Made by a program: the position numbers and the translations under genes
Origin: an uncultured archaeon
GTDB taxonomy: Archaea > Asgardarchaeota > Lokiarchaeia > Sigyniarchaeales > SOKP01
Direction of reading: 5' to 3'
Length of the DNA stretch: 64,000 nt
Assembly: GCA_964632315.1 (NCBI GenBank)
Contig: CAZWEM010000016.1
Location: 13,924-77,923, forward strand
Shown: piece by piece, positions 1 to 64,000 of the stretch
How the letters are laid out: every line of letters begins with the position of its first letter
Numbering within the stretch: the first letter of the stretch is position 1
Notes under the pieces: model-generated
Database searches by the model: none
Told to the model about the DNA's origin: nothing
The model's input: the letters and a program-made list of their open reading frames with translations, nothing else

Positions 1-773
1 TCCACTGTAAGATCGTAATCTTCATCTTCGTCAAAATCATGAATAGTTACTTTTTCAACTTCGTCTAATTCTCCCTTAATCTCTTTTAGCTCTGATTGAT
101 ATAAGATTTTTACTTCTGAATGCTTTAGATCTTTTCTTAATTCAACTGTTCCAGGTACTGTTTTTGCTGAGGTGATGACTATAACTCTTCCTGTATACTT
201 TAGCAGTTTTAAAGCTAGTGCGAGTGACTCATCCCCAGAGTCAGAAATGATTACTCTCTTATCATGTAGTTCCTCCAAATTTTGTGGGATCTCTGTGTAT
301 ACTCCTTTACCTAGAAATTTATCGACTCCTAAAATTACTTGTACCTCAAGTTGACATGAAGTAGCAACTTCTACGTCAGGAGTTGTGCCTGTTCGATAAT
401 TATCAATTGCAGCCTTTAAAGCATCTGCAGCTAAGTTGCTACAATGCATTTTAATGGGTGGTAAACCATCTAATTCATCTGCAACATCTTGTCGGCTAAC
501 ATTGTATGCTTCATCAAGAGGCATTCCCTTAACCATTTCCGTTATCATTGATGAAGTGCTTATAGCACTACCACAACCAAATGTTTTAAACTTAATATCA
601 TCGATAATTTCCTCTCCTTTATCATTCTTTCCCACTTTAATATATATCCACATGAGATCCCCACAGACAGGATTACCTACCTTTCCAACACCATCAGCAT
701 CCTCTATTTCTCCTACATTACGTGGGTGCTGAAAATGATCTAGTACTTTATCAGAATATTGAGTTGATTTCAT
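1..773 (-). CDS. iscU: IscU/NifU-type Fe-S scaffold fused to a C-terminal degenerate thioredoxin-reductase-like NAD(P)-binding domain (runs off window edge)
   Basis: Not in the ORF track. Hand translation from ATG at 773: MKSTQYSDKVLDHFQHPRNVG...GNPVCGD...FKTFGCGSA...LPPIKMHCSNL, with all three IscU Cys. The frame stays open to position 1 (GVDKFLGKGVY...DKRVII...EIKGELDEVEKV). Confidence 0.93.
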   Translation of the reverse strand, partial: MKSTQYSDKVLDHFQHPRNVGEIEDADGVGKVGNPVCGDLMWIYIKVGKNDKGEEIIDDIKFKTFGCGSAISTSSMITEMVKGMPLDEAYNVSRQDVADELDGLPPIKMHCSNLAADALKAAIDNYRTGTTPDVEVATSCQLEVQVILGVDKFLGKGVYTEIPQNLEELHDKRVIISDSGDESLALALKLLKYTGRVIVITSAKTVPGTVELRKDLKHSEVKILYQSELKEIKGELDEVEKVTIHDFDEDEDYDLTV

Positions 774-787
774 ATTTTTTTTCTCAC

Positions 788-1969
788 CTAATTTAGTTGT
801 TTTAACATTTCTGGAGGTGTTAAGGGTGACAATTTTCTAAGCCTTCTGACCGAATTTGGTAAGACTTCGATTAATTTATCTATATCAGATTCTTTTGTAG
901 TACGTCCTAAGGACACCAATAGAGATCCATGAGCCTCCTCATGTAATAATCCCATCGAGATCAGTGTATGTGAAGGTTCCAGTGTTTTTGAGCTGCACGC
1001 TGAACCAGTAGCAGCAGCTATTTTCTTTTCTTTTAATGTGAGGATTAAAGATTCACCTTCAATATAATCAAATCGAAAATGAGCATTGTGAGGTAACCGT
1101 TTTGTAGGATGTCCATTTAAATATGACTTTGGGATCTTTTCTAATACGTTTTTAATAAGTTTATCACGTAATCCTTCCAAATACTTTGATTCACTTGGCA
1201 TTTCTTCTTTCATTATTTCAGCAGCTTTAGCAAAGCCAACTATTCCTGGTATGTTTTCTGAACCAGATCTAAAACCTCTTTCTTGTCCACCACCAATAAT
1301 TATTGGATTAACTCGTACCCCCTTTCTAAGATACAACGCTCCAACTCCACGAGGTCCATAAATATCATTTGATGATAGGGTTATTAAATCAATTGGTATT
1401 TTTTGAACATCTATTGGTATTACTGATTCACTTGAGACAGCGTCCGTGTGAAACAAAACATCATGTTCTTGTGCTAGCTTGCTAATCTCTTTTGTTGGTT
1501 GTAGAGATCCCACCTCATTACTTGCGGTTGCTATAGATATTAGTATAGTGTCATCTCTGATATACTTTTCTAACTTATCTAAATCAACTATTCCAAATGT
1601 ATCTACAGGAACTCTACTCACTTTAAATCCGAGTTTTTCAAGATGTTTTCCAATGTTTCGAATGGATATATGCTCGATCTCTGATATTATTACATGATTC
1701 CCTTTTCTTTTTCGATTCATTGCAGCTCCTATCAGAGCCAGATTGTTCGATTCAGTAGCTGACGCTGTGAAAATGATATCGGATCGGTTTGGAGCATTGA
1801 TAAAATCAGCAACTTTTTTTCTGGATACTTCTAAAATATCGGTCGCAATATCTCCATCACAATGCAAAGAAGCAGGATTTGCAAATTTTTCATTAAAATA
1901 TACCATCATTTCATTAACTACTCTTGGATCAACAGGCTTGGCCGCTTGATTATCTAAATACACAGACAT
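788..1969 (-). CDS. iscS: IscS/NifS-family cysteine desulfurase-like protein with the PLP Lys replaced by Asp
   Basis: YLDN, FTASATESNN, IEH, HTDA, GGGQERGFRSGSEN and catalytic GSACSS are present. SSNDIYGPRG stands in place of SxHKxxGPKG. Confidence 0.93.
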   Translation of the reverse strand: MSVYLDNQAAKPVDPRVVNEMMVYFNEKFANPASLHCDGDIATDILEVSRKKVADFINAPNRSDIIFTASATESNNLALIGAAMNRKRKGNHVIISEIEHISIRNIGKHLEKLGFKVSRVPVDTFGIVDLDKLEKYIRDDTILISIATASNEVGSLQPTKEISKLAQEHDVLFHTDAVSSESVIPIDVQKIPIDLITLSSNDIYGPRGVGALYLRKGVRVNPIIIGGGQERGFRSGSENIPGIVGFAKAAEIMKEEMPSESKYLEGLRDKLIKNVLEKIPKSYLNGHPTKRLPHNAHFRFDYIEGESLILTLKEKKIAAATGSACSSKTLEPSHTLISMGLLHEEAHGSLLVSLGRTTKESDIDKLIEVLPNSVRRLRKLSPLTPPEMLKQLN

Positions 1970-1983
1970 ATCTTACACTCCCA

Positions 1984-2238
1984 TTATTTCCTCCTTTTAA
2001 AATAAAAAACTAAATCGTCGCCATCTTTGTAAAATTCAACTAAATCTGTATCATTTTTATTAGCCCACCTTTTTAGATCATCTTCAGCAGCGGGATCATC
2101 GGCTATAACCTTAAAACATTGACCAACTTCAATTTTTTCAGAAAAGTTCCGTACTTCAAAGAGAGGTTCTGGACAATATAATCCACGCGTATCTAGTTCA
2201 TCTTCATATTCTATTTCATCTTTACTTTTTTCACTCAT
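1984..2238 (-). CDS. tusA: TusA/SirA-family sulfur carrier
   Basis: LDTRGLYCPEP (CPxP) and ADDP motifs, 84 aa, directly upstream of iscS. Confidence 0.9.
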   Translation of the reverse strand: MSEKSKDEIEYEDELDTRGLYCPEPLFEVRNFSEKIEVGQCFKVIADDPAAEDDLKRWANKNDTDLVEFYKDGDDLVFYFKRRK

Positions 2239-2454
2239 ATAACATTCCTCCTAAGAAATTCAAAAATTATTATTAGATTCTATGTTTGATTTATATACTC
2301 GAAAAGAGAAAATAAATATTGTCATTATAAATTAACGATTAATTTCATGACAAGAGTGAGGCAGATAAAACCTCTTATAAATGAATGTTATAAAATATAA
2401 AAAAGAAAAGAAATTCAAATCTTTAAATAGATTAAAATTAAAAAAATTGCAGAC

Positions 2455-3102
2455 TTACATTTCTGCTAATTTTTTGATGTGTTTAACCCCATCAACAGCA
2501 TCTTCAGCAAAATCATCTGCTCCTAACTTTTTAGCTAACTCCATGTTTAAAGGTGCCCCACCAACAATTAATTTCACTTTATCACGAACTCCCGCATTTT
2601 TTAATGCTTCATCAACAGCTTTTATTTGTTCAACAGTCATTGTTAATAGAGAACTGAGAGCTATGATCTTCGCCCCTGTTTCCTTTACTTTTTCTACAAT
2701 CACATCTTCAGAAACATCCATTCCTAAATCATGCAATTCAAATCCACTACTTAAAAGTAAAGATCCTAAGATGTTCTTTCCAATATCATGGTTATCTCCC
2801 TTAACAGTTGCTAATATTATTTTTATTTTCTCAACAGATTGATCCGCAGCAGCTAATGCCGGTTGTAGAACTTTAAAAGCTTCTTTCATGGTTTCTCCAG
2901 CTAAAACGAGTTCAGTAAGATAATACTCTTTCTCTTCATAACGTTTTCCAACTTCATCCATCCCTTTGGTTAGGGCATTCAAAACTTCAAAAGGATCCTT
3001 ATTATCCTCCTCTAATGCTTCCTTAACTGCACCAGCTATATCATCGACTTCTAACTCAATAATAAGTTCCGTAAGTTTCTCAAAATCCATAACTAATCCC
3101 AT
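2455..3102 (-). CDS. Corrinoid (B12-binding) methyl-carrier protein, MtbC/MttC-like
   Basis: Helical cap domain plus DNHDIGKN (DxHxxG), LSSLLT and VGGAP motifs. Confidence 0.92.
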   Translation of the reverse strand: MGLVMDFEKLTELIIELEVDDIAGAVKEALEEDNKDPFEVLNALTKGMDEVGKRYEEKEYYLTELVLAGETMKEAFKVLQPALAAADQSVEKIKIILATVKGDNHDIGKNILGSLLLSSGFELHDLGMDVSEDVIVEKVKETGAKIIALSSLLTMTVEQIKAVDEALKNAGVRDKVKLIVGGAPLNMELAKKLGADDFAEDAVDGVKHIKKLAEM

Positions 3103-3213
3103 TCTTATAGTTTATTAATATTATACCTTAAATTTTATAAATTTTCTTAATGTAAATATTTTCAGAAATTTTCGTTTATTAAGTAAAATTCATGTAAAAA
3201 TGCCTATAAGGTT

Positions 3214-3350
3214 AAAAAAAGAGAACGAGGGAAGCCAGAAAATCAAAAACCTTAAGATAAGGTTTATTTAAGGATAAAATTTAGTTACCATTTAATTAGG
3301 AAATTAGGGGATATTTATAGTTTAATTTTCTTCTTTAATGACTTCCCTCC
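3214..3350 (-). ncRNA. Candidate small RNA or leader with an 11-bp terminal stem and poly-U end
   Basis: Minus-strand GAGGGAAGUCA (3349-3339) pairs with UGGCUUCCCUC (3237-3227). TTTATATA box at 3382-3375; U7 tract at 3220-3214. Confidence 0.4.
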
Positions 3351-3489
3351 TAATTAATAATTATTACAGTCGGATATATAAATGTTTTTTATGATTTCTG
3401 AATATTCTCATAAATGATTATTTAGGCAAATAAGGTTTTAAATTAATGAAGATTAAATAAATAAAAAAGGTAAAGTTGGAGAACAACTC

Positions 3490-4242
3490 ATGGATAGCGA
3501 GTTTTTTGAAGGAGATCAAGAGATTGGAGATATTAAATATATTAATAAAATTAAAGAACTGAATTTGATCATCTTAGTTGAAGATTTAACGAAAGTATAT
3601 GAGATTGGAGATTTTGTAGTAAAAGCGGTTGATGGAGTATCTTTACAAATTGAAACTGGGCAAACAATGGTAATTAGAGGATTTTCAGGGGCAGGGAAAA
3701 CAACATTATTAAATTTGATCGGGGGTTTAGACTCTCCAGGCCAAGGTGTCATATACTCTAATGGAGTAAGAATAACAAATATGAATGAAGAATCCTTGGC
3801 CCTATTTCGTTTAATGAATTCTGGATTTATTTTTCAGAATTATAATCTGATAAGTACTCTCACGTGTGAGGAAAACATTATGTTTCCAATGAATTTAGCA
3901 GGGATGTCCTTAAAAGATCAAAGAGATCGAGCAATTAAGCTAATAGAAGATGTGGGACTTTTAGAAAGAAGAGAGCATCTACCGTTTCAATTATCTGCGG
4001 GTGAACAACAAAGAGTAGCTATTGCTAGAGCTTTAGCCAATGATCCACCAATTATTTTAGCCGATGAACCTAGTGCAAATTTAGATAAAAAGACTTGTGG
4101 ATTCATCCTTGATCTCTTTAAAAAACTCAAAAATGATGGAAAAACACTTATTATCGCCACTCATGATGATAACATTATTGAATTAGCAGATCAATTAATT
4201 TCTTTTGAAGAAGGAAAAATTATTGAAACAATAAATAAATGA
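3490..4242 (+). CDS. ABC transporter ATP-binding protein, LolD/MacB type
   Basis: Walker A GFSGAGKT, LSAGEQQRVAIARAL signature, ILADEP, H-loop. Confidence 0.93.
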   Translation: MDSEFFEGDQEIGDIKYINKIKELNLIILVEDLTKVYEIGDFVVKAVDGVSLQIETGQTMVIRGFSGAGKTTLLNLIGGLDSPGQGVIYSNGVRITNMNEESLALFRLMNSGFIFQNYNLISTLTCEENIMFPMNLAGMSLKDQRDRAIKLIEDVGLLERREHLPFQLSAGEQQRVAIARALANDPPIILADEPSANLDKKTCGFILDLFKKLKNDGKTLIIATHDDNIIELADQLISFEEGKIIETINK

Positions 4243-4273
4243 TATTTAAATTATAAACTCAGAGGAGATATAA

Positions 4274-6178
4274 ATTTCATTAGATTTTGCCCTTAAGGAT
4301 TTTTACCGTAAAAGGGAAATATCGTTACCGTATACCTTAATCATTGCTTTAGTTATCGGATTAGCAGAGTTTATGATTTATTTCTCAACCTCTTTTGGGT
4401 TAAATACCCTTATCACTTACAATTTTGAAAATCCATTATATTTTTCAGGAGGTTTGAGCCAAATTTATTCTAATTTTACACTAATGATTATTAGTTTGAT
4501 TCTTTTATTAGCTTTTGTAATGGTAATTGTAGTTACGAGTAGTCTAATTGTGACTAAAAAAAGAGATATCGCAATAATGAAATCACTTGGAGCCATCCCA
4601 AGAAAATTATATAGCTTCTATTTGACAGAAACTTTTATTTCTTTTCTTTTAGGCTTTGTATTAGGATTGGTTTTTGGGTTTATTACATATTTAATTTTTA
4701 ATTTAGTCATGATGAATATTGGTTTTTTTCCTTACTTTTATTTTGATTTCTTCTTTACACCAATTCTTTTTGTTAGTTGTATCTTAGGAATTTTTTTCAT
4801 ATCAGGTGCTGTATTACGTAAGCTTGGGAATAAACAAGTTATTGATAGTTTTTCAAAAGATATACCATATGATTATGATGCTTCAAAAATCAATTTAATA
4901 CCTCGATGGTTAACTCGCTTTGGATTTAACTTTAAAATTTCAATCATTAACATAACTAGAAGAACCAGTGAATTTAAAAGGTATTTCACGGTTTTTTCTT
5001 TCCTCTCCATTCTTATATTTACTTTGGCATTAGGTACCCTTGTGTTGAATAATTCTGCTCAAACCTGGATTCAAAAATCGCAAGGAGATGATGTTATTGT
5101 CATCGGACACCGAGAATTATTAAGTAATTATTCAAATATGTACGAACTATTTTCAAATCCTACCATTCACATTGATGATGGATTTAATCTCTTGAAAAAA
5201 GATTATATGATCAATTTCAGTTTGATTGAAGGATTAAAGAATTTTTCTCAAATCCAACAATTTGATGAGAGATTATTATTATATTCTGATTTAAAAGAAT
5301 TAGACGGATATTATTATTATGAAGGTGGCGGATATCAGATTGTTGGTCAGCAACGAACGGGAAGGTATCCAGTTATGGGAATAAATACAAGTAGTCTAAT
5401 TCAAAACTTTGAAATCGAGGGAGACTACTTTACTTCTTCAAATTCCTATGATTTAATGCTCATAGGAGATGGATTAGCGTATAATTTTTTTGATTATCCT
5501 TTTGATCAAAGTGCTCGGATCGAACAAATTGATCATACATTTCACGTTTCTGGAGTAGTAATTGATACATTTTTTAGTGGATATGCTGCATATATAGATC
5601 TCAATGTTATGAGGGAAGCCTTAAATTATACTAATAGAGAAAGTAACCTTGTCTTATTAAAACTTAATCCTAACACGTTTAACACAATTAAAGATGATTT
5701 AAATGATTATGTTAATACAACATTAGGAGGAGATTTTCAAGTTAGGTCGATGGCGACAACTTTTCACAAGAATATAAATTTCGTCAATGATCTCAGCCTT
5801 ATTCCTGGGTTTTTGATCCTGATATTAGGTATTATCTCTGTTCTGAGTTTATACAACTACCAAAAAAGTGGAATTATAGATAAGGCAAAGGATTTTTTAA
5901 TAATAAGGGCTTTAGGTTCAAAATACCGAAACTTAAAACGTATAATTTTTTTAGAATCCCTTTATGTCATTATACCCGCTTTATTCTTGAGTTTGGGAGT
6001 AGGAATGATCCTGAATGGCATAGTCCTTTTTGACAGAGTGAGTCTACCCAATATTTCAGTCCCCTTTTTATTAATTGGGATAATGATGGTCTTATTTCTA
6101 TTAATTAACTATTTGAGTGTGTTTCCCTTGATGAAAAAAATTGAAAAATTTTCTATTAAGGACTTTGAAATTTATTAA
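4274..6178 (+). CDS. FtsX/MacB-like ABC permease (probable ATT start at 4274; track start 4373)
   Basis: Two FtsX-type repeats (KKRDIAIMKSLGA; DFLIIRALGS) and many TM segments. The frame is open back to ATT 4274, with GAGGAG at 4262-4267. Confidence 0.85.
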   Translation: MSLDFALKDFYRKREISLPYTLIIALVIGLAEFMIYFSTSFGLNTLITYNFENPLYFSGGLSQIYSNFTLMIISLILLLAFVMVIVVTSSLIVTKKRDIAIMKSLGAIPRKLYSFYLTETFISFLLGFVLGLVFGFITYLIFNLVMMNIGFFPYFYFDFFFTPILFVSCILGIFFISGAVLRKLGNKQVIDSFSKDIPYDYDASKINLIPRWLTRFGFNFKISIINITRRTSEFKRYFTVFSFLSILIFTLALGTLVLNNSAQTWIQKSQGDDVIVIGHRELLSNYSNMYELFSNPTIHIDDGFNLLKKDYMINFSLIEGLKNFSQIQQFDERLLLYSDLKELDGYYYYEGGGYQIVGQQRTGRYPVMGINTSSLIQNFEIEGDYFTSSNSYDLMLIGDGLAYNFFDYPFDQSARIEQIDHTFHVSGVVIDTFFSGYAAYIDLNVMREALNYTNRESNLVLLKLNPNTFNTIKDDLNDYVNTTLGGDFQVRSMATTFHKNINFVNDLSLIPGFLILILGIISVLSLYNYQKSGIIDKAKDFLIIRALGSKYRNLKRIIFLESLYVIIPALFLSLGVGMILNGIVLFDRVSLPNISVPFLLIGIMMVLFLLINYLSVFPLMKKIEKFSIKDFEIY

Positions 6179-6267
6179 GAAAAACGTGATCAAAAAAGTT
6201 AAAAATGTAATTTTTGATGAAATATATATAATTAGGTTATTTTGATTCATAAATAGAGATAGCGAAT

Positions 6268-7599
6268 ATGGCGGAGAGGGATTTAAGAAACTTTAACGAC
6301 TCAAATAAAAATCCAAATCAAATTCAAAAAGAGATGACAAAAAAGGATAAGGAGATCGATGATTTGAAGGAGGATTTAAACCAATTACAATTAGAACTTA
6401 ATAAGAGAAACAATGATATGGTTATATACTCTCAGAAAGTAGCAACTTTAGAAGATGAGATTATTACCTTACGAGAATTATTGTCAGATGATTCATCAAA
6501 GAAAAAAGGGAAGAAGGTAAAAGAGACTAAACTTATTCTCGATTTAGAAGCAAAAGATAGTGAAATTAGACAATTAAAGGATAAGATGGGTTTCCTTAGA
6601 AAAGAAAAAATCGCGGTTCAAAAACAACTTGAAAAGTTTAAAGAAAAAAACAAGAGTAATTCAACAGTTCTCAGAGTAGAGGATTTGAGAAAAGAACAGC
6701 CATTAAATATGTTAGTGAAGGATCTTCAAGAAAAAATTAAAAAACAGGATACTTTAATCAATAGATTGAGTCGAGATGGTAATATTAAAGATTTTGAGGA
6801 AACAATAACTCATAAAGATAATATCATCGAATCTCTCAATCAAAAAGTGGGTGAATTAACCGAGAAGCTAAAGAACATTGAGAAACAAATAGAAAAGGAG
6901 TCCAGTGGGCGGATTCAAAAAAAGATTCTCCAAGATTTGCAGGATAAACTAAATAAGTTCAAAAGAATAAATGAGGAATTAAATGCTAAATTAGAGAAAT
7001 ATCAAAAAAAGGAAGATAAAGAAACTGAAAGGGAGAAAGACAAAAAAATAAGAGAGTTAGAAAGCAAAATAAAAGATTTGAGTCTTCGATCACTTGGTAC
7101 CAATTCTCACCAAAAAAGCACATTAGATCAAGTTATTGAAGAATTACAAAATAAATTAAATAAATCAAAAGTAGAAGTCCAAATATTAAAAGAGCAAATC
7201 ACAAATAACAACCCCGAAAAAAGTGCACCAAATATTAATAATCAGCTAAAAATTCAACGAGAAATGGCCATCTTCCTACAGAATCAATTAGATGATGCAA
7301 AAAGAGCTTTAAAAACTAAAGTTGAGGAGATAGGTACTATCAAGAATGAAGCTATACGAATTAAACGAAAATATGAAGAACTTGAAAACCAAGTGAAGGC
7401 TAAAGAACAAATCTATAATAACTTGCGGAATGATTTTGAGTCTCTTAAGGTTAATACTCAACTCCAAAGTAATTCAAATTCTACTCAAAGTCCACAGATT
7501 GAATTACGGATTCAAGAATTAAAAAGTCAGATCGACGATTTGACCAAGCAAAACATCCAACAGAGATTGGAAATAAATCAATTAAGAAAAAGCACGTGA
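6268..7599 (+). CDS. Long coiled-coil hypothetical protein
   Basis: 443 aa, K/E/Q/L-rich heptads throughout, no recognisable enzyme motif. Confidence 0.8.
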   Translation: MAERDLRNFNDSNKNPNQIQKEMTKKDKEIDDLKEDLNQLQLELNKRNNDMVIYSQKVATLEDEIITLRELLSDDSSKKKGKKVKETKLILDLEAKDSEIRQLKDKMGFLRKEKIAVQKQLEKFKEKNKSNSTVLRVEDLRKEQPLNMLVKDLQEKIKKQDTLINRLSRDGNIKDFEETITHKDNIIESLNQKVGELTEKLKNIEKQIEKESSGRIQKKILQDLQDKLNKFKRINEELNAKLEKYQKKEDKETEREKDKKIRELESKIKDLSLRSLGTNSHQKSTLDQVIEELQNKLNKSKVEVQILKEQITNNNPEKSAPNINNQLKIQREMAIFLQNQLDDAKRALKTKVEEIGTIKNEAIRIKRKYEELENQVKAKEQIYNNLRNDFESLKVNTQLQSNSNSTQSPQIELRIQELKSQIDDLTKQNIQQRLEINQLRKST

Positions 7600-7613
7600 G
7601 ATATTAATTTTTT

Positions 7614-8594
7614 ATGGATCTTATTATATTAGGTTCTTCAGCCGCAATTCCAATGAGTAATCGAAATCTACCTTCTATTGCATTGCGATATAAAAATGAA
7701 TTAATTCTATTTGATTGTGGAGAAGATTTGCAACGTAGGTTTATTGAAGCGAAATTAAAATTTAATAAGCCAATGAAAATCTTTATATCACACTTTCACG
7801 GAGATCACGTGATTGGTCTTCCTGGATTATTATTTCGCTTTGGGTTAATTGAGAGAGATGCCCCATTGACTATTTTTGGACCCCGCAATCTTTTTCTTTA
7901 TCTAATGCTTCACTCAAAAATTCTTGGACTCAAAACTAATTATCCTCTAAAAGTTATTGAAATTGATCATGAAAATCAAAGATTGATTAAATATGTAGGC
8001 TTAGATCCTGCAAAAACGCATCAAGAGATTCAAATTCATGACAATGTGATTATAGATGAAAAACATTATTATGTAAAATATACCGCTGTAGATCACTCTG
8101 TTCTTGCTTTTGGGTATAGTTTCAATGAAAAACCTAGAAAAGGGAAATTTAATCCTGAAAAAGCAAGAGAGTTGGGTGTTCCAGAAGGAAAGCTTTGGGG
8201 AAAAATGCATAAAGGTCAAGAAATCATTTTAAACGGAAAATTAGTAAATCCTGAAATCGAAGGAATCGTTGGCCCCAAAAGACCAGGGAGGAAACTAACA
8301 TATTCAGGAGATACTGCCCCATGTGACGATTTAGTCAAATTAGGCATGAATTCGGACGTTCTGATCCATGAAGCTACTTTTTCTAAAGAATTAGAATCCA
8401 TTGCAAGGGAAAAGAAGCATTCAACAAGTACGGATGCAGCAAAAATGGCAATAAAAATGAGTGCCAAAAAACTGGTTCTCACTCATCTATCCTCTCGATA
8501 CCAAGAAGATTCAGAACTTTTATTAGAAGAAGCTAAACAGATTTTTCCAGACACTATACTAGCTCACGATCTTATGGAACTATCGATTAAATGA
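7614..8594 (+). CDS. rnz: Ribonuclease Z
   Basis: FDCGE, HFHGDH metallo-beta-lactamase motif, GVPEG exosite, YSGDT, HEATF, HST, LTHLSSRY. Confidence 0.96.
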   Translation: MDLIILGSSAAIPMSNRNLPSIALRYKNELILFDCGEDLQRRFIEAKLKFNKPMKIFISHFHGDHVIGLPGLLFRFGLIERDAPLTIFGPRNLFLYLMLHSKILGLKTNYPLKVIEIDHENQRLIKYVGLDPAKTHQEIQIHDNVIIDEKHYYVKYTAVDHSVLAFGYSFNEKPRKGKFNPEKARELGVPEGKLWGKMHKGQEIILNGKLVNPEIEGIVGPKRPGRKLTYSGDTAPCDDLVKLGMNSDVLIHEATFSKELESIAREKKHSTSTDAAKMAIKMSAKKLVLTHLSSRYQEDSELLLEEAKQIFPDTILAHDLMELSIK

Positions 8595-8662
8595 ATTTTA
8601 GCTTTAAATCAAATTTCAAGTATTAAAATTAAGTGAAAAGGATATTAAAAAATTTTATTTAA

Positions 8663-8872
8663 CTAAATTCCTCCTGCGATGTGCGGTAAGATTACAACAG
8701 AATCACTCTCTCGTATTACCGTATCCTCGTCAGCCTTTTTCCCATTTACTAAGATACCAAAATATTTTCCTTCTAAATTGAGTTCTTTGAGCAAGTCATT
8801 CACGGTCATGCTCTTATCGGGAGTAAACGTTTCATAAATTCCAGTTTTTAATATTTCTTGAGTTTGTTTTAT
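8663..8872 (-). CDS. Ubiquitin-like ThiS/MoaD/SAMP protein ending ...IAGGI (probable ATA start)
   Basis: Not in the track. Hand translation: (M)KQTQEILKTGIYETFTPDKSMTVNDLLKELNLEGKYFGILVNGKKADEDTVIRESDSVVILPHIAGGI*. AAGGTGG SD-like sequence upstream. Confidence 0.85.
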   Translation of the reverse strand: MKQTQEILKTGIYETFTPDKSMTVNDLLKELNLEGKYFGILVNGKKADEDTVIRESDSVVILPHIAGGI

Positions 8873-9121
8873 TTTTATCCACCTTAAAATTATTTATTTA
8901 ACTACTATATTTAAAACAAAATTCCTATTTAAAATTAATTCCTAAGGAAAGAAAGTTGTCCTTCGATAAAGTTCCTAAATTATTTCTTAGTTATTCATGT
9001 AGGTTGACTTTTCATGTAGATTATAACGTATTTAATCTGTTTTAAATAAAAAAGAAGCATTTTTATTGTAACTATAATTTTACTGCATAAAGGTAAGAGC
9101 CAACATTAGGGTTGATCTCAC

Positions 9122-10774
9122 ATACTTCAAGAAGATTTCAGTGACTATGGGGAATTTTTAGAAAAATTACGAGAATACACTGACAAAATTGAATCTTTAA
9201 GCAATGAAGATGAGAGATCAAAGTTACTTGAAGCCCTAATGGAGGATTCTGTCAATTTTGCAAAAGAAACTGCAGAATCTGGTGAGTTTTTTGAAGCAGG
9301 AGAATTCATTTACTCTGCTGCTACATTATTGGAAGAATATGACCCATCAAAATCTTTAAACTTATATGCAATTACTCAAAATTATTGGGAGAAACAAATA
9401 TCTTCTTATAAACTGCAAGCTAAATTACATGAAATCGCTGAGGTCTATCTAAGAATAGCTGATTTACACGCAGAAAAGTTTCGTGATCAAAAACTCGAAC
9501 AAGAAAATATCTTAAATAGTATTAACTTTTTAAAGCAAGAAAGCAAACTATTAGAAGATTTTGATGAAAAAAGGAAGTTAGTACAAAATTATCAAAATAT
9601 TGCTGAATTATATTTAAAAGTTTCTGATTATCAAAATGCTATCAAGTATTTTTCTTACGTAATCGAACTTGGTACCCAATTTAACTATTTTGATTTATTA
9701 TCATATTCATATCAGCAGATATCCTCTTGTTATGAGGAAATAGATGAATATGAGAAATCGAGTGACATAATTTTGCAAGGAATGGATTACTTTCTCGATT
9801 TATTTGAAGTTTTCGAACGTAAGAATGATAATCTAGCTATAGCACAGCTTTCTCAAGTTTTGCGAAAGTTGCATGAATTAAAAGATGATAACGATCAATT
9901 TATTTATTATTCTAAAAGAGAGGCTGGTGCATATATTAACTTAGCTGAAAATTTGAAAAAAAAGCCTAAAAATTTTCAAAAAATTGCTCGATATTATCGT
10001 GGTGCTGCCCTTTGCTATCAAGAAATAGATAATAATCTTATAGAATCTGCGTCTTGTTTTGTTTTAGCAGGAAACTATTCAGAAAGAGTAGAAGATTTTG
10101 AAGGGGCTGCTACGAATTTCTTTAATGCTGCTATAACTTTTAAAGAAATGAATAACTTAGATATGTCCTATCGAAATTTTGTGAGAGCAGGAGATAATTA
10201 TTGGAAGAGTGGAAACGTAAACGATTCTACTGAAAGTTATTTGAATGCATATGATAATGCTGTTGAGGGTAAATTAGAATATAATCGCTTTGGTTTATTT
10301 AACCAGATTGTAAGAGGATTAAGTATTATAGCAAAAGAAGGTTTAAAAAATAAGCAATTTTACATCGCTGCGACGCTCATTTTAGAAAGCATCAAATTTT
10401 ACCAACAAATAGACAATGCTAAAGATTTCCTTTTGAATGAAATGGTCCGAAATGTTTATAAATATTATTATAAGGCAGCAAATTTAAAGAAAATTGGTCA
10501 ATCCCACATCGTGCAGTCATACATTCTTGCAGCTCTTTCTTCAATCTTGAATGGACAAATCGAAAAAGCTCGAAAAATCATATCGGAAATTGAGCCCGAT
10601 GGAACTATTGTACAGAAATACAAAAAACTTGTTGAATTAATTATTTCCTGGGTTAATAATGGTCAAAAAGTTTCTTATGAAAAATTACCTTACCAAATCC
10701 AACGACTAATCGAGAACTCTGAAGAAATAATGTACCTCTTGAACTTATTTAAGGGTTATAAGGTTATCGTGTAG
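9122..10774 (+). CDS. TPR/alpha-SNAP-like helical repeat protein (probable ATA start at 9122; track start 9239)
   Basis: Repeated A..Y..AA helical motifs (EAGEFIYSAA; ESASCFVLAG; GAATNFFNAA). The frame is open back to ATA 9122, after a TGA at 9113. Confidence 0.75.
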   Translation: MLQEDFSDYGEFLEKLREYTDKIESLSNEDERSKLLEALMEDSVNFAKETAESGEFFEAGEFIYSAATLLEEYDPSKSLNLYAITQNYWEKQISSYKLQAKLHEIAEVYLRIADLHAEKFRDQKLEQENILNSINFLKQESKLLEDFDEKRKLVQNYQNIAELYLKVSDYQNAIKYFSYVIELGTQFNYFDLLSYSYQQISSCYEEIDEYEKSSDIILQGMDYFLDLFEVFERKNDNLAIAQLSQVLRKLHELKDDNDQFIYYSKREAGAYINLAENLKKKPKNFQKIARYYRGAALCYQEIDNNLIESASCFVLAGNYSERVEDFEGAATNFFNAAITFKEMNNLDMSYRNFVRAGDNYWKSGNVNDSTESYLNAYDNAVEGKLEYNRFGLFNQIVRGLSIIAKEGLKNKQFYIAATLILESIKFYQQIDNAKDFLLNEMVRNVYKYYYKAANLKKIGQSHIVQSYILAALSSILNGQIEKARKIISEIEPDGTIVQKYKKLVELIISWVNNGQKVSYEKLPYQIQRLIENSEEIMYLLNLFKGYKVIV

Positions 10775-10866
10775 ATTTATCTCTCAATTTCTAGAATTTT
10801 AGAAAGATTCCCTTTTAACTATTTAGAGTTTTAACTTTTTATTTTTTCCTTTATTACCTTAAATTA

Positions 10867-11544
10867 TTGATCATGAAACCTGAAAAAATCATTCTCAGTT
10901 TTGACCTCGATAACACCTTAATTAATAATCGGGAGGGAATCGTTAATTCTTTCAATCATGCTCTCCAACAATTTGATTTACCTTTAATGAACACAGATGA
11001 TATAGAAAAAATGATTGGAATTCCCCTTCATCAAATGTTTTCTAAAATTACTAAAACAAATGTAGATGAACTTGTCATGACATTTAGGGAATATTATGTA
11101 CGTAAAGGAATCTATCAGGGACACTTGATCACTGGTGTTAAGGATAAACTACAAGAATTAAACGATGCTGGGTTTATCATGGGAGTGATTACCTCAAAAA
11201 AACAAGAAATGGCTGAAAAAATGGTTGAGATTCTAAAAATTCGAAAATTTTTCGATTATGTTTTGGGAGAAACCGATGACCGAAAAGAGCTTGGAAAGTT
11301 AGATCCATCGCTGAAATTATTTTTTCAAACGAAATATCCTAATCATCACGTCATGGTAATTGGAGATCATCCTAAAGACGTATTGCTTTCCAATAATTTG
11401 GAATGTCCTTTTATAGGTGTCCTCACTGGCAATCATTCCGCTCAAGAACTAAGTGAACTCAAAAAGGGTAGATACTTGATTTTAAACAGTATTCAAGAAA
11501 TCAATCAAAATATAATTAATGAGCTATTATGCTCAGTTCCTTGA
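10867..11544 (+). CDS. HAD-superfamily hydrolase, phosphoglycolate phosphatase-like
   Basis: FDLDNTL motif I, ITSK motif II, IGDHPKD motif IV. Confidence 0.9.
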   Translation: MIMKPEKIILSFDLDNTLINNREGIVNSFNHALQQFDLPLMNTDDIEKMIGIPLHQMFSKITKTNVDELVMTFREYYVRKGIYQGHLITGVKDKLQELNDAGFIMGVITSKKQEMAEKMVEILKIRKFFDYVLGETDDRKELGKLDPSLKLFFQTKYPNHHVMVIGDHPKDVLLSNNLECPFIGVLTGNHSAQELSELKKGRYLILNSIQEINQNIINELLCSVP

Positions 11545-11580
11545 TGATATTTATATAATAAAAAAGAAATAAAAAATAAA

Positions 11581-13038
11581 TTATTCTTTTCCCCAGGATT
11601 CATATTCCTTCATAAATTCCTCGGGTTTCCATTGAGTCTCCATGAACTTTGGAATGCCAGAACTGTCTCGTGGACCAACTACAACAAACGCATTCGCTTC
11701 ATCTTCCAAGGCCCCACTTAATCGAGCTGCCATCCCAGGAAGCACGAGAATCCGGTGCTTTACCTTATCAAAAGGCTTAAATTCGTTTACCGCTTCGGCG
11801 ATTCCCCCAGCGGAAAACTGTCCTCCAGCAACGGCTGATTCAATCCCAATTCCTTCCGTATCAACTACTAATAAATAACAGGCCAAGTTAGCCCCTTGTA
11901 GGTCTTGCTCCACGGGGATCTTGGTCATGCGATAGTTACTTGTCACAAAGACAGGTGCCATGTCTCCAGGTTCGCCGACCTTATAAAGACCGGGATCAAC
12001 AGCAGGGTAAATGCGAGGGTCGCTGTACACGCTCTGCCTTAAAGTCATTAAAGCTAAGAGTGCCCAAATTTCATCTTGTAATTGTCCCGTATGAAGTACT
12101 ATAAGGCTGGTTCCAATTGCTTCCATGATCGCACCCATGATGACTTCTTCATATTGATGCCTCCAAAGATCCTTATCACCTTCTACCTTGACTTGAGACC
12201 AATACGCAGCTGGTACGCCCATAATTGGCCATCCTGCATTCTTATTCTCCTTGTCAATACCAGCAATTCGAAGTTGCATGATATTATCATACGTGACGGT
12301 TAAATTTCCAGGACCAAAATAAGTTCCAGCGTCCAAAACAATGTCTTTCACGCCTAGTTTTTGTAAAGTTGCACTTAATGACATTAATTCGTCAATATTT
12401 TGAGAAACAGCCGCAATTGGTAGGTCATTTTGCACGGCAAATGTGCCTATCTTTTCCCAACTGTCTTTTGTCGCGGCATAAAGTAATGGCCTTTGGGTCT
12501 TAATTTCACCCGCAGCTCCTAATAAATTATCGGTATTTAAACTACATAAAATTATAGGGAGATTCGAGGCTTCAGTTAACTTTTTTGCTGCCAATTTAAA
12601 TTGATCTGCATCTCCAGATACATTCCTTAATGCTATTCCGTTAACCTTTAACACATCTCCAATGCGTTCAACTGTTAAATTTGTTAAATATTTCGCTTTA
12701 TCCTCGAGGTCGGGGTCATCATCAGCAATCTCAACGAAAATAGCAGTTTGATTGTAGTACGTTAATTGATGACGAAAAAGCACTTCCTCTCCTCCTATAA
12801 TAACTTGACGCTCTCCAGTACCAATGATTACGGGTTTTTGAGGCGGTGTGACCAACTTAATTAGCTTTTCTCGATTCTTGGCTTGCCGAGATTCCTTCAT
12901 GAGATGCGTACAATCTTGAACCCGAACCTTGCGTTCAAGAAGGTCAGTAGCAAAGGCCATACATGTATCATAACCACAATCCTTGCAATTTGACTTATCT
13001 AATAGACTATATATATCGAGTGGACTTGGTCTTCCCAT
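11581..13038 (-). CDS. cdhE: Acetyl-CoA decarbonylase/synthase gamma subunit (corrinoid Fe-S protein large subunit)
   Basis: NCKDCGYDTCMAFA...C 4Fe-4S motif, IGGEEVLFRH, PLLYAAT, YSDPR, VTSNY, VGPRDSSGIP. Confidence 0.95.
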   Translation of the reverse strand: MGRPSPLDIYSLLDKSNCKDCGYDTCMAFATDLLERKVRVQDCTHLMKESRQAKNREKLIKLVTPPQKPVIIGTGERQVIIGGEEVLFRHQLTYYNQTAIFVEIADDDPDLEDKAKYLTNLTVERIGDVLKVNGIALRNVSGDADQFKLAAKKLTEASNLPIILCSLNTDNLLGAAGEIKTQRPLLYAATKDSWEKIGTFAVQNDLPIAAVSQNIDELMSLSATLQKLGVKDIVLDAGTYFGPGNLTVTYDNIMQLRIAGIDKENKNAGWPIMGVPAAYWSQVKVEGDKDLWRHQYEEVIMGAIMEAIGTSLIVLHTGQLQDEIWALLALMTLRQSVYSDPRIYPAVDPGLYKVGEPGDMAPVFVTSNYRMTKIPVEQDLQGANLACYLLVVDTEGIGIESAVAGGQFSAGGIAEAVNEFKPFDKVKHRILVLPGMAARLSGALEDEANAFVVVGPRDSSGIPKFMETQWKPEEFMKEYESWGKE

Positions 13039-13281
13039 TTTTCATTCCTATCCGTTCTAATTTTAGAGAATTTAATTTTGAATAAGTATGTCTAGGTTAA
13101 TTTTGAATTGTAATTAAAATTTAGTTTTTCCTTATTGGATGTATATTTTCTAACATTTTCATCTATCAAAAACGATATTAGTATATATCAAGTGGTTCAT
13201 TTTTCCCCATCTTTGATTTAAGATATGTCAATATAAATTAAAATGAGTTACTCTGTAAGATTAATTTTAGTTAAATGAAAA

Positions 13282-13385
13282 GCAGTAAAGAGAATAGAAA
13301 GAGGAGAGCTCTATTTTTAGAGAAAGGGGTAAATTTGTGCGAATGGATAAAATTTGTATAGCCTTCCTTTTCCATTCTCTTCTGC
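13282..13385 (-). ncRNA. Candidate structured RNA with a terminal stem of more than 20 bp
   Basis: gcagtaaagagaatagaaagaggagagc (13282-13309) is complementary to gccttccttttccattctcttctgc (13361-13385). A G-U pair favours the minus strand. TTTAAATA box at 13434-13427. Confidence 0.4.
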
Positions 13386-13452
13386 GAAACAATATCAAAA
13401 AAACTAACAATGATTAGATACTTATGTATTTAAAGCCCACCTATATTTCTGA

Positions 13453-13953
13453 TCAGAATGCTATTTCGGGTAAAATCTCATTTATGTAATGAACATTTTC
13501 AGCATTGACTTCCTGGACAAGTCTTTTTGACATCGAATTGATAAAGCCCCAAATCTCGATTTGTTTCTGTAATTGTTTTAACTTTCTCACTATTTCAATA
13601 AAATCACTGTCACCACTAACCAAGATGGCTCTATCAAAGACATCTTCAGTGGCTAACTCCACTATGTCTCGATAAAGAAATATATCAAGTTGTTTTTGTA
13701 CTTTTTTTCCACTCGGTGTAGTTTTGACTGGTCTTGATTGTATTACATAACCTTGGGAGGTTAAATAATCGAGAAAGCGACGTTTTTTAGGATAAACAGT
13801 TTCTGGAATTCCCATATACATGAAAGCCCCAACTAAATAGTCATCTTTAGTTAATATTTGCTTGAATTTTTGGTAATCAATTCTCATTTTCAAATCCTCA
13901 ATTGAATGGAAGAGATTAGCATGATCTATAAAAATAATCGTTCTAACAGTCAA
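13453..13953 (-). CDS. NYN domain (LabA/DUF88) PIN-fold nuclease
   Basis: FIDHANL, QKQLDI, LVSGDSDF motifs. Confidence 0.9.
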   Translation of the reverse strand: MTVRTIIFIDHANLFHSIEDLKMRIDYQKFKQILTKDDYLVGAFMYMGIPETVYPKKRRFLDYLTSQGYVIQSRPVKTTPSGKKVQKQLDIFLYRDIVELATEDVFDRAILVSGDSDFIEIVRKLKQLQKQIEIWGFINSMSKRLVQEVNAENVHYINEILPEIAF

Positions 13954-14124
13954 TTTAAACCCCTTATAGATAATATCGTAAACTACCCTTATTTTATAAG
14001 TTAATATATAAACATAGAGGATTTTTGAATGATTTTCTCGAAAATAAAAAAGAGAGTGAAAATATGAAGGTTTTTTTAGATAATTGAATGATGGATCACC
14101 ATAACTGAATTAAGGAGTGTTTCC

Positions 14125-14247
14125 TTAGGGAACTGTACCCCCACCTGGAGGATACCAATGAATTTTCCCAAATGATGCAAAACCTAACCATAATGCGATG
14201 ATACTTAATACTGATAAAGCAATCATCAATTTTTTACTTTTATCCAT
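14125..14247 (-). CDS. 40-aa small protein with a signal peptide or single TM helix
   Basis: MDKSKKLMIALSVLSIIALWLGFASFGKIHWYPPGGGTVP*. GAGGT SD about 9 nt upstream; TTTATATA box at 14310-14303. Confidence 0.65.
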   Translation of the reverse strand: MDKSKKLMIALSVLSIIALWLGFASFGKIHWYPPGGGTVP

Positions 14248-14335
14248 GATGTTTGTACCTCATTTTTTTATCTAATGGTACGACTATCATTATTTGAATG
14301 ACTATATAAACCCCGAATAAAAATAAACCCTAAAA

Positions 14336-17300
14336 TTATTCATCATTTTTGAAAGGAGGATAATTAAATACAAAATTTTTTCCTATAAGTTTCCAATTCT
14401 TCCATTGTTTCTCAGTATTGTTCCATATTAAATTTTTAAATGGATTAAATTTATCATATTCGAAATCATGTAAAATAGATTTAAGAAATGGGGTTCCATC
14501 GACGAGCTCAGTTATGATAAACCAATGTTTTATTCCTAAAATTTCAAATATTTTGTTAAATAGGTCTATATAAAGTGAAATTTCAGTATCTGGAAACCAT
14601 ATTTTGATTGATAATCCACTTTCAAACACTTGTTTTTCATTTGAATTGTGAATATAATATTCTCCTTTAATTTCACATATTTTGACCACATTAAAAAAAC
14701 AGAAAATATCAATTAGAATTTCAATCTGATTTTTATTTAAATTGGGAACAATAATCTTGATATGCTCATGAAGCATCAAGTTCTTGAATTTAGGGTATAT
14801 GTAAATCAATTTCTTTCTTATTAAGGATTTTAGGATTGGTTCAATCTTTCCCCCCAATTTTGTGTTTATGAACTTTTTAAGATTTTTTGATTTTTTCCCA
14901 TATATTTGAAGTAAATCTCTAAATTCCTTAGAATTGGGAGAAAGGAATTCCCCAGGTTCGTATAGTTGAGCTTTTTTCGCATTTAATTTCGTAGGATTAT
15001 ATTTTGAATCGAATAAAACTTTATAGGCATAAGATTCAAACTTGCTTATATCTCCAATCCATCTATGAGGATCTAAATTTTGATAGAAATTTGTGTATCT
15101 TAATTCTGTTTTTTTCGTGAATAAAATATACTCACTTATGTTTTTCTTGGAGGAAGTCATCCAATTCACGTAACTTATTAGAGATTTGGGATTATTTCTA
15201 GGGAAAATGTAAGAAATAAAAAAACCAATAAATTTAGGAGATAATGAAGTAATTTTAATGGATTGGAAGTTATTAGCCAGTAACAACCTATAATCTACAT
15301 CATTTGCATCAATAGGTTGGATATATAAAAAGTATCTATCTAATCCAAATTTATTTAATATGGGAAGAACCTTTATTCTTTTAATATAATTCTGGTAAAA
15401 TTTTTTGTTTTTCATTTTATTAAATTCGTCATTTAGAAGAAATTTATCAATTTTAAGATTAAAATCCTCTAATTGGCTTAATTGAGAAAGATCTAAACTT
15501 GATCTTTCAATATATCTCTTTGTATTAATTAAATCACTGAATTCACCAAGTTTATACTTTGATTCCCATATATTAGAAAATGAACTAAATTCTTTCATAG
15601 TACTGGATGGGATCATTGAACCTAGAAGATTCGAAGAATATTTATTGAATTCTTCAAATAATGAACGCTTATACAGGAATTCTTTGGAAATAAAATCATA
15701 GAAATCCTTTCTTGTAAAAGAGCTAAATATTCCTGGATTTAAAAATCTATTACAAACAATGATCTCGCTAAAAAATTGACTATAAAGGATTGAAAGAAAG
15801 GTTGTTCTCTCTTTATTTGACAAATTAGGGATACTCAATTCACAGTAGATAAATTTAGAGGAATTAAAAACATCAGTTATGATATGAATTATATTACTTG
15901 GGAATAGAGTACAGAATTCTTCTAATTTTTCATAAACTTCTTGAGAATATCTTAGTATTACGTTGATATACTGCCTAGCGACAGTAAAAGCAGGTATAGA
16001 CCCTAAAAGCATGGGGTGAATTACGGGAGGATCACTTGATGAAAATTTTTCTAATTTATTTTCTATTCTTTGACTACTGATCTGTCGAACTCTTGAATCA
16101 TCGTATATCGTATCTAATTTCTCTTCCTTTTTTTGATAAATTTCAGTTGATAATTCAATTTCTTTTATAATATTTTGTATTGATCTTGGATTGAAAATCT
16201 TCATTTCCTTACAGTTTTCTAAAAATTCATAAAAAAGTGTTAAATGGGATAATTTTTCATTAAATGTATCGTAATTTTTTGTGTATAACGATAAAACGTC
16301 TTTGTAAATCAATTTTAGAGCTTCTATGTCATTAACGACTAATTTTTCATCAAATGTACCAAAATTCTTGTCTCTTTGTAAGATTGATTTTAAGTCTTCT
16401 ATTGTATTAATTTTAAAAATTTCTTTTTTTAATTTAGGTATAATTCTTAAGATCTTCAGGACATTTGATATTCTTTTATTAATTAAAAAAAATCCTAAAT
16501 CTTGATTCCTTCTTAGTAGGTTTAAGAATTCTGTTCTTATCTTTTCAGATTTTCTAATGATGTCTAATTGTGTTCTTAATTTTCTTACGACTTTTTTTTG
16601 ATGGAATATTTCATTTAATAAATCGGTCTTTAATTGGGTTAATGTTGCAGTTCGTCGTTCAAAGCCAAACCCTGTTATGGAAAAATGTCTTACTCTGTCA
16701 AGGAGAAGAAAATCTAATAAACTCAGATTTTTAAAAATTGTTTTATCACTATAATTAAGTGAGAATTTCAACTCCAATTCATTATTATAATGCTTACTAT
16801 TTGGAGTTACAAATTTTCCTTCTCCGAAAAATTCTTTTAGATAATTTAAATTTAAGAAATTTCTAAAAAATTCAATTCTATAAATCGAACCATCTTTAAG
16901 ATAACCCCTTTGTTTTAAATTAATGAAATATCTTTTAAGATCATTAACGTAAGAATTAGGAATCACAAAATATCCAAAAACCGCTGTTGTTAAACCTATG
17001 ACTGAGATTCGAGGGTATAAAAAAAAAGGCATATTTTCAAGCAAATCATTTATTTGTGCCCATCGAATACTAGGCTCAAAATGAAAATAAGAGATAAAGA
17101 AAGATAGATCTAATGTATTCCAATCTACTTGATATGTTGGAGCACAAAATGAACGCTGATTTAAGATTCTAACGTTTTGAGAAAAGGATCTCAAACTTAA
17201 ATCTGTTCTTATTTCCCCATTTTGTTTCATCTCTTTAAAGTATTCTTGGTAGTCGAGAAGGGCTTTATAGTTTTTCACCTTGTAAAAAATATATTTAAGA

Positions 17301-17929
17301 ATTCTAATTGTTTCTAGAATATCGTCTTGTTTAAGGATCTTTTTCATTCTTTTTAAAAACTGTAGTCCTAATTTATCAAATATATCGTCATCAATGGGTT
17401 TAAGCTCAAGTGTTCTGATATAATTAAAGAAAAAAGAGATAATGCTTTCACTAGAATCGGGATCTTCTAGTTTTAGAAACTTTAATAGAGAATCATAGTT
17501 ATTTGTAAAATAGAAGTTATATGTATCATAACTACGAATAAATTTTTTCCAATCATTTGAAATAGGTAACTTTTCTAGCTCTACTTCAATCATCATATAG
17601 ATTAAAAATTGAAATTGGATAAAGTTTTGAAAATATGTGGGAATAAAAAGTCTATAAGCCTCACGTAATAATATTATGGGAAAATATTTCTTGTATTCTA
17701 TCGAAATATGAATTATTGATTCATTGTTCTCAATTCTTCTTTCAACACCAAAATCAAAAGGATGCTTATTTTTTGGTATATGAGAGTTTACTTTAATCTT
17801 TATATTACTAAAGCTTTCAAACAAGGGATTAAGGTTTAATTCATCCTTAAGATTTTGAATTAATTTATCATATATTTGTTGAATTTGTGAAATTTCAATT
17901 TTTTTGAGTAAATCTGCTATTTGAGTAAT
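14336..17929 (-). CDS. Large (about 1197 aa) lineage-specific protein with degenerate Lrp/wHTH-like repeats (probable ATT start at 17929; track start 17824)
   Basis: Long uninterrupted ORF. Recurrent Lrp-linker-like segments (YQVDWNTLDLSFF, PILNKFGLDRYFLYI, PKFKNLMLHEHIKII). Function not established. Confidence 0.7.
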   Translation of the reverse strand: MTQIADLLKKIEISQIQQIYDKLIQNLKDELNLNPLFESFSNIKIKVNSHIPKNKHPFDFGVERRIENNESIIHISIEYKKYFPIILLREAYRLFIPTYFQNFIQFQFLIYMMIEVELEKLPISNDWKKFIRSYDTYNFYFTNNYDSLLKFLKLEDPDSSESIISFFFNYIRTLELKPIDDDIFDKLGLQFLKRMKKILKQDDILETIRILKYIFYKVKNYKALLDYQEYFKEMKQNGEIRTDLSLRSFSQNVRILNQRSFCAPTYQVDWNTLDLSFFISYFHFEPSIRWAQINDLLENMPFFLYPRISVIGLTTAVFGYFVIPNSYVNDLKRYFINLKQRGYLKDGSIYRIEFFRNFLNLNYLKEFFGEGKFVTPNSKHYNNELELKFSLNYSDKTIFKNLSLLDFLLLDRVRHFSITGFGFERRTATLTQLKTDLLNEIFHQKKVVRKLRTQLDIIRKSEKIRTEFLNLLRRNQDLGFFLINKRISNVLKILRIIPKLKKEIFKINTIEDLKSILQRDKNFGTFDEKLVVNDIEALKLIYKDVLSLYTKNYDTFNEKLSHLTLFYEFLENCKEMKIFNPRSIQNIIKEIELSTEIYQKKEEKLDTIYDDSRVRQISSQRIENKLEKFSSSDPPVIHPMLLGSIPAFTVARQYINVILRYSQEVYEKLEEFCTLFPSNIIHIITDVFNSSKFIYCELSIPNLSNKERTTFLSILYSQFFSEIIVCNRFLNPGIFSSFTRKDFYDFISKEFLYKRSLFEEFNKYSSNLLGSMIPSSTMKEFSSFSNIWESKYKLGEFSDLINTKRYIERSSLDLSQLSQLEDFNLKIDKFLLNDEFNKMKNKKFYQNYIKRIKVLPILNKFGLDRYFLYIQPIDANDVDYRLLLANNFQSIKITSLSPKFIGFFISYIFPRNNPKSLISYVNWMTSSKKNISEYILFTKKTELRYTNFYQNLDPHRWIGDISKFESYAYKVLFDSKYNPTKLNAKKAQLYEPGEFLSPNSKEFRDLLQIYGKKSKNLKKFINTKLGGKIEPILKSLIRKKLIYIYPKFKNLMLHEHIKIIVPNLNKNQIEILIDIFCFFNVVKICEIKGEYYIHNSNEKQVFESGLSIKIWFPDTEISLYIDLFNKIFEILGIKHWFIITELVDGTPFLKSILHDFEYDKFNPFKNLIWNNTEKQWKNWKLIGKNFVFNYPPFKNDE

Positions 17930-18048
17930 CTCTTATCTCAACCTATATCCGTATTTTTCTAATGATTTATCTTATAAGATTAGATGCACCTTGTTAATAA
18001 ATATTACTTCCGATCATCATAATTTTGAATTATTAAAAAGATAAAGGA

Positions 18049-18144
18049 GTTAAGAAGGAAAGTAAAATTCACCTAATTGTATTAAAAAGGAGTTTAAGAG
18101 GGCGAAATCCAAATTTTGAGCATAATTTTGCTTTCCATTCTAAC
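18049..18144 (-). ncRNA. Candidate structured leader or sRNA with a terminal stem of about 20 bp
   Basis: gttaagaaggaaagtaaaatt (18049-18069) is complementary to aattttgctttccattctaac (18124-18144). TTTATATA box at 18173-18166. Confidence 0.35.
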
Positions 18145-18267
18145 ATTTTCTTATTGAGAATGAACTATATAAACTCAGAAAAAAAGATGTTTCCAATAGA
18201 AACTTTAATTTGACTCGCGAGTAAGCAACCTTTCATAAACAATTTATTAATTAGATTATTTAGTTCA

Positions 18268-19710
18268 TTGATGGACTCTCAAGAATACTCTTTTGAAAAA
18301 TTTGATACGTTATTTTATCCCAAACACATTGCATTTATCGGTGCATCTGAACAAAGTCGATTTGGGTCAATGTTATATTTGGTGGCATTCAAGGAATCTA
18401 AATGGGCAGATACATTTTATCCTGTTAATCCCAAGTATGAAAAAGTGTTAGATTGGAAATGCTATCCTACTGTTCTAGATATTTCTTTTCCCGTAGACAC
18501 TGCTTATATTTCAGTAAAGACTCAATTCATTCCTCAAGTATTAAAAGAATGCGTGCAGAAAAATATACAATGGGTCATTATTTTCGCTTCTGGATTCTCT
18601 GAAACTGGGGAAAAAGAGGGTTTACGGTTAGAACAAGAGATCAAGCAGATTATTCAAGGTACAAATACCCATGTAATTGGTCCGAATTGCTTGGGCCCTT
18701 TTAATGGGAAAACTGGCATGGCTTTCACTTTTAATTCTCCTATAGGTATTCCTGGAAATATTTCATTTATGTCTCAGTCAGGGGGGCACTTAAATCAGCT
18801 TCTTGATATCGGAATAAGGAGAGATCTTCGTTTTCGATATGGAGTTTCTTTTGGAAATCAAATAGATTTGAATTGTATCGACTTTTTGCGTCATTTCAAT
18901 TATGATAACGAAACAAAACTGGTAGCAGCTTATTTAGAATCATTTGGATCAGGTAATGGAAATGAATTCTTGAGAGAATTAAAGAAAACAACTAAGAAAA
19001 AGCCAGTAATAATTTGGAAAGGAGGTTACACAAGTTACGGATCTAAAGCCGCATTTTCTCACACAGGAGCACTTGCGGGTAGGGGAGAATTATGGAATCT
19101 CTTAGCAAAACAAGCCGGAGGAGTATTAGTTAGAAATAATGAAGAATTTTGGAATGTTATTAAGACTTTTGAGCTTTTATCACCAAATTTGTTTCCAAAG
19201 GGGCGAAAAGTTGGAATTGTGACTCCTGGAGGAGGATCTTCTGTGAATGCTACTGATCTACTCGCCCTTAATAATTTATTAGTTCCTGAATTAACAAAAG
19301 AATCACAGTTTAAACTTTCGGAAATCTTACCAAAAGAGAATGTAAATATTAAGAATCCAGTTGATTTAGGAGCTTTAGGATTCGTTGTTGAAGTTTTTGT
19401 TAACTGTATAGAAGTAGTTATGCAAGATCCGAATATTGATGTCATCTTAATTCCTTTATGGCCCCATTTCATGTATAACCATGTTTTTTCAAAAATGTTA
19501 AGAGTATTACAAGGACAAGATAAACCTTTTGCTTTCTGCCTCCCAAGTATCGCAGATTCCTTAGAACTCGCCAAAAAATTTGCAAACGTGCAGAAATTGC
19601 TTCATAAACAAAGAACATTGTACTTCTTTTCATTAAGGGATGCTGCAAGGAGTATTTCATTATTATGTGATTATGTAGATTATATAAAATTACAGGGTTG
19701 TTTGGATTAA
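18268..19710 (+). CDS. Acyl-CoA synthetase (NDP-forming), alpha subunit-like
   Basis: IAFIGAS, YPVNP, ASGFSETG, IGPNCLG, SQSGG, GNQID, phospho-His SHTGAL, NPVDL. Confidence 0.9.
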   Translation: MMDSQEYSFEKFDTLFYPKHIAFIGASEQSRFGSMLYLVAFKESKWADTFYPVNPKYEKVLDWKCYPTVLDISFPVDTAYISVKTQFIPQVLKECVQKNIQWVIIFASGFSETGEKEGLRLEQEIKQIIQGTNTHVIGPNCLGPFNGKTGMAFTFNSPIGIPGNISFMSQSGGHLNQLLDIGIRRDLRFRYGVSFGNQIDLNCIDFLRHFNYDNETKLVAAYLESFGSGNGNEFLRELKKTTKKKPVIIWKGGYTSYGSKAAFSHTGALAGRGELWNLLAKQAGGVLVRNNEEFWNVIKTFELLSPNLFPKGRKVGIVTPGGGSSVNATDLLALNNLLVPELTKESQFKLSEILPKENVNIKNPVDLGALGFVVEVFVNCIEVVMQDPNIDVILIPLWPHFMYNHVFSKMLRVLQGQDKPFAFCLPSIADSLELAKKFANVQKLLHKQRTLYFFSLRDAARSISLLCDYVDYIKLQGCLD

Positions 19711-19713
19711 TTA

Positions 19714-20067
19714 TTATAAGTAAATTTTTTTAGTTATTTCATTGAGATACTTTTTCATAAAATATCTTTGAAGTTTAGCATAATCCAATTTTTGTGCATT
19801 ACTTAAATCTTCATTACTCAAGAGAAGTAGATGTATTTCTATAATATTATGGAAGAGATCGAACTTAACATTACTAAGTGGCTGAGTGTGAATATGATTG
19901 AAGTTTTGGTCTAGATCTCCTGAAATCATCAATATTTGACTTAAATTTAGAGACTTTAAATCTCGCTCCGTAAATTCTTCAAATGGTACCTTTATATCAA
20001 TGATTAAATTGTCCTTAGATTGATTATAGTCAAAATTTGATTTTCCAGAAATCATAGAGTCTTCCAT
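19714..20067 (-). CDS. Hypothetical protein
   Basis: 117-aa ORF filling the gap, converging on the acyl-CoA synthetase gene. Confidence 0.55.
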   Translation of the reverse strand: MEDSMISGKSNFDYNQSKDNLIIDIKVPFEEFTERDLKSLNLSQILMISGDLDQNFNHIHTQPLSNVKFDLFHNIIEIHLLLLSNEDLSNAQKLDYAKLQRYFMKKYLNEITKKIYL

Positions 20068-20312
20068 TCGGATTTAATTTATATATATTTATCAAAAACC
20101 TCCCTAATTTTTAAGGGTTAATACCTTTTTGTCGACATAGAGGAAATGCCATCGCAGAGATTTCTTATTCCCAAGATCTTCTCTATAGTACTCTAGTTTA
20201 AGTTATTAATTGTTAAGCTAATATTAAATACCGTTTGAAAGGGATATTAATGGATTGATATCCTTATTTGGACTTGACGCAATAATGATGATCATATTTA
20301 AAAAAAAGTTTT

Positions 20313-21380
20313 ATGATCTCTAATGTATTAAAATACTTATTAAACGTGAAATTTTTGTCATTTTATGCAGGTTTAAAAGGACTTTTAAAGCGACCTTTTT
20401 ATTTGTTCCTTGTTTTATCATTTATACTCATCTGGATATTGATCTTAACCTTTTTCCAATTTACAAACCCTATATTGTTTTTAATAATCATTACATTTGG
20501 TGGAGGCTTTCTTTTTTTCGAATTAATAAGTCTTGTCATCTCACTTTTTAAACCGATTGAAGAAATAGAATGGTATATTTGGGGCTCGATTTTTATCCTC
20601 TCATTATTTTTAGCGCTTTTTTTAGCAAATACCGTGTTTTTTCCCACCTCAGATATTGCATTCGTAATTATGCTCAATGTTAATATGGTTTTTACCGCTT
20701 TTTTTGCATTCAAATTTTGCATAGACTCTGCTACTAAAGTTGATGACTATTTATATGGGGGAAAAAGGTCTAGAATAGTTTTAAGAGTTATTAGTTTTAT
20801 CATCTTCGGATTTTTAAATTTATGGGTGTTGAGAATAACTTGGGGATTTTTTGATCGTTTTTTAACTCCTTTTCAGCAAGCAATTGGGCTGATATTGAGA
20901 ATAATATTCTGAATTAATTTAATTCTAATGGGTTTTATCTTGATAAGATTAATTATAACTGGAAAATTCGCAGCTTATATTACTCTTTTCTTCTTACTTA
21001 CCGCATTTTATACACTTTATTTATTCTTTGATTTCATTTTTGGCCATTTTTTTAATAATGAAGCATCGGATCCGTATTATCTAATTATATCATTTATTGT
21101 AGATATTTTCATTTTCCTTTACATGCTTGGAACTGTTTATGATAGGATTGAGTATCTAAAAGAGAAGCTCAAATTCTTTAGAGTCGATACATTAGCAATT
21201 TTTTTAATTACCATGAAATTATATGTTCAAATAGCAAAGATCGTTGATCGAACAGTTGCAGAAGATTATTTAATTTTACAAGAATGGGGGATTTTCATAG
21301 TATTCATGTTATTCACCTTAATATTTGGAATTTATTCCATTTTTGCCCATAAATATGAAAAATCTAAGAAAATTGTTTAA
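20313..21380 (+). pseudogene. Polytopic membrane protein interrupted by one in-frame TGA at 20910-20912
   Basis: ORFs 20313-20912 and 20928-21380 are in the same frame: ...RIIF-TGA-INLILMGFIL..., a continuous hydrophobic helix. Confidence 0.6.
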
Positions 21381-21492
21381 TTCTTCTTTTTCTATTTATA
21401 ACTACTATAAAGTTTAAAATTGAGGAAAAAATTAATAGAATTTTAAAAATGAGAAAAAAATAGAAATATCAAAACACATATGTATTGAAAGA

Positions 21493-22005
21493 TTAATAAT
21501 ACTCCGTTTTGGTGAATAACAAAGCAAATGCGCCGTAAAATATGCCATTGGTGATTCCACCAATCAATGCAATTATCAGTGTTTCAGCGGTTGCGACTAA
21601 CCCATAATATGCTAAAGTTGTAGGACTTAAATATACTAAAAGCCCAACTGCTATCGCACATAGTATGCATGTTAAAAACCAGCCCCCAAAACTCGCTCCA
21701 TTCTTATTTCCAACTCGTCCAGCCACTATTGCAGCAATAAAAGGTGAAACAATGTAACCGACTAACTGAATTAACGACTCTGGTACAAGTGGACCTATTA
21801 CTCCATTATATATCTCAAGAATTACAGTTCCTGGGAAGTTAATAACCGGGCCGCATAATACCAAAAGAATTATAAAGGGATTTGCTGTAATATCACCAAA
21901 CAGAATATTTAAATCACCCGAAACTGTGTGTGCTATGATGACAAACAAAAAATTCATTCCTAAGTATGTTAAAAGGCTAAATCCGAACGACTTTCCAAAA
22001 CCCAT
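21493..22005 (-). CDS. Small multi-pass membrane protein
   Basis: 170 aa, 4-5 Gly-rich hydrophobic helices. Confidence 0.8.
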   Translation of the reverse strand: MGFGKSFGFSLLTYLGMNFLFVIIAHTVSGDLNILFGDITANPFIILLVLCGPVINFPGTVILEIYNGVIGPLVPESLIQLVGYIVSPFIAAIVAGRVGNKNGASFGGWFLTCILCAIAVGLLVYLSPTTLAYYGLVATAETLIIALIGGITNGIFYGAFALLFTKTEYY

Positions 22006-22184
22006 TATTCACTAACTCTTTTTAAGCTATAACTTTTTTAATCTATTATAATATCCTATTATAATAGGAATAGATTAGCTTTATAAATTTATATTAGTCC
22101 AAAAGTTAATTCCTTTAATATTCTAATTATAAAATTGAATCCACTTCACTAACAAATCATAAAGAGTTTTCAAATATTTTCCTA

Positions 22185-23240
22185 TTGAGAGTTGAACTGA
22201 TAATGAGAAAGGGTTCTAATAGCTTAGGATTAGGTAAATTAAAGCATGATTATTTATCTAAAATTTTAAAAAAGCATGTTTCTGACCTCGAGATTAACGA
22301 TGAGAGGATTATTTTAGGTTCTAAAATCGGAGAAGATGCTGCGGTCATTGATATGAAAGATCATTATCTCGTAGCTAAGACTGATCCCATAACATTTGCA
22401 ACTGATGAAATAGGATATTATTCCGTTCATGTAAACGTCAATGATATAGTATGTACAGGAGCCATACCTAAATGGTTCTTAACTACTATTTTATTACCAG
22501 CAAAAAAAACAAATGAGAATTTAATTGAAAAAATTTTCAAAGATCTTCACGATACGTGTAAATCTTTAAATATTTCTATGATAGGGGGCCACACGGAGGT
22601 TACCTCTAATCTAGACCGTCCTATTGTTGTTGGATCGCTTTTAGGTGAAGTTGAGAAAGATAAATTAGTGAAAACTTCAGGAGCTAAAGTTAATGATGTT
22701 TTGATATTGACAAAAGGAATTTTTATTGAAGGGACATCAATTATAGCAAGAGAAAAAGAGGAACTATTGCTAAGCAAAGGATTGGATCAGAAATTTATTA
22801 ACAAATGCAAGCAATTTCTTCATGATCCAGGGATTAGTATATATAAAGATGCTTTGATTGCGAATGCCAATTTTAAAATAAATTCAATGCATGATATTAC
22901 AGAAGGAGGTTTAGCTACTGGTATAGCCGAAATAGCAATTGCATCTGATCTTGGCGCATTAATTTATGAGGATTGTATAAAAATATTACCAGAACCAGCA
23001 AAATTAAGTAGAATATTCAATTTAAACCCTTATGGAACAATATCTTCGGGATCTCTATTAATATCTATAAATGAAAAAGAAGCAACCAAATTAGTCGATA
23101 CATTACGGAATGGTGGGATCGATGCCGAAATAATTGGAAAAATGGTAGAAAAAAATGAGGGATTAAAAATACTAACTGAGAATGATAAAACTCAGCCATT
23201 ATTATTTTCAGAAGTAGACGAAATTCTGAAAATTTTTTAA
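22185..23240 (+). CDS. AIR synthase-related (PurM/HypE/ThiL superfamily) protein
   Basis: GEDAAVI, KTDPIT, NVNDI, GGHTEVT, MHDITEGG, SSGSLL. Confidence 0.9.
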   Translation: MRVELIMRKGSNSLGLGKLKHDYLSKILKKHVSDLEINDERIILGSKIGEDAAVIDMKDHYLVAKTDPITFATDEIGYYSVHVNVNDIVCTGAIPKWFLTTILLPAKKTNENLIEKIFKDLHDTCKSLNISMIGGHTEVTSNLDRPIVVGSLLGEVEKDKLVKTSGAKVNDVLILTKGIFIEGTSIIAREKEELLLSKGLDQKFINKCKQFLHDPGISIYKDALIANANFKINSMHDITEGGLATGIAEIAIASDLGALIYEDCIKILPEPAKLSRIFNLNPYGTISSGSLLISINEKEATKLVDTLRNGGIDAEIIGKMVEKNEGLKILTENDKTQPLLFSEVDEILKIF

Positions 23241-23360
23241 AATTATGACACTATATATCGATAAGCTAATATTTTTATTCATATAATATTTTAATATTAT
23301 GATTTCTGATTTTATTTAGGTAAGAGAATATAAGTTGAAATTAACACCCTTAGATCCAAA

Positions 23361-25265
23361 TTGGCGAGCAGAAACTTGCAAGAAATATTAGAAAATATGG
23401 GAGAAAAGTTAAAACTTGAGGGGATGGCCCTTAAATTAAACTCTAATAGCTTATTTGGTCTTTTAATTAGTACAAGTCAATTAGATAAATTTCAAATAGA
23501 AATCGCATCTAAATGGGATGATTTTAAAAAAAAAAATCAACAAAGAATCATAACAACATCCTATACTACTTTTTTCTATTTGAACTTTGATGAGATTTTC
23601 CGTACTTTTCTAAATGAATTTTGCGGTCTAAAAAGCAAATCCCTTAAATTAATTGTAAAAGAAAAGATATCAAATGAAAACCTCTTTTTAGAATATAGTT
23701 ATGACATGTCAAAGGATGAATTGAGGAATTTCAAGGAGTTTGGGCAAAATTATGGTAATATTATCAATGGGATTACCAGTCCAACTGGATATTTGTATTT
23801 AATAGTATCGATATTGGGAGGAATATTAAGGAAGATCACCAAGCAAAATTTTTACGTTATCTTAGACGGAGCTGTAATACAAGATGATGAAAATCAAAAT
23901 CTCTTGAAATTTTTAATTGTAATTAAAGATAGTAAGGATAATTTGTTTGAATATTATTACCAAATGTTCCTCTATTATTTTTTGAAACACTTCAATGGAA
24001 TTCCCGAAAATTATTATGAAAAATTATTGCTTGGGAGAGAGAAGTTGTATGATCTTGCAATTCAAGAATATCCTTTAGCAAAGGAAAAACTTGTTGATTT
24101 ATTATATTATTTCTATAAAAAGTGTAATTTACTCCACAATTTTTCTCCACTCTTAGATTTCTTCAATTTTGTATGTTCTCGAGTTGAAGATTCAGTTTTT
24201 TCCAAGTATGATATCATTAAAAAAGAATTTTTAGTCAATTTTAATTATACCGAAGCAAAAAAAAAGGCAATTTTAAAGATTTTTGAATTTTTAGATAAGA
24301 GTTCGACACTATATAGTACATTTCAAGCCAACAATTTACCCAGTTCTAAAAGCCAATTTAGCCTATTCTTACTTTATATGAAATTTTATTTTGGAAGTGG
24401 AAGTTTGGAAGCTTTAAAGAATGCAGATCTGGTATTTCTTCCGAAAATATTACTTAAATTCGCAAATGAATGTAATATCGATGAAAAAATGGTATTAAAT
24501 GTGCAAAATTTTATCGAAAACTCTTCAATATTAGCAACATTAAACGATGTAAGTCTCATATTCAATAAGATCTTCAAAAGACATGTAGCAAGCATCAATT
24601 ATGATTTCTTTAAAACGTTTCTAAGAAGCCTTAACTCAAAACTCACTTCAATTATAGAAAAAGAAAATCAAGTTATCGCCGAAGATTATGGAGATGAACC
24701 CTTTTCATTTAAAAATATAGTCGATCATATTTGTAGAATGCTCTATGTTTTAATTGATAAGATTTTCATACGAATTTCTCCAAATCAAGCATCAAAGAAC
24801 TTCATTGATCCTAGAAGCAGGTATATAGGAAAGAACATCGCTTTACGTGTATTAGAATTATTCATATTTCAAGATTTAAATGTTTCTGACGATGTTTGGC
24901 CTGATTACGTCATAAGTATGAAAAAAGACGAATTATTAAAAGATTTGGAACCATACAAAGTAGACATCCCCGAAAAATACTTTTATAATGTTGAGGATAT
25001 CATTCGATTCGTAATCACGTATAATTTTCAGACTTATTCAGATAAAATACTCTTGGAAGAATGGCTAATTAAACAAATAATTATACCCTTAAATGATTTT
25101 TATGTTGTGATTAAAGAAAAAATCAAAAATCCAACGGATAAAGCTGAGATTAATCGAGTTCTTGAAAATTATTTTATGAAAGGTGAAAAATTTGATGATA
25201 CTGAAACAAAAGAAGAAGTTGAATTTGCTTGTAGTCAACTTGTTCCAATATGGCATGTTAAATAA
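23361..25265 (+). CDS. Hypothetical protein (634 aa)
   Basis: Long ORF with typical composition and no recognised motif. Confidence 0.75.
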   Translation: MASRNLQEILENMGEKLKLEGMALKLNSNSLFGLLISTSQLDKFQIEIASKWDDFKKKNQQRIITTSYTTFFYLNFDEIFRTFLNEFCGLKSKSLKLIVKEKISNENLFLEYSYDMSKDELRNFKEFGQNYGNIINGITSPTGYLYLIVSILGGILRKITKQNFYVILDGAVIQDDENQNLLKFLIVIKDSKDNLFEYYYQMFLYYFLKHFNGIPENYYEKLLLGREKLYDLAIQEYPLAKEKLVDLLYYFYKKCNLLHNFSPLLDFFNFVCSRVEDSVFSKYDIIKKEFLVNFNYTEAKKKAILKIFEFLDKSSTLYSTFQANNLPSSKSQFSLFLLYMKFYFGSGSLEALKNADLVFLPKILLKFANECNIDEKMVLNVQNFIENSSILATLNDVSLIFNKIFKRHVASINYDFFKTFLRSLNSKLTSIIEKENQVIAEDYGDEPFSFKNIVDHICRMLYVLIDKIFIRISPNQASKNFIDPRSRYIGKNIALRVLELFIFQDLNVSDDVWPDYVISMKKDELLKDLEPYKVDIPEKYFYNVEDIIRFVITYNFQTYSDKILLEEWLIKQIIIPLNDFYVVIKEKIKNPTDKAEINRVLENYFMKGEKFDDTETKEEVEFACSQLVPIWHVK

Positions 25266-25270
25266 TTTTT

Positions 25271-25783
25271 TTATTCGATTCCAAATGTTTCTATGAAGAT
25301 TTTAAAATTTTTCTCAATGTCTATTATTGGGATTTTAATATATTTCTTCGAATAGGCCTCATTTTTAGTTATAATTCCAGATATCAACTTAACCTCACCG
25401 GAAATCTGAGTCTCGATATCCTCTTCATTCTTCACGCATAAAATACTAGAAATTTTCAAATTTCTAAACCCTTCTATAAATAAGATATCAAAATCAAATG
25501 GTCCTTTCTCTAACCACTCAATTAGCCTATTAAAATCAATAGAGCTGTTGAAAAATAAAGCGTGATTATTAAACTTATTCTTAATGAGTGCAAACTTGGC
25601 TCCACTAACGAGGAAGCGTTGTGAATCTTTTCCCTCAATGTCTACGGAATGCATATAGACATTTTTAAAAACTCCACTCCTAAGACTAAGACGTTCCTTT
25701 AATAATTTTATCGCATGTTCAATAAAAAACGTCTTTCCTGATCCTGAATATCCAATAATACTAATAAACTTCATCGATCTCAA
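25271..25783 (-). CDS. mobB: Molybdopterin-guanine dinucleotide biosynthesis protein B
   Basis: IIGYSGSGKT, DIEGKDSQRF, GA and IEGFR motifs. Confidence 0.88.
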   Translation of the reverse strand: MRSMKFISIIGYSGSGKTFFIEHAIKLLKERLSLRSGVFKNVYMHSVDIEGKDSQRFLVSGAKFALIKNKFNNHALFFNSSIDFNRLIEWLEKGPFDFDILFIEGFRNLKISSILCVKNEEDIETQISGEVKLISGIITKNEAYSKKYIKIPIIDIEKNFKIFIETFGIE

Positions 25784-25898
25784 ATCACATCCAATTAAGC
25801 TAAAATAATATAAACATCCAATTAATTATATATTAAACATTGATTTCAATTTTATTGCTGATGTAGAGAATTCATTCAAAAAAGATAATAAGATTATT

Positions 25899-27893
25899 AT
25901 GTCTAAACAAAATGAAATAATAGTTTTTGACGCCAACTTCTTCATTTGCTTATTATCAATACACGTCAAAGACATCTTGAAGAATCTTGAACGTGCTGGA
26001 AGCGAATTAGGTTTAAATTATAACATTTCAGAAGTAGTCTTTGATGAAGTCAAAGCGCCCCACACTTACAGAGAACGCTTAGCAGAATTTGTTAATGTGG
26101 AACGAATACTGAATTCACAAATAGAAATTGTCAAATCAGACTTAGGACGATTTAACGTGAAGTGGCCAGCACAAGACCCAGATCTCTCTCTGTTAGTTTT
26201 AAGTGAACGATTAATGGAGAATAATGAAGGTGTGCCAATTCATCTGGTGACAGATGATTTTAAACTGGCCAAAAACGCTTCATTGTTGTTTAAAAATAAG
26301 CTAAGCATTCTTTCACTTTCCAGCTTTTTATTAAAAATTCAACGCACTATTCCAAACAAGCAATTAAGACATTATTTCAAGAATGTTTGGAAGAAAAGTT
26401 TAAATTACACCCTCTCATACATGATTGAACGTTCAAAAATTTATCCTGCTGAACAGAAGATCCAATGGCTTATTGAAAGAGCTGTATCTGTTACAGAAAG
26501 TTCTATCCTTACTAAAGATGCTCAATTAGTTGATAGAAAGGATGTAAAATTTGGAATTGGTTTTTCAAAATATAATGAGGAGATTGAAGCCGCTGAGAAA
26601 TATATAGAAAACCAAAAATTACCATCTAATAAAGAGGAATTGATTACAGGTATCATCTACTTCCTTGAAAATTTAAAAATTTCTAGGGAATATGTGAACA
26701 AAGCTCGAGAAGCAATAATTAAGAATGAGAACAAGGGAGCAGTATCATTTTTAAAAAAAGGAAATGCTTTTTTAATTTCACTTTTACAACTCGCAGCAGG
26801 AAAATTACAGAATATTAAAGACTTTGACATAGTACAGCAACTAATTTGCTCAGAAATATCCAAGATGGAGTTTTTACGAGCATTTTTACTAGTAATGTTA
26901 GGAAGAGTAAGTGTTGCAATTAACTCTCTTGAAAGGGCAGCTTTATTTTCGACAATCATACATAATAATGATACGTGCCTTACATTAAATTATCTTAAAG
27001 CCTTAATTTTATTGTTTCATGGACTCTATAAAAACGCGATTCTGCAATACAATTTTACGGAAGAATTAGCTGATATATACAATGATGAAAAACTTAGATT
27101 AAAATGTGCAATCGGAAAAGCAATCGCACTATATATCGAAGGGGAGGAACGTGCCACTGCGATGGGAATTATGGAAGAAATTTCGAATATGGATTTAGAG
27201 AAAAACTTTCTTGACGCAATCATTGTGTTCAGTGAGCTTGGAGATTATTTTTTAGCACTTGGCCATTCCCAAATCGCTGCTAATCTATATAACGAAGCAC
27301 TTGAAATTAGTATAGACTATAAATTAAATGTGAGAAGTGATATGCTTATTGAAAAGCTTAAAAGATCGTACATCGCTACAGTCTTAAATGGATATTCTGC
27401 GGAGGATATCATGGTTGACAAATTAGATGTTTTGCTTGATAAAGCGTATTCTGTAAAAGATGTGGAACGCTACAACGAACAGATAAAAAAGATCTCTAGT
27501 TTTAATATATTATTTTATACCAAATTTCCCTATATTACAGGTAAGAAGAAGATCATACCATTTTCGAAATTACCAAAAGAGTTGCAGGATGATTATTTAG
27601 AAGTCGTGCATTTTGAAAAAGTTAAAAATGATTCCATTAATCAGTATTTATTCATCGTATCTCATTATGAACTAGGATTATTAGGATTCCTTGTTAAAAC
27701 TAACGAAAATGTAATAGGCATTGCAGAAAATTATACGATTAAAATCAAACCTTCAGCGAAAGTTAGAATTTATAATCCAACCTCTGATTTGAGAGATACT
27801 TTTTTGATTCGCGCGATTATTGAACCTATGCAAGAAGATCAATGTGAGATAATTTATTCTCTTCCATCATTCTTTAAAAGTTTAAACATTTAA
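25899..27893 (+). CDS. PIN-domain plus TPR-repeat protein
   Basis: N-terminal VFDANFF...E...DPDLSLL...LVTDDFKL (PIN acidic residues); helical TPR-like repeats in the C-terminal half. Confidence 0.75.
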   Translation: MSKQNEIIVFDANFFICLLSIHVKDILKNLERAGSELGLNYNISEVVFDEVKAPHTYRERLAEFVNVERILNSQIEIVKSDLGRFNVKWPAQDPDLSLLVLSERLMENNEGVPIHLVTDDFKLAKNASLLFKNKLSILSLSSFLLKIQRTIPNKQLRHYFKNVWKKSLNYTLSYMIERSKIYPAEQKIQWLIERAVSVTESSILTKDAQLVDRKDVKFGIGFSKYNEEIEAAEKYIENQKLPSNKEELITGIIYFLENLKISREYVNKAREAIIKNENKGAVSFLKKGNAFLISLLQLAAGKLQNIKDFDIVQQLICSEISKMEFLRAFLLVMLGRVSVAINSLERAALFSTIIHNNDTCLTLNYLKALILLFHGLYKNAILQYNFTEELADIYNDEKLRLKCAIGKAIALYIEGEERATAMGIMEEISNMDLEKNFLDAIIVFSELGDYFLALGHSQIAANLYNEALEISIDYKLNVRSDMLIEKLKRSYIATVLNGYSAEDIMVDKLDVLLDKAYSVKDVERYNEQIKKISSFNILFYTKFPYITGKKKIIPFSKLPKELQDDYLEVVHFEKVKNDSINQYLFIVSHYELGLLGFLVKTNENVIGIAENYTIKIKPSAKVRIYNPTSDLRDTFLIRAIIEPMQEDQCEIIYSLPSFFKSLNI

Positions 27894-27955
27894 AATGATT
27901 TATTTCAAGTTATAAATTACTTAAAAAATTAAAACAAGAGAAGGCTTAAAAATAA

Positions 27956-28228
27956 TTATCTCTTTCTAAGATTTTTATCTCTCTGGGATATTGACCCCGA
28001 ATGTACAGCGCAACTTATACAATAGTATTTTGTTTTAGAGGGTGTCTGAATAATCGCTCCATCTTTTTTTAATTCGGCGTACATTCTTGAATCTACTAAA
28101 GAGACTCTTCTTGTTACTGCTTTAGCCTTGCTTCTTGCAACAAATCGACCACATTTAGCACATTGCACTCTATTATAGTGTCCTTTACTTGAACCAGATC
28201 TTCCGCCACTTTTTCTCTTCTTTGGAAT
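27956..28228 (-). CDS. rps26e: 30S ribosomal protein S26e (ATT start)
   Basis: Extends upstream to (M)PKKRKSGGRSGSSKGHYNRVQCAKCGR...YCISCAVH. Homologues begin MPKKR, which puts the start at ATT 28228. Confidence 0.93.
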   Translation of the reverse strand: MPKKRKSGGRSGSSKGHYNRVQCAKCGRFVARSKAKAVTRRVSLVDSRMYAELKKDGAIIQTPSKTKYYCISCAVHSGSISQRDKNLRKR

Positions 28229-28358
28229 GGAAATCAGCTTCTTTTTTTAATATTTGTTTGAATAATAAGTTCTAGTATATGAATTAGACAAAATTTAAAA
28301 AATTTATTATTTCAGCTTATAGAAGTTAATTTTAGCAACTAATTGCATTTATTTTTTT

Positions 28359-29084
28359 TTAAGTCATCTGATCAAGATTTTTAAGATTTTTATAAGAATA
28401 GACAAATCGTTGTAAAATCGTTATGATAAGCAAAATGATAAAAATTAGAATAAAAATTTGGAAAAAAAGGGGGCTTGGATAACCAAAAAAAGTTGTGGTT
28501 AAATAGTGAACCCAGATTTCTATGATAAATGCAAAAAACAGTAATATAAATCTCTCTGCTCTTTCCATTAGCCCTATCCCAATCATTCCTATTCCCTCAT
28601 TTTCTGCCCTTGCACGAATATAAGAAATCATCATAATTAAAAAGATAAGTATAAATCCAGTAATATAATCAATTAAGTTTCCTAAAATCATCCCAATAAC
28701 AATTAGACCATCAGAAACACGATCTAGATTTGAATCTAAAAATGCTCCTGCTCTTGTATTTTTTTCTGTCCGTCTTGCCACCTCTCCATCAAAAACATCA
28801 AATGCTCCTGCCCAGAATAAAAAAAAGGGCCCTATCCAGCCCCACCATAATGAAATATGTAAAATTCCAAAAGCAAGCAATACAGAAAAGATCAAGGAAC
28901 ACGCGAATCCTAAAAAGGATAGTTGATTAGGAGTGATATTATGCTTAATCAAGAACTTTACTGGATGATCAATAAATTTATTCAGTATTTTCCTTTGGTT
29001 TACTTGTTTATTGTTTTCAGATTCTAAAATGCTCACTGTTAACTGTGGTTGTCTTTTTAAAGATAGTAGTAATCTAAAGTTCAT
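28359..29084 (-). CDS. pgsA: CDP-alcohol phosphatidyltransferase, archaetidylinositol-phosphate synthase-like
   Basis: TPNQLS, DVFDGEVAR...GAFLDSNLDRVSD signature, SYIRARAE, GLMERAER. The true start may lie slightly downstream. Confidence 0.88.
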   Translation of the reverse strand: MNFRLLLSLKRQPQLTVSILESENNKQVNQRKILNKFIDHPVKFLIKHNITPNQLSFLGFACSLIFSVLLAFGILHISLWWGWIGPFFLFWAGAFDVFDGEVARRTEKNTRAGAFLDSNLDRVSDGLIVIGMILGNLIDYITGFILIFLIMMISYIRARAENEGIGMIGIGLMERAERFILLFFAFIIEIWVHYLTTTFFGYPSPLFFQIFILIFIILLIITILQRFVYSYKNLKNLDQMT

Positions 29085-29686
29085 TTAAATTTAAAATTTT
29101 TGCTACTATTCATTAATGCTATTTTGACAAGTCGGATTATTGAAGAAGCTAAATAAGTTTCTTTTCCAAAAGAGACTTCTGGAAGATTAAACTCCCTTAA
29201 TTCACTATTGTTTATTAAATCACCAGTTTGATCACCGATTATACATATAAGCTTACTAATGTCTCGCTCACCAATAAAAAATTTGTCAAAATAATGGCCT
29301 GATTCGCTTAATAGTATGATTTTATGCTCATCTTGCATAAATTTATTGATTGCTTCAAAAATGTTCATTCTAGTCTTCTTGATTTTTAAATCTTGATCGT
29401 TTTGAAGTATGAAATCTTTAAATTTCTTAGCTAATAAAAGCTCATTTTTAGGAAATGTCTCAAGATTTAGCTCTCTATTGGTGAATATGAAAGTTCCATA
29501 TCTCGGTAAAAAGACCCAGACTTGAACAAGTAGCTCAGGAATAATAGTATTATCTAAAGCAGCTAGAATACACCTACAAATCACGTCGAATCTACCTGAT
29601 GATCCTGGCAGATCTTTTAACGTGAATTTTTCAAGATTTACCGTTTTTGATTGAATAAAGAATATTAAATCCATTGAATTAGTCAA
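29081..29686 (-). CDS. trmY: tRNA (pseudouridine54-N1)-methyltransferase, SPOUT family
   Basis: DLPGSSGRFDVICRCI, PKNE, LSESG, IGDQTG, VSFG..YLAS. Confidence 0.82.
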   Translation of the reverse strand: MTNSMDLIFFIQSKTVNLEKFTLKDLPGSSGRFDVICRCILAALDNTIIPELLVQVWVFLPRYGTFIFTNRELNLETFPKNELLLAKKFKDFILQNDQDLKIKKTRMNIFEAINKFMQDEHKIILLSESGHYFDKFFIGERDISKLICIIGDQTGDLINNSELREFNLPEVSFGKETYLASSIIRLVKIALMNSSKNFKFK

Positions 29687-29752
29687 TTGTAATCGTTATA
29701 GTTTTCCAATATTATTATATTGAATGAAATGAAAATATTATAGTGATGTTTT

Positions 29753-30682
29753 TTGGATAAGATTGATTTCAAGATTTCAATGCTCTTAATGAGTAACTCA
29801 AGGACTCCTTACAAAGAATTTGCGGATATGTTCCATATCAGTGTCAATTCCATTCATAAGCGAATAAAATCATTAGTGGATTTGAAAATTATTCAAGGAT
29901 TCAAAGCTAGACTCGGATTCGCTAATTTTGGCAATATAACGAATATTGTCATGTTTGGTATACCAAATGTTAAGAATAAGAAAGAATTAATGGATGAATT
30001 AGGTCGCAACGAAAATGTCTATAACATCACTCGAGCTAGTGGGAATATGTTTTACATATATGCATATCTTCATAAAATTAGTGAATTAGATTATTTAGTA
30101 TCATACATAAGAAAAACTGGTGATATTAATGAGCTTAAAATTGGAATCGATAGGAATTCTCCTGTTTTTTCTCAAGATTATTATAAACCACTTAATAGTA
30201 CAGATTATCTAATAATAGACTCCTTAAAGAATAATTCTAGAAAAAATATCTCTGATATTGCCAATGAATTACAGGTTTCCACTAAAACCATTAGTCGAAG
30301 ATTGGAAAATTTAATTGAATATAATTTAGTGCAATGCTATATTGATTGGTATCCTGATAATTCAGGTCAAATATTATCAATGATAATCTTAAAATTAAAA
30401 TCTGAATTGATTAAAAACGATACTGAATTTATCAATAGCTTTAAGAAACGATACGGTTCAAAAGTCATATTTACATGGTCTTTTAGTAATTTACCGAATA
30501 TTAAGTTGATTAACATTTGGACAGATACGATGAGGGAACTGCAAGAGATTGAATCCTCGTTGTTATCTGATGAAATATATGAATCAGTAGAGATTACCGT
30601 CCTTCTATATGGTAAAATGTATCCTATCTGGATTGAGAAGCTTTTGGATGAAAAAGTAAGGGAAATCAATAATCAATCTTAA
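29753..30682 (+). CDS. Tandem Lrp/AsnC-family transcriptional regulator
   Basis: Two HTH modules: MDKIDFKI..NSRTPY..RIKSL and DYLIIDSLKNNSRKNISDIA..RRLENL. Confidence 0.9.
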   Translation: MDKIDFKISMLLMSNSRTPYKEFADMFHISVNSIHKRIKSLVDLKIIQGFKARLGFANFGNITNIVMFGIPNVKNKKELMDELGRNENVYNITRASGNMFYIYAYLHKISELDYLVSYIRKTGDINELKIGIDRNSPVFSQDYYKPLNSTDYLIIDSLKNNSRKNISDIANELQVSTKTISRRLENLIEYNLVQCYIDWYPDNSGQILSMIILKLKSELIKNDTEFINSFKKRYGSKVIFTWSFSNLPNIKLINIWTDTMRELQEIESSLLSDEIYESVEITVLLYGKMYPIWIEKLLDEKVREINNQS

Positions 30683-31019
30683 TACGACAATTTTTGTTAA
30701 AAATTACCTTTTATTTAATCTAATTAGTTGAAAAAAGTGAACCAATTATTTCTGATTTTCTTTTTAAATTTAATTATAACACCGCATAAGAATAAAATAG
30801 AGTAAAAATAAGTTGAAGTCAAAACTTTTTGAGGTATGATTCTTAACCCATATGGATTAAAAATGTCCCATTTTAGCAAATCTTTTTACCTTTTTATTAT
30901 GTAAAAGGGTAGCATTAATTTTAAAAGGGTTTTTCTATATTTTGATATCAAATAATGGACTAAATATGTTTTATATTGATCTAAAAATACAATTAAAATA
31001 ATAAAAATTTGGTGATAAT

Positions 31020-31838
31020 ATGTCAGAAATAAAATTAAAATCATATGAAAAACCCGAGAATATAATTAATCCAGATTCAGAATTCTCAATAGAGGTTAAT
31101 AATCTTAGAAAGGTGTTCCGAGGGAAAAAGTATTATGATGATATCATTGCGGTAGATGATATCTCCTTTAAAATAAAATCGGGAGAATTATTTGGCTTTT
31201 TAGGTCCAAATGGAGCTGGAAAAACTACAACCATCAACATCTTGATTGGATTATTAAAAGCTACAAGTGGTGTTGCCGTAATTAATAGTTACGATGTCAA
31301 TGATGCTCTTTCTCATATAAAAGAGTTAATCGGAGTTTGTCCTCAAGAGCCAGCTGTTTTTAAGAATTTAACAGGTAAAGAAAACATCAAGCTATTTGGA
31401 AGATTGCATTCAATGAAAAAACTTGAAATAGATAATAGAATGGATAAGTTAATGAAAATTCTTGATTTAGGAAAAGCTATAAAAAGAAAAACCAAAGGTT
31501 ACAGTGGAGGCATGATAAGGCAGCTTAACATCATCATTTCACTTATTCATGATCCTAAGATTGCTTTTTTGGACGAACCTACGGTTGGAATGGATCCAAG
31601 AGCACGGAGAGCAACGTGGGATTTTATTCGCTCATTAAAAAAGACAAATAAAACAGTTTTCTTAACAACACATTACATTGAAGAAGCTGAAAAGTTGTGT
31701 GATCGGGTTGCGATCATCGATTATGGCAAAATCATTGAAATTGGAAATCCAAAAGAATTGATTCAAAAATATTCAGTGAATAATCTGGAGGAGGTTTTTA
31801 TGAAAATTACAGGTAGAAGGATTATGGAGGGGATGTAA
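31020..31838 (+). CDS. ABC-2 (DrrA-like) exporter ATP-binding protein
   Basis: GPNGAGKTT, YSGGM, FLDEPTVGMDP, LTTHY. Confidence 0.93.
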   Translation: MSEIKLKSYEKPENIINPDSEFSIEVNNLRKVFRGKKYYDDIIAVDDISFKIKSGELFGFLGPNGAGKTTTINILIGLLKATSGVAVINSYDVNDALSHIKELIGVCPQEPAVFKNLTGKENIKLFGRLHSMKKLEIDNRMDKLMKILDLGKAIKRKTKGYSGGMIRQLNIIISLIHDPKIAFLDEPTVGMDPRARRATWDFIRSLKKTNKTVFLTTHYIEEAEKLCDRVAIIDYGKIIEIGNPKELIQKYSVNNLEEVFMKITGRRIMEGM

Positions 31839-32576
31839 ATGAATATTGGCAGAATGGCTGCTCTTTTGAAAATGATGCTTCTAAAATTGTTTCGAGAACC
31901 TGCTTATGTTTTTCTGATGCTCTTGTTCCCTGCTATGTTAACGATCATGTTTGGTTTTATATTTGCTGATCCTGAATTTGGAATGTCGATGAATGTTACT
32001 GCGCCGGGATTATTCGCATATGCTTGTATATTTATAATAATGACGGTTGCTCAATCATTTGCAGATATGAGGGATCAGGGTCTCCTTAAAAGACTGAACA
32101 CAACCCCAATGAAATCATCCGATTTTATGGGGGGTGAAATCATTTCAAATATGATATTAGTAATTTTACAAGTAATTATTGTTTATTTACTCGCACTTCC
32201 ATTTGGATTTACGCCTGATACAAACTTTTTTGGAATTCTATTAGCATTTCTATTGATGGTAGTGTTTTCACTAAGTTCAGTTGGTTTAGGCTTAATAACC
32301 GCAACAATATCGAAATCTTCTGGAATTGCCACAGGAATATCATTTATCTTCATCTTACCCCAAATGTTTTTTGGTACCTTTATGCCAATTACTTCAACTG
32401 CTAAACCAATAGCTTCGTTAATGCCAAGTTATCATGCGACTCAAGCACTTTCCGCGATCTTTAATGGGGATCTTACAAGTCCTCAGGTGATTTCTGGTTT
32501 CACATTTACAGCAATTGCAAGTATTATAATAATAGTTCTTGGGATCTTCTTATTCAAGAAATATGGAAATAAATAA
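31839..32576 (+). CDS. ABC-2 type permease
   Basis: Six TM helices, GLLKRLNTTP motif, abuts the ATPase gene. Confidence 0.9.
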   Translation: MNIGRMAALLKMMLLKLFREPAYVFLMLLFPAMLTIMFGFIFADPEFGMSMNVTAPGLFAYACIFIIMTVAQSFADMRDQGLLKRLNTTPMKSSDFMGGEIISNMILVILQVIIVYLLALPFGFTPDTNFFGILLAFLLMVVFSLSSVGLGLITATISKSSGIATGISFIFILPQMFFGTFMPITSTAKPIASLMPSYHATQALSAIFNGDLTSPQVISGFTFTAIASIIIIVLGIFLFKKYGNK

Positions 32577-33037
32577 AATATTTTTTTTTCTTTTTTTCTT
32601 AAATATATTTAAGTAAAGTTTTTTAGATTTAAGGTAATATAATATCTTGGGAAAACGAGGAAGGAACATTTCGCATAATCGAGGACGTGGATGAATTATC
32701 TTGATTTCACGTGCAAATTTATGCATACATCCAGAGTTTAATAATCAGGAATAACACTGCAATACAAATGGGCTCTTTACTAAGCTATGGTATGTTCCTA
32801 TGCGATGAAGTGTGAGTCAGTATCCCTAATTGCAGATATGATTATGTCCCCAAAACGGCATAGAAATTAAAGCCTAACACGAGAGAACTTTTTCGATAAA
32901 AATTGGTATTACCTAAATATGAAAAAAAAGAGTTAGTGTTTTTAGGCGACAATATATGCTCATAAACAAACTTACATACTTTTTTTAGACCAAAGTTGAT
33001 AGTGTGAAATCATTAACTAATTTTTCATGAAATTTAC

Positions 33038-33508
33038 TTAAAGCAAACCTACCGTATCTGAACTGAATAAATCTTTTAATTCATTACTGAGTTCTCCTTG
33101 ATCTGCCTGTAAATATCGTTTTAAAATTGCGCTAATTTTTGGAGCAAATCTTTTAATGATAGCTCGCATATAGCCGATTTGAACATTTTTATCAGTCACT
33201 ATACATATAATTCCCTTTCCAGCTTTTCCAGAAAAGATAAATCCTTTATCATATTCTGTAATTTGGAGCTCTGTACTTCCATATCCAAGGATATGTCCTT
33301 GCTCTTCACCCGCTGTAAATACTGCGCCTCCTATAGCACCAATCTTTTCCACTGAAATTTCTTGTTCATTAGAAAATCTGAATTTTGACTCACTTAGAAT
33401 GGTTATTCCGGTATCGTCAATTAGGATGACGTTTTTTAATCCTGGAGTACTATTGATGATTGATTTTAAAATTTTTCTTAAAGCAGTCTCATCTTGAGAA
33501 TAACTCAT
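33038..33508 (-). CDS. Roadblock/LAMTOR2 (LC7) domain protein
   Basis: TPGLKNVILIDDTGITI...KIGAIGGAVFTAGE...LGYG..ELQITEYDKG..GKGIICIVTDKNVQIG. Confidence 0.85.
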   Translation of the reverse strand: MSYSQDETALRKILKSIINSTPGLKNVILIDDTGITILSESKFRFSNEQEISVEKIGAIGGAVFTAGEEQGHILGYGSTELQITEYDKGFIFSGKAGKGIICIVTDKNVQIGYMRAIIKRFAPKISAILKRYLQADQGELSNELKDLFSSDTVGLL

Positions 33509-33644
33509 AGTATTTACCTTAATATAAATAACAGTGAATGATATTAGAACAATTTTTATATTACTTATTTTAAAAATAACTCTTTAAACTTAAAAATTTA
33601 GGTTCTTTTTTTAAAATATCGCTCGAAGGATTGTTAAAACCAGA

Positions 33645-34004
33645 TTAAAAGAGTTCTTGACTTTTGATAATTTTCTTTAAATACTTAATACCTTCTTTAT
33701 ACCTTTTAGATCTTTCTAACAAAAGGAACAAGCGATATCTCTTTCCTCGGTCGATGTCAAATTTAAGTTGGATCAGATTTGGATCCTTAATGGAAAATTC
33801 ACGATTTTTAGCAACAGCTGATAAAGCTAACGTATTTTCATGAACCCACAATCGTTTTGAAATATCTGCCCCAATTGGAAACCCATTGCGATCCGTAATT
33901 ACACCCGCTACGAAATTTGGAAAGTTTTTTTTAATTCGATGCAGAAAATAATTAACTTCGGTTTGCTTTACCAATCTGGTTGATTCTGGTTTCATCAAAC
34001 CCAC
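33645..34004 (-). CDS. Roadblock-like small protein (divergent)
   Basis: FVAGVITDRNGFPIGA is a roadblock/profilin-like beta-hairpin motif; adjacent to the roadblock gene. Confidence 0.55.
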   Translation of the reverse strand: MGLMKPESTRLVKQTEVNYFLHRIKKNFPNFVAGVITDRNGFPIGADISKRLWVHENTLALSAVAKNREFSIKDPNLIQLKFDIDRGKRYRLFLLLERSKRYKEGIKYLKKIIKSQELF

Positions 34005-34117
34005 CTGCCAATTTTAACTTTTACGATAGGATCAACATAAATGAGTTTAATCTTTAAATAGTGTATTATGAGAATATTACGAAAAGGAGGTCTAAACTAT
34101 AAAAAAATTTAATTAAG

Positions 34118-35074
34118 CTATTTTTTCTTGAATTTAATGCCTAAATTCAGATTTTCAATCAATTCACTAAATCGATTACGTACTGTAACTTCGGTTACTT
34201 GAGAAATCTGAGCAATACGACGTTGAGTTCTTCTTTCCTTAGTCAAAATACTCGCAGCATATATTGCTGCCGCACAAACTCCTGTAGGGCCTCTTCCTGA
34301 TGTCAATCCACGAAACTCAGCCATTTTAATAACTTTTTTTGCTAGTTTATGACATTCTGTTGATAATCCAAGTTCAGAAACAAACCTAGTAAGAAAATCA
34401 GCAGGTTTTGTGGGATTCAAGTTTAAAATCAATTCTTTTGAAATAAAACGAAAAGATCTCCCTATTTCCTTTTTATCGACCCTTGCAACCTCCGCAATTT
34501 CATTTAAAGTCCTAGGAACTTTGTACATTCTACAAGCGGCGTAAAGTGAAGCCGCAGCAACCCCTTCTATTGATCTTCCACGTATTAAATGTTTTTCGAC
34601 AGCATCTCGATAAATTTTTGCAGAACATTCTCTTAGATTTTTTTGAAGATCAAGATTTGAAGCCATTCTGTCTAATTCACTAAGTGCGAAAGTTAAATTC
34701 CTTTCAGTTGCGTCTGATACTCTAATACGACTTTGCCACTTTCGCAATCTGTATATCTGTCCTCTTAGTTTAGCAGGTATTTCTTTTCCGAAAATATCTC
34801 GATTTTTCCAATCTATCATTGTACTTAAACCTTTATCGTGAATCATGTATGTCATTGGTGCACCCGTACGAGTTCGTTTTTTCTTTTGATCAGCATCGAA
34901 TGCTCTCCATTCCGGACCATGATCGATATGATTCTCAGAATGTACTAATCCACACTCTTCACATACAATTAAACCGCGATTTTCATCAAATAAGATATTT
35001 TTTCCGCATTCAGCACAAACGCCATCACGGATTTTAATATTTTCTTCAGTAGAAAGATTATTCCAACTTGAAAT
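34118..35074 (-). CDS. tfb: Transcription initiation factor IIB (ATT start)
   Basis: The Zn ribbon (CAECG...VCEECG) and B-reader ([10 protein letters not shown]) lie upstream of the track ATG. The frame is open to ATT 35074/ATC 35077, then TAA. Cyclin repeats [20 protein letters not shown]. Confidence 0.96.
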
Positions 35075-35115
35075 GATTTACACCTTGTAATATAATAAAA
35101 AATAAATCCGAAATT

Positions 35116-35364
35116 TCAATCTATTTTAACATAACACTTGTCTTGTGAACTAAATTGATAGTTCGATGTCGTTTTTACTGAAATAAACGGTAAATTAACT
35201 GGACCAAATACTTCTTTCACATAACCGATCTCATCATAAGACTCAGAGAATAATGGTTCATTCACTATTTTTTCTAAAGCTTTATTCCATTGTTTTGCTC
35301 TAAAAATCTGGTATTTTTTCGATTTCCCGAGGTAGAATAAATTTAACTTTACCCAGTTTTTCAA
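35116..35364 (-). CDS. gar1: Gar1/Naf1 H/ACA RNP protein
   Basis: IGYVKEVFGPVNLPFISVK motif; conserved gar1-tfb adjacency. Confidence 0.85.
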   Translation of the reverse strand: MKNWVKLNLFYLGKSKKYQIFRAKQWNKALEKIVNEPLFSESYDEIGYVKEVFGPVNLPFISVKTTSNYQFSSQDKCYVKID

Positions 35365-35518
35365 GGCTTACCCTATAGCATTGTTAAAATATTAAAGTAG
35401 AAAATTGAATATTAATATTTAAAATTAATGATTTAAGCAATTCTTTACAATATTGTAAAAAATATAGAAGTGTTTAGCTTTTTAAAAACTATATATAAAG
35501 AAAATAAAATATCACTAT

Positions 35519-36595
35519 TTACTCATATATTTTTTGGATATGATACTTCAATTTGCAATCACATTCCATTTTCTCTTCTGGATACTTGATTTCATTAAGG
35601 TTTTGAGTAAGTACAAACTTTTGTAGTATTTTTTTCATGTTCTCATTACACAGCCTATCATTACAATTGTGTATTCCCCTTTTTGTACCTGCTCCAGAAG
35701 GATCTGACACAATACGCGTGCTTTCTAATATTTCTTGAGAGCTTATTGCAGACTTCAGACATTTTATTAAAGAGTAAAACCATGGTGGACGATAAAGCTT
35801 TTTTTTCCAAAGATATTCAACCAAAGTACCTTTTTGAATGTTAATAGGGTTAATAGAGATAGTATTAACTTTTAATTCTATCAATTTCTTGATTGAAGTG
35901 ACACAATCATCGATCGCGGACTTTTCATTAAGGAAAGGGGGTTTTAATAAAAGATATACTCTTACGCCTAATTGATAGCTTTTGCATAACTTTACAGCTG
36001 ATAAAAAGTCATCATAAAGTAGTCCCTTGTTCAAGTATTTAATACGGATATGATCATTCGAAGTTTCTAGTCCTATGGCTATCTCAATATGTTTATTCCC
36101 TAACATTTCTTTCATTTTCTTTAGCTTTGTTTTATCCAAAAATTCAACTCGAGATTCCACAACTATCTCCTTAATCTTATCAACTTGACTGATTTTTTGA
36201 TAAATTAACTCTCTCGTATCTTCATTCATTTCTTCATCATCAAAGAAACTGCCAGAATTAAATATTTTTATAATAAAATTAAAACTATCTTTCTCTATCT
36301 CTTCAATTTTAGCATTCCATGCTTTCTGGAATTGATTTATAATGTGATGGGATTCCACATTTTTTATATAAGAATCTTTAATGTATCCACACATAGAACA
36401 TCCCCCTGTATCGCTTAATGCCCATTTACATCCTCTTGTTCTAAGAATAATTGTAAACTCTTTGCCAATCTCGTTTAATAAACGATCTTCCTTTATCCAA
36501 TAACTTATTGGGTTACTCAATTCCCTTTCAGATAGTTCGGGTATTTCTTTTAGGGCTTTTTTCCGAATTTGTTTCAATTCTTCGATCATTTTCAT
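35519..36595 (-). CDS. Archaeosine biosynthesis radical SAM protein RaSEA
   Basis: ILRTRGCKW..GGCSMCGY, IFNSGSFFD, ESR, GLETSND, LLKPPFL, YRPPW; coupled to arcS. Confidence 0.88.
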   Translation of the reverse strand: MKMIEELKQIRKKALKEIPELSERELSNPISYWIKEDRLLNEIGKEFTIILRTRGCKWALSDTGGCSMCGYIKDSYIKNVESHHIINQFQKAWNAKIEEIEKDSFNFIIKIFNSGSFFDDEEMNEDTRELIYQKISQVDKIKEIVVESRVEFLDKTKLKKMKEMLGNKHIEIAIGLETSNDHIRIKYLNKGLLYDDFLSAVKLCKSYQLGVRVYLLLKPPFLNEKSAIDDCVTSIKKLIELKVNTISINPINIQKGTLVEYLWKKKLYRPPWFYSLIKCLKSAISSQEILESTRIVSDPSGAGTKRGIHNCNDRLCNENMKKILQKFVLTQNLNEIKYPEEKMECDCKLKYHIQKIYE

Positions 36596-38661
36596 TATTT
36601 TCCTGCTTTATTGATTATTTCTGCAATTCTACCTGACATTGAATTTTTAAGAAATGAAGCTCCCACTATCATCTTTGCAATGGAAATAATGTTTTGCTTT
36701 TCGTTATCCCATATCACTACATACCCTTTCGGTTTTAAATCTAAACTATAATCGATAATACCTGGTCTGAATAAAGTGCTCCCTCTTATTTGCTTACCGT
36801 CAAAAATTATATACTTATATTTTCTGAAATGCTCTTTAATCTTATTTGCTCCTTTCAAAGTTAATTCTAACTCGCCGGTATTTTGATCATATTCTCCCAA
36901 ATTAGATTTTGATTTTAAATCAACTATGAAAGAGAGTTTTCTTCTTCTATCTTCCTTTATCTTATAATCACCAGAAAGAAGCAGTTCTCCAACCATTTTA
37001 CCGTAATGATAATCGATAATTTTTTCCAATTTTCTTTTATGATAATTTACTTTTGGATTAGATTGGATCGGATTAAGATTAAATTTTTCTATTGAATTTC
37101 CTAAAGATACGAGGGAATCACGTGAAGTCGTGGATCCAACAATATCAGTGAAATAAAAATTATGATCAGTTTTATCAATTACTTTAGATACAATTTTTCG
37201 ATAGCCTCCCTTTGGGAGATGACAGATTATTGGTATTTGGGAGTTATATTTTTCAAGGAATTTTAATAGCATATTTTCAGTAATCTTGATCTCAGTATCA
37301 TCCCACTCTCCAGTTACTGAGATATTATATGAATTTGCTGGATATATTGTTTCAAGTTGCCGAGGAATGACTCCTAGTGGAGATGTAAGGATAAATTCTT
37401 GGATCTGTGAAAAGTTTGCATTTTTCTTCATTACTGAAAGAAATTTACGATGAGATTTTGATAAAGAATACGGTTTTTTAGATGAACACGGTAATAAAAC
37501 GATTATCTTAGTCCAATTCTCAGGTGTAAATGTCTCCACCACTCTTTTCCTAAATCTTACAAAATCAGGGCGATGATAAGAGGAGGGGCCTATGCTATTA
37601 ATCGTCATTCTTTCTTGAATTACTGGTGTTTCACTACAAATAAATTCAGAATACTGTTTATCTAAAATTTTTAACATTGAAATGAGGTTTGTGTCATCAT
37701 TCGAAGATTTTTCAACGAAAAACCTAAAATCTTCCGTTTTAAGATATTGTTTTATTTTTTGCATGTAATTGTTAAATGTTGTTAAATTATGCAGCGAAAG
37801 CAATTCTATTTTCTCTCTTGAAGGAGATGTTGAATCTAGATCTAATAATTTTGTCCTACATGAGCTACATGAACAAGCGAAATATTTCATTTTATGCAAT
37901 GGTATTGAATATTCAATGGTATTATAAAAATACTCAGATGCAAGAAAGAGAGAATAAGATGCATCAATTAAATCAAATCCCAAATATACCAATAAAGGGT
38001 AAAATTTTGGAATTATTTTACCCGAAATCATTAAGACTAAGTTAGGATCTAAATCTCTTTTTACTTGGATAATTAATTTTAAGATTTGTCTGAAATTTTT
38101 GATGGAATTAAAAAGATCTTCAAAATTCAGGAGCTTGATATTATTATACTGTTTGAATAAATCAATGTATTCCTCTATTAAATCTGGATAATCAAATAAT
38201 TTAATGGTGACTCCAAAATTTAAATCAGGATACTCTTCCAATATATTTCTTGCTGTTTTAACATAATGATTTATTTCATTTTTAGCAAACTCTCTATTTA
38301 CAACATATGATGGATTATTGAATGGGATTAATGCAATTAAGTTATCTTGTGAGAAAATTTCAATTTTTTCCTCTAAAATCTCTTGAAATCTTTCCAGAGT
38401 TCCATAATGAGTGTAAATAAACCCATTTTCTCTGAATTTATCTTGAATAAAAGCGATTTTAAGAAACATCACTTTTGAAATTATAAAAATTTGGTGTTTT
38501 TCAAATTCCTCCAAAAATGATACGATGCTCAATAAAAAATTCTTTAAAGGAATTACCGTATTTGGAGTAGATACAAACCTTTTGAATTCTTTGGATAATA
38601 TGATTCGACCCGTTCGTGATAAACCAATCTCTTTTCTCAGTAACTCAAAAAAAAAAGTCAT
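36595..38661 (-). CDS. arcS: Archaeosine synthase subunit ArcS (TGT-like, DUF5591 and PUA domains)
   Basis: RTGRI, LVYLGFDLID, CSCSSC..HN, LLPCSSKKPYSLSKSH, TSPLGVIPR, YP..Y.I.VTGEW, C-terminal PUA. Confidence 0.88.
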   Translation of the reverse strand: MTFFFELLRKEIGLSRTGRIILSKEFKRFVSTPNTVIPLKNFLLSIVSFLEEFEKHQIFIISKVMFLKIAFIQDKFRENGFIYTHYGTLERFQEILEEKIEIFSQDNLIALIPFNNPSYVVNREFAKNEINHYVKTARNILEEYPDLNFGVTIKLFDYPDLIEEYIDLFKQYNNIKLLNFEDLFNSIKNFRQILKLIIQVKRDLDPNLVLMISGKIIPKFYPLLVYLGFDLIDASYSLFLASEYFYNTIEYSIPLHKMKYFACSCSSCRTKLLDLDSTSPSREKIELLSLHNLTTFNNYMQKIKQYLKTEDFRFFVEKSSNDDTNLISMLKILDKQYSEFICSETPVIQERMTINSIGPSSYHRPDFVRFRKRVVETFTPENWTKIIVLLPCSSKKPYSLSKSHRKFLSVMKKNANFSQIQEFILTSPLGVIPRQLETIYPANSYNISVTGEWDDTEIKITENMLLKFLEKYNSQIPIICHLPKGGYRKIVSKVIDKTDHNFYFTDIVGSTTSRDSLVSLGNSIEKFNLNPIQSNPKVNYHKRKLEKIIDYHYGKMVGELLLSGDYKIKEDRRRKLSFIVDLKSKSNLGEYDQNTGELELTLKGANKIKEHFRKYKYIIFDGKQIRGSTLFRPGIIDYSLDLKPKGYVVIWDNEKQNIISIAKMIVGASFLKNSMSGRIAEIINKAGK

Positions 38662-38716
38662 GTTTTCAAGTAAAAATATCTTTTTAATCTATTAAAATTA
38701 ATTTATTTGAGAATTC

Positions 38717-39973
38717 CTAAAAAATTATGAAATTCGTGTGACTAATTAGCTCATCCAAAACAAAATTAGTAAAAGTATCTTCTATATCTTCGGAATTGTA
38801 AAGATTTCTCATAAAATCAGCATAATCTTCTATTTTATTAACTCTAACAATGGCGAATAATCCATATTGTTCTCCAATTCTAAATAGATCTGTAATGTAT
38901 TTATTTGAATCTAGTCTCTTAGCAAGCTCATCATATTTTGAAGGATTTTTTGGTTTTATCCTAAGTAGATATTTTCCTTCAAACCCTACTTTTTTCGGAG
39001 AAAAGTTTACGGTATAATTTAAGATATTTCCATTATTTTCCAATCTTTTAATTCTATTATGTACAGTTGATTGAGATATTTCCATTTGAAATTGATTCTT
39101 GAAAATTTTACTTATTTCATATGTCGATATCGGTCTAGAGCCTTGAAAATCCCGAAGTATATGAAGAATTGAAAAATCAATATCATCTATTTCAAATTCT
39201 GTATCCGCAATTTTCTTATCTGGTTTTAAGCCAATAATTTTGAATATCATTTCTATAATTTGTTCTATCTTACTATCCTTTTTTAAACCAGAAATAACAA
39301 CTTTTCCATTTTCAAATATCGTAAATGATCTTGTTGGGCTCTCAAATCTTATTAATAGACCTGGAAATTTCTCGGGATTAAATTCGATATTCATTTTTTC
39401 TTTATTCCTTGAAATAATTTCATTTAAGTCCAATCTCTCTTTAAGTTCTACTATAACATTATTTTTAGAAGGATCTTTGTTTTCTAAATCATCAATCAAT
39501 TTTTCTTTCAGTGACATTCTTGTTTTTCTTAAACTTATACCGTTTGTTTTAAACACCTTAATAGTGTCAATAATTTGGTATTTTTTAAAATAGGACTTTG
39601 CCATTATTTTATCAATCGTGTTCAATATCTGATAATATTCTCTTGAAGATTTAAAAATTAATAAAGCAAATAAAGAAAAATCCCCAATAATACCATCTAA
39701 CATCCTTAATTGTGAGATTTTTAATAGTTCATTTACCAATTCAGGTTCTTTAGGATTAGTTTTAATCTCAAGCATCACAAATTTCAAGTTATTGGGTCGA
39801 ATATCAGGATTTATGTTTATAGTAAAGTTTGTAATAATTCTGTCTTTTCTTAAATAACCAAGCTTATTTTGATATGTTTGCCTTGATAGTCCTAATTTTC
39901 GGGAATTTTTTGAAGCGCTGAACTTGGATTTACTATTTAGATTTTTTAATATATTTAAGGATTGGATATTCAT
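38717..39973 (-). CDS. Tandem Lrp/AsnC regulator with an inserted single TBP-like repeat
   Basis: Two HTH-RAM modules. Residues ~172-248 read LDLNEI...IEFNPEKFPGLLIRFESPTRSFTIFENGKVVISGLK, a TBP repeat signature. Confidence 0.85.
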   Translation of the reverse strand: MNIQSLNILKNLNSKSKFSASKNSRKLGLSRQTYQNKLGYLRKDRIITNFTININPDIRPNNLKFVMLEIKTNPKEPELVNELLKISQLRMLDGIIGDFSLFALLIFKSSREYYQILNTIDKIMAKSYFKKYQIIDTIKVFKTNGISLRKTRMSLKEKLIDDLENKDPSKNNVIVELKERLDLNEIISRNKEKMNIEFNPEKFPGLLIRFESPTRSFTIFENGKVVISGLKKDSKIEQIIEMIFKIIGLKPDKKIADTEFEIDDIDFSILHILRDFQGSRPISTYEISKIFKNQFQMEISQSTVHNRIKRLENNGNILNYTVNFSPKKVGFEGKYLLRIKPKNPSKYDELAKRLDSNKYITDLFRIGEQYGLFAIVRVNKIEDYADFMRNLYNSEDIEDTFTNFVLDELISHTNFIIF

Positions 39974-40110
39974 TTCATTACATTTTATTAATTTTTATGG
40001 AAATTATAAATTAAATGTTAGTTTTTACATAAAAATATTTGCTTTTAACCAAAAAAAGCTTTATTAATTAATTAAACTTAAAAATCTTAAAACTCAAAAA
40101 CTGAACAAAA

Positions 40111-41379
40111 ATGGTAAATTACAAAGTTGCTGATGAAAACCTTGCAGAACAAGGCAAAGAAGCTTTATACATTGCTGAAAATAAAATGCCGGTAACAGCT
40201 AAAGTCATCAGAGAGCGATTTGAAAGAGAAAAACCTTTAAAAGGAATAACGATAGCAGGATGCCTACATGTTACCAAAGAAACTGGAAATCTGGCCCGAA
40301 CTCTAAAAGCTGGCGGAGCAGAAGTATACTTATGTGGTAGTAATCCATTATCTACACAGGATGATGTCTCAGCTGCTTTAATCAAGGAAGGCATTAATGT
40401 TTTTGCGTGGCACGGAAACACTGATGAGGAATTTTACTGGTGTATCAGACAATGTCTTAAAGCCAAACCAAATATATTGATTGATGATGGGGCCGATATG
40501 ATAGTCACTGCCCACAAGGAATTCCCTGAATTAATTCAAGATGGTACTATAATTGCTTGTCAAGAAGAGACAACTACGGGGGTAAAACGATTTAGGGCAA
40601 TGGATAAGCAAGGAGCCCTTAAAGTTCCTTTATTTCCAGTTAATGACGCACGATGTAAAAATCAATTTGATAATGAATTGGGCACGGGACAAGGTATTGT
40701 GGCAGCAATCTATGGAATGCATGTTTTATTTGCTGGAAAGAATGTAGTTATTGCGGGATATGGGCATTGTTCATCTGGAATGGCTCTTCGAGCAAGAGGA
40801 TTAGGCGCAAGTGTAACGGTTACAGAAGTAGATCCCATCAAAGCACTTCAAGCAAAATTTTCTGGTTTTAACGTGATGCCTATTGCAGAAGCTTTACCTA
40901 AAGCAGATATAGTTCTCACTGCGACCGGATGTAAACATGTTATTACTCCTACTGAAGAAATGTTCAATAAACTTAAAGATGGGGTGATTCTTGGCAATTT
41001 AGGTCATTTCGATATTGAGATTCCAACAAAAGAACTCTATGAATATTCTAAAGAGATTAATCCAATTCGAAAGGATGTAGAGGAATTAATCTTTTCTGAA
41101 GGTAAGAAAGTATATTTATTAGCAAAGGGAAGACTGGCTAACTTGGTTTTATCTGAAGGGCATCCAAGCGAAGTCATGGATATGTCATTTGCACTTCAGT
41201 CATTAATGTCCGAATTCATCGTCAAGAATAAGGAAAAGCTGAAAGCCGGTATAATTGAAGTCCCTACTGAAATAGACGACCAAGTTGGACTTTTAAAGCT
41301 TAAAGCAATGGGGGTTGAAATTGATAAGCTAACTGAAGAACAATATAATTACATTCATGGTTATGAAGAAGGAACTTAA
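40111..41379 (+). CDS. ahcY: Adenosylhomocysteinase
   Basis: GCLHVTKET, SNPLSTQD, DDGAD, EETTTG, VND..K..FDN, GYG, GRLANL..EGHP.EVMDMSF. Confidence 0.97.
   Translation: MVNYKVADENLAEQGKEALYIAENKMPVTAKVIRERFEREKPLKGITIAGCLHVTKETGNLARTLKAGGAEVYLCGSNPLSTQDDVSAALIKEGINVFAWHGNTDEEFYWCIRQCLKAKPNILIDDGADMIVTAHKEFPELIQDGTIIACQEETTTGVKRFRAMDKQGALKVPLFPVNDARCKNQFDNELGTGQGIVAAIYGMHVLFAGKNVVIAGYGHCSSGMALRARGLGASVTVTEVDPIKALQAKFSGFNVMPIAEALPKADIVLTATGCKHVITPTEEMFNKLKDGVILGNLGHFDIEIPTKELYEYSKEINPIRKDVEELIFSEGKKVYLLAKGRLANLVLSEGHPSEVMDMSFALQSLMSEFIVKNKEKLKAGIIEVPTEIDDQVGLLKLKAMGVEIDKLTEEQYNYIHGYEEGT
41266..41379 (+). repeat. ahcY 3' end, copy 1 of a 114-bp direct repeat
   Basis: Aligns without gaps to 45059-45172 (92/114 identical by hand count). 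Confidence 0.9.
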
Positions 41380-41785
41380 TTTTTTATTTTAAATTATTTT
41401 TTTCGACCTACTGGGCAACCTGGCCAATAAAAAGGATCAAATTTTTCTTTATTAAATCTATCATACCACTCTTTAACAAATTCTTTGATTAAAAGAAAAG
41501 TTGGAAGCGGGAAGAAATTATAAAAATAGAAATTCAAGATTGAATTATTAAATCAGCATCACTTCACTTCAATAAAATTTATTCAATTATTTCTTGATTT
41601 TATTGAATAGCATCATAGACCAAAAATATCTCAAAAAAACCCATTTAGAGAATAAAGATGTACATTTGGATTATGTAATAATCGAAAAAATTACACTAGA
41701 ATTAATAATAGTTTGGCTGGAATAAGTAATTGTTTAATTTATCTCCATATATTTAATAATTAAATATTAAAAATTAATTCAAATC

Positions 41786-44044
41786 ATGAATTCTATTTTT
41801 GAAAAAATTATTGAACCTACTGACAAATTTATATTTTTAGTTGGAGCAGGAATTTCTATGGATACTCCAAGTAGACTGCCTTCAGCTAAAAAGTTTGTTG
41901 AAACTCTGGTAAGATTATCCGTTCCTGCTGAAGAAATTGATCTGATTTTACAACAAGAATCTTTAAGATATGAGGTTTTTATTGAACAACTTCAACAATA
42001 TATTGATAAATCTCTTAGATTTCTGGATTTTTTGGAAACAAGAATGAAACCAAATCTTATCCATTACTTTTTAGGTCATAACATTATTGCTAAAAACTTT
42101 GTAATAACCACGAATTTTGATTACTTAATTGAATATGCACTGATAAACCTTCTTTCCAAAGAAGAAAGGAGCAAGATAAATCCTATAATCCTAAAAAAAC
42201 AATATTTAGATCTTAATCCGATAAGCGATTTAGCAAATACCAAACAGTTCTTACTTTTTAAACTCCATGGGTCAAAGAGAAATCTTATAACAGAACAAAA
42301 TACAATCGAATCTTTGATTACTACCATTTCCTCACTAGGAAGGGATCGAGAGGAAGGGGACACTTTGACTATTGAACCATATAAAAAGCCAATAATTTCT
42401 AAAATAATAAAAGATCGTGTTCTAATCATATTAGGCTATTCTGGAAGTGATGATTTTGATATTACTCCTTTCTTAAAAGAAATCACTTCATATCGAAAAG
42501 TCATTTGGATTGACCATATCCTGAAAACAGGATTAGAAAATATAGAAATAAATCATTTCAATTCAGGTTTAAATTCAGATCTAGCAAAACAAGAAAAACT
42601 CTTATTTGATATAAAGAATACACACAATATTGAGACATACTTAGTCAAAGTGAATACTAAAACTTTTATATCAGAAATCTTATGGTCGAAAATTCTACCA
42701 TCCATTGCAATCACTAAAGAAGAGGTTGAGGATGATATAATTTATCCTGATTTTGATGAATGGATAAAAACATTGGATGAGTATGAAAATATTGATTTAA
42801 TTACCCAATATAAATTCGCAGGATATATTTACTACAGTCTAAGTGATTGGAAAAATGCAGGACGTGTATGGCAAAAAGGATTAGATTTAGCTAGATCTAA
42901 GAATGATCTAAAAGGGGAATCAGAATTTTTAACCAATGTTGCAAGCCTCCCTTCTAGAGAATTACCCATTAATGAATGTTTAGAAAATTTAGAAGTAGCA
43001 AAAAATTTATATGTCAAGCTTAATGATTATGAAGGGCAATCATCTTGTCTGAATAATATCGGAACCATCTATTCTAATGAAGCCGATTTCAAAAATGCTA
43101 TAAATAATTATTTGGAATCATTAAAGCTTAATGAAATACATAATGATTTAGAGGGATCTATAGTCCCTCTTCTTAATCTTGGAGCCACTTATGGAAAAAT
43201 GGGAAATCAGGATAAAGCTTTAGATTATTATCAAAAAGTTTTAAATATAGTAAATAAAACAGGAGATTTGCAACATAAAGCGCAAGCACTGATGAATATT
43301 GGGGTGGTTCATAAAGCCTCTGGAGAGAAGGAGAAAGCCTTGAAATTTTTTGAAGAAGCTTTACAGATTGATATTTTACTTGGAACAATTCCAGAACAAA
43401 CTGTAAGGCTAAATTATATTGGTTTAACATATCAAGATTTAGGGGATTATGACAAAGCATTTGAATTTTTTAATAGAGGACTTTATTTAGCAACAGAGAT
43501 AAATGATTATGAGAGCAAGGCAAGTCTCTTTCATATGATTGGAAATTTACATGATCTTTTGAAAAACAAGCTAGAAGCTACTAAGAATTGGGAGAATGCT
43601 CTTAAAATTTGTGAAGAACACAATATGATCCCTAATAAAGTGAACATTCTAAACTCTATGGGATCCTCCGCCTATAATCTCGGGAATTATGATGAAGCTT
43701 TAGCACTATTCAGGCGCTCTTTAGAAACCGCTCAGGTAATTGGTGATAAGAATTTCATTATTGAAATGTATAATAGTATAGCTGTAGTATCTCATACTAT
43801 GCAAGACTACGAAAGATCTTATAATAGTTATTTAATGATCCTTGATCTCTTAAAAGATGGCGATGATATAGAGAGAAAAGCGAAATATCTTAGAAGTATG
43901 GCTATTTCTTATTATAATTATACACAAGATTGTGAAATGGCAATTGAGATATTAAAAGATGCCCAAGCAATTTATGAAGGATTAGGTGATGCTCAAACTA
44001 TAGAGGAAATTAAAAATGACATTGAAAATCTTCAAAATCAATAA
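41786..44044 (+). CDS. SIR2-like NADase domain plus TPR-repeat protein (candidate defence effector)
   Basis: FLVGAGIS, ITTNFD, KLHGS and LGYSGSDDFDI motifs, then about 10 TPRs (LNNIGTIY, LLNLGATY, LMNIGVVH, LNYIGLTY). Confidence 0.9.
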   Translation: MNSIFEKIIEPTDKFIFLVGAGISMDTPSRLPSAKKFVETLVRLSVPAEEIDLILQQESLRYEVFIEQLQQYIDKSLRFLDFLETRMKPNLIHYFLGHNIIAKNFVITTNFDYLIEYALINLLSKEERSKINPIILKKQYLDLNPISDLANTKQFLLFKLHGSKRNLITEQNTIESLITTISSLGRDREEGDTLTIEPYKKPIISKIIKDRVLIILGYSGSDDFDITPFLKEITSYRKVIWIDHILKTGLENIEINHFNSGLNSDLAKQEKLLFDIKNTHNIETYLVKVNTKTFISEILWSKILPSIAITKEEVEDDIIYPDFDEWIKTLDEYENIDLITQYKFAGYIYYSLSDWKNAGRVWQKGLDLARSKNDLKGESEFLTNVASLPSRELPINECLENLEVAKNLYVKLNDYEGQSSCLNNIGTIYSNEADFKNAINNYLESLKLNEIHNDLEGSIVPLLNLGATYGKMGNQDKALDYYQKVLNIVNKTGDLQHKAQALMNIGVVHKASGEKEKALKFFEEALQIDILLGTIPEQTVRLNYIGLTYQDLGDYDKAFEFFNRGLYLATEINDYESKASLFHMIGNLHDLLKNKLEATKNWENALKICEEHNMIPNKVNILNSMGSSAYNLGNYDEALALFRRSLETAQVIGDKNFIIEMYNSIAVVSHTMQDYERSYNSYLMILDLLKDGDDIERKAKYLRSMAISYYNYTQDCEMAIEILKDAQAIYEGLGDAQTIEEIKNDIENLQNQ

Positions 44045-44194
44045 ATTATATTCCTACTAAATTATGTTTGATGTAGAAAAATGTGTAAGATGTGGAAAAT
44101 GCTTAGAAAGTTGTCCCATAATCGATTTAAATATTAATTCTTATGAGAAATATTTTTAGAAGTATTTTAATTCAGTAATGCAAATGTTGAATTT

Positions 44195-45028
44195 ATGAGT
44201 GATAATTTCCTAAAAAAATATGAGCTTGCAATTTATTACATACTAACGTTTGTATTTATGGGTATTGGGGCTTTAATATCATTCATATTTCAAATCGAGA
44301 TTTTTAGTATCACTAACTTAGATGCTATTGCTTTGATTTTGTGGGTGTTCATGGTCTTTAGTCCCACCTACTCTGCTTTCCTTCTTACAGGTATAAATTA
44401 TGGTAAAGAAGGTCTGAAAGAACTATTCTCAGGTTACTTAAAGTTTAGAGTATTATGGAAATGGTGGTTAGGTGCATTAGCTCTTATAATTGTGCCATTT
44501 TTGATATGTGTCGTCATTGCATTAGTAAGTGGAGGATACACGCTTCCTGGGGAGTTTACAATCCCGCTTTTACTTGTTAGTATAGTTTACACCTTCTTTT
44601 CTGGGCCTATCGCGGAAGAAGCTGGTTGGAGAGGTTTTGCACTCCCCCGAATGCTTAAGAAACAAAGTGCTACTACTGCTACACTCTTACAAGGGGTGAT
44701 TTGGATTTTTTGGCATGTGCCTTTAATCATTGTTCCGGCATCCTCTCAATCAACCGCATTTTGGCCAGTTTATGCTATTTTAATATTATTGATTAATATT
44801 ATTTTAAACTGGTTATATATAAATTCAAAAGGTAGCTTAGCAATTACAATCCTTGCCCACTTCTCTTTTAATTTTAGTAGCGTACTTATAATTAGTTTGC
44901 TCTCTTTGGTTCCATACATGATCTTTAGTATTGTAGGCTCTATTCTCGGAGTGCTTTATCTCTTGTATATATATATCTTGTTTGGTTCGAAGACATACAA
45001 ACGCCGTTCTAAACAAGCTAAAGAATAA
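44195..45028 (+). CDS. CPBP (CAAX protease/Abi) family intramembrane metalloprotease
   Basis: EEAGWRGFALPR, WIFWHVP, AHFSFN motifs. Confidence 0.92.
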   Translation: MSDNFLKKYELAIYYILTFVFMGIGALISFIFQIEIFSITNLDAIALILWVFMVFSPTYSAFLLTGINYGKEGLKELFSGYLKFRVLWKWWLGALALIIVPFLICVVIALVSGGYTLPGEFTIPLLLVSIVYTFFSGPIAEEAGWRGFALPRMLKKQSATTATLLQGVIWIFWHVPLIIVPASSQSTAFWPVYAILILLINIILNWLYINSKGSLAITILAHFSFNFSSVLIISLLSLVPYMIFSIVGSILGVLYLLYIYILFGSKTYKRRSKQAKE

Positions 45029-45058
45029 TCTAAATCCTATTTTCTTTTTGATTTTAAT

Positions 45059-45172
45059 ACTGAAATCGATGACCAAGTTGGGTTCCTAAAGCTTCAATCA
45101 ATGGCTGTTGAAACTGATGAGTCAACAAAAGAGCAATATAATTATATCCATAGCTACGAAGAAGGAACTTAA
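45059..45172 (+). repeat. Orphan diverged copy of the ahcY 3' end (copy 2)
   Basis: Translates as TEIDDQVGFLKLQSMAVETDESTKEQYNYIHSYEEGT*, versus AhcY TEIDDQVGLLKLKAMGVEIDKLTEEQYNYIHGYEEGT*. Confidence 0.9.
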
Positions 45173-45305
45173 ATTCTATCTTTTTTTGTTTTTTTAATTA
45201 CATCTAAATTTGCTTTGCTATTTATTTAAACATAATGATTTTTATTTAAATCATCTCGAGTGATATTTCTAGAGAATCTAAATAGAAAGAAAAAAAATTA
45301 GCAAC

Positions 45306-45905
45306 TTATAATTTTTGTTCATCACTAATACATGGATGAGATCGCATATCAGTATGAGGATATGCGGAATTGAATTTATTTTTCCCATTTTCATGCAACT
45401 CTTTGAACTGCTCACCTATTGCATACATCCAGTCGGCGATTTTAACATTTAACGGAGAATCATACGAGGGTAGATGGGGTTTGATATCTAATACCGGTGA
45501 TCCGTTTATTGCATCTAATCCTTCAACGATAAGAATATTTTCTTTGCATTCGAGAAGTCTTACTGAGCTAAGTGCGAGTGGATTTGGTCTAACAGGAGAT
45601 CTCGTAGCAAATACTCCCTTTATAGGCATTGATTTGAGTCCCGCTGGGTGTACTTTCTTAATACTTCGGGCATGGACCGGTGTTTTATGTGTCCAATATA
45701 TTATCATCAGATGGGAAAAATCTTCGATTCCATCCAAGCATTCCAGATATTCATCATATATGATAATCTCAGAGGTATCAAATGTATGTCTGGATGATTT
45801 AATTCTTTTAGGATCCAACTCAATATCATTATTAGCATATTTGAGTATTTCAGTATCTACTTTATTTTTTACTATTCCTATTGGTCTAATGATACATTCT
45901 TTCAT
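45306..45905 (-). CDS. TsaA/TrmO-family SAM-binding (tRNA m6t6A37 methyltransferase-like) protein
   Basis: PIG.V, LDGIEDFSH, GVFATRSPVRPNPL, GLDAINGSPVLDIKP. Confidence 0.9.
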   Translation of the reverse strand: MKECIIRPIGIVKNKVDTEILKYANNDIELDPKRIKSSRHTFDTSEIIIYDEYLECLDGIEDFSHLMIIYWTHKTPVHARSIKKVHPAGLKSMPIKGVFATRSPVRPNPLALSSVRLLECKENILIVEGLDAINGSPVLDIKPHLPSYDSPLNVKIADWMYAIGEQFKELHENGKNKFNSAYPHTDMRSHPCISDEQKL

Positions 45906-45962
45906 ATTTATTTCACCAATTTTTTTAATTGACTTAAATTATTTTTTTAGAAGAAAAATTTT

Positions 45963-46736
45963 TCAAATTTCTGTTGATGGTTGAATTGGGATAATAAATT
46001 TCATTCCCTCTTTTTCAAGCACTTCCACTTTTACTCCATAGACGGTCTCAATATTTTCCTTACTTATAATCTCTTGTCCTCCACTAGCAAATACTTGACC
46101 TTGATTGAGTATTATAAATTTATCACAATATCTTAGCGCAAGGTTGAGATCATGAATAGCAATAATAATAGATACTCCATTTTCCTTGGTCTCCAATAAT
46201 AAATCCAATACCTCAAGTTGATGCTTTAGATCGAGATTTGCGGTAGGTTCATCTAAAAGTAGAATTTTTGGTGTTTGGACTAAAGCTCGTGCAATAGACA
46301 CCTTCTGGCGCTCTCCACCACTAAGTTGGTTGATATCTCGTAAAGCAAAATCTCCTAAACTCAGTTTTTCAATCATATGTGCCACAATTTCTTTATCTTC
46401 TTTTGTCTCCATCCATTTAATGTGTGGTTTTCTTCCCATAAGTATGAATTCAAAAACAGTGGTGCTAAAAACGTTATTATCATTTTGTGGAACATAACCT
46501 ATCAATTTAGCAATTTCTTCTCTGCTTAAATCTTTTTGATTCTGATTCTGAATAAAAATAGTTCCATTTTTTGGATGTAGTATTTTATCTATATTCCTTA
46601 GTAATGTGCTTTTTCCAGAGCCATTTGGTCCCACAATTCCCAAAAATTCGCCTTCTTCCAACCCAAAACTGATATCAATCAGTACAGGAAGCTTGTTATA
46701 AGAAAAATTTACATTTTTAGCGCTAAGAATCACCAA
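45963..46736 (-). CDS. Iron-chelate/cobalamin ABC transporter ATPase
   Basis: GPNGSGKST, LSGGERQKV, LDEPTANLDLKHQ, HDLNLA. Confidence 0.92.
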   Translation of the reverse strand: MVILSAKNVNFSYNKLPVLIDISFGLEEGEFLGIVGPNGSGKSTLLRNIDKILHPKNGTIFIQNQNQKDLSREEIAKLIGYVPQNDNNVFSTTVFEFILMGRKPHIKWMETKEDKEIVAHMIEKLSLGDFALRDINQLSGGERQKVSIARALVQTPKILLLDEPTANLDLKHQLEVLDLLLETKENGVSIIIAIHDLNLALRYCDKFIILNQGQVFASGGQEIISKENIETVYGVKVEVLEKEGMKFIIPIQPSTEI

Positions 46737-47800
46737 AATCCCCTTTTTTCCTTTTTCAAGAGTAAATATAGAAACATGGGAGCGCCCATAAATGATGTGA
46801 GTATTCCAATCGGCAATACAATAGGAGATATAATGGTGCGTGCGATTGTGTCTGCTATGAGTAAAAATGCTCCCCCAAATATGCTAGAAGCTGGGATCAG
46901 ATATCTTTCATCTCCACCTATAATTCTGCGAACTATGTGGGGAACGACTAGCCCCACAAACGCAACTACGCCAAAAAATGCAGTTACAACTGATACGATG
47001 AGGGATGCAACAAGCATCCCCGTAATTCTTAATCGTTCTGTATTAACCCCGAGGCTTTCTGCAGTTTCATCTCCTGAATTTAGCGCATTATAATCCCAAG
47101 CATTTTTCACGAAATAGAGAAAAGCTGGGAAAATAATTACACATAAAATAAGAAAATTTTCCCAAGTAGAGCGACTAAAATCCCCAAATGTCCAAAAAAT
47201 CACTGATGCTATCTGTACATCACTAGCGAAATACATTAAAGCTGTTGTCAATGCACTAAATAATGAACCTAAAATAACTCCTGTAAGGATCATAGTTTCA
47301 GGTTTTGCACCTTTAAATTTAATTAAAAGTAACATTACACTGGTGCTTAGAAGCGAAGATAAGAATGCAAAAATAGTCACCGAATAGGGATTATTAATCA
47401 ATACGGCGTCACCCGAAAGGCTTTGAATGCTTCCAGCACCAAGTATAATAACTGCAAAAGCTACTCCAAATACTGCAGCTTGTGATATTCCCAAAGTAAA
47501 AGGAGATCCAATTGGGTTTCGCAGGATACTTTGCATGCTCACTCCTGCTAATGATAATGCTACACCTGCCAATAGTGCTGAAAGCACCCTGGGCATTCTT
47601 ATTCTCCAGATGATTATGCCTTGTAATTCATCTCCTCCTCCGAAAAATACTTTAATCACGTCAAGGAAGGAAATTTCAAAAGGTCCAAAACTGATTCCTA
47701 CAAATATAAATATAATGGAAAAAAAAAGACTCAGGATTATAAAATATATCCTTCGTTTATTATAATTCTTATATTCTTTCAGGATGATTTCTGACTTCAT
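46730..47800 (-). CDS. FecCD/BtuC-family ABC permease
   Basis: IRMPR, Q...RNP...P..LGIS, GDETAESLG, FVGLVVPHIVR, LPIGILTS..GAP. Confidence 0.93.
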   Translation of the reverse strand: MKSEIILKEYKNYNKRRIYFIILSLFFSIIFIFVGISFGPFEISFLDVIKVFFGGGDELQGIIIWRIRMPRVLSALLAGVALSLAGVSMQSILRNPIGSPFTLGISQAAVFGVAFAVIILGAGSIQSLSGDAVLINNPYSVTIFAFLSSLLSTSVMLLLIKFKGAKPETMILTGVILGSLFSALTTALMYFASDVQIASVIFWTFGDFSRSTWENFLILCVIIFPAFLYFVKNAWDYNALNSGDETAESLGVNTERLRITGMLVASLIVSVVTAFFGVVAFVGLVVPHIVRRIIGGDERYLIPASSIFGGAFLLIADTIARTIISPIVLPIGILTSFMGAPMFLYLLLKKEKRGFW

Positions 47801-47830
47801 ATCTCTCCCAGATCAAACGTTTATCAGATA

Positions 47831-49000
47831 TTAAGGTGAGCCATATTCATCTATTTCCATTCGAGTAATGTTATGAAAACCTCCATAGAAGTCGGTTTCC
47901 ATATATGCGTATACTCCTTTACCAACAAATTTTTCATAAATTTCGTCATATACTCTGCCATTAGTATAATTTAAATCATTAAATTCTTCAGGAAAGAACT
48001 GCTTTCCTAAATAGTAAGCATCAGCAAAAACAGTACCAAGATTGGTTGTATAATAGTTGTAGGGAAGTGTCATAATTGCGCGCGGGGGATTGGCTTGTAT
48101 GCAATTTAAGAGACCTGCACCCCCTGCTGATTTATTTTGTAGATCTTGCAAGCATAACCCATATCCACCTGCATCAACTATGATATAATCTAATTGGTTT
48201 TGAGATTCCCATTGGAATAATTGTTCCGTATTTATAAAAACATGTCCAGTACATCCTTCAATTAGGCTGGCAGTATTATTTCCATTGATGTATTTTAAGG
48301 GCTCATATTGACAATCGGTTGATGCAATTCCATGGACTCCTTGGTGTCCAATCCCTCCCACGTAAATCCATTCCTTTTCTCCAGGTGGAATGTCCTCAGT
48401 CCTATTACATAAATCAATTATTAATTGATTGATGTAATTTTTTAATTCTACGGCTCGATCTTGCTCATCTAAGATATTTCCAAGAAGATCTAAGGAGTCG
48501 AAGAAGTAATCCAGCTGTAAATCTCCGAAATAATCCCCATAGCCTAATGCTACCACGGGAACTCCCGTTTGTGCTTGCAAAGTATTAGCCTCTTCAATGG
48601 TTCCATAAGTTATAAAAATCACGTCAGGATTTTGCCCAAGAATGAGTTCTGCATCTCCTCCAAATTGCGGACCGATGCTAGGCAGATTTGAGAGTTCGGG
48701 GTGTGCATACAGATAAGGCCTACCGATTGAACTTTGACTTAATCTCTCTATATCCTCTACTCCACAGACAAGAGCCTCTGCACCTATATAGACTAATAAT
48801 CTTAAACAACCAGGATTTACTCCTACTATTCTATCAATGTTGGCCGCGTGAGGAACCTTAATTTCTCTTCCCAAGAAATCGGTTATTGTTCTATCTCCTT
48901 CAAATGTATTTAAATAATAGTTAAAAATCGCTATGCCTGATAGAGTTCCAGCTAATGCAACTATAATAACAATACTTCCAATAATTTTTTTATTTAGCAT
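47831..49000 (-). CDS. Iron/cobalamin ABC substrate-binding protein with N-terminal membrane anchor
   Basis: N-terminal TM; TITDFLGREIKVP..RIV, LPSIG, ELILGQNPDVIF (class III binding-protein motifs). Confidence 0.9.
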   Translation of the reverse strand: MLNKKIIGSIVIIVALAGTLSGIAIFNYYLNTFEGDRTITDFLGREIKVPHAANIDRIVGVNPGCLRLLVYIGAEALVCGVEDIERLSQSSIGRPYLYAHPELSNLPSIGPQFGGDAELILGQNPDVIFITYGTIEEANTLQAQTGVPVVALGYGDYFGDLQLDYFFDSLDLLGNILDEQDRAVELKNYINQLIIDLCNRTEDIPPGEKEWIYVGGIGHQGVHGIASTDCQYEPLKYINGNNTASLIEGCTGHVFINTEQLFQWESQNQLDYIIVDAGGYGLCLQDLQNKSAGGAGLLNCIQANPPRAIMTLPYNYYTTNLGTVFADAYYLGKQFFPEEFNDLNYTNGRVYDEIYEKFVGKGVYAYMETDFYGGFHNITRMEIDEYGSP

Positions 49001-49312
49001 GGGAATAAATCAATTTTAGCCTTTTCATAATAAATTATAAAAAAGTATGAAGTTTTATTAAAGTAACGCTTTTTTTTAACTACTGAAGATTAGATTCAAA
49101 CTGCTATAAAAGTCTGATTTACTTAGATATTTATTTAACTATATTCAAGAGTTAGTTGAAAATCTTTACATTAAAGAGTAACGGCATTGATCAAGTTGGG
49201 ATCCTTTTTAGATAGAATGTAAATTCAATCTATGTACTTTATTAAAATTTTTAAAATTAAATAAATTTCTACTTTTATTCATTCTATATAAAACTATAAT
49301 TAAGAAATTAAT

Positions 49313-49816
49313 ATGAATGAAAATATAGAATTATCTCAAGAAGAATTACTGGAGTTAATGAGATATTCATTTCTCCGGTTAGATGGTGCGTGGTTTATAG
49401 CTTCGGTAGAAAAACTGGGTTTAGAGACTGCGACAGAGTTAGATATAAAAGCCTGGGAAATATTTTCTGAAAGGTTAGGAAAGAAAATTGCTTCAATAAC
49501 AAATTTGGAGGGCAATCTTTCTCAAACATTACCAAAACTAATGAAGATCCAACATACACTCATGAATATGAACTCAGAATTCGTCGTTATTAATAAGAAT
49601 AAAATGATTCATAGAGTTTTAGAATGTGAAGTTTGGAGAATGGTACAGAAAGTATGGGCTCAGGAAGAAATTCCGTGTCACAAGGTCACACTAGCAAGTA
49701 TTAAGGGTTTATTAAAGGGGGCTTTTCCCGAGAAAGAATTTGTTTTAAACTTTAAGAAGAAAATTCCTTTAGGAGATCCTTACTGCGAGATTGAAATTTC
49801 AGTTATAAATTCATAA
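49313..49816 (+). CDS. DUF6125/V4R-like small-ligand-binding fold protein
   Basis: LDGAWF motif and conserved Cys in C..W...C and GDPYCE. Confidence 0.6.
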   Translation: MNENIELSQEELLELMRYSFLRLDGAWFIASVEKLGLETATELDIKAWEIFSERLGKKIASITNLEGNLSQTLPKLMKIQHTLMNMNSEFVVINKNKMIHRVLECEVWRMVQKVWAQEEIPCHKVTLASIKGLLKGAFPEKEFVLNFKKKIPLGDPYCEIEISVINS

Positions 49817-49845
49817 ATTGTAGGGGCATAACGAACTAGTTAATA

Positions 49846-50532
49846 TTAAAGAAAAAGATATGGAATTATTGAAAAACCTGTCCAGAATAATGGAATTAGG
49901 TTTAAAATAAGATGAGGGATGAAAGTGTAGGTCATCTGATTACTTTTTCTCCAAACAACCAGATGTAAAAATCCAGATAATATCGTCAGAAAAATAAAAA
50001 TAATACCGAAGATCGTTTTTGAATCTACTACATTAAGGAAATTTACCCAAAACATTACGTGAATTAACCCTACAAATGAAGCAAATAAAGAGAGTCCGAT
50101 TATCCTATATCCCAAGTACTTTTTATTCTCCTTGTTTCTTAAAGGATAAAGATCCCAAGCTTCAAATATAAAGATCCAGAGGATTTGCTCGGAACTTGCG
50201 TTAATTGGAGCCCAAAAAAGACCTGTTAAAATTACACCTATAATATCTATATTTGTTACAACAATTCGAGCAAAATATGCAAATATAAGGCCTATTATGA
50301 TAACCCCAAGATTGATAAAAAATGTGATTGGCGGATGGTCTTTAAATTCCGTGAAATATCCGGTAGATCCTCTTCGCCATTTACTTATTCCCCACGCCAT
50401 TCCATAATAAAGCAGCATTGGGAACAAGGCCCCTGTCATGAAATATAGTAATTGAGCAATAAATGGAAAACCAATAGCAATTAACACTGAAAGTACCAAA
50501 TCAAAGGATTGGGGTTTCCATTCTTCTAACAT
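49846..50532 (-). CDS. Multi-pass membrane protein, possibly CPBP-related
   Basis: Seven or more TM segments; SEQ..W, H and PHLILN resemble degenerate CPBP motifs. Confidence 0.65.
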   Translation of the reverse strand: MLEEWKPQSFDLVLSVLIAIGFPFIAQLLYFMTGALFPMLLYYGMAWGISKWRRGSTGYFTEFKDHPPITFFINLGVIIIGLIFAYFARIVVTNIDIIGVILTGLFWAPINASSEQILWIFIFEAWDLYPLRNKENKKYLGYRIIGLSLFASFVGLIHVMFWVNFLNVVDSKTIFGIIFIFLTILSGFLHLVVWRKSNQMTYTFIPHLILNLIPLFWTGFSIIPYLFL

Positions 50533-50583
50533 AATAATTAAAACTTAATTTAAAATAAAAATCCTTTTATGGATAAAAAAAGT

Positions 50584-51615
50584 TCAATTAGTGGGATTTA
50601 AAATTTCATTTACGGTGCTTTTCTTGTAAATTTCTGTTGCTAATTTTTTCAATCCCTCAATACCAATTGGTTCTTCTGAAAGTCTATTAGATTCCCAAAT
50701 TTTCAGACTTTTAAATTCATTTCTAATTTCTGCAACGTATTTCTGTTGAATTAGAGATACCTGATTACAAAAATCACATTTTTTAGTAAACTTTCTTGGA
50801 ATTAACATATTTATATGAATTCCTTCGAGTCGAATATATTTTTGTGTCATATCTCTCGCTCGTTTGATTTCTTCAAAACTAGGCTTCTCTGCAATTGAAA
50901 CAAGTCGTAATGATCCTACATTATGAATTAATTCAGTTATTCTTTCTCCACGTTTTTCAAGATCTACCATCATATTAAAAATTTCTTTTCCCAATTCTCT
51001 TCTTTTTTCATAATCGTCAAAGGGTTTGATGATTTGATGTAACATCTTCGAAAAATTTTTAATAGCATCCTTAATCGAATTATAGAAATTGATGGAGTAT
51101 TTTAACATTACTTTCGCTTGGTCTTCTGGAATTTCGAATAATGCAACCATATTACCAGTAGGAGGAAAATCCGCTACAATTAAATCAAATTGAACTTCTT
51201 CATTATTAATATCTTCAGCATCTAAAATTTTTTGGAAAAACATCGCGTTTTTAAGCGCTAATGGTATGCTATCACTAGTAAAAGTTTCATCAATATAGGT
51301 TTCAATTTGAGGAAGTTTTCCTATAAGAGGCATCTCCTTCATCAGTAATTTCATCTTTTCTATTAAGTTTTTAGTATAAATTTCTGCATAATCATTAGGA
51401 TCGGGCTCAATTGCCCATAAATTTTCAGTTATCTGAGTTAGCTTGTTTCCTATCTCGCAATTAAAAAGATCTGATAAATTATGAGCAATATCAAAAGAGA
51501 GAACAAGAATGTTTTTATTTGGTAACCGATCTGATAATGCAACGGCTGTTGCAGCGCTTATAGAACTTTTACCAACTCCACCCTTACCTCCAAAAACCAA
51601 AATTGATTCAATCAA
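50584..51615 (-). CDS. ArsA/Get3(TRC40)-family ATPase, single domain, Get3-like
   Basis: GGKGGVGKS, DIAHNLSD, DFPPTG and the C-terminal CDFC (CxxC). Confidence 0.88.
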   Translation of the reverse strand: MIESILVFGGKGGVGKSSISAATAVALSDRLPNKNILVLSFDIAHNLSDLFNCEIGNKLTQITENLWAIEPDPNDYAEIYTKNLIEKMKLLMKEMPLIGKLPQIETYIDETFTSDSIPLALKNAMFFQKILDAEDINNEEVQFDLIVADFPPTGNMVALFEIPEDQAKVMLKYSINFYNSIKDAIKNFSKMLHQIIKPFDDYEKRRELGKEIFNMMVDLEKRGERITELIHNVGSLRLVSIAEKPSFEEIKRARDMTQKYIRLEGIHINMLIPRKFTKKCDFCNQVSLIQQKYVAEIRNEFKSLKIWESNRLSEEPIGIEGLKKLATEIYKKSTVNEILNPTN

Positions 51616-52148
51616 ATTAACTACACAAAATTCAAGGAGTTTTTTGAACTATATTAAAGAGAGGTCAATAAAGAGTTTTATCAATTTTAAATATAGTAAA
51701 AAAGAGTTACTTTGGGTTAAAATCTCTATTTGGAAAAAAAATTATTCTCCCCGACAATTCTCCTTCTTTTTTCTCATCATTTTCTTGGAAATAAAAATAA
51801 AACCTACCAATATCAGTATTAATCCTATACTTGAATCTTTTTTTATTCAAAATTTTAAGGCGTTTCAATAGAATGTTATTCCAATAGACACTCATTACCA
51901 TTTATTAAACAAATTTTTTTTTAAATAAGAGGAATATTATCCAAATATTCCAAGAATCCATAGTTTAAATCAAAAAAAAATAAATGAGATGATTCATATA
52001 CTTAAATTAATCATCAATATTTGGATGATTTTAAAGAATTTTGAAAGCTTGAAAGTTATAATATTGCTTTATGGACAAATAATTCATTCAAATTATATTA
52101 TTCAAAAAAGTTTATTGAAATAATTAAAATAAGAAGAAGTGATTCAAG

Positions 52149-53362
52149 ATAACAAATAATCAAGTTGATTTTACCACTAAATATATTATCGAAGCTAAAT
52201 TTGAAATTAAGGGGGTAGTCGAAAAGTCCGATATCGTCGGCGCCATTTTCGGCCAAAGATAAAATTTAAAGGCCATTTCGGCTTGATCGGCTAAACGGAA
52301 GGTCTCCTTTTAGATCTAGATTTGAGAGATCTTCAAAAATCGGGACGAATTGGGCGTATTGAAGTTGAGAATGAATCAAAGGAAGGTATTTCTGAAGGCG
52401 TGATTAAAATACCTTCCAGCCTGACCCGAAAAGAAACTGCATTATTGGCGGCGACCGTTGAGACTGTTTCGAGAGTAGGTCCTTGTGATGCTAAAATAAC
52501 TTTAGTAGAAATAAGAGATGTTAGAGAAACTAAAAGAAAAAAGATTATAGAAAGAGCAGCAGAGTTACTAAAAGAATGGGATCAAAATTCATTAGAACCG
52601 AGTGAAATCGAGGAAAAAATCGATACTGATATCAAATTGGGGGAGATTATCACTTGGGGTCCAGAAGAATTACCAGCAGGACCAGAAGTAGATACCAATT
52701 CAGAAATGATAATCGTAGAAGGAAGAGCTGATGTTTTAAACCTTTTGAGGATCGGTCTAAAGAACACTATCGCAGTTCAAGGAACGCAAGTGCCGAAATC
52801 AATAGTTGATCTTTCTAAAAAGAAAGAAACTGTTATCGCTTTTGTGGATGGAGACCGTGGAGGAACAATTATTCTTAATGAATTGCTACAAATAGCTAAA
52901 GTAGATTACGTGGCGAGAGCACCCGAGGGCTATGAAGTTGAAGAATTAACAAGGAAGCAAATGATAAAATCTCTTCAAAATAAAAAACCCATCAGTGATT
53001 CAAATGAAATAGAAGAAGTTATCGATGAAAAAGAATATTCTGGAAAAGATGCTACAATAAAAAAACTTCTGAAGAAAATTAAAATAAAAAATTATGATCT
53101 CGTAATCGATACTATTAATAATTTACCCCAAGGAGTAGCAATTGGCTATAATAAAAGCATAGATAAACTCTTTGAAATTCCTATAAGCGAGCTTTTCGAC
53201 AGTCTCGGCAATTTTAAAGAAACTCAGGTGCTCATTATTGATGGAATCTTAACTAAAAGGTTATTATCATTAATATTAACTCTTAAAATTAAATTTATTG
53301 CTTGTAAAAATAAAGAAGAAGACCTATCTTTCCCTGAAAATATTATAGTCTTCTTTTTCTAA
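52149..53362 (+). CDS. dnaG: Archaeal DnaG (exosome-associated TOPRIM protein) in two exons, 52149-52256 and 52295-53362, about 391 aa, ATA start
   Basis: Exon 1: (M)TNNQVDFTTKYIIEAKFEIKGVVEKSDIVGAIFGQ. Exon 2: TEGLLLDLDLRDLQKSGRIGRIEV...VEGRADV...FVDGDRGG. The conserved GAIFGQTEGLL is restored only by removing 38 nt. Confidence 0.93.
52257..52294 (+). other. Putative 38-nt BHB-type (tRNA splicing endonuclease) intron in dnaG mRNA
   Basis: Central helix GGCC (52251-54)/GGCU (52289-92), AAA bulges at 52255-57 and 52293-95, intron helix GAU/AUC. Cutting after the second nucleotide of each bulge gives GGC CAA ACG in frame. Confidence 0.8.
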
Positions 53363-53787
53363 TTTTTTTCTACTTTTATAAAAGTCATGTTAATTGGAAT
53401 TCCTTTAACTAAGGGATCATATATTGGGCAGAATTTTTTGAATTCATTTATACAATTATTTATCTTATCTGTGAATCCTACATTCCCAATAGAATATCTA
53501 AATAAAATTTCAATCCCAATTAATCTCAAATTCATTTTAGGAGGTAAGTGTTTGATTTTTCCATCAACCTCAATTTCCAAACTAAGAAGGGATATCTCTT
53601 TTTTTTGAAAACAATAAGTGAATGTTGAACCTAAGCATCCACCTATCCCAATTAAGAAATATTCAATTGGACTTGGTCCTCTATCGTTTCCCCTAAAAGA
53701 TTCAGGTTCATCTAATATGATATTCTTAAATTTTCGAGCTTCAGCTATGAAGTTTAAGTTATCTTTATAATTTAAGGTAACCTTCAT
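53359..53787 (-). CDS. OsmC/Ohr-family protein
   Basis: DEP...GNDRGPSPIEYFL...GGC and FCPIY with the two conserved Cys. Confidence 0.9.
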   Translation of the reverse strand: MKVTLNYKDNLNFIAEARKFKNIILDEPESFRGNDRGPSPIEYFLIGIGGCLGSTFTYCFQKKEISLLSLEIEVDGKIKHLPPKMNLRLIGIEILFRYSIGNVGFTDKINNCINEFKKFCPIYDPLVKGIPINMTFIKVEKN

Positions 53788-53834
53788 CCAAAATCAAATC
53801 TAACTAAGTTTTTTATAACTGTGGAAATTAACTT

Positions 53835-54083
53835 TTAGGTAACTCCTAAAGCTCTAAAAATAACGCTAAAAATTAACTGAATAGCGTAAGAAACTGCTCC
53901 TAAAAGCGCAAGTCCAATAGCACATATTTTGAATACAAGGAAATAATCCTTTCTTCCTGGTTTATTTGCTATCTTAAGTATTCTCTTAGTATTTTGGAAG
54001 AATAATGCTAATCTTTCATAGTAACTTAGTTTCTTTTTATTCTCATATTGAGAATACTTATCGTATTTTGGGTAATTTGACAC
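53835..54083 (-). CDS. secE: Protein translocase SecE/Sec61 gamma
   Basis: RILKIANKPGRKDY..VFKICAIG..LLGAVSYAI; follows ftsY. Confidence 0.9.
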   Translation of the reverse strand: MSNYPKYDKYSQYENKKKLSYYERLALFFQNTKRILKIANKPGRKDYFLVFKICAIGLALLGAVSYAIQLIFSVIFRALGVT

Positions 54084-54138
54084 AATTTAAGTAAAAATGA
54101 ATGGTTAAAAAATTTATCCAAATTAGTAGGAATTACTT

Positions 54139-55032
54139 TCATTCATCAAGACCTAAAATTTTTGATATGAACGATTCCTTATTAAAAGTAATTAAATCGT
54201 CATATCCTTGTCCTATACCAATAAAAATTATTGGTTTTTTTGTTTCGAATGAAATTGAGAGCGCTGCACCTCCTTTGGCGTCAGCATCAAACTTGGTAAG
54301 TATATTAGCATCAATACCAACATTCTTTTTAAATTCTTTAGCTTGATTCAAAGCGTCGTTTCCAGCTAAACTGTCACCCACGAAGATAATCAAATCGGGA
54401 GATGCCACTCGAACTATTTTTTGCATTTCAATCATCAAGTTTTTATTACTAACTTGTCTTCCAGCTGTGTCGACTAATACAACGTCTAAATCCTTCGCTT
54501 TGGCATGTTCTATGGCATCAAAAGCTACACTAGCAGGATCTGATTTATATTCATGCTTAATAACCCTAATTCCCACCTTCTCCATATGATATGATAATTG
54601 CTCTATAGCTGCAGCTCTAAATGTATCTGAAGCTGCCGCAACGGATGAAAATCCTTTTTTTTTTAAGAAATTAGCAATCTTTGCAATTGTTGTTGTTTTC
54701 CCGGTTCCATTAACACCTAAAAAGATTATAACATAAGGCATTTTAAGACTTCTCTTCTTCTTAATCTCATGTATAATATCAATCTGTTCCTCGGGAGTTA
54801 ATATCTCAGACATAACTTTCTTAAGTATTTCAAATAAGTACTTTTTCTTGGAACTTAAAACACCAATTTGCATATTATCAAGTGATTTTGAAATTTGTGC
54901 GCATATCTCGTCAGCAGTTTCAGTTGCAACGTCATTACTTATCAATAATAAATTTAACTCAGATAACGAATCTTCTAGCTTGTCTTCTGACAAAGTTTTT
55001 TTAACAAATTTAGAAAAAATTTCTTTCAACAT
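54139..55032 (-). CDS. ftsY: SRP receptor FtsY (NG domain)
   Basis: GVNGTGKTTTIAK, DTFRAAAIEQL, DTAGR, TKFDADAKGG, GIGQGYDDL. Confidence 0.96.
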   Translation of the reverse strand: MLKEIFSKFVKKTLSEDKLEDSLSELNLLLISNDVATETADEICAQISKSLDNMQIGVLSSKKKYLFEILKKVMSEILTPEEQIDIIHEIKKKRSLKMPYVIIFLGVNGTGKTTTIAKIANFLKKKGFSSVAAASDTFRAAAIEQLSYHMEKVGIRVIKHEYKSDPASVAFDAIEHAKAKDLDVVLVDTAGRQVSNKNLMIEMQKIVRVASPDLIIFVGDSLAGNDALNQAKEFKKNVGIDANILTKFDADAKGGAALSISFETKKPIIFIGIGQGYDDLITFNKESFISKILGLDE

Positions 55033-55066
55033 AATTCCTAAAATCTCAGATCAATAAGTAGCAACT

Positions 55067-55489
55067 TCATTGGGGGTTTTGTCTCATACCACTTTGAATA
55101 GATTCTCCCATACTCTGGAGTGCTAATTCTATATTTTGGAGTTTTTCAACTACAAATTTCAAACTTTCCTTTTGCTTCTCAATAATGCTTTCCAAAAATG
55201 AGATCGATTCATCTAAACTTTTTTCTATAACTATATCTTGACCAACCGACACTAAAATTTTCTGAGTGTCTATTATTTTTGCTCTTATTTTAATTAACCC
55301 TCCAATCGGAAGAAGAATGTCATCATCTTCTTTAACTCCCTCTTTGATTTTTTCCAAGGTTAGTTTAGTATTCTGCAAATTAGCAAGAGAAGCATTTACC
55401 AACTCCAATTGAGACTGATATAAATTTCGTTGTTCTTCGATATATCTATATTGAGTTAGTTGTTGTTGTAGATTTTGTGAATTTTCCAA
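55067..55489 (-). CDS. pfdA: Prefoldin alpha subunit
   Basis: Coiled coils flanking ILLPIGG...ILVSVGQDIVIEK; conserved operon position. Confidence 0.93.
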   Translation of the reverse strand: MENSQNLQQQLTQYRYIEEQRNLYQSQLELVNASLANLQNTKLTLEKIKEGVKEDDDILLPIGGLIKIRAKIIDTQKILVSVGQDIVIEKSLDESISFLESIIEKQKESLKFVVEKLQNIELALQSMGESIQSGMRQNPQ

Positions 55490-55504
55490 ATAATCACCAT
55501 ACTT

Positions 55505-55732
55505 TTATTGAGATAGTTCTCGAATGAGATAATCTTGAGATTCAGTTAACGGTATTTCTTTAATTTCTTGAATTTTAATCTGTCTACGATATATACCTAT
55601 CGAAGTGATTTGACTCAAGGCTTTCTCTAAAGCATCTTTTTCTTTTAAAGCTCTCACTTCTTTTCTAAATAAGTATTGTTTATGATTTTTGAGATATGTT
55701 CCGACAATTCTATATATTTTAATCTCTGACAT
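55505..55732 (-). CDS. rpl18a: 50S ribosomal protein L18Ae/LX (eL20)
   Basis: KIYRIVG..FRKEVRALKEKDALEK...RRQIKIQEIKEI; lies between aIF6 and pfdA. Confidence 0.9.
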   Translation of the reverse strand: MSEIKIYRIVGTYLKNHKQYLFRKEVRALKEKDALEKALSQITSIGIYRRQIKIQEIKEIPLTESQDYLIRELSQ

Positions 55733-55835
55733 GAAATATCCATCTCACGTGATAAACTTTGTTTTTATAATTATTTAAAAAATATTAAATTTTGGTTTTT
55801 AAATAATTTCTAAAAAAATAATTGATATCTCGAAG

Positions 55836-56516
55836 CTAAAGATCTAAAACTAATGTCATTCTTTGCATTTCAGGGCCCGTGCAATTTAAACCAAAAATTC
55901 CTCCTTCATCGTTGACTAGCGCTCCAGAAGAAACATATGGAATTCCTCGGTTTACAGTTGAGACATCAACTTCATCAACTTTTAATAATTCTGCTATCAT
56001 TTCGACGTCTGAATCACTCGATAAGGGATGAACCACGCATCCATGGTTGTTTGTAATTGCAATTGATCCAGGTAGATAATTATTGGCAAACTCAAATACT
56101 GTCGTCTCAACTCCCAATATTTCTTGAATCTCCTTTTTGTATTCCTTTAAAAAAGAACTTATGATAGCTCCTTTATCATTACATAGTATTAAATTTCCAA
56201 ATGCATTATCTAACGATTTTAATATTCCAATTTGATATGAATTATCAATACTTTTAATATTGGCTCGTAGTGACTCCAATTCATCATCTCTAATGATGTG
56301 TGGAAGAATTATACCATTCTTATTACTAGCAGTATATACTCCTAAAAGATTTGAATTATTTATTGTCAATTCAAACATTGGCTGCCTAAATACATCTTTG
56401 ATCTTTTCTTCTGTTGGTCTTAAAATCGTAGACGGAAGCAATCCAAATATGTTATTGACTGCCATATATACACCTATTGAATTTTGACCGAATATATTTG
56501 TGAGGTATATCGTCAT
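55836..56516 (-). CDS. eif6: Translation initiation factor 6 (aIF6)
   Basis: IGVY, LLGVY..SNKNG, AFGNLILCNDKGA, NNHGCVVHP, STVNRGIPYVSSG, TGPE. Confidence 0.95.
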   Translation of the reverse strand: MTIYLTNIFGQNSIGVYMAVNNIFGLLPSTILRPTEEKIKDVFRQPMFELTINNSNLLGVYTASNKNGIILPHIIRDDELESLRANIKSIDNSYQIGILKSLDNAFGNLILCNDKGAIISSFLKEYKKEIQEILGVETTVFEFANNYLPGSIAITNNHGCVVHPLSSDSDVEMIAELLKVDEVDVSTVNRGIPYVSSGALVNDEGGIFGLNCTGPEMQRMTLVLDL

Positions 56517-56638
56517 TTGAGCTTCTATCTTAAGTTTACTTTGAAGTAAAAGGTATTAAAACATAAATATTTTATTATAACGCTTTTTTATGGAGATTCT
56601 CGCAAACTATATTAGTTTGAAAAGGTCAATTATTATTT

Positions 56639-58846
56639 ATGATTGATTGGATTATTTCAATTTTTTATTTTGCAGAAATTTTAGGAATATTTTCTTTCAA
56701 AATGATGATTACTGTAAATTTACCGATATTACTTATAAGTCGAGGAGTTTTAATTTTAATATCCTATTATATTTTGAATAAAAAAGGATTACTAAATAAA
56801 CGTTCAGAATCATATGATGAAGCAAAAAGAGGATTTATAGTATTTGGTTTTAAACAAACCATAATTATATTAATAGGAATGATATATTTCCCCATTTCAA
56901 TTCTTCTTTCTTTCTATGCATTTTTAAAATTAACAGGATTTTTATATAACGAAAAATCTGTATTTAAAACGAGGTTTATTAATCTAACGGGAAGGATCTT
57001 AACTTTTTTACTCCCTATAATCTCTTTATTATGGTTTGGATTATTTCGACAAGATATAGTCTCAGTAGCTTTGATAGGATTAGGTATTTTAATATACTTC
57101 TTCCGAGGAATGGATAAAAAAACCTTAACTCTTGAAGAGATCTCCAGGTATACCTTTCGCAAGTTACATCCATTATTAAAGTCAATCTTCCTGATATTGT
57201 TAATCTCATTACCAACAACTATCATTATAGCTTCAGGTATTTATCAAACCCAAGAAACAAAGACGTTTATGGTTGAAATGAGTGATGGTACTAGACTATC
57301 TACAGAAGTTTATTATGCTCCTGGGTCTTTTGGCTCTTCTCGCTCGGTCATATTGATCAGAACACCATATGGTAAACACTTAATAGGAAGCTTATATGGT
57401 TCACTTTATTTACCTCAAAATTATCATGTAGTCATACAAGATATTCGAGGCACTTATGAATCAAAAAGTAATCATAATTTCCTATTATTCACAGATGCAT
57501 ACAGAGATGGAGTTGATACTATAGAATGGATATTGAATCAGCCATGGTGTAATGGAAAGATTGCCTCAGTAGGGGCTTCTGCTTTAGGAATAAATGAATA
57601 TTTTTATGCAGGAATGAATCCTGAAGGGTTACTTGCCCAATCCATAATGATTGCTACCCCAGATTTGTATAAAACATCTATTTACCCTGGAGGCGCATTT
57701 AGAGAGAGTCTGGTGACTGGATGGCTTAAAATGACTGTTCCAGATAATTATGAATATCAACTTAATTTAATAGCCTCCCATCCAATGAAAGATCGCTTTT
57801 ATAACAGTACTTCTATGTTTATGGATATTGGTCCCAATTTTACAAATGTAAGCACCCCAGCTATTCATATCGGTGGATGGTATGATGTTTTTCAACAAGG
57901 TACTTTAGATGGTTTTATTGGTTACAACAATCGATCACTTCCAGAAGCGCGTGGCAAGCAACTCCTCATAATGGGGCCATTTACTCACGGATTTCCAAGG
58001 GAAGGATTAGTAGGAGAATTATTCTATCCAACAAAGTCTGTTAGTGGATTTGATTTATACTTGCAATGGGAACAGAAGTTATTAGATTATGCTCTTCTAG
58101 GAACAGATATTGACTGGACACAAAATAGAGTCGCATATTATATGATGGGTGATGTTAACGATACAAATGTAAATGCAAATGATTATCGTTTTGCAAAAGA
58201 TTGGCCAATTCCTTACAAGAATGATACTTGGTATCTTAATAATGGAGGTATTATATCAAATAACTCTTTACCTGATTCAAATTTAAACGTTTCCTTATTG
58301 TATGATCCTCGAAATCCAGTTCCCACGCTAGGTGGCAATAACTTGATAATTTCAGCGGGACCATTTGATCAGAGTTCTCTCGAAACTCGTAAGGATGTTC
58401 TAATTTGGGAAAGTCAAGCCCTAACGAAACCTTACGAAATTATTGGACATATGTGGGCTCATTTATATGTCTCCTCTAACTGTACTAACACTGATTTTAC
58501 TGTAAAAATTACAGATGTATATCCAGATAACCGATCAATGCTCCTTTCAGATGGAATCATTAATGCTGCTCGCAGAGATGGATTTAATACTACAGCACCT
58601 TCGCTTAAAGGAGTCATCGATGATGTGTGGATCGATTTATGGTCTACAGCATATCAATTTAACGTTGGGCACAAAATACGAATTGCGATTTCTAGTTCAA
58701 ATTATCCGAGATTTGCTGCGAACCCAAATACTGGAGCTCCCCAACAAGTTTACTCATATCAATATTTGACAAAAAACATCGCTAATAATACGATACTAAC
58801 TGGTCCTAAATATCCATCTTGTATAATCTTACCTAATCCGATATGA
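56639..58846 (+). CDS. Membrane-anchored CocE/NonD (peptidase S15) alpha/beta hydrolase, paralog 1
   Basis: About 6 N-terminal TMs; RTPYGK, QDIRG, GASALG nucleophile, GGWYD, GPFTH, YDPRNPVPT, SSSNYPRF. Confidence 0.9.
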   Translation: MIDWIISIFYFAEILGIFSFKMMITVNLPILLISRGVLILISYYILNKKGLLNKRSESYDEAKRGFIVFGFKQTIIILIGMIYFPISILLSFYAFLKLTGFLYNEKSVFKTRFINLTGRILTFLLPIISLLWFGLFRQDIVSVALIGLGILIYFFRGMDKKTLTLEEISRYTFRKLHPLLKSIFLILLISLPTTIIIASGIYQTQETKTFMVEMSDGTRLSTEVYYAPGSFGSSRSVILIRTPYGKHLIGSLYGSLYLPQNYHVVIQDIRGTYESKSNHNFLLFTDAYRDGVDTIEWILNQPWCNGKIASVGASALGINEYFYAGMNPEGLLAQSIMIATPDLYKTSIYPGGAFRESLVTGWLKMTVPDNYEYQLNLIASHPMKDRFYNSTSMFMDIGPNFTNVSTPAIHIGGWYDVFQQGTLDGFIGYNNRSLPEARGKQLLIMGPFTHGFPREGLVGELFYPTKSVSGFDLYLQWEQKLLDYALLGTDIDWTQNRVAYYMMGDVNDTNVNANDYRFAKDWPIPYKNDTWYLNNGGIISNNSLPDSNLNVSLLYDPRNPVPTLGGNNLIISAGPFDQSSLETRKDVLIWESQALTKPYEIIGHMWAHLYVSSNCTNTDFTVKITDVYPDNRSMLLSDGIINAARRDGFNTTAPSLKGVIDDVWIDLWSTAYQFNVGHKIRIAISSSNYPRFAANPNTGAPQQVYSYQYLTKNIANNTILTGPKYPSCIILPNPI

Positions 58847-58912
58847 TAATTATATATTCTTCTTTTTCATTTATTGGATATCTTTATTAATATGAATCGT
58901 TCAAATTAATTT

Positions 58913-61150
58913 ATGATTGATTGGATAATAACTACATTTTACTTCTTGCGGCAGTTTAATATCATCAATTTTAATGAAATTATTACTAACAACTTATTCA
59001 TAATTTTAATTTGTAGGGGATTTTATATTATAACTTATTTTCTTAAATATAGCCAAACTGATCCGCAAGCACGAGCTTTGGGGGTTTTTAATAAAAAAGA
59101 ATTATCATATTTTATTCTGAAGCAAATAGCATTGATATCTGTAGCAATGCTATACTTTCCACTTACAGTATTAGTTGCTTCCTATTCTATAATCATCTCT
59201 GGAAGTTATATCAAACAATTATCTAAATACGAAAAACCTTCTATTTATAATACTCTTGGTTCTCTCGTTACTCTAATTTCGCCTTTATTTGGAATATTCT
59301 GGTTTACTCTGTTATCACCAAACAGTTATGCTATTACTGCTATTGTGGGTTCACTTTTAATGTATTATGGCTATGGTTTAAAGACTTCTCAATTGTCTCT
59401 TTCACATCTAATTGAAAAATATAGAAATAGAAAGCTTTCTGGCAAGCCAATCATCCAACTTGTCTTAATGTTAACTCTAATCACTTTACCAGGATTAATT
59501 ACCATTGGATCAGGTACTTATAAACCACAGGGAAAGAGTAGTTATATGGTGTCAATGCGTGATAATGTTCACTTAGCAACAGATGTATATTTTGCTCCCG
59601 GTTCCCTTGGGGCTCCAAGACCAGTTATACTTATTAGAACACCCTATGGGAAGTCAGGATGGGCTTCTGATTTGTATTTACAATTTTATTTTATTCAAAA
59701 TTACCACATCGTAATTCAGGATTTAAGGGGGACTTATGATTCTAAAGGGGGTAATCAATTTCTCTTATTTACAAAATCTTATCAGGATGGAGTTGATACA
59801 ATAGAGTGGATATTAGATCAAACTTGGTGTAATGGAAAAATTGCAAGTGCTGGAGTATCTGCATTATGCCTTAATCAATATTTCTATGCTGGAATGGGAC
59901 CTGAAGGGTTAAAATCACAATCATTATGGTTTGGAACTCCTGAATTATTCGATCACGCCATATTCCAAGGTTCTTATCATAAGTCATCAGTTGAGACCTG
60001 GGTAAAAGATACAGCTCCAAATAATTGGAAATACCAAATCGAAACTATTTTTGATCATATACCCAAAAATGAAACGATGTATAATTCGACCTCATTATCA
60101 ATTCCTATTGGGCCGCATTATTCTAATGTTTCTACCCGAAGTCTTCACGTTGGTGGATGGTATGATCATTTTCTTCAAGGAACATTAGATGGTTATATAG
60201 GGTATGATGATTATGGAAAAACTCGAGCACTTGGACATCAAAAATTAATTATGGGGCCATGGACTCATGGTTCCATTTATGGTGGTCAACAAGGAGAATT
60301 ATTATATCCTCAAAATTCAAATGGTTTTGATTTAATATTTAATTGGGAACGTGAAATATTTGATGAGTCACTTTTAGGAATTCCAGCAAATTGGGATGAT
60401 GCACGCATAGCTTATTATATTATGGGAGATGTAGATCGAAGTTCAAACAAGTGGAATTATTGGAGATATGCATATGATTGGCCATTAGATCATGTTGATG
60501 ATGCTTGGTATCTTAGTGGTGATGGCGGTTTAACTAATGACTCTATTGGACTAATTAACAAAAATTTCACATATTTATATGATCCAAGATTTCCAATGCC
60601 AAACTTGGGGGGTCAGAATCAACCATTTGATCTAACCGGTCCTTATGATCAACGATTAATTGAAAATAGATCTGATGTTCTTATCTTTGAAACTCCAACT
60701 TTAACAAGAGCGATTGAGACAGTTGGTAGAATTTGGGGACACTTATATGTTTCTTCAAACTGTACTGACACTGATTTTACTGTAAAAATTACTGATGTTT
60801 ACCCAGATAATAGATCAATGTTAGTGACTGATGGCTCTTTAACTGTCAGGTTTAGAGACAATTATACCACGGAATTATTTATGACAGGAGACACAAATGA
60901 TGTATATGAATTATGGGTTGATTGTTGGTCATCAGCATATGTCTTTGCTCCAGATCATAAAATTAGGGTTGCCATCTCAAGCTCAAATTATCCTCGATTC
61001 GCGATTAATCCTAATACTGGTGTTCCATTAGCATATGACTATCTAAATTCCTATATAGCTAATAATACTCTTTTAGTTGGTCCTGGTTATGAATCAAGCA
61101 TAATATTTCCGAGATTAATAAATGTGAGTACAACTCATCTTAATTACTAA
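58913..61150 (+). CDS. Membrane-anchored CocE/NonD hydrolase, paralog 2
   Basis: Same architecture: RTPYGK, GVSALC, GGWYD, GPWTH, SSSNYPRF. Confidence 0.9.
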   Translation: MIDWIITTFYFLRQFNIINFNEIITNNLFIILICRGFYIITYFLKYSQTDPQARALGVFNKKELSYFILKQIALISVAMLYFPLTVLVASYSIIISGSYIKQLSKYEKPSIYNTLGSLVTLISPLFGIFWFTLLSPNSYAITAIVGSLLMYYGYGLKTSQLSLSHLIEKYRNRKLSGKPIIQLVLMLTLITLPGLITIGSGTYKPQGKSSYMVSMRDNVHLATDVYFAPGSLGAPRPVILIRTPYGKSGWASDLYLQFYFIQNYHIVIQDLRGTYDSKGGNQFLLFTKSYQDGVDTIEWILDQTWCNGKIASAGVSALCLNQYFYAGMGPEGLKSQSLWFGTPELFDHAIFQGSYHKSSVETWVKDTAPNNWKYQIETIFDHIPKNETMYNSTSLSIPIGPHYSNVSTRSLHVGGWYDHFLQGTLDGYIGYDDYGKTRALGHQKLIMGPWTHGSIYGGQQGELLYPQNSNGFDLIFNWEREIFDESLLGIPANWDDARIAYYIMGDVDRSSNKWNYWRYAYDWPLDHVDDAWYLSGDGGLTNDSIGLINKNFTYLYDPRFPMPNLGGQNQPFDLTGPYDQRLIENRSDVLIFETPTLTRAIETVGRIWGHLYVSSNCTDTDFTVKITDVYPDNRSMLVTDGSLTVRFRDNYTTELFMTGDTNDVYELWVDCWSSAYVFAPDHKIRVAISSSNYPRFAINPNTGVPLAYDYLNSYIANNTLLVGPGYESSIIFPRLINVSTTHLNY

Positions 61151-61156
61151 TTTTTT

Positions 61157-61402
61157 TTATTCAACCATTTTTAAAAAATCCGGTTCAGAAATTAAGAGAA
61201 TTCCTAGATCTTTTGCTTGTTGGATTTCCTTGCTATTTGATTTTGGATTATTAGTGACAAAATACCATAAATCATTTGAAACAGTTTCTCTAATGATTCC
61301 CCCTTTCATTTTAACCATATCTTCTGCTTTTTCACGATCCATAGCTTTTAGATCATTTGAGATATAGAATTTCATTAGTGATAAATCAGCCAAATTTTTC
61401 AC
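61157..61402 (-). CDS. Stand-alone BRCT domain protein, similar to the LigA C-terminus
   Basis: FYIS..L..MDREKA...V..KGG....VS....YFVT......SK...AKDLGI.LISE.DF. Confidence 0.8.
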   Translation of the reverse strand: MKNLADLSLMKFYISNDLKAMDREKAEDMVKMKGGIIRETVSNDLWYFVTNNPKSNSKEIQQAKDLGILLISEPDFLKMVE

Positions 61403-61493
61403 CTTATTATTAGTGATTTTTGGATCTTTTGCTTAGAAAGCTTTAAAATAAGATGACTCTAAAAAATTATTAATTTGAAGGTTTGAAACGAGG

Positions 61494-61940
61494 TTATTTA
61501 CTCAAATAAACGACAACTAATCCATCAATATTTTTAGTCGCTCTAACCTTTAGTTTACGAGGAGGTTTCTGGATTCCTCTTTTCCAAATTTCTTCATTTA
61601 CTTCTTGAGAAATAACAAGTGCTTCTGGTTTGAAATGACGTTCCATAAATTCTTTTAAATATCTTATAGATTTTTTTGCCCATTTATTACGAGGACCTCT
61701 CCTTGCTTTAGCCAATGGTACAGTATAAATCCTCTCATCAATAATCTCTTCCTTTATTTCTTCCTCTAATTCTTCGAATTCTTCTAATTCTTCCTCGAAT
61801 ACTTCACTAACGGCATCTTCTTCTGAGACTTCCTCGATGTCAAATTCTTCTATTTCCTCAATTTCATCAGAAGTTTTTTCCTCAGATAGTTCTTCTTCTA
61901 ATTCGTCTAAACTAATTTCTTTAGACTTCTTTTTAGCCAT
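61494..61940 (-). CDS. rpl31e: 50S ribosomal protein L31e with an acidic N-terminal extension
   Basis: ERIYTVPL...VNEEIWKRGIQKPPRKLKVR, preceded by a Glu-rich leader of about 65 aa. Confidence 0.95.
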   Translation of the reverse strand: MAKKKSKEISLDELEEELSEEKTSDEIEEIEEFDIEEVSEEDAVSEVFEEELEEFEELEEEIKEEIIDERIYTVPLAKARRGPRNKWAKKSIRYLKEFMERHFKPEALVISQEVNEEIWKRGIQKPPRKLKVRATKNIDGLVVVYLSK

Positions 61941-61957
61941 GCTATTGATTCACCTCA

Positions 61958-62119
61958 TTAGTCTCTTTTAAGACGGGAATTTCTCCAATTCCGTCTGGAA
62001 TAAGGACTCTCCCTTACGCCGCGATCAGTTTTTCGAATGATCCAATTAGGAATTGACTGACTTTGGCGCATTTTTTTTCCTCTTCTTTTCTTTGATGGGA
62101 AATCTTTATTTCTAGCCAT
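61958..62119 (-). CDS. rpl39e: 50S ribosomal protein L39e
   Basis: Not in the track. MARNKDFPSKKRRGKKMRQSQSIPNWIIRKTDRGVRESPYSRRNWRNSRLKRD* (53 aa). Confidence 0.95.
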   Translation of the reverse strand: MARNKDFPSKKRRGKKMRQSQSIPNWIIRKTDRGVRESPYSRRNWRNSRLKRD

Positions 62120-62128
62120 TATCTATGA

Positions 62129-62470
62129 TCACTTTTTTATGTTATAATCTTTCTTTTTATTCCTTGAGCTTATTTGTGCCAACAACTTCTTAAATGCCTT
62201 ATCTGGTAAAGGAATTGCTCCTGATAATCTCCCTGCTTGATATAATTGTATGAGTTGTAATTCAATTTGCTCAGCAAATTGAGGTTTTACCATTCTTATA
62301 TTTTCTAATCGTTGCCTCCCCTCTGGACTTAAAATCTTCCGCATTAATAAATACTTTTTATTTTCATAATCTTGTTGTTGTTGTTCAGCATATTGTTGTT
62401 GAATTGCTCTTTTTTGGAGTTCTTCCAACTTCTTTTTTCTTATTTTTTCTAAATTTTCTTCATCACTCAA
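62129..62470 (-). CDS. PDCD5-family DNA-binding protein
   Basis: LEKIRKKKLEEL...ILSPEGRQRLENIRMVKP..AEQIELQLIQL. Confidence 0.93.
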   Translation of the reverse strand: MSDEENLEKIRKKKLEELQKRAIQQQYAEQQQQDYENKKYLLMRKILSPEGRQRLENIRMVKPQFAEQIELQLIQLYQAGRLSGAIPLPDKAFKKLLAQISSRNKKKDYNIKK

Positions 62471-62493
62471 AGCTAAACCCTACTAAAATTTAG

Positions 62494-62916
62494 TTAAGAT
62501 TTTCGCAAAATTTCATATGAGGTTCTCTCTAGAAGACTTGTTCCTTCTGGAGTTGTTATTCTGCCCATTTTTTCATTTTGCTTGATTAGGTTGGCTTCTT
62601 CTAATTGTTGCAGCACTACACGAATAATCTTGCCACTCCCTCTATTACTGTGATGTAGCCCTGAACTTTTCCTATTTCTCCCACCATAATGTTTCCTAAG
62701 ATGGTTAACTCCTATAGGCCCAAATTTCCTTACTTTTCGTAAAATAGATGCACTTCTAATATACCAGAAATTTTCTGAATCTAAAGGTGCTAGTTCTTTG
62801 AAATAGGCAGTCTTCCAAAATTTTGATCCTTCTGGTGGTTTTATTTCAGGATATTCCTTTAATTTTTCTGCTAAGGTTTTTATAAGTTTTTCCGGTTCGA
62901 CGATATATATGGACAT
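62494..62916 (-). CDS. rps19e: 30S ribosomal protein S19e
   Basis: KE.AP...WYIRSASILRK...GPIGV..LRKHYGG...GSGKIIRVVLQQLE. Confidence 0.97.
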   Translation of the reverse strand: MSIYIVEPEKLIKTLAEKLKEYPEIKPPEGSKFWKTAYFKELAPLDSENFWYIRSASILRKVRKFGPIGVNHLRKHYGGRNRKSSGLHHSNRGSGKIIRVVLQQLEEANLIKQNEKMGRITTPEGTSLLERTSYEILRKS

Positions 62917-63012
62917 GTTAATCTTTAATTTATTAATTCTTTTATAATAATAATAGGTTTAAAAAGATGATATAAATTAAAAATTTTATGGAAATTTTAC
63001 TATTTTGGGACC

Positions 63013-63273
63013 ATGGATTATCAAGAACAGTATAAAAAAGTATTACTCTCAGCACCTCATTGTAATCTGGGTAAAAAGGGAATAACAAAGGAATTTATTG
63101 AACATGTAGCAACATTATTGAAGCGAAATAAAATCATTAAAATAAAGGTTTTGAAAACGATTGGGACTAAACAAAACATCAAAACTTTAGCAAGTAATAT
63201 CTCAGAGTTAACAAATTCTAAAATTCTGGACATGCGGGGAAGAATGATTATACTTAAAAAAAATAATAATTAA
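63013..63273 (+). CDS. YhbY/CRM RNA-binding protein
   Basis: LGKKGIT..FI......L....IIKIKVL...RGRMIIL. Confidence 0.88.
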   Translation: MDYQEQYKKVLLSAPHCNLGKKGITKEFIEHVATLLKRNKIIKIKVLKTIGTKQNIKTLASNISELTNSKILDMRGRMIILKKNNN

Positions 63274-63277
63274 TTGT

Positions 63278-63613
63278 ATGGGTTTCATGGTTAGATCTAA
63301 AAATAAGAAAGTAATTAAGCAGATTGCTAAGATACGCATGAATTACCTCTTTGAAAAAGCAAATGAAGTCTTTCCCCAAGATAAAAAACTTGCTAATAGG
63401 TATTGTTATCTTGCCAGAAAATATGCTCAGAGAGCTAGGATCAAGATTCCTATACAGTGGAAAAAACGAATTTGCCATCACTGTAAACAATTTCTTTATC
63501 CTGGAGTAAATTGTCGAACGAGATTACATTCAAAAGGGAAAGGTTCTCATGTTTCACTAACTTGCTTTGAATGTAATAATACCACTAGGTATTTTATCAA
63601 AATAAGAAAATAA
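63278..63613 (+). CDS. rnp4: RNase P protein component 4 (Rpp21)
   Basis: IA..RM..LF..A, LANRY..LAR, KRICHHC..L.PG...R.R, TCFEC..RY. Confidence 0.95.
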   Translation: MGFMVRSKNKKVIKQIAKIRMNYLFEKANEVFPQDKKLANRYCYLARKYAQRARIKIPIQWKKRICHHCKQFLYPGVNCRTRLHSKGKGSHVSLTCFECNNTTRYFIKIRK

Positions 63614-63624
63614 AGTGATGAATT

Positions 63625-64000
63625 ATGACTCTAATCATATTTCTTGTTGAATGTGGTTTAGAAATCGTTCCTAAAAATTTAAGAACTCATCCCGCTGTGA
63701 AAAAAAATGTTAAAAAACAAAATTACGCTTCCCAATTATTAGATAATGCTATACATCACAGTGCAATGACAAACCTACCCAATTTTAGAAAAAGAGGTCG
63801 TCCAGATATATTACATGCTTGTTTACTAAACATTTTGGGCGCTCCTGCTAATAAAGCAGGTTATATTAAACTCTACATCCACACCATCCACAATAGAATA
63901 TTTGAATTTAACCCTAAGATCAAAATCACTCGAAATTACAATCGTTTCAAAGGGTTAATGGCTAAACTCTTGATCGATGGAGATGTGGGAGTGGACGGAA
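63625..64000 (+). CDS. nep1: Nep1/EMG1 rRNA pseudouridine N1-methyltransferase (partial, runs off window)
   Basis: Not in the track. MTLIIFLVECGLEIVP...HPAV...LLD..IHHSAM...KRGRPDILH..LL...NKAG...YIHT...RNYNRFKGLM. Confidence 0.93.
   Translation, partial: MTLIIFLVECGLEIVPKNLRTHPAVKKNVKKQNYASQLLDNAIHHSAMTNLPNFRKRGRPDILHACLLNILGAPANKAGYIKLYIHTIHNRIFEFNPKIKITRNYNRFKGLMAKLLIDGDVGVDG

Follow-up and report, generated by a model that had tools for sequence, protein, structure and literature searches.

At this locus, a gene for a 418-aa regulator (positions 38717..39973, minus strand) is divergent from ahcY (40111..41379, plus strand) and combines, according to its open reading frame and domain searches, two Lrp modules with a helix and a single repeat of the TATA-binding protein (TBP) set between them. 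The window, i.e. the whole stretch of 64,000 nucleotides that was analysed, is AT-rich (about 30% GC) and belongs to contig C16 of a 4.45-Mb assembly in 119 contigs. The product of ahcY is S-adenosyl-L-homocysteine hydrolase (Pfam AdoHcyase E 1.6e-62, NAD domain E 1.2e-43), and this gene, the probable target of the regulator, is separated from it by a divergent control region of 137 bp (39974..40110), recognised from its length and conserved blocks. On the other side, 55 nt downstream of the regulator and co-oriented with it, lies a gene for an ArcS-like protein of 688 aa with TGT and DUF5591 domains (36595..38661, minus strand; Pfam DUF5591 E 5e-48, TGT E 3e-11), which pertains to the archaeosine pathway; since this position is kept across the genus, the ArcS-like gene and the regulator may be co-transcribed. 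Just downstream of ahcY (41786-44044, plus strand), Pfam identifies a 752-aa protein in which a SIR2_2 domain precedes many TPR motifs, which lies outside the conserved synteny of the regulator.

Domain architecture of the regulator and its control region

From the N- to the C-terminus, the regulator is composed of an Lrp-like module (residues 1-148; 39530..39973, minus strand as for the following parts) with an HTH and a RAM-type β-α-β-β-α-β unit, a linker (residues 149-170; 39464..39529) with a short amphipathic helix predicted by AF2 at residues 155-164, a single TBP repeat (residues 171-248; 39230..39463) and a second Lrp/AsnC module (residues 259-418 and the stop codon; 38717..39199). Regarding the TBP repeat, the Pfam model PF00352 matches residues 175-247 with an E-value of 3.8e-16 and 59.1 bits (cut-off 22.9), the NCBIfam TBP models match at residues 160-250, the NCBIfam Lrp models being concordant, and the best match of the regulator in the PDB by phmmer is the TBP of S. 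acidocaldarius (1mp9, E 9.5e-19), the repeat being alignable to either repeat of real TBPs in this search. Modelled on its own by AF2 (pLDDT 79, pTM 0.69), the segment of residues 150-258 follows the order helix, S1, H1, S2, S3, S4, S5, H2, which is the topology of a TBP repeat, and all 43 matches returned by Foldseek for this domain model in the PDB with E<1e-3 are TBPs, over 77-80 columns, with an rmsd of 2.1-2.8 Å and 26-36% identity. The earlier note had read one half of the TBP saddle between two Lrp modules and had let that reading hang on a TBP profile match and a TBP fold: both were obtained, the proposed half maps to residues 171-248 at window positions 39230-39463, and the TBP phenylalanines it had cited are present as F203 and F220. 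The full-length AF2 model (pLDDT 64, pTM 0.35) contains two RAM-type units as well as a β-α-β4-α unit at residues 172-247; its inter-domain positions are of low confidence and it was not used for domain placement, the Foldseek alignments with this model extending over about 210 columns across domains at an rmsd of about 15 Å, which is uninformative.

As for the Lrp modules, the AsnC_trans_reg and HTH signals found by Pfam in the whole protein fall within residues 296-407, with PF01037 at residues 339-407 (39.9 bits, cut-off 25), and the C-terminal module taken alone scores 31.3 bits with PF01037 and 22.8 bits with HTH_24 (cut-off 21.9). In PDB sequence searches, PH1519/FL11 matches residues 260-407 (E 3e-9) and ST1022 (2efo) weakly matches residues 5-131 (E 6e-4). 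The isolated N-terminal module has no significant match in Pfam; compared by hhalign with the profile of the C-terminal module, it aligns over 94 columns with a probability of 96% (E 4.6e-9), from the HTH recognition helix through the RAM domain, and it is only through this profile alignment that its winged HTH is assigned to the AsnC/HTH_24 type. As the N-terminal module aligns in this way to the C-terminal one, the regulator is, on profile evidence, a true tandem of two Lrp modules and a member of the Lrp/AsnC family. The secondary structure of the N-terminal module in the full-length AF2 model runs E65-71, H77-84, E89-97, E100-106, H110-124 and E131-138, and this module is the most conserved part of the family in the homologue alignment. 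The regulator itself matches cluster P0001 at 100%, and the 486 homologues returned are labelled Promethearchaeota/Lokiarchaeia, which identifies the host as a Loki-type Asgard archaeon, and named only 'Lrp/AsnC ligand binding domain-containing' or 'hypothetical'. The fusion is genuine and subject to selection, and in the literature searched no description was found of it, nor of any other Lrp that possesses a domain of a basal factor.

The divergent arrangement of the regulator with ahcY holds in 57 of 63 loci, the remaining six having too little upstream sequence to tell, and likewise in five genomes of other families in the order, which gives strength to the link with ahcY proposed earlier. 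The spacer measures 134-139 bp in most of the 57 loci, with lengths of 136-139 bp prevailing. Alignment of 40 loci, including forms with and without the repeat, delineated conserved blocks: a TTTATTAATTAATTAAA block with columns conserved at 80% or more, likely the TATA box of ahcY, 35-51 nt before its ATG (40060..40076, plus strand); a central block, TTTTTGGTTAAA-GCAAA-TATTT in the sense of the regulator, considered as a candidate operator (40032..40057); a TTAACATTTAATTAATAAT-type block, likely the BRE/TATA of the regulator, 28-48 nt before its ATG (40001..40021, minus strand); and, as fourth conserved block, a TGCAAAATTGT-type block close to the start of the regulator, diverged in the window itself. 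The central candidate operator thus lies between two TATA-like blocks. Considering an AT-rich intergenic region, the near-fixed length of the spacer and the presence of four blocks over some 40 diverged loci are unusually rigid. The conserved blocks do not differ between loci with and without the repeat, and no cis-element distinguishing the two was found among the 40 aligned loci. Scans of this AT-rich region for inverted repeats, sigma-70 promoters and terminators gave nothing above chance, and no operator is named for that reason. The regulator probably controls the divergent ahcY.

Distribution, origin and constraint of the TBP repeat

Among the 486 homologues, forms of about 410-440 aa possess PF00352 and forms of about 318 aa are devoid of it. 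When the two are aligned, their Lrp modules are 60-93% identical, and the short forms correspond to the same protein minus about 110 residues, with a linker of 8 residues remaining; the borders of two further deletions differ, being at 11 and 27 residues. The linker with its helix (residues 149-170) is absent from the forms with a short insert of 92-93 aa, and it is all that P0116, which has lost the TBP repeat, retains of the insert. A paralogous relationship between the forms with and without the insert was rejected, as the regulator is present in one copy per genome in the window's genus and at the same syntenic site; this single copy and the gene order common to both forms, namely the ArcS-like gene, the regulator and divergent ahcY, make them orthologues. 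The repeat is present in this regulator in 10 of the 42 species genomes of the window's genus and, in a second genus of the same family, in at least 19 of 54 genomes, and it may occur in further genera; over 80 species-level contigs, all from uncultured MAGs, about 36 have the repeat and 44 do not. Orthologues lacking the insert, which the earlier note had envisaged, are hence the majority and occupy the same syntenic locus. A mini-intron of this genome was considered and rejected as an explanation for the insert, given its length of about 330 nt, the folded domain that it encodes and its conservation at the protein level. As a separate observation, the orthologues P0077, P0096 and P0117 carry an insert of 6-8 residues (e.g. 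RMTLKSLN) in the HTH of the second module, which could be an untranslated mini-intron.

The history of the regulator was reconstructed from the Lrp columns only, in a tree rooted with the tandem Lrp genes of the five genomes of other families, as well as in an unrooted version. All five outgroup genes lack the repeat and all five are divergent from ahcY; within the rooted tree, two repeat-less species of the window's genus branch first, followed by a crown clade (SH-aLRT 99) comprising 86 forms with the repeat and 30 without, the latter nested at four places, which amounts to a minimum of five changes. This topology would most simply be accounted for by one gain and at least four clean losses of the repeat. 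By the same reconstruction, a copy of the TBP N-repeat entered the inter-module linker in the ancestor of this crown clade of Loki-type Asgard archaea. Regarding the source of the copy, all 86 inserts score higher against the N-repeat of the TBP of the genus than against its C-repeat (on average 86 vs. 47 bits), with mean identities of 47% and 33%, respectively, the window copy being 43% identical to the N-repeat; five lobes from a second, unrelated protein family (family X) are likewise closer to the TBP N-repeat, for a total of 91 single repeats. In the repeat tree, the C-repeats split off at 100% support, and the N-repeats, the inserts and the family X lobes group together, which is compatible with a single origin of the inserts. 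Judged by these scores and this tree, the TBP lobe was copied from the first, N-terminal, repeat of the TBP that belongs to the lineage itself.

In family X, the same TBP N-lobe forms the C-terminus of the protein in 9-10 genomes belonging to the genus, in frames of 319-324 aa (L054:1309-2271:- on contig C179 of G014, and L055-L058), whereas in 13 other genomes the family is without the lobe (227-272 aa). Its N-terminal part of about 225 aa gave no match in Pfam, PDB sequence search or ESM Atlas. None of the genomes has the lobe in both the regulator and family X, a complementary pattern that is confounded by relatedness, and the genome of the window has no close X orthologue. Besides, the only canonical TBP gene of this genome, outside the window, contains an insert of 30 nt at the exact point where its two repeats meet, between QNI and VAS (L001:1799-1828, i.e. 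about 19083-19112 of contig C18 of G000), with an in-frame TAA at L001 1816-1818. This insert is absent from all eight aligned relatives, no similarly interrupted TBP frame was encountered in the 41 other genomes of the genus, and its fold, with a helix, a 3-nt bulge, a 4-bp helix and a helix (z -2.9), resembles a BHB mini-intron; if left unspliced, it would yield a free N-terminal half-TBP. Several relatives have two full tandem TBP genes and others have divergent two-repeat TBP paralogues of about 195 aa (G004:C60, G008:C9 and G002:C136). Such a turnover of TBP genes could have provided the raw material for lobe capture.

Selection on the repeat was estimated from seven sister-like pairs, drawn from loci of metagenomes and species genomes and pooled for Nei-Gojobori counts, with the closest relatives (86-89% identity) left aside. 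The pooled omega reaches 0.366 for the TBP repeat, which is below neutrality (p 1.4e-10), vs. 0.106 for the Lrp modules (odds ratio 2.9, Fisher p 5e-13), that is a constraint about three times weaker in the repeat; for the window's own pair, the values are 0.26 and 0.08, and in one pair the omega of the repeat is 0.8. The 86 inserts are all in an intact frame, despite identities within the insert down to 26%. On these counts and given its losses, the repeat is under purifying selection and yet dispensable. With an omega of 0.37 and at least four losses, it is not subject to the strong purifying selection of an essential basal factor, as opposed to the canonical TBP N-repeat, which is nearly invariant over 33 sequences of the window's genus.

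Along the 86 inserts, the least variable element is the stirrup, where Y/F-N-P-E-K/R-F-P-G-L is retained; F203 is found in 100% and F220 in 84% of them, and G223 is invariant. Positions are assigned to DNA contacts by reference to yeast TBP-DNA structures. Lys or Arg occupies three outer contact positions in 95, 85 and 91% of the inserts, an aliphatic residue is kept at two contact positions, and T/S/N is found at the Thr position. Strand S1, of about 5 residues in the AF2 models, is the most variable strand; the equivalents of its central Asn and Val are not conserved, and at its DNA-facing positions Asn/Lys and Glu now predominate. Variability is also high in helix H2, which, with the convex face, constitutes the most variable part of the inserts. 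The mean net charge of the core is -0.1 for the inserts and +1 for the window copy, compared with +4.7 for canonical N-repeats.

Possible roles of the lobe

The role tentatively favoured for the lobe, to which somewhat less than an even chance is granted, is that of a weak accessory contact with the flanking AT-rich promoter DNA. The regulator would act as a single-chain 'dimer' of two Lrp/AsnC modules, locally, on divergent ahcY and on its own gene, the Lrp core ensuring operator binding and ligand sensing and being the source of specificity. The inter-module linker would adjoin the outward-facing HTH domains of the Lrp assembly and the lobe would sit beside the second HTH, the full-length AF2 model (pTM 0.35) being of too low confidence to place it. 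The lobe could then make an extra weak contact of the minor-groove type with the AT-rich, TATA-like DNA flanking the operator, via the outer half of its old DNA-binding face, namely the stirrup, the two Phe and the basic residues, and the effect of this contact would be to adjust occupancy, DNA bending or the access of TBP at both promoters rather than to replace TBP. The retention of F203, F220 and the outer basic and aliphatic contact positions argues for it; the loss of the central S1 contacts, the acidic residues on the DNA-facing side of S1, a net charge of about zero, the lack of a differing cis-element, the four or more clean deletions and the restriction to 10 carriers out of 42 genomes argue against it. 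Besides, the conserved Phe, Pro, Gly and Leu of the lobe may be kept for folding alone.

Another explanation, considered rather unlikely, is that the lobe is a protein-contact module touching TFB or the cell's TBP, for example on the concave face or the stirrups of that TBP, and thereby recruiting or withholding basal factors at the ahcY and regulator promoters, as a hard-wired version of the activation exerted by Ptr2, a member of the Lrp family that directly contacts TBP from just upstream of the BRE (PMC2995911). Such a module is consistent with the stirrup, of all surfaces of the insert, being the most conserved, with the loss of positive charge, which fits a role other than DNA binding, and with the lack of a dedicated cis-element; still, the conserved stirrup residues double as fold and DNA-contact residues. 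TBP contacts TFB chiefly through its C-terminal stirrup, whereas the lobe derives from the N-terminal repeat, and helix H2 and the convex face, which TBP uses for many of its partner contacts, are the most variable parts of the inserts. That the lobe is instead tolerated as a passenger, filling a permissive linker as a folded spacer without specific molecular function, which persists since its removal needs a precise in-frame event, appears decidedly unlikely: its optional character with at least four losses, a substitution rate three times that of its flanks, with an omega of 0.8 in one pair, and the lack of a correlated cis-element speak in its favour, but a pooled omega of 0.37 significantly below 1 and the conservation of fold-specific as well as solvent-exposed Phe positions over 86 diverse copies in frame speak against it. 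Moreover, a second protein family has separately captured the same lobe, which there makes up a clade of its own, and this suggests a usefulness of the lobe as a module.

The reconstitution of a saddle on oligomerisation, as put forward in the earlier note, would involve lobes of neighbouring protomers pairing via their S1 edges into a symmetric TBP-like saddle on the TATA box, which would nucleate or block the pre-initiation complex. Lrp proteins do oligomerise (PMC2995911), the lobe retains the two Phe that kink DNA along with its outer contact residues, and TATA-like blocks are found on both sides of the candidate operator; this arrangement is nonetheless very unlikely, considering that S1, through which the lobes would pair, is only some 5 residues long in the model and the most variable strand, that conservation is lacking at the equivalents of the central Asn/Val, with Glu on the DNA-facing side, that the lobe is neutral or negative, and that it was repeatedly lost without change in the promoter. 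The constraint on the lobe is also far weaker than on the real TBP, nearly invariant in the genus, and its origin is the N-terminal repeat when the chief TFB-binding lobe is the other one. More improbable still is the further proposal that the paired lobes make up an operator-tethered saddle, i.e. a gene-private TBP nucleating or locking the ahcY pre-initiation complex without the general TBP; if true, it would offer a living model of the homodimeric half-TBP from before the duplication of the TBP gene.

Whatever the role, a piece of the basal transcription machinery common to archaea and eukaryotes has been copied into a gene-specific regulator of bacterial type, in the archaeal group closest to eukaryotes, and with this fusion the customary separation between basal factors and regulators becomes less sharp. 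Its capture by a second unrelated protein suggests that the lobe behaves as a portable module in these genomes. As orthologues with and without the lobe share the locus and the promoter DNA, they constitute a natural experiment on a single TBP lobe, relevant both to the descent of TBP from a single-domain ancestor and to the way in which contacts between activators and basal factors arose.

Comparison with known systems

Among archaeal Lrp/AsnC (feast/famine) proteins, the closest points of comparison are FL11/PH1519 (1ri7, 2cyy, 2e1c), LrpA from P. furiosus (1i1g) and ST1022/Grp (2efo). Like them, the regulator has an HTH and a RAM domain in both modules, with the C-terminal module above the Pfam cut-off, and, like local Lrp regulators, its gene is divergent from a metabolic target across an AT-rich control region; unlike them, it bears the two modules in one chain, with a TBP repeat of about 80 residues and a helix in the linker. 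In this family, dimers bind sites of 13-17 bp that are AT-rich at the centre, the HTH domains point outward from the oligomers, and repression by LrpA comes about through a block to RNA polymerase, whereas Ptr2 activates as described above (PMC2995911). The likeness to Ptr2 would be one of position only, a conserved block lying just upstream of the TATA-like block of ahcY.

The relatives of known structure on the side of the TBP N-repeat are 1mp9, 2z8u, 1ais/1pcz and 1ytb, in addition to the genome's own two-repeat TBP, encoded by a separate gene on contig C18. The lobe shares with them the S1-H1-S2-S3-S4-S5-H2 fold, a recognisable sequence, the stirrup motif and both Phe, but it differs by its single repeat, in place of the two that form one saddle in TBP, its short and variable S1 without the central Asn/Val, its neutral charge, its fast evolution, its embedding in another protein and its dispensability. 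With one repeat, without the central contacts and without the constraint of an essential factor, the regulator is not a TBP.

Lone TBP-type domains have been reported in proteins of about 95 aa from Thermococcales, in halobacterial TbpA, in the N-domain of RNase HIII, in DNA glycosylases and in the adaptin/COPG appendages, with no Lrp context among the TBP-domain proteins covered (Brindefalk et al., 2013; PMC3597702). With RNase HIII and the others, the regulator has in common a lone TBP-type domain outside TBP, and some of these proteins, such as RNase HIII, bind nucleic-acid duplexes. It is distinct from monopartite TBP-domain proteins (about 80-150 aa with one TBP domain), the domain being internal to 418 aa. 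Finally, the known lone domains are ancient and highly diverged, whereas the lobe of the regulator is a recent, lineage-specific copy of the N-repeat of the host TBP, inserted internally in a transcription regulator.

What the first reader, a model, noticed from the sequence alone, without database searches (positions are those of the whole stretch)
52242..52303. Candidate bulge-helix-bulge intron inside the protein-coding gene dnaG
Seen: the conserved DnaG peptide GAIFGQ|TEGLL is split by 38 nt (52257-52294, agataaaatttaaaggccatttcggcttgatcggctaa) that contain an in-frame TAA and shift the frame. The junctions form a splicing-endonuclease substrate: a 4-bp central helix GGCC/GGCU, two AAA bulges, an intron helix GAU/AUC plus an internal hairpin AGGCC-auuuc-GGCUU, and a looser exon-exon helix (UUUC/GGAA, GCC/GGU), so a relaxed BHB/BHL. 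Established: EndA cuts after the second nucleotide of each 3-nt bulge, and applying that rule gives exactly GGC-CAA-ACG (G-Q-T). Archaeal mRNA introns are known from few genes, mainly crenarchaeal cbf5. Inference: an Asgard mRNA spliced by the tRNA machinery (EndA plus RtcB), again in an RNA-metabolism gene since DnaG is an exosome subunit. This is reminiscent of eukaryotic HAC1/XBP1-type non-spliceosomal splicing. I cannot confirm whether it has been reported.
Basis: partly seen in the sequence, partly recalled or inferred. Interest (0 to 1): 0.95.

Follow-up and report, generated by a model that had tools for sequence, protein, structure and literature searches.

The report
tRNA-type mini-intron splitting Asgard dnaG
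The only dnaG gene of this Loki-type Asgard archaeon is broken by a 38-base insert shaped like the introns cut out of archaeal tRNAs; the same site is interrupted in over 50 related species, with matching changes on both sides of the RNA helix, so the message almost certainly has to be spliced, which I found confirmed in print for only one archaeal protein gene (cbf5).

Summary
dnaG is split between GAIFGQ and TEGLL by 38 nt (52257-52294). [quoted passage not shown]

- **Not an artefact:** DNA contigs from 4 runs in 4 studies span the insert without gaps.
- **Single copy:** this is the only dnaG in the genome, and the 38-mer is unique.
- **Same site in relatives:** 52 related Lokiarchaeia genes carry 29-43 nt at exactly this codon boundary. 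Most of the remaining genomes sampled read straight through the site.
- **Covariation:** in all 45 distinct sequences the 4-bp central helix is fully paired. Its third pair tracks the wobble base of the Gly codon (C-G, A-U, U-G, G-C, G-U).
- **Selection on exon 1:** synonymous changes outnumber non-synonymous ones 2.7:1, as in intron-less genes.
- **Enzymes:** the genome encodes two EndA paralogues and RtcB.
- **Other sites and lineages:** further dnaG introns lie 21 nt upstream (4 genomes) and 13 nt downstream (another Asgard family). The original site is also occupied in Ca. Freyrarchaeum and one more family.
- **Other genes:** leuS and a GH38 gene of this genome carry similar 30-nt introns.
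- **Missing:** I found no RNA evidence for this organism.

The scan had already noted dnaG BHB introns in at least 30 other genomes, and BHB introns in other genes of this genome. I found no publication on either.

The parts
52136..52143 (+). Shine-Dalgarno-like GAAGTGAT upstream of dnaG (inferred)
   Evidence: GAAGTGATT is conserved at this position across the family. It resembles the anti-16S motif GGAGGTGAT (my knowledge). The window has a 1-nt longer spacer than its relatives, which fits an untranslated stretch.
52149..52256 (+). dnaG exon 1; the start is probably the non-canonical ATA at 52149 (inferred); ends ...GAIFGQ
   Evidence: There is no ATG, GTG or TTG in frame after the TGA at 52140-52142. 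The 'ITN' codon is conserved in the family, and in one relative a stop codon stands directly before it. Synonymous versus non-synonymous changes run 2.7:1.
52245..52250 (+). 5' strand of the loose exon-exon helix (AUUUUC)
   Evidence: Pairs with 52298-52303 when the 3' bulge is 5 nt. These pairs are fixed by coding, so they show almost no covariation.
52251..52254 (+). central helix H, 5' strand (GGCC, in exon 1)
   Evidence: 100% paired with the 3' strand in 45 distinct sequences, with five pair types at the third position. RNAalifold predicts this helix on its own.
52255..52257 (+). 5' bulge AAA; predicted cut between 52256 and 52257
   Evidence: The EndA rule (cut after the 2nd bulge base) coincides with the codon boundary.
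52257..52294 (+). 38-nt BHB intron
   Evidence: Unique in the genome. No Rfam family matches.
52258..52260 (+). intron helix h', 5' strand (GAU)
   Evidence: Pairs with 52286-52288. The three pairs hold in 45/45, 43/45 and 38/45 sequences.
52270..52284 (+). inner intron hairpin AGGCC-auuuc-GGCUU
   Evidence: The GCC/GGC core is paired in all sequences that have it; C-to-U changes keep wobble pairs.
52286..52288 (+). intron helix h', 3' strand (AUC)
52289..52292 (+). central helix H, 3' strand (GGCU, in the intron)
52293..52295 (+). 3' bulge AAA; predicted cut between 52294 and 52295
   Evidence: AAA in 42 of 45 sequences.
52295..53365 (+). dnaG exon 2 (355 codons plus stop)
   Evidence: NCBIfam NF003108 'DNA primase DnaG', 364.5 bits (cut-off 300). 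The match starts at profile position 27, so the missing 26 positions correspond to exon 1. Toprim Pfam domains.
52298..52303 (+). 3' strand of the loose exon-exon helix (GAAGGU)

Best explanation
The 38 nt at 52257-52294 are a bulge-helix-bulge (tRNA-type) intron in the dnaG pre-mRNA. In the transcript, the last exon-1 bases GGCC pair with GGCU at the intron's 3' end. This helix is flanked by two AAA bulges and continues into an intron hairpin. The heteromeric splicing endonuclease EndA cuts after the second base of each bulge, and RtcB joins the exons to ...UUC GGC CAA|ACG GAA GGU.... That restores GAIFGQ|TEGLL and one open reading frame of about 391 codons. Unspliced RNA can only give a peptide of about 38 residues, because a TAA follows two codons into the intron. 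Shown here: the DNA insert, the conserved and covarying RNA structure, selection on both exons, and the presence of the enzymes. Inferred: the cleavage and ligation themselves, and the circular fate of the intron. The intron is old and inherited vertically in this Lokiarchaeia family. One clade of the window's genus lacks it, which is consistent with a precise loss.
For: - **Same site in relatives:** 29-43 nt inserts lie at the identical codon boundary in 52 genes (45 distinct sequences) from 8 genera of the family plus one other family. Only 4 of the 45 lengths are multiples of 3.
- **Central helix:** all 4 pairs hold in 45/45 sequences. The third pair reads C-G 28, A-U 7, U-G 6, G-C 2, G-U 2, so the Gly wobble base and an intron base change together. 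Shuffling the partners gives a mean of 28 and a maximum of 38 of 45 fully paired.
- **Whole structure:** The count of structure pairs gives 94.5% of cells paired, against 25-54% when the partners are slid by 1 to 3 columns. RNAalifold alone predicts exactly this helix.
- **Exon 1 is still translated:** synonymous to non-synonymous changes run 2.7:1, the same as in intron-less relatives. Exon 2 is open at full length in all of them.
- **Gene identity and copy number:** one dnaG per genome. Exon 2 is an equivalog match to DnaG that lacks only the first 26 profile positions.
- **Real DNA:** contigs from 4 runs of 4 studies span the insert without gaps. One strain variant changes two bases (52265, 52267) in the unpaired stretch of the intron between h' and the inner hairpin.
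- **Enzymes:** two EndA paralogues at 31% identity and RtcB. Asgard EndA is reported as the (alpha-beta)2 type with the L1 loop, which confers broad substrate range (PMC5829648).
- **Tree:** the 11 intron-less genes sampled from the window's genus form one clade (support 96/93), which fits a single loss.
Against: - No spliced or circular RNA was seen for this organism.
- The exon-exon helix is weak, and the 3' bulge is effectively 5 nt.
- For this one sequence the BHB fold (-8.2 kcal/mol) is not the minimum-energy fold (-9.5). The region folds no better than shuffled sequence (z = 0.32).
- Transcription and translation are usually coupled in archaea, so a ribosome could reach the intron, about 110 nt from the start, before splicing. 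How this is avoided is unknown.
Confidence: 0.9

Rival explanations
1. The BHB is a cleavage-only element. EndA cuts the dnaG mRNA to lower its level without exon ligation, and a shortened DnaG is made from the internal TTG at 52322.
For: A 346-codon ORF starts at TTG 52322, and this is what public gene calls use (346-348 aa). My recollection is that EndA also cuts a BHB motif outside the coding region of a Haloferax mRNA (PMC7714728); I did not read that paper here.
Against: Exon 1 keeps the same synonymous excess as in intron-less genes, so it is translated in frame with something. In all 45 sequences the BHB cut sites fall exactly on the codon boundary that restores the conserved GAIFGQ|TEGLL, which cleavage alone does not require. 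The DnaG profile needs the 26 N-terminal positions.
Confidence: 0.04
2. dnaG is a pseudogene, or is decaying, after insertion of a small mobile element.
For: There is an in-frame stop and a frameshift. No canonical start codon is in frame.
Against: It is the only dnaG copy. The interrupted state persists in over 50 species with full-length open exon 2 and purifying selection on both exons. The 38-mer is not repeated in the genome. Compensatory changes indicate selection on the RNA structure.
Confidence: 0.02
3. Ribosomes skip the 38 nt by translational bypassing or frameshifting, as in phage T4 gene 60.
For: A stop codon lies just after the break and the gap contains a hairpin, which superficially resembles gene 60 (my knowledge).
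Against: Bypassing needs matching take-off and landing codons. Here CAA is followed at the landing side by UAA|ACG, with no match. Across relatives the two 4-mers co-vary as base-pairing partners (GGAC/GUCU, GGGC/GCCU), not as identical codons. Gap lengths vary from 29 to 43 nt.
Confidence: 0.02
4. The insert is an assembly or sequencing artefact.
For: The window comes from a metagenome-assembled genome with 8.6% estimated contamination.
Against: Contigs assembled independently from 4 runs of 4 studies span 52257-52294 with no gap, and one is a diverged strain. Dozens of other assemblies hold related inserts.
Confidence: 0.01

Closest known systems
BHB intron in the cbf5 (pseudouridine synthase) pre-mRNA of Crenarchaeota (Desulfurococcales, Sulfolobales; Watanabe 2002 and Yoshinari 2006 as cited in Yokobori 2009, PMC2738675)
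   Same: A short BHB-type intron inside a protein-coding gene for an RNA-metabolism factor. It occurs in a lineage with a hetero-oligomeric EndA. It is inherited vertically and absent from some lineages, and automatic gene calls miss it.
   Different: The host gene is dnaG and the phylum is Asgard/Promethearchaeota. It occupies three neighbouring sites in different lineages. The covariation sample is far larger. Splicing is not yet shown by RNA here, whereas cbf5 splicing was shown experimentally.
Archaeal tRNA and rRNA BHB introns cut by EndA and joined by RtcB
   Same: A 4-bp helix flanked by bulges, cuts after the second bulge base, an intron hairpin (h'), and a size of a few tens of nt. 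The enzymes are present in the genome. Asgard tRNA genes are reported as heavily interrupted (bioRxiv 10.64898/2026.10.13.758758).
   Different: The substrate is an mRNA, and the exon strand of the helix is constrained by codons. The outer helix is weak and the 3' bulge is enlarged, so the motif is relaxed.
HAC1/XBP1 mRNA splicing by IRE1 and tRNA ligase (RtcB in animals) in eukaryotes
   Same: Protein-only, non-spliceosomal removal of a short frame-shifting intron from an mRNA, with ligation by the tRNA ligase.
   Different: The nuclease is different (IRE1, not EndA) and so is the motif (twin 7-nt loops). That splicing is stress-regulated. This is an analogy, not shared membership.
Translational bypass of 50 nt in phage T4 gene 60
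   Same: A coding gap that has a stop codon at its start and contains a hairpin.
   Different: Matching take-off and landing codons are absent, and the covariation here is of the base-pairing kind. Rejected.

Membership tests
Archaeal BHB (EndA-type) intron | 4-bp central helix between the two cut sites | tested here: met
   GGCC/GGCU in the window. 180 of 180 cells are paired in 45 distinct sequences, with compensatory changes.
Archaeal BHB (EndA-type) intron | 3-nt bulge on each strand, cut after the second bulge base, giving the functional junction | tested here: met
   Bulges AAA and AAA. The rule lands exactly on the GQ|TE codon boundary in 45/45 sequences.
Archaeal BHB (EndA-type) intron | Strict hBHBh' form: outer exon-exon helix directly adjoining the 3-nt 3' bulge | tested here: not met
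   In register 0 the first pair forms in 0 of 45 sequences. Pairing appears only in register +2, so the 3' bulge is about 5 nt. This is a relaxed motif of the kind reported to be cut by (alpha-beta)2 EndA with the L1 loop (PMC5829648).
Archaeal BHB (EndA-type) intron | Inner intron helix h' adjoining the 5' bulge | tested here: met
   GAU/AUC. The pairs hold in 45/45, 43/45 and 38/45 sequences. Other lineages have a longer hairpin.
Archaeal BHB (EndA-type) intron | Splicing endonuclease and RNA ligase encoded by the host | tested here: met
   Two EndA paralogues over the Pfam and TIGR00324 cut-offs, 31% identical to each other, and RtcB at 568 bits. I did not check the L1 loop, or which paralogue is catalytic.
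Archaeal BHB (EndA-type) intron | Spliced exons and excised (circular) intron seen in RNA | not testable with these tools
   No RNA run is listed as holding the gene. No spliced form appears in the contig or protein collections.
Archaeal pre-mRNA intron (cbf5 type) | Interrupts a conserved coding sequence, with intron-less alleles at the same site in relatives | tested here: met
   Among the 101 genes whose junction I read, 49 are contiguous at this site, in the same genus, family and class. The 11 intron-less genes sampled from the window's genus form one clade.
Group I / group II intron or other known RNA family | Match to a ribozyme or an Rfam family | tested here: not met
   No Rfam match at E up to 1 in 51900-52600. 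38 nt is also too short.
Programmed translational bypass (gene 60 type) | Matching take-off and landing codons | tested here: not met
   CAA versus UAA in the window. The two 4-mers co-vary as pairing partners.

The most novel reading that the evidence does not exclude
The first ~40 codons of dnaG are a hot spot for BHB introns that can relocate. Asgard lineages carry them at three sites within 35 nt, and the site 21 nt upstream holds an intron whose body resembles the main-site intron. The intron may therefore have moved, for example by reversal of the EndA/RtcB reaction on the mRNA followed by copying back into DNA, with its 3' end re-tuned to pair with the new exon. Together with the leuS and GH38 introns of this genome, and others noted by the scan, this would mean that Asgard archaea run a protein-only mRNA splicing system across many genes, including core housekeeping ones.
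Probability: 0.3. Interest if true: 0.95.

Novelty: new member of a known kind. Interest (0 to 1): 0.8.

Why it matters
[quoted passage not shown] The 2009 cbf5 paper states that no other gene had been confirmed (PMC2738675), and my four literature searches found nothing on Asgard mRNA or dnaG introns.
- **What is new:** here a core, single-copy gene is interrupted. DnaG is annotated as a primase and, to my knowledge, is also an exosome subunit. The interruption holds across a whole family of Lokiarchaeia and in other Asgard classes, the closest known relatives of eukaryotes.
- **Consequence for biology:** expression of a housekeeping gene would depend on the tRNA-splicing enzymes. That makes questions about pre-spliceosomal mRNA splicing, intron gain, loss and movement, and the coupling of translation to RNA processing directly testable.
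- **Consequence for annotation:** public gene calls for the close relatives that I infer to carry the intron are 320-348 aa instead of about 390, so annotation pipelines truncate such genes.

Tried and rejected
- **RNA runs:** no RNA holder is listed for the gene. The only runs that could be laid were DNA contigs.
- **Spliced-junction scans:** exact-pattern scans of the JGI metagenome contigs found nothing, either for this species or for the 32-nt-intron lineage.
- **Spliced-form proteins:** I looked for a ~390-aa protein at 88% identity or more, which could be a spliced-form call. All such close hits are 320-348 aa.
- **Genome-wide scan:** I scanned the genome for BHB-flanked, frame-restoring inserts. 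It recovered dnaG, leuS and GH38. It also returned thousands of chance joins of neighbouring genes, with no peak in intron length, so it cannot give a count.
- **Single-sequence folding:** it does not predict the BHB. I gave this little weight, because bulged motifs bound by protein are rarely minimum-energy folds.
- **Rfam:** no match.
- **Repeat or mobile-element idea:** the 38-mer has no other copy of 16 nt or more in the genome.
- **GTG 52139 as start:** rejected. It is out of frame in the window, and it sits in a conserved GAAGTGAT that looks like a ribosome-binding site.
- **Other readings:** pseudogene, bypass, cleavage-only and artefact are treated under the rival explanations.

Full report
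**1. What is in the sequence**

Searches show dnaG on the + strand.
- Exon 1 ends ...VVEKSDIVGAIFGQ at 52256.
- Then come 38 nt (52257-52294), which begin AGA TAA in the exon-1 frame and shift the frame.
- Exon 2 starts at 52295 with TEGLLLDLDLRDLQKSGRIGRIEV and runs 355 codons to the stop at 53363-53365.
- Exon 2 is an equivalog match to NCBIfam 'DNA primase DnaG' (364.5 bits, cut-off 300). The match starts at profile position 27, so what is missing is what exon 1 encodes.
- The genome (4.45 Mb, 119 contigs, 33% GC) has only this dnaG, and the 38-mer occurs once.

**2. The insert is real DNA**

No RNA run holds the gene. Contigs assembled from four DNA runs of four studies (salt marsh and similar) cross 52257-52294 without a gap. 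One of them is a diverged strain that keeps the insert and changes two bases (52265, 52267) in the unpaired stretch between h' and the inner hairpin.

**3. The structure**

- **Central helix:** GGCC (52251-54) pairs with GGCU (52289-92).
- **Bulges:** AAA (52255-57) and AAA (52293-95).
- **Intron helix:** GAU (52258-60) pairs with AUC (52286-88).
- **Inner hairpin:** 52270-84.
- **Predicted junction:** cutting after the second base of each bulge gives GGC CAA|ACG GAA.
- **Outer helix:** the exon-exon helix pairs only when the 3' bulge is read as 5 nt (AUUUUC 52245-50 with GAAGGU 52298-303).
- **Energy:** the whole BHB fold costs -8.2 kcal/mol against -9.5 for the minimum-energy fold. A plain fold of the region is no better than shuffled sequence.

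On this one sequence the motif is plausible but not compelling.

**4. Relatives decide the matter**

I searched dnaG in 161 genomes of the class and read the 5' ends of about 100 of them.

Distribution:
- 52 genes carry 29-43 nt at exactly the GQ|TE boundary. Of these, 51 are in the window's family (8 genera) and one is in a second family.
- 49 of the genes I read are contiguous at this site.

Covariation among the 45 distinct intron-bearing sequences:
- All four central-helix pairs form in all 45.
- The third pair reads C-G 28, A-U 7, U-G 6, G-C 2, G-U 2. When the wobble base of the Gly codon changes, the partner base in the intron changes with it (GGCC/GGCU, GGUC/GGCU, GGAC/GUCU, GGAC/GUUC, GGAC/GUUU, GGGC/GCCU, GGGC/GUCU).
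- Dealing the partners out at random gives a mean of 28 fully paired, and never more than 38.
- On a MAFFT alignment, 94.5% of cells pair, against 25-54% when partners are slid by 1-3 columns.
- RNAalifold, given no hint, predicts exactly this helix.

Coding evidence:
- Only 4 of the 45 lengths are multiples of 3, so the insert is not tolerated as extra protein.
- Exon 1 of intron-bearing genes shows 13,921 synonymous against 5,066 non-synonymous codon differences (2.7:1). Intron-less genes give the same ratio, 3,899 to 1,444.

An RNA structure that is kept by selection, and whose geometry marks the exact frame-restoring boundaries, is what a spliced BHB intron predicts. A pseudogene, a bypass or a cleavage-only site does not predict it.

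**5. Machinery**

The genome encodes two EndA paralogues (207 and 205 aa, 31% identical, both over the TIGR00324 cut-off) and one RtcB. Asgard EndA is described as the (alpha-beta)2 type with the L1 insert, which goes with broad, relaxed-BHB specificity (PMC5829648). That fits the enlarged 3' bulge. I did not check the L1 loop or the catalytic residues in detail.

**6. History**

A DnaG tree was built from 21 genes of the window's genus plus 8 genes from other families of the order. In it, the 11 intron-less genes of the genus form one clade (support 96/93), and the intron-bearing ones lie outside it. The intron is also present in seven other genera. Together this fits an old intron with a precise loss. 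The caveat is that this is a midpoint-rooted gene tree.

**7. Wider pattern**

Other dnaG sites and lineages:
- Four genomes of three genera lack the main-site intron and instead have 30-31 nt between EKSDI and VGAIFGQ, 21 nt upstream, with helices AGAU/AUCU, AGAU/GUUU, AGAU/GUCU and CGAU/GUCU.
- Two of these upstream introns resemble main-site introns more than any of 200 shuffles do. This hints at relocation but does not prove it.
- In a phylum-wide search, three other families gave two-piece matches. I inspected five of those genomes.
- One genome has a 32-nt BHB intron at the same GQ|TE site.
- A second has a 31-nt intron at GQ|LE. An exact protein look-up names this genome Ca. Freyrarchaeum guaymaensis.
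- Two genomes of a third family have 28- and 31-nt introns 13 nt downstream (TEGL|LG).
- A fifth genome, of the Freyrarchaeum family, gave no strict BHB solution. A 34-nt insert at GQ|LE would pair only three of the four central-helix positions. I worked that out by hand and did not compute it.

Other genes of the window's own genome:
- My scan also recovered 30-nt BHB inserts that restore hallmark motifs in leuS (...PMGYD|SFGLPAENAA).
- It did the same in a GH38 gene (...THWDRE|WYLPF).

**8. What is known**

- Yokobori 2009 (PMC2738675) states that no archaeal pre-mRNA splicing had been confirmed for genes other than cbf5.
- A 2026 preprint on Asgard tRNA introns deals with tRNA genes only.
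- Four full-text searches found nothing on dnaG or Asgard mRNA BHB introns.
- Earlier notes of this scan list dnaG BHB introns in at least 30 other genomes, and two of them claim RNA with the spliced junction. Other notes list BHB introns in other genes of this genome.
- I re-found the leuS and GH38 cases myself. I could not test the RNA claims.

**9. Verdict**

This is a genuine, conserved BHB intron in an essential-type protein gene of an Asgard archaeon, and a new member of the cbf5 kind. It has strong comparative support and no RNA proof for this organism. The relatives are titled Promethearchaeota/Promethearchaeia, including Loki_b31 and Loki_b32.

Noticed in passing
window 52136-52151: dnaG has no ATG, GTG or TTG in frame. 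Across the family a conserved GAAGTGATT (Shine-Dalgarno-like) is followed 4-5 nt later by a conserved ATT or ATA ('ITN'). In one relative a stop codon lies directly before that Ile codon. The start is therefore probably a non-canonical AUA/AUU codon. The window has one extra base in the spacer.
   Followed up: partly
L031 199-228 (+), L032 198-228 (+), and L054 and L065 (minus strand): A second dnaG intron site lies 21 nt upstream (EKSDI|VGAIFGQ). It holds 30-31 nt BHB inserts in four genomes of three genera that lack the main-site intron. Two of these inserts resemble main-site introns beyond 200 shuffles, which hints that the intron moved.
   Followed up: partly
L110-L114 (other Asgard families): dnaG is also split in three other Asgard families. 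The same GQ|T/LE site is used in one family and in Ca. Freyrarchaeum guaymaensis (32 and 31 nt). A site 13 nt downstream (TEGL|LG) is used in another family, all 18 of whose matched genomes gave two-piece matches.
   Followed up: partly
G000 contig C41, 26254-26283 (minus strand): A 30-nt BHB-flanked insert with a 7-bp hairpin splits leuS. Its removal restores ...LYPMGYD|SFGLPAENAAIDHG.
   Followed up: partly
G000 contig C4, 136906-136935 (+): A 30-nt BHB-flanked insert splits a GH38-type gene. Its removal restores ...ETHWDRE|WYLPFQEY.
   Followed up: partly
whole genome G000: ARAGORN finds only 30 tRNA genes in a genome estimated at 99.5% complete, and calls introns in 19 of them (some calls look spurious). 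This fits reports that Asgard tRNA genes are heavily interrupted and under-detected.
   Followed up: no
public protein calls P0002-P0014: Gene callers truncate dnaG in the window's closest relatives (88% identity or more) to 320-348 aa, starting downstream of the site. Relatives at about 77% identity are called at about 393 aa. I did not read the DNA behind these proteins; that the short ones carry the intron is inferred from their lengths.
   Followed up: no
window 52265 and 52267: A co-occurring strain in one salt-marsh run keeps the intron but has T>C at two positions in the unpaired stretch between h' and the inner hairpin, plus silent exon changes.
   Followed up: no
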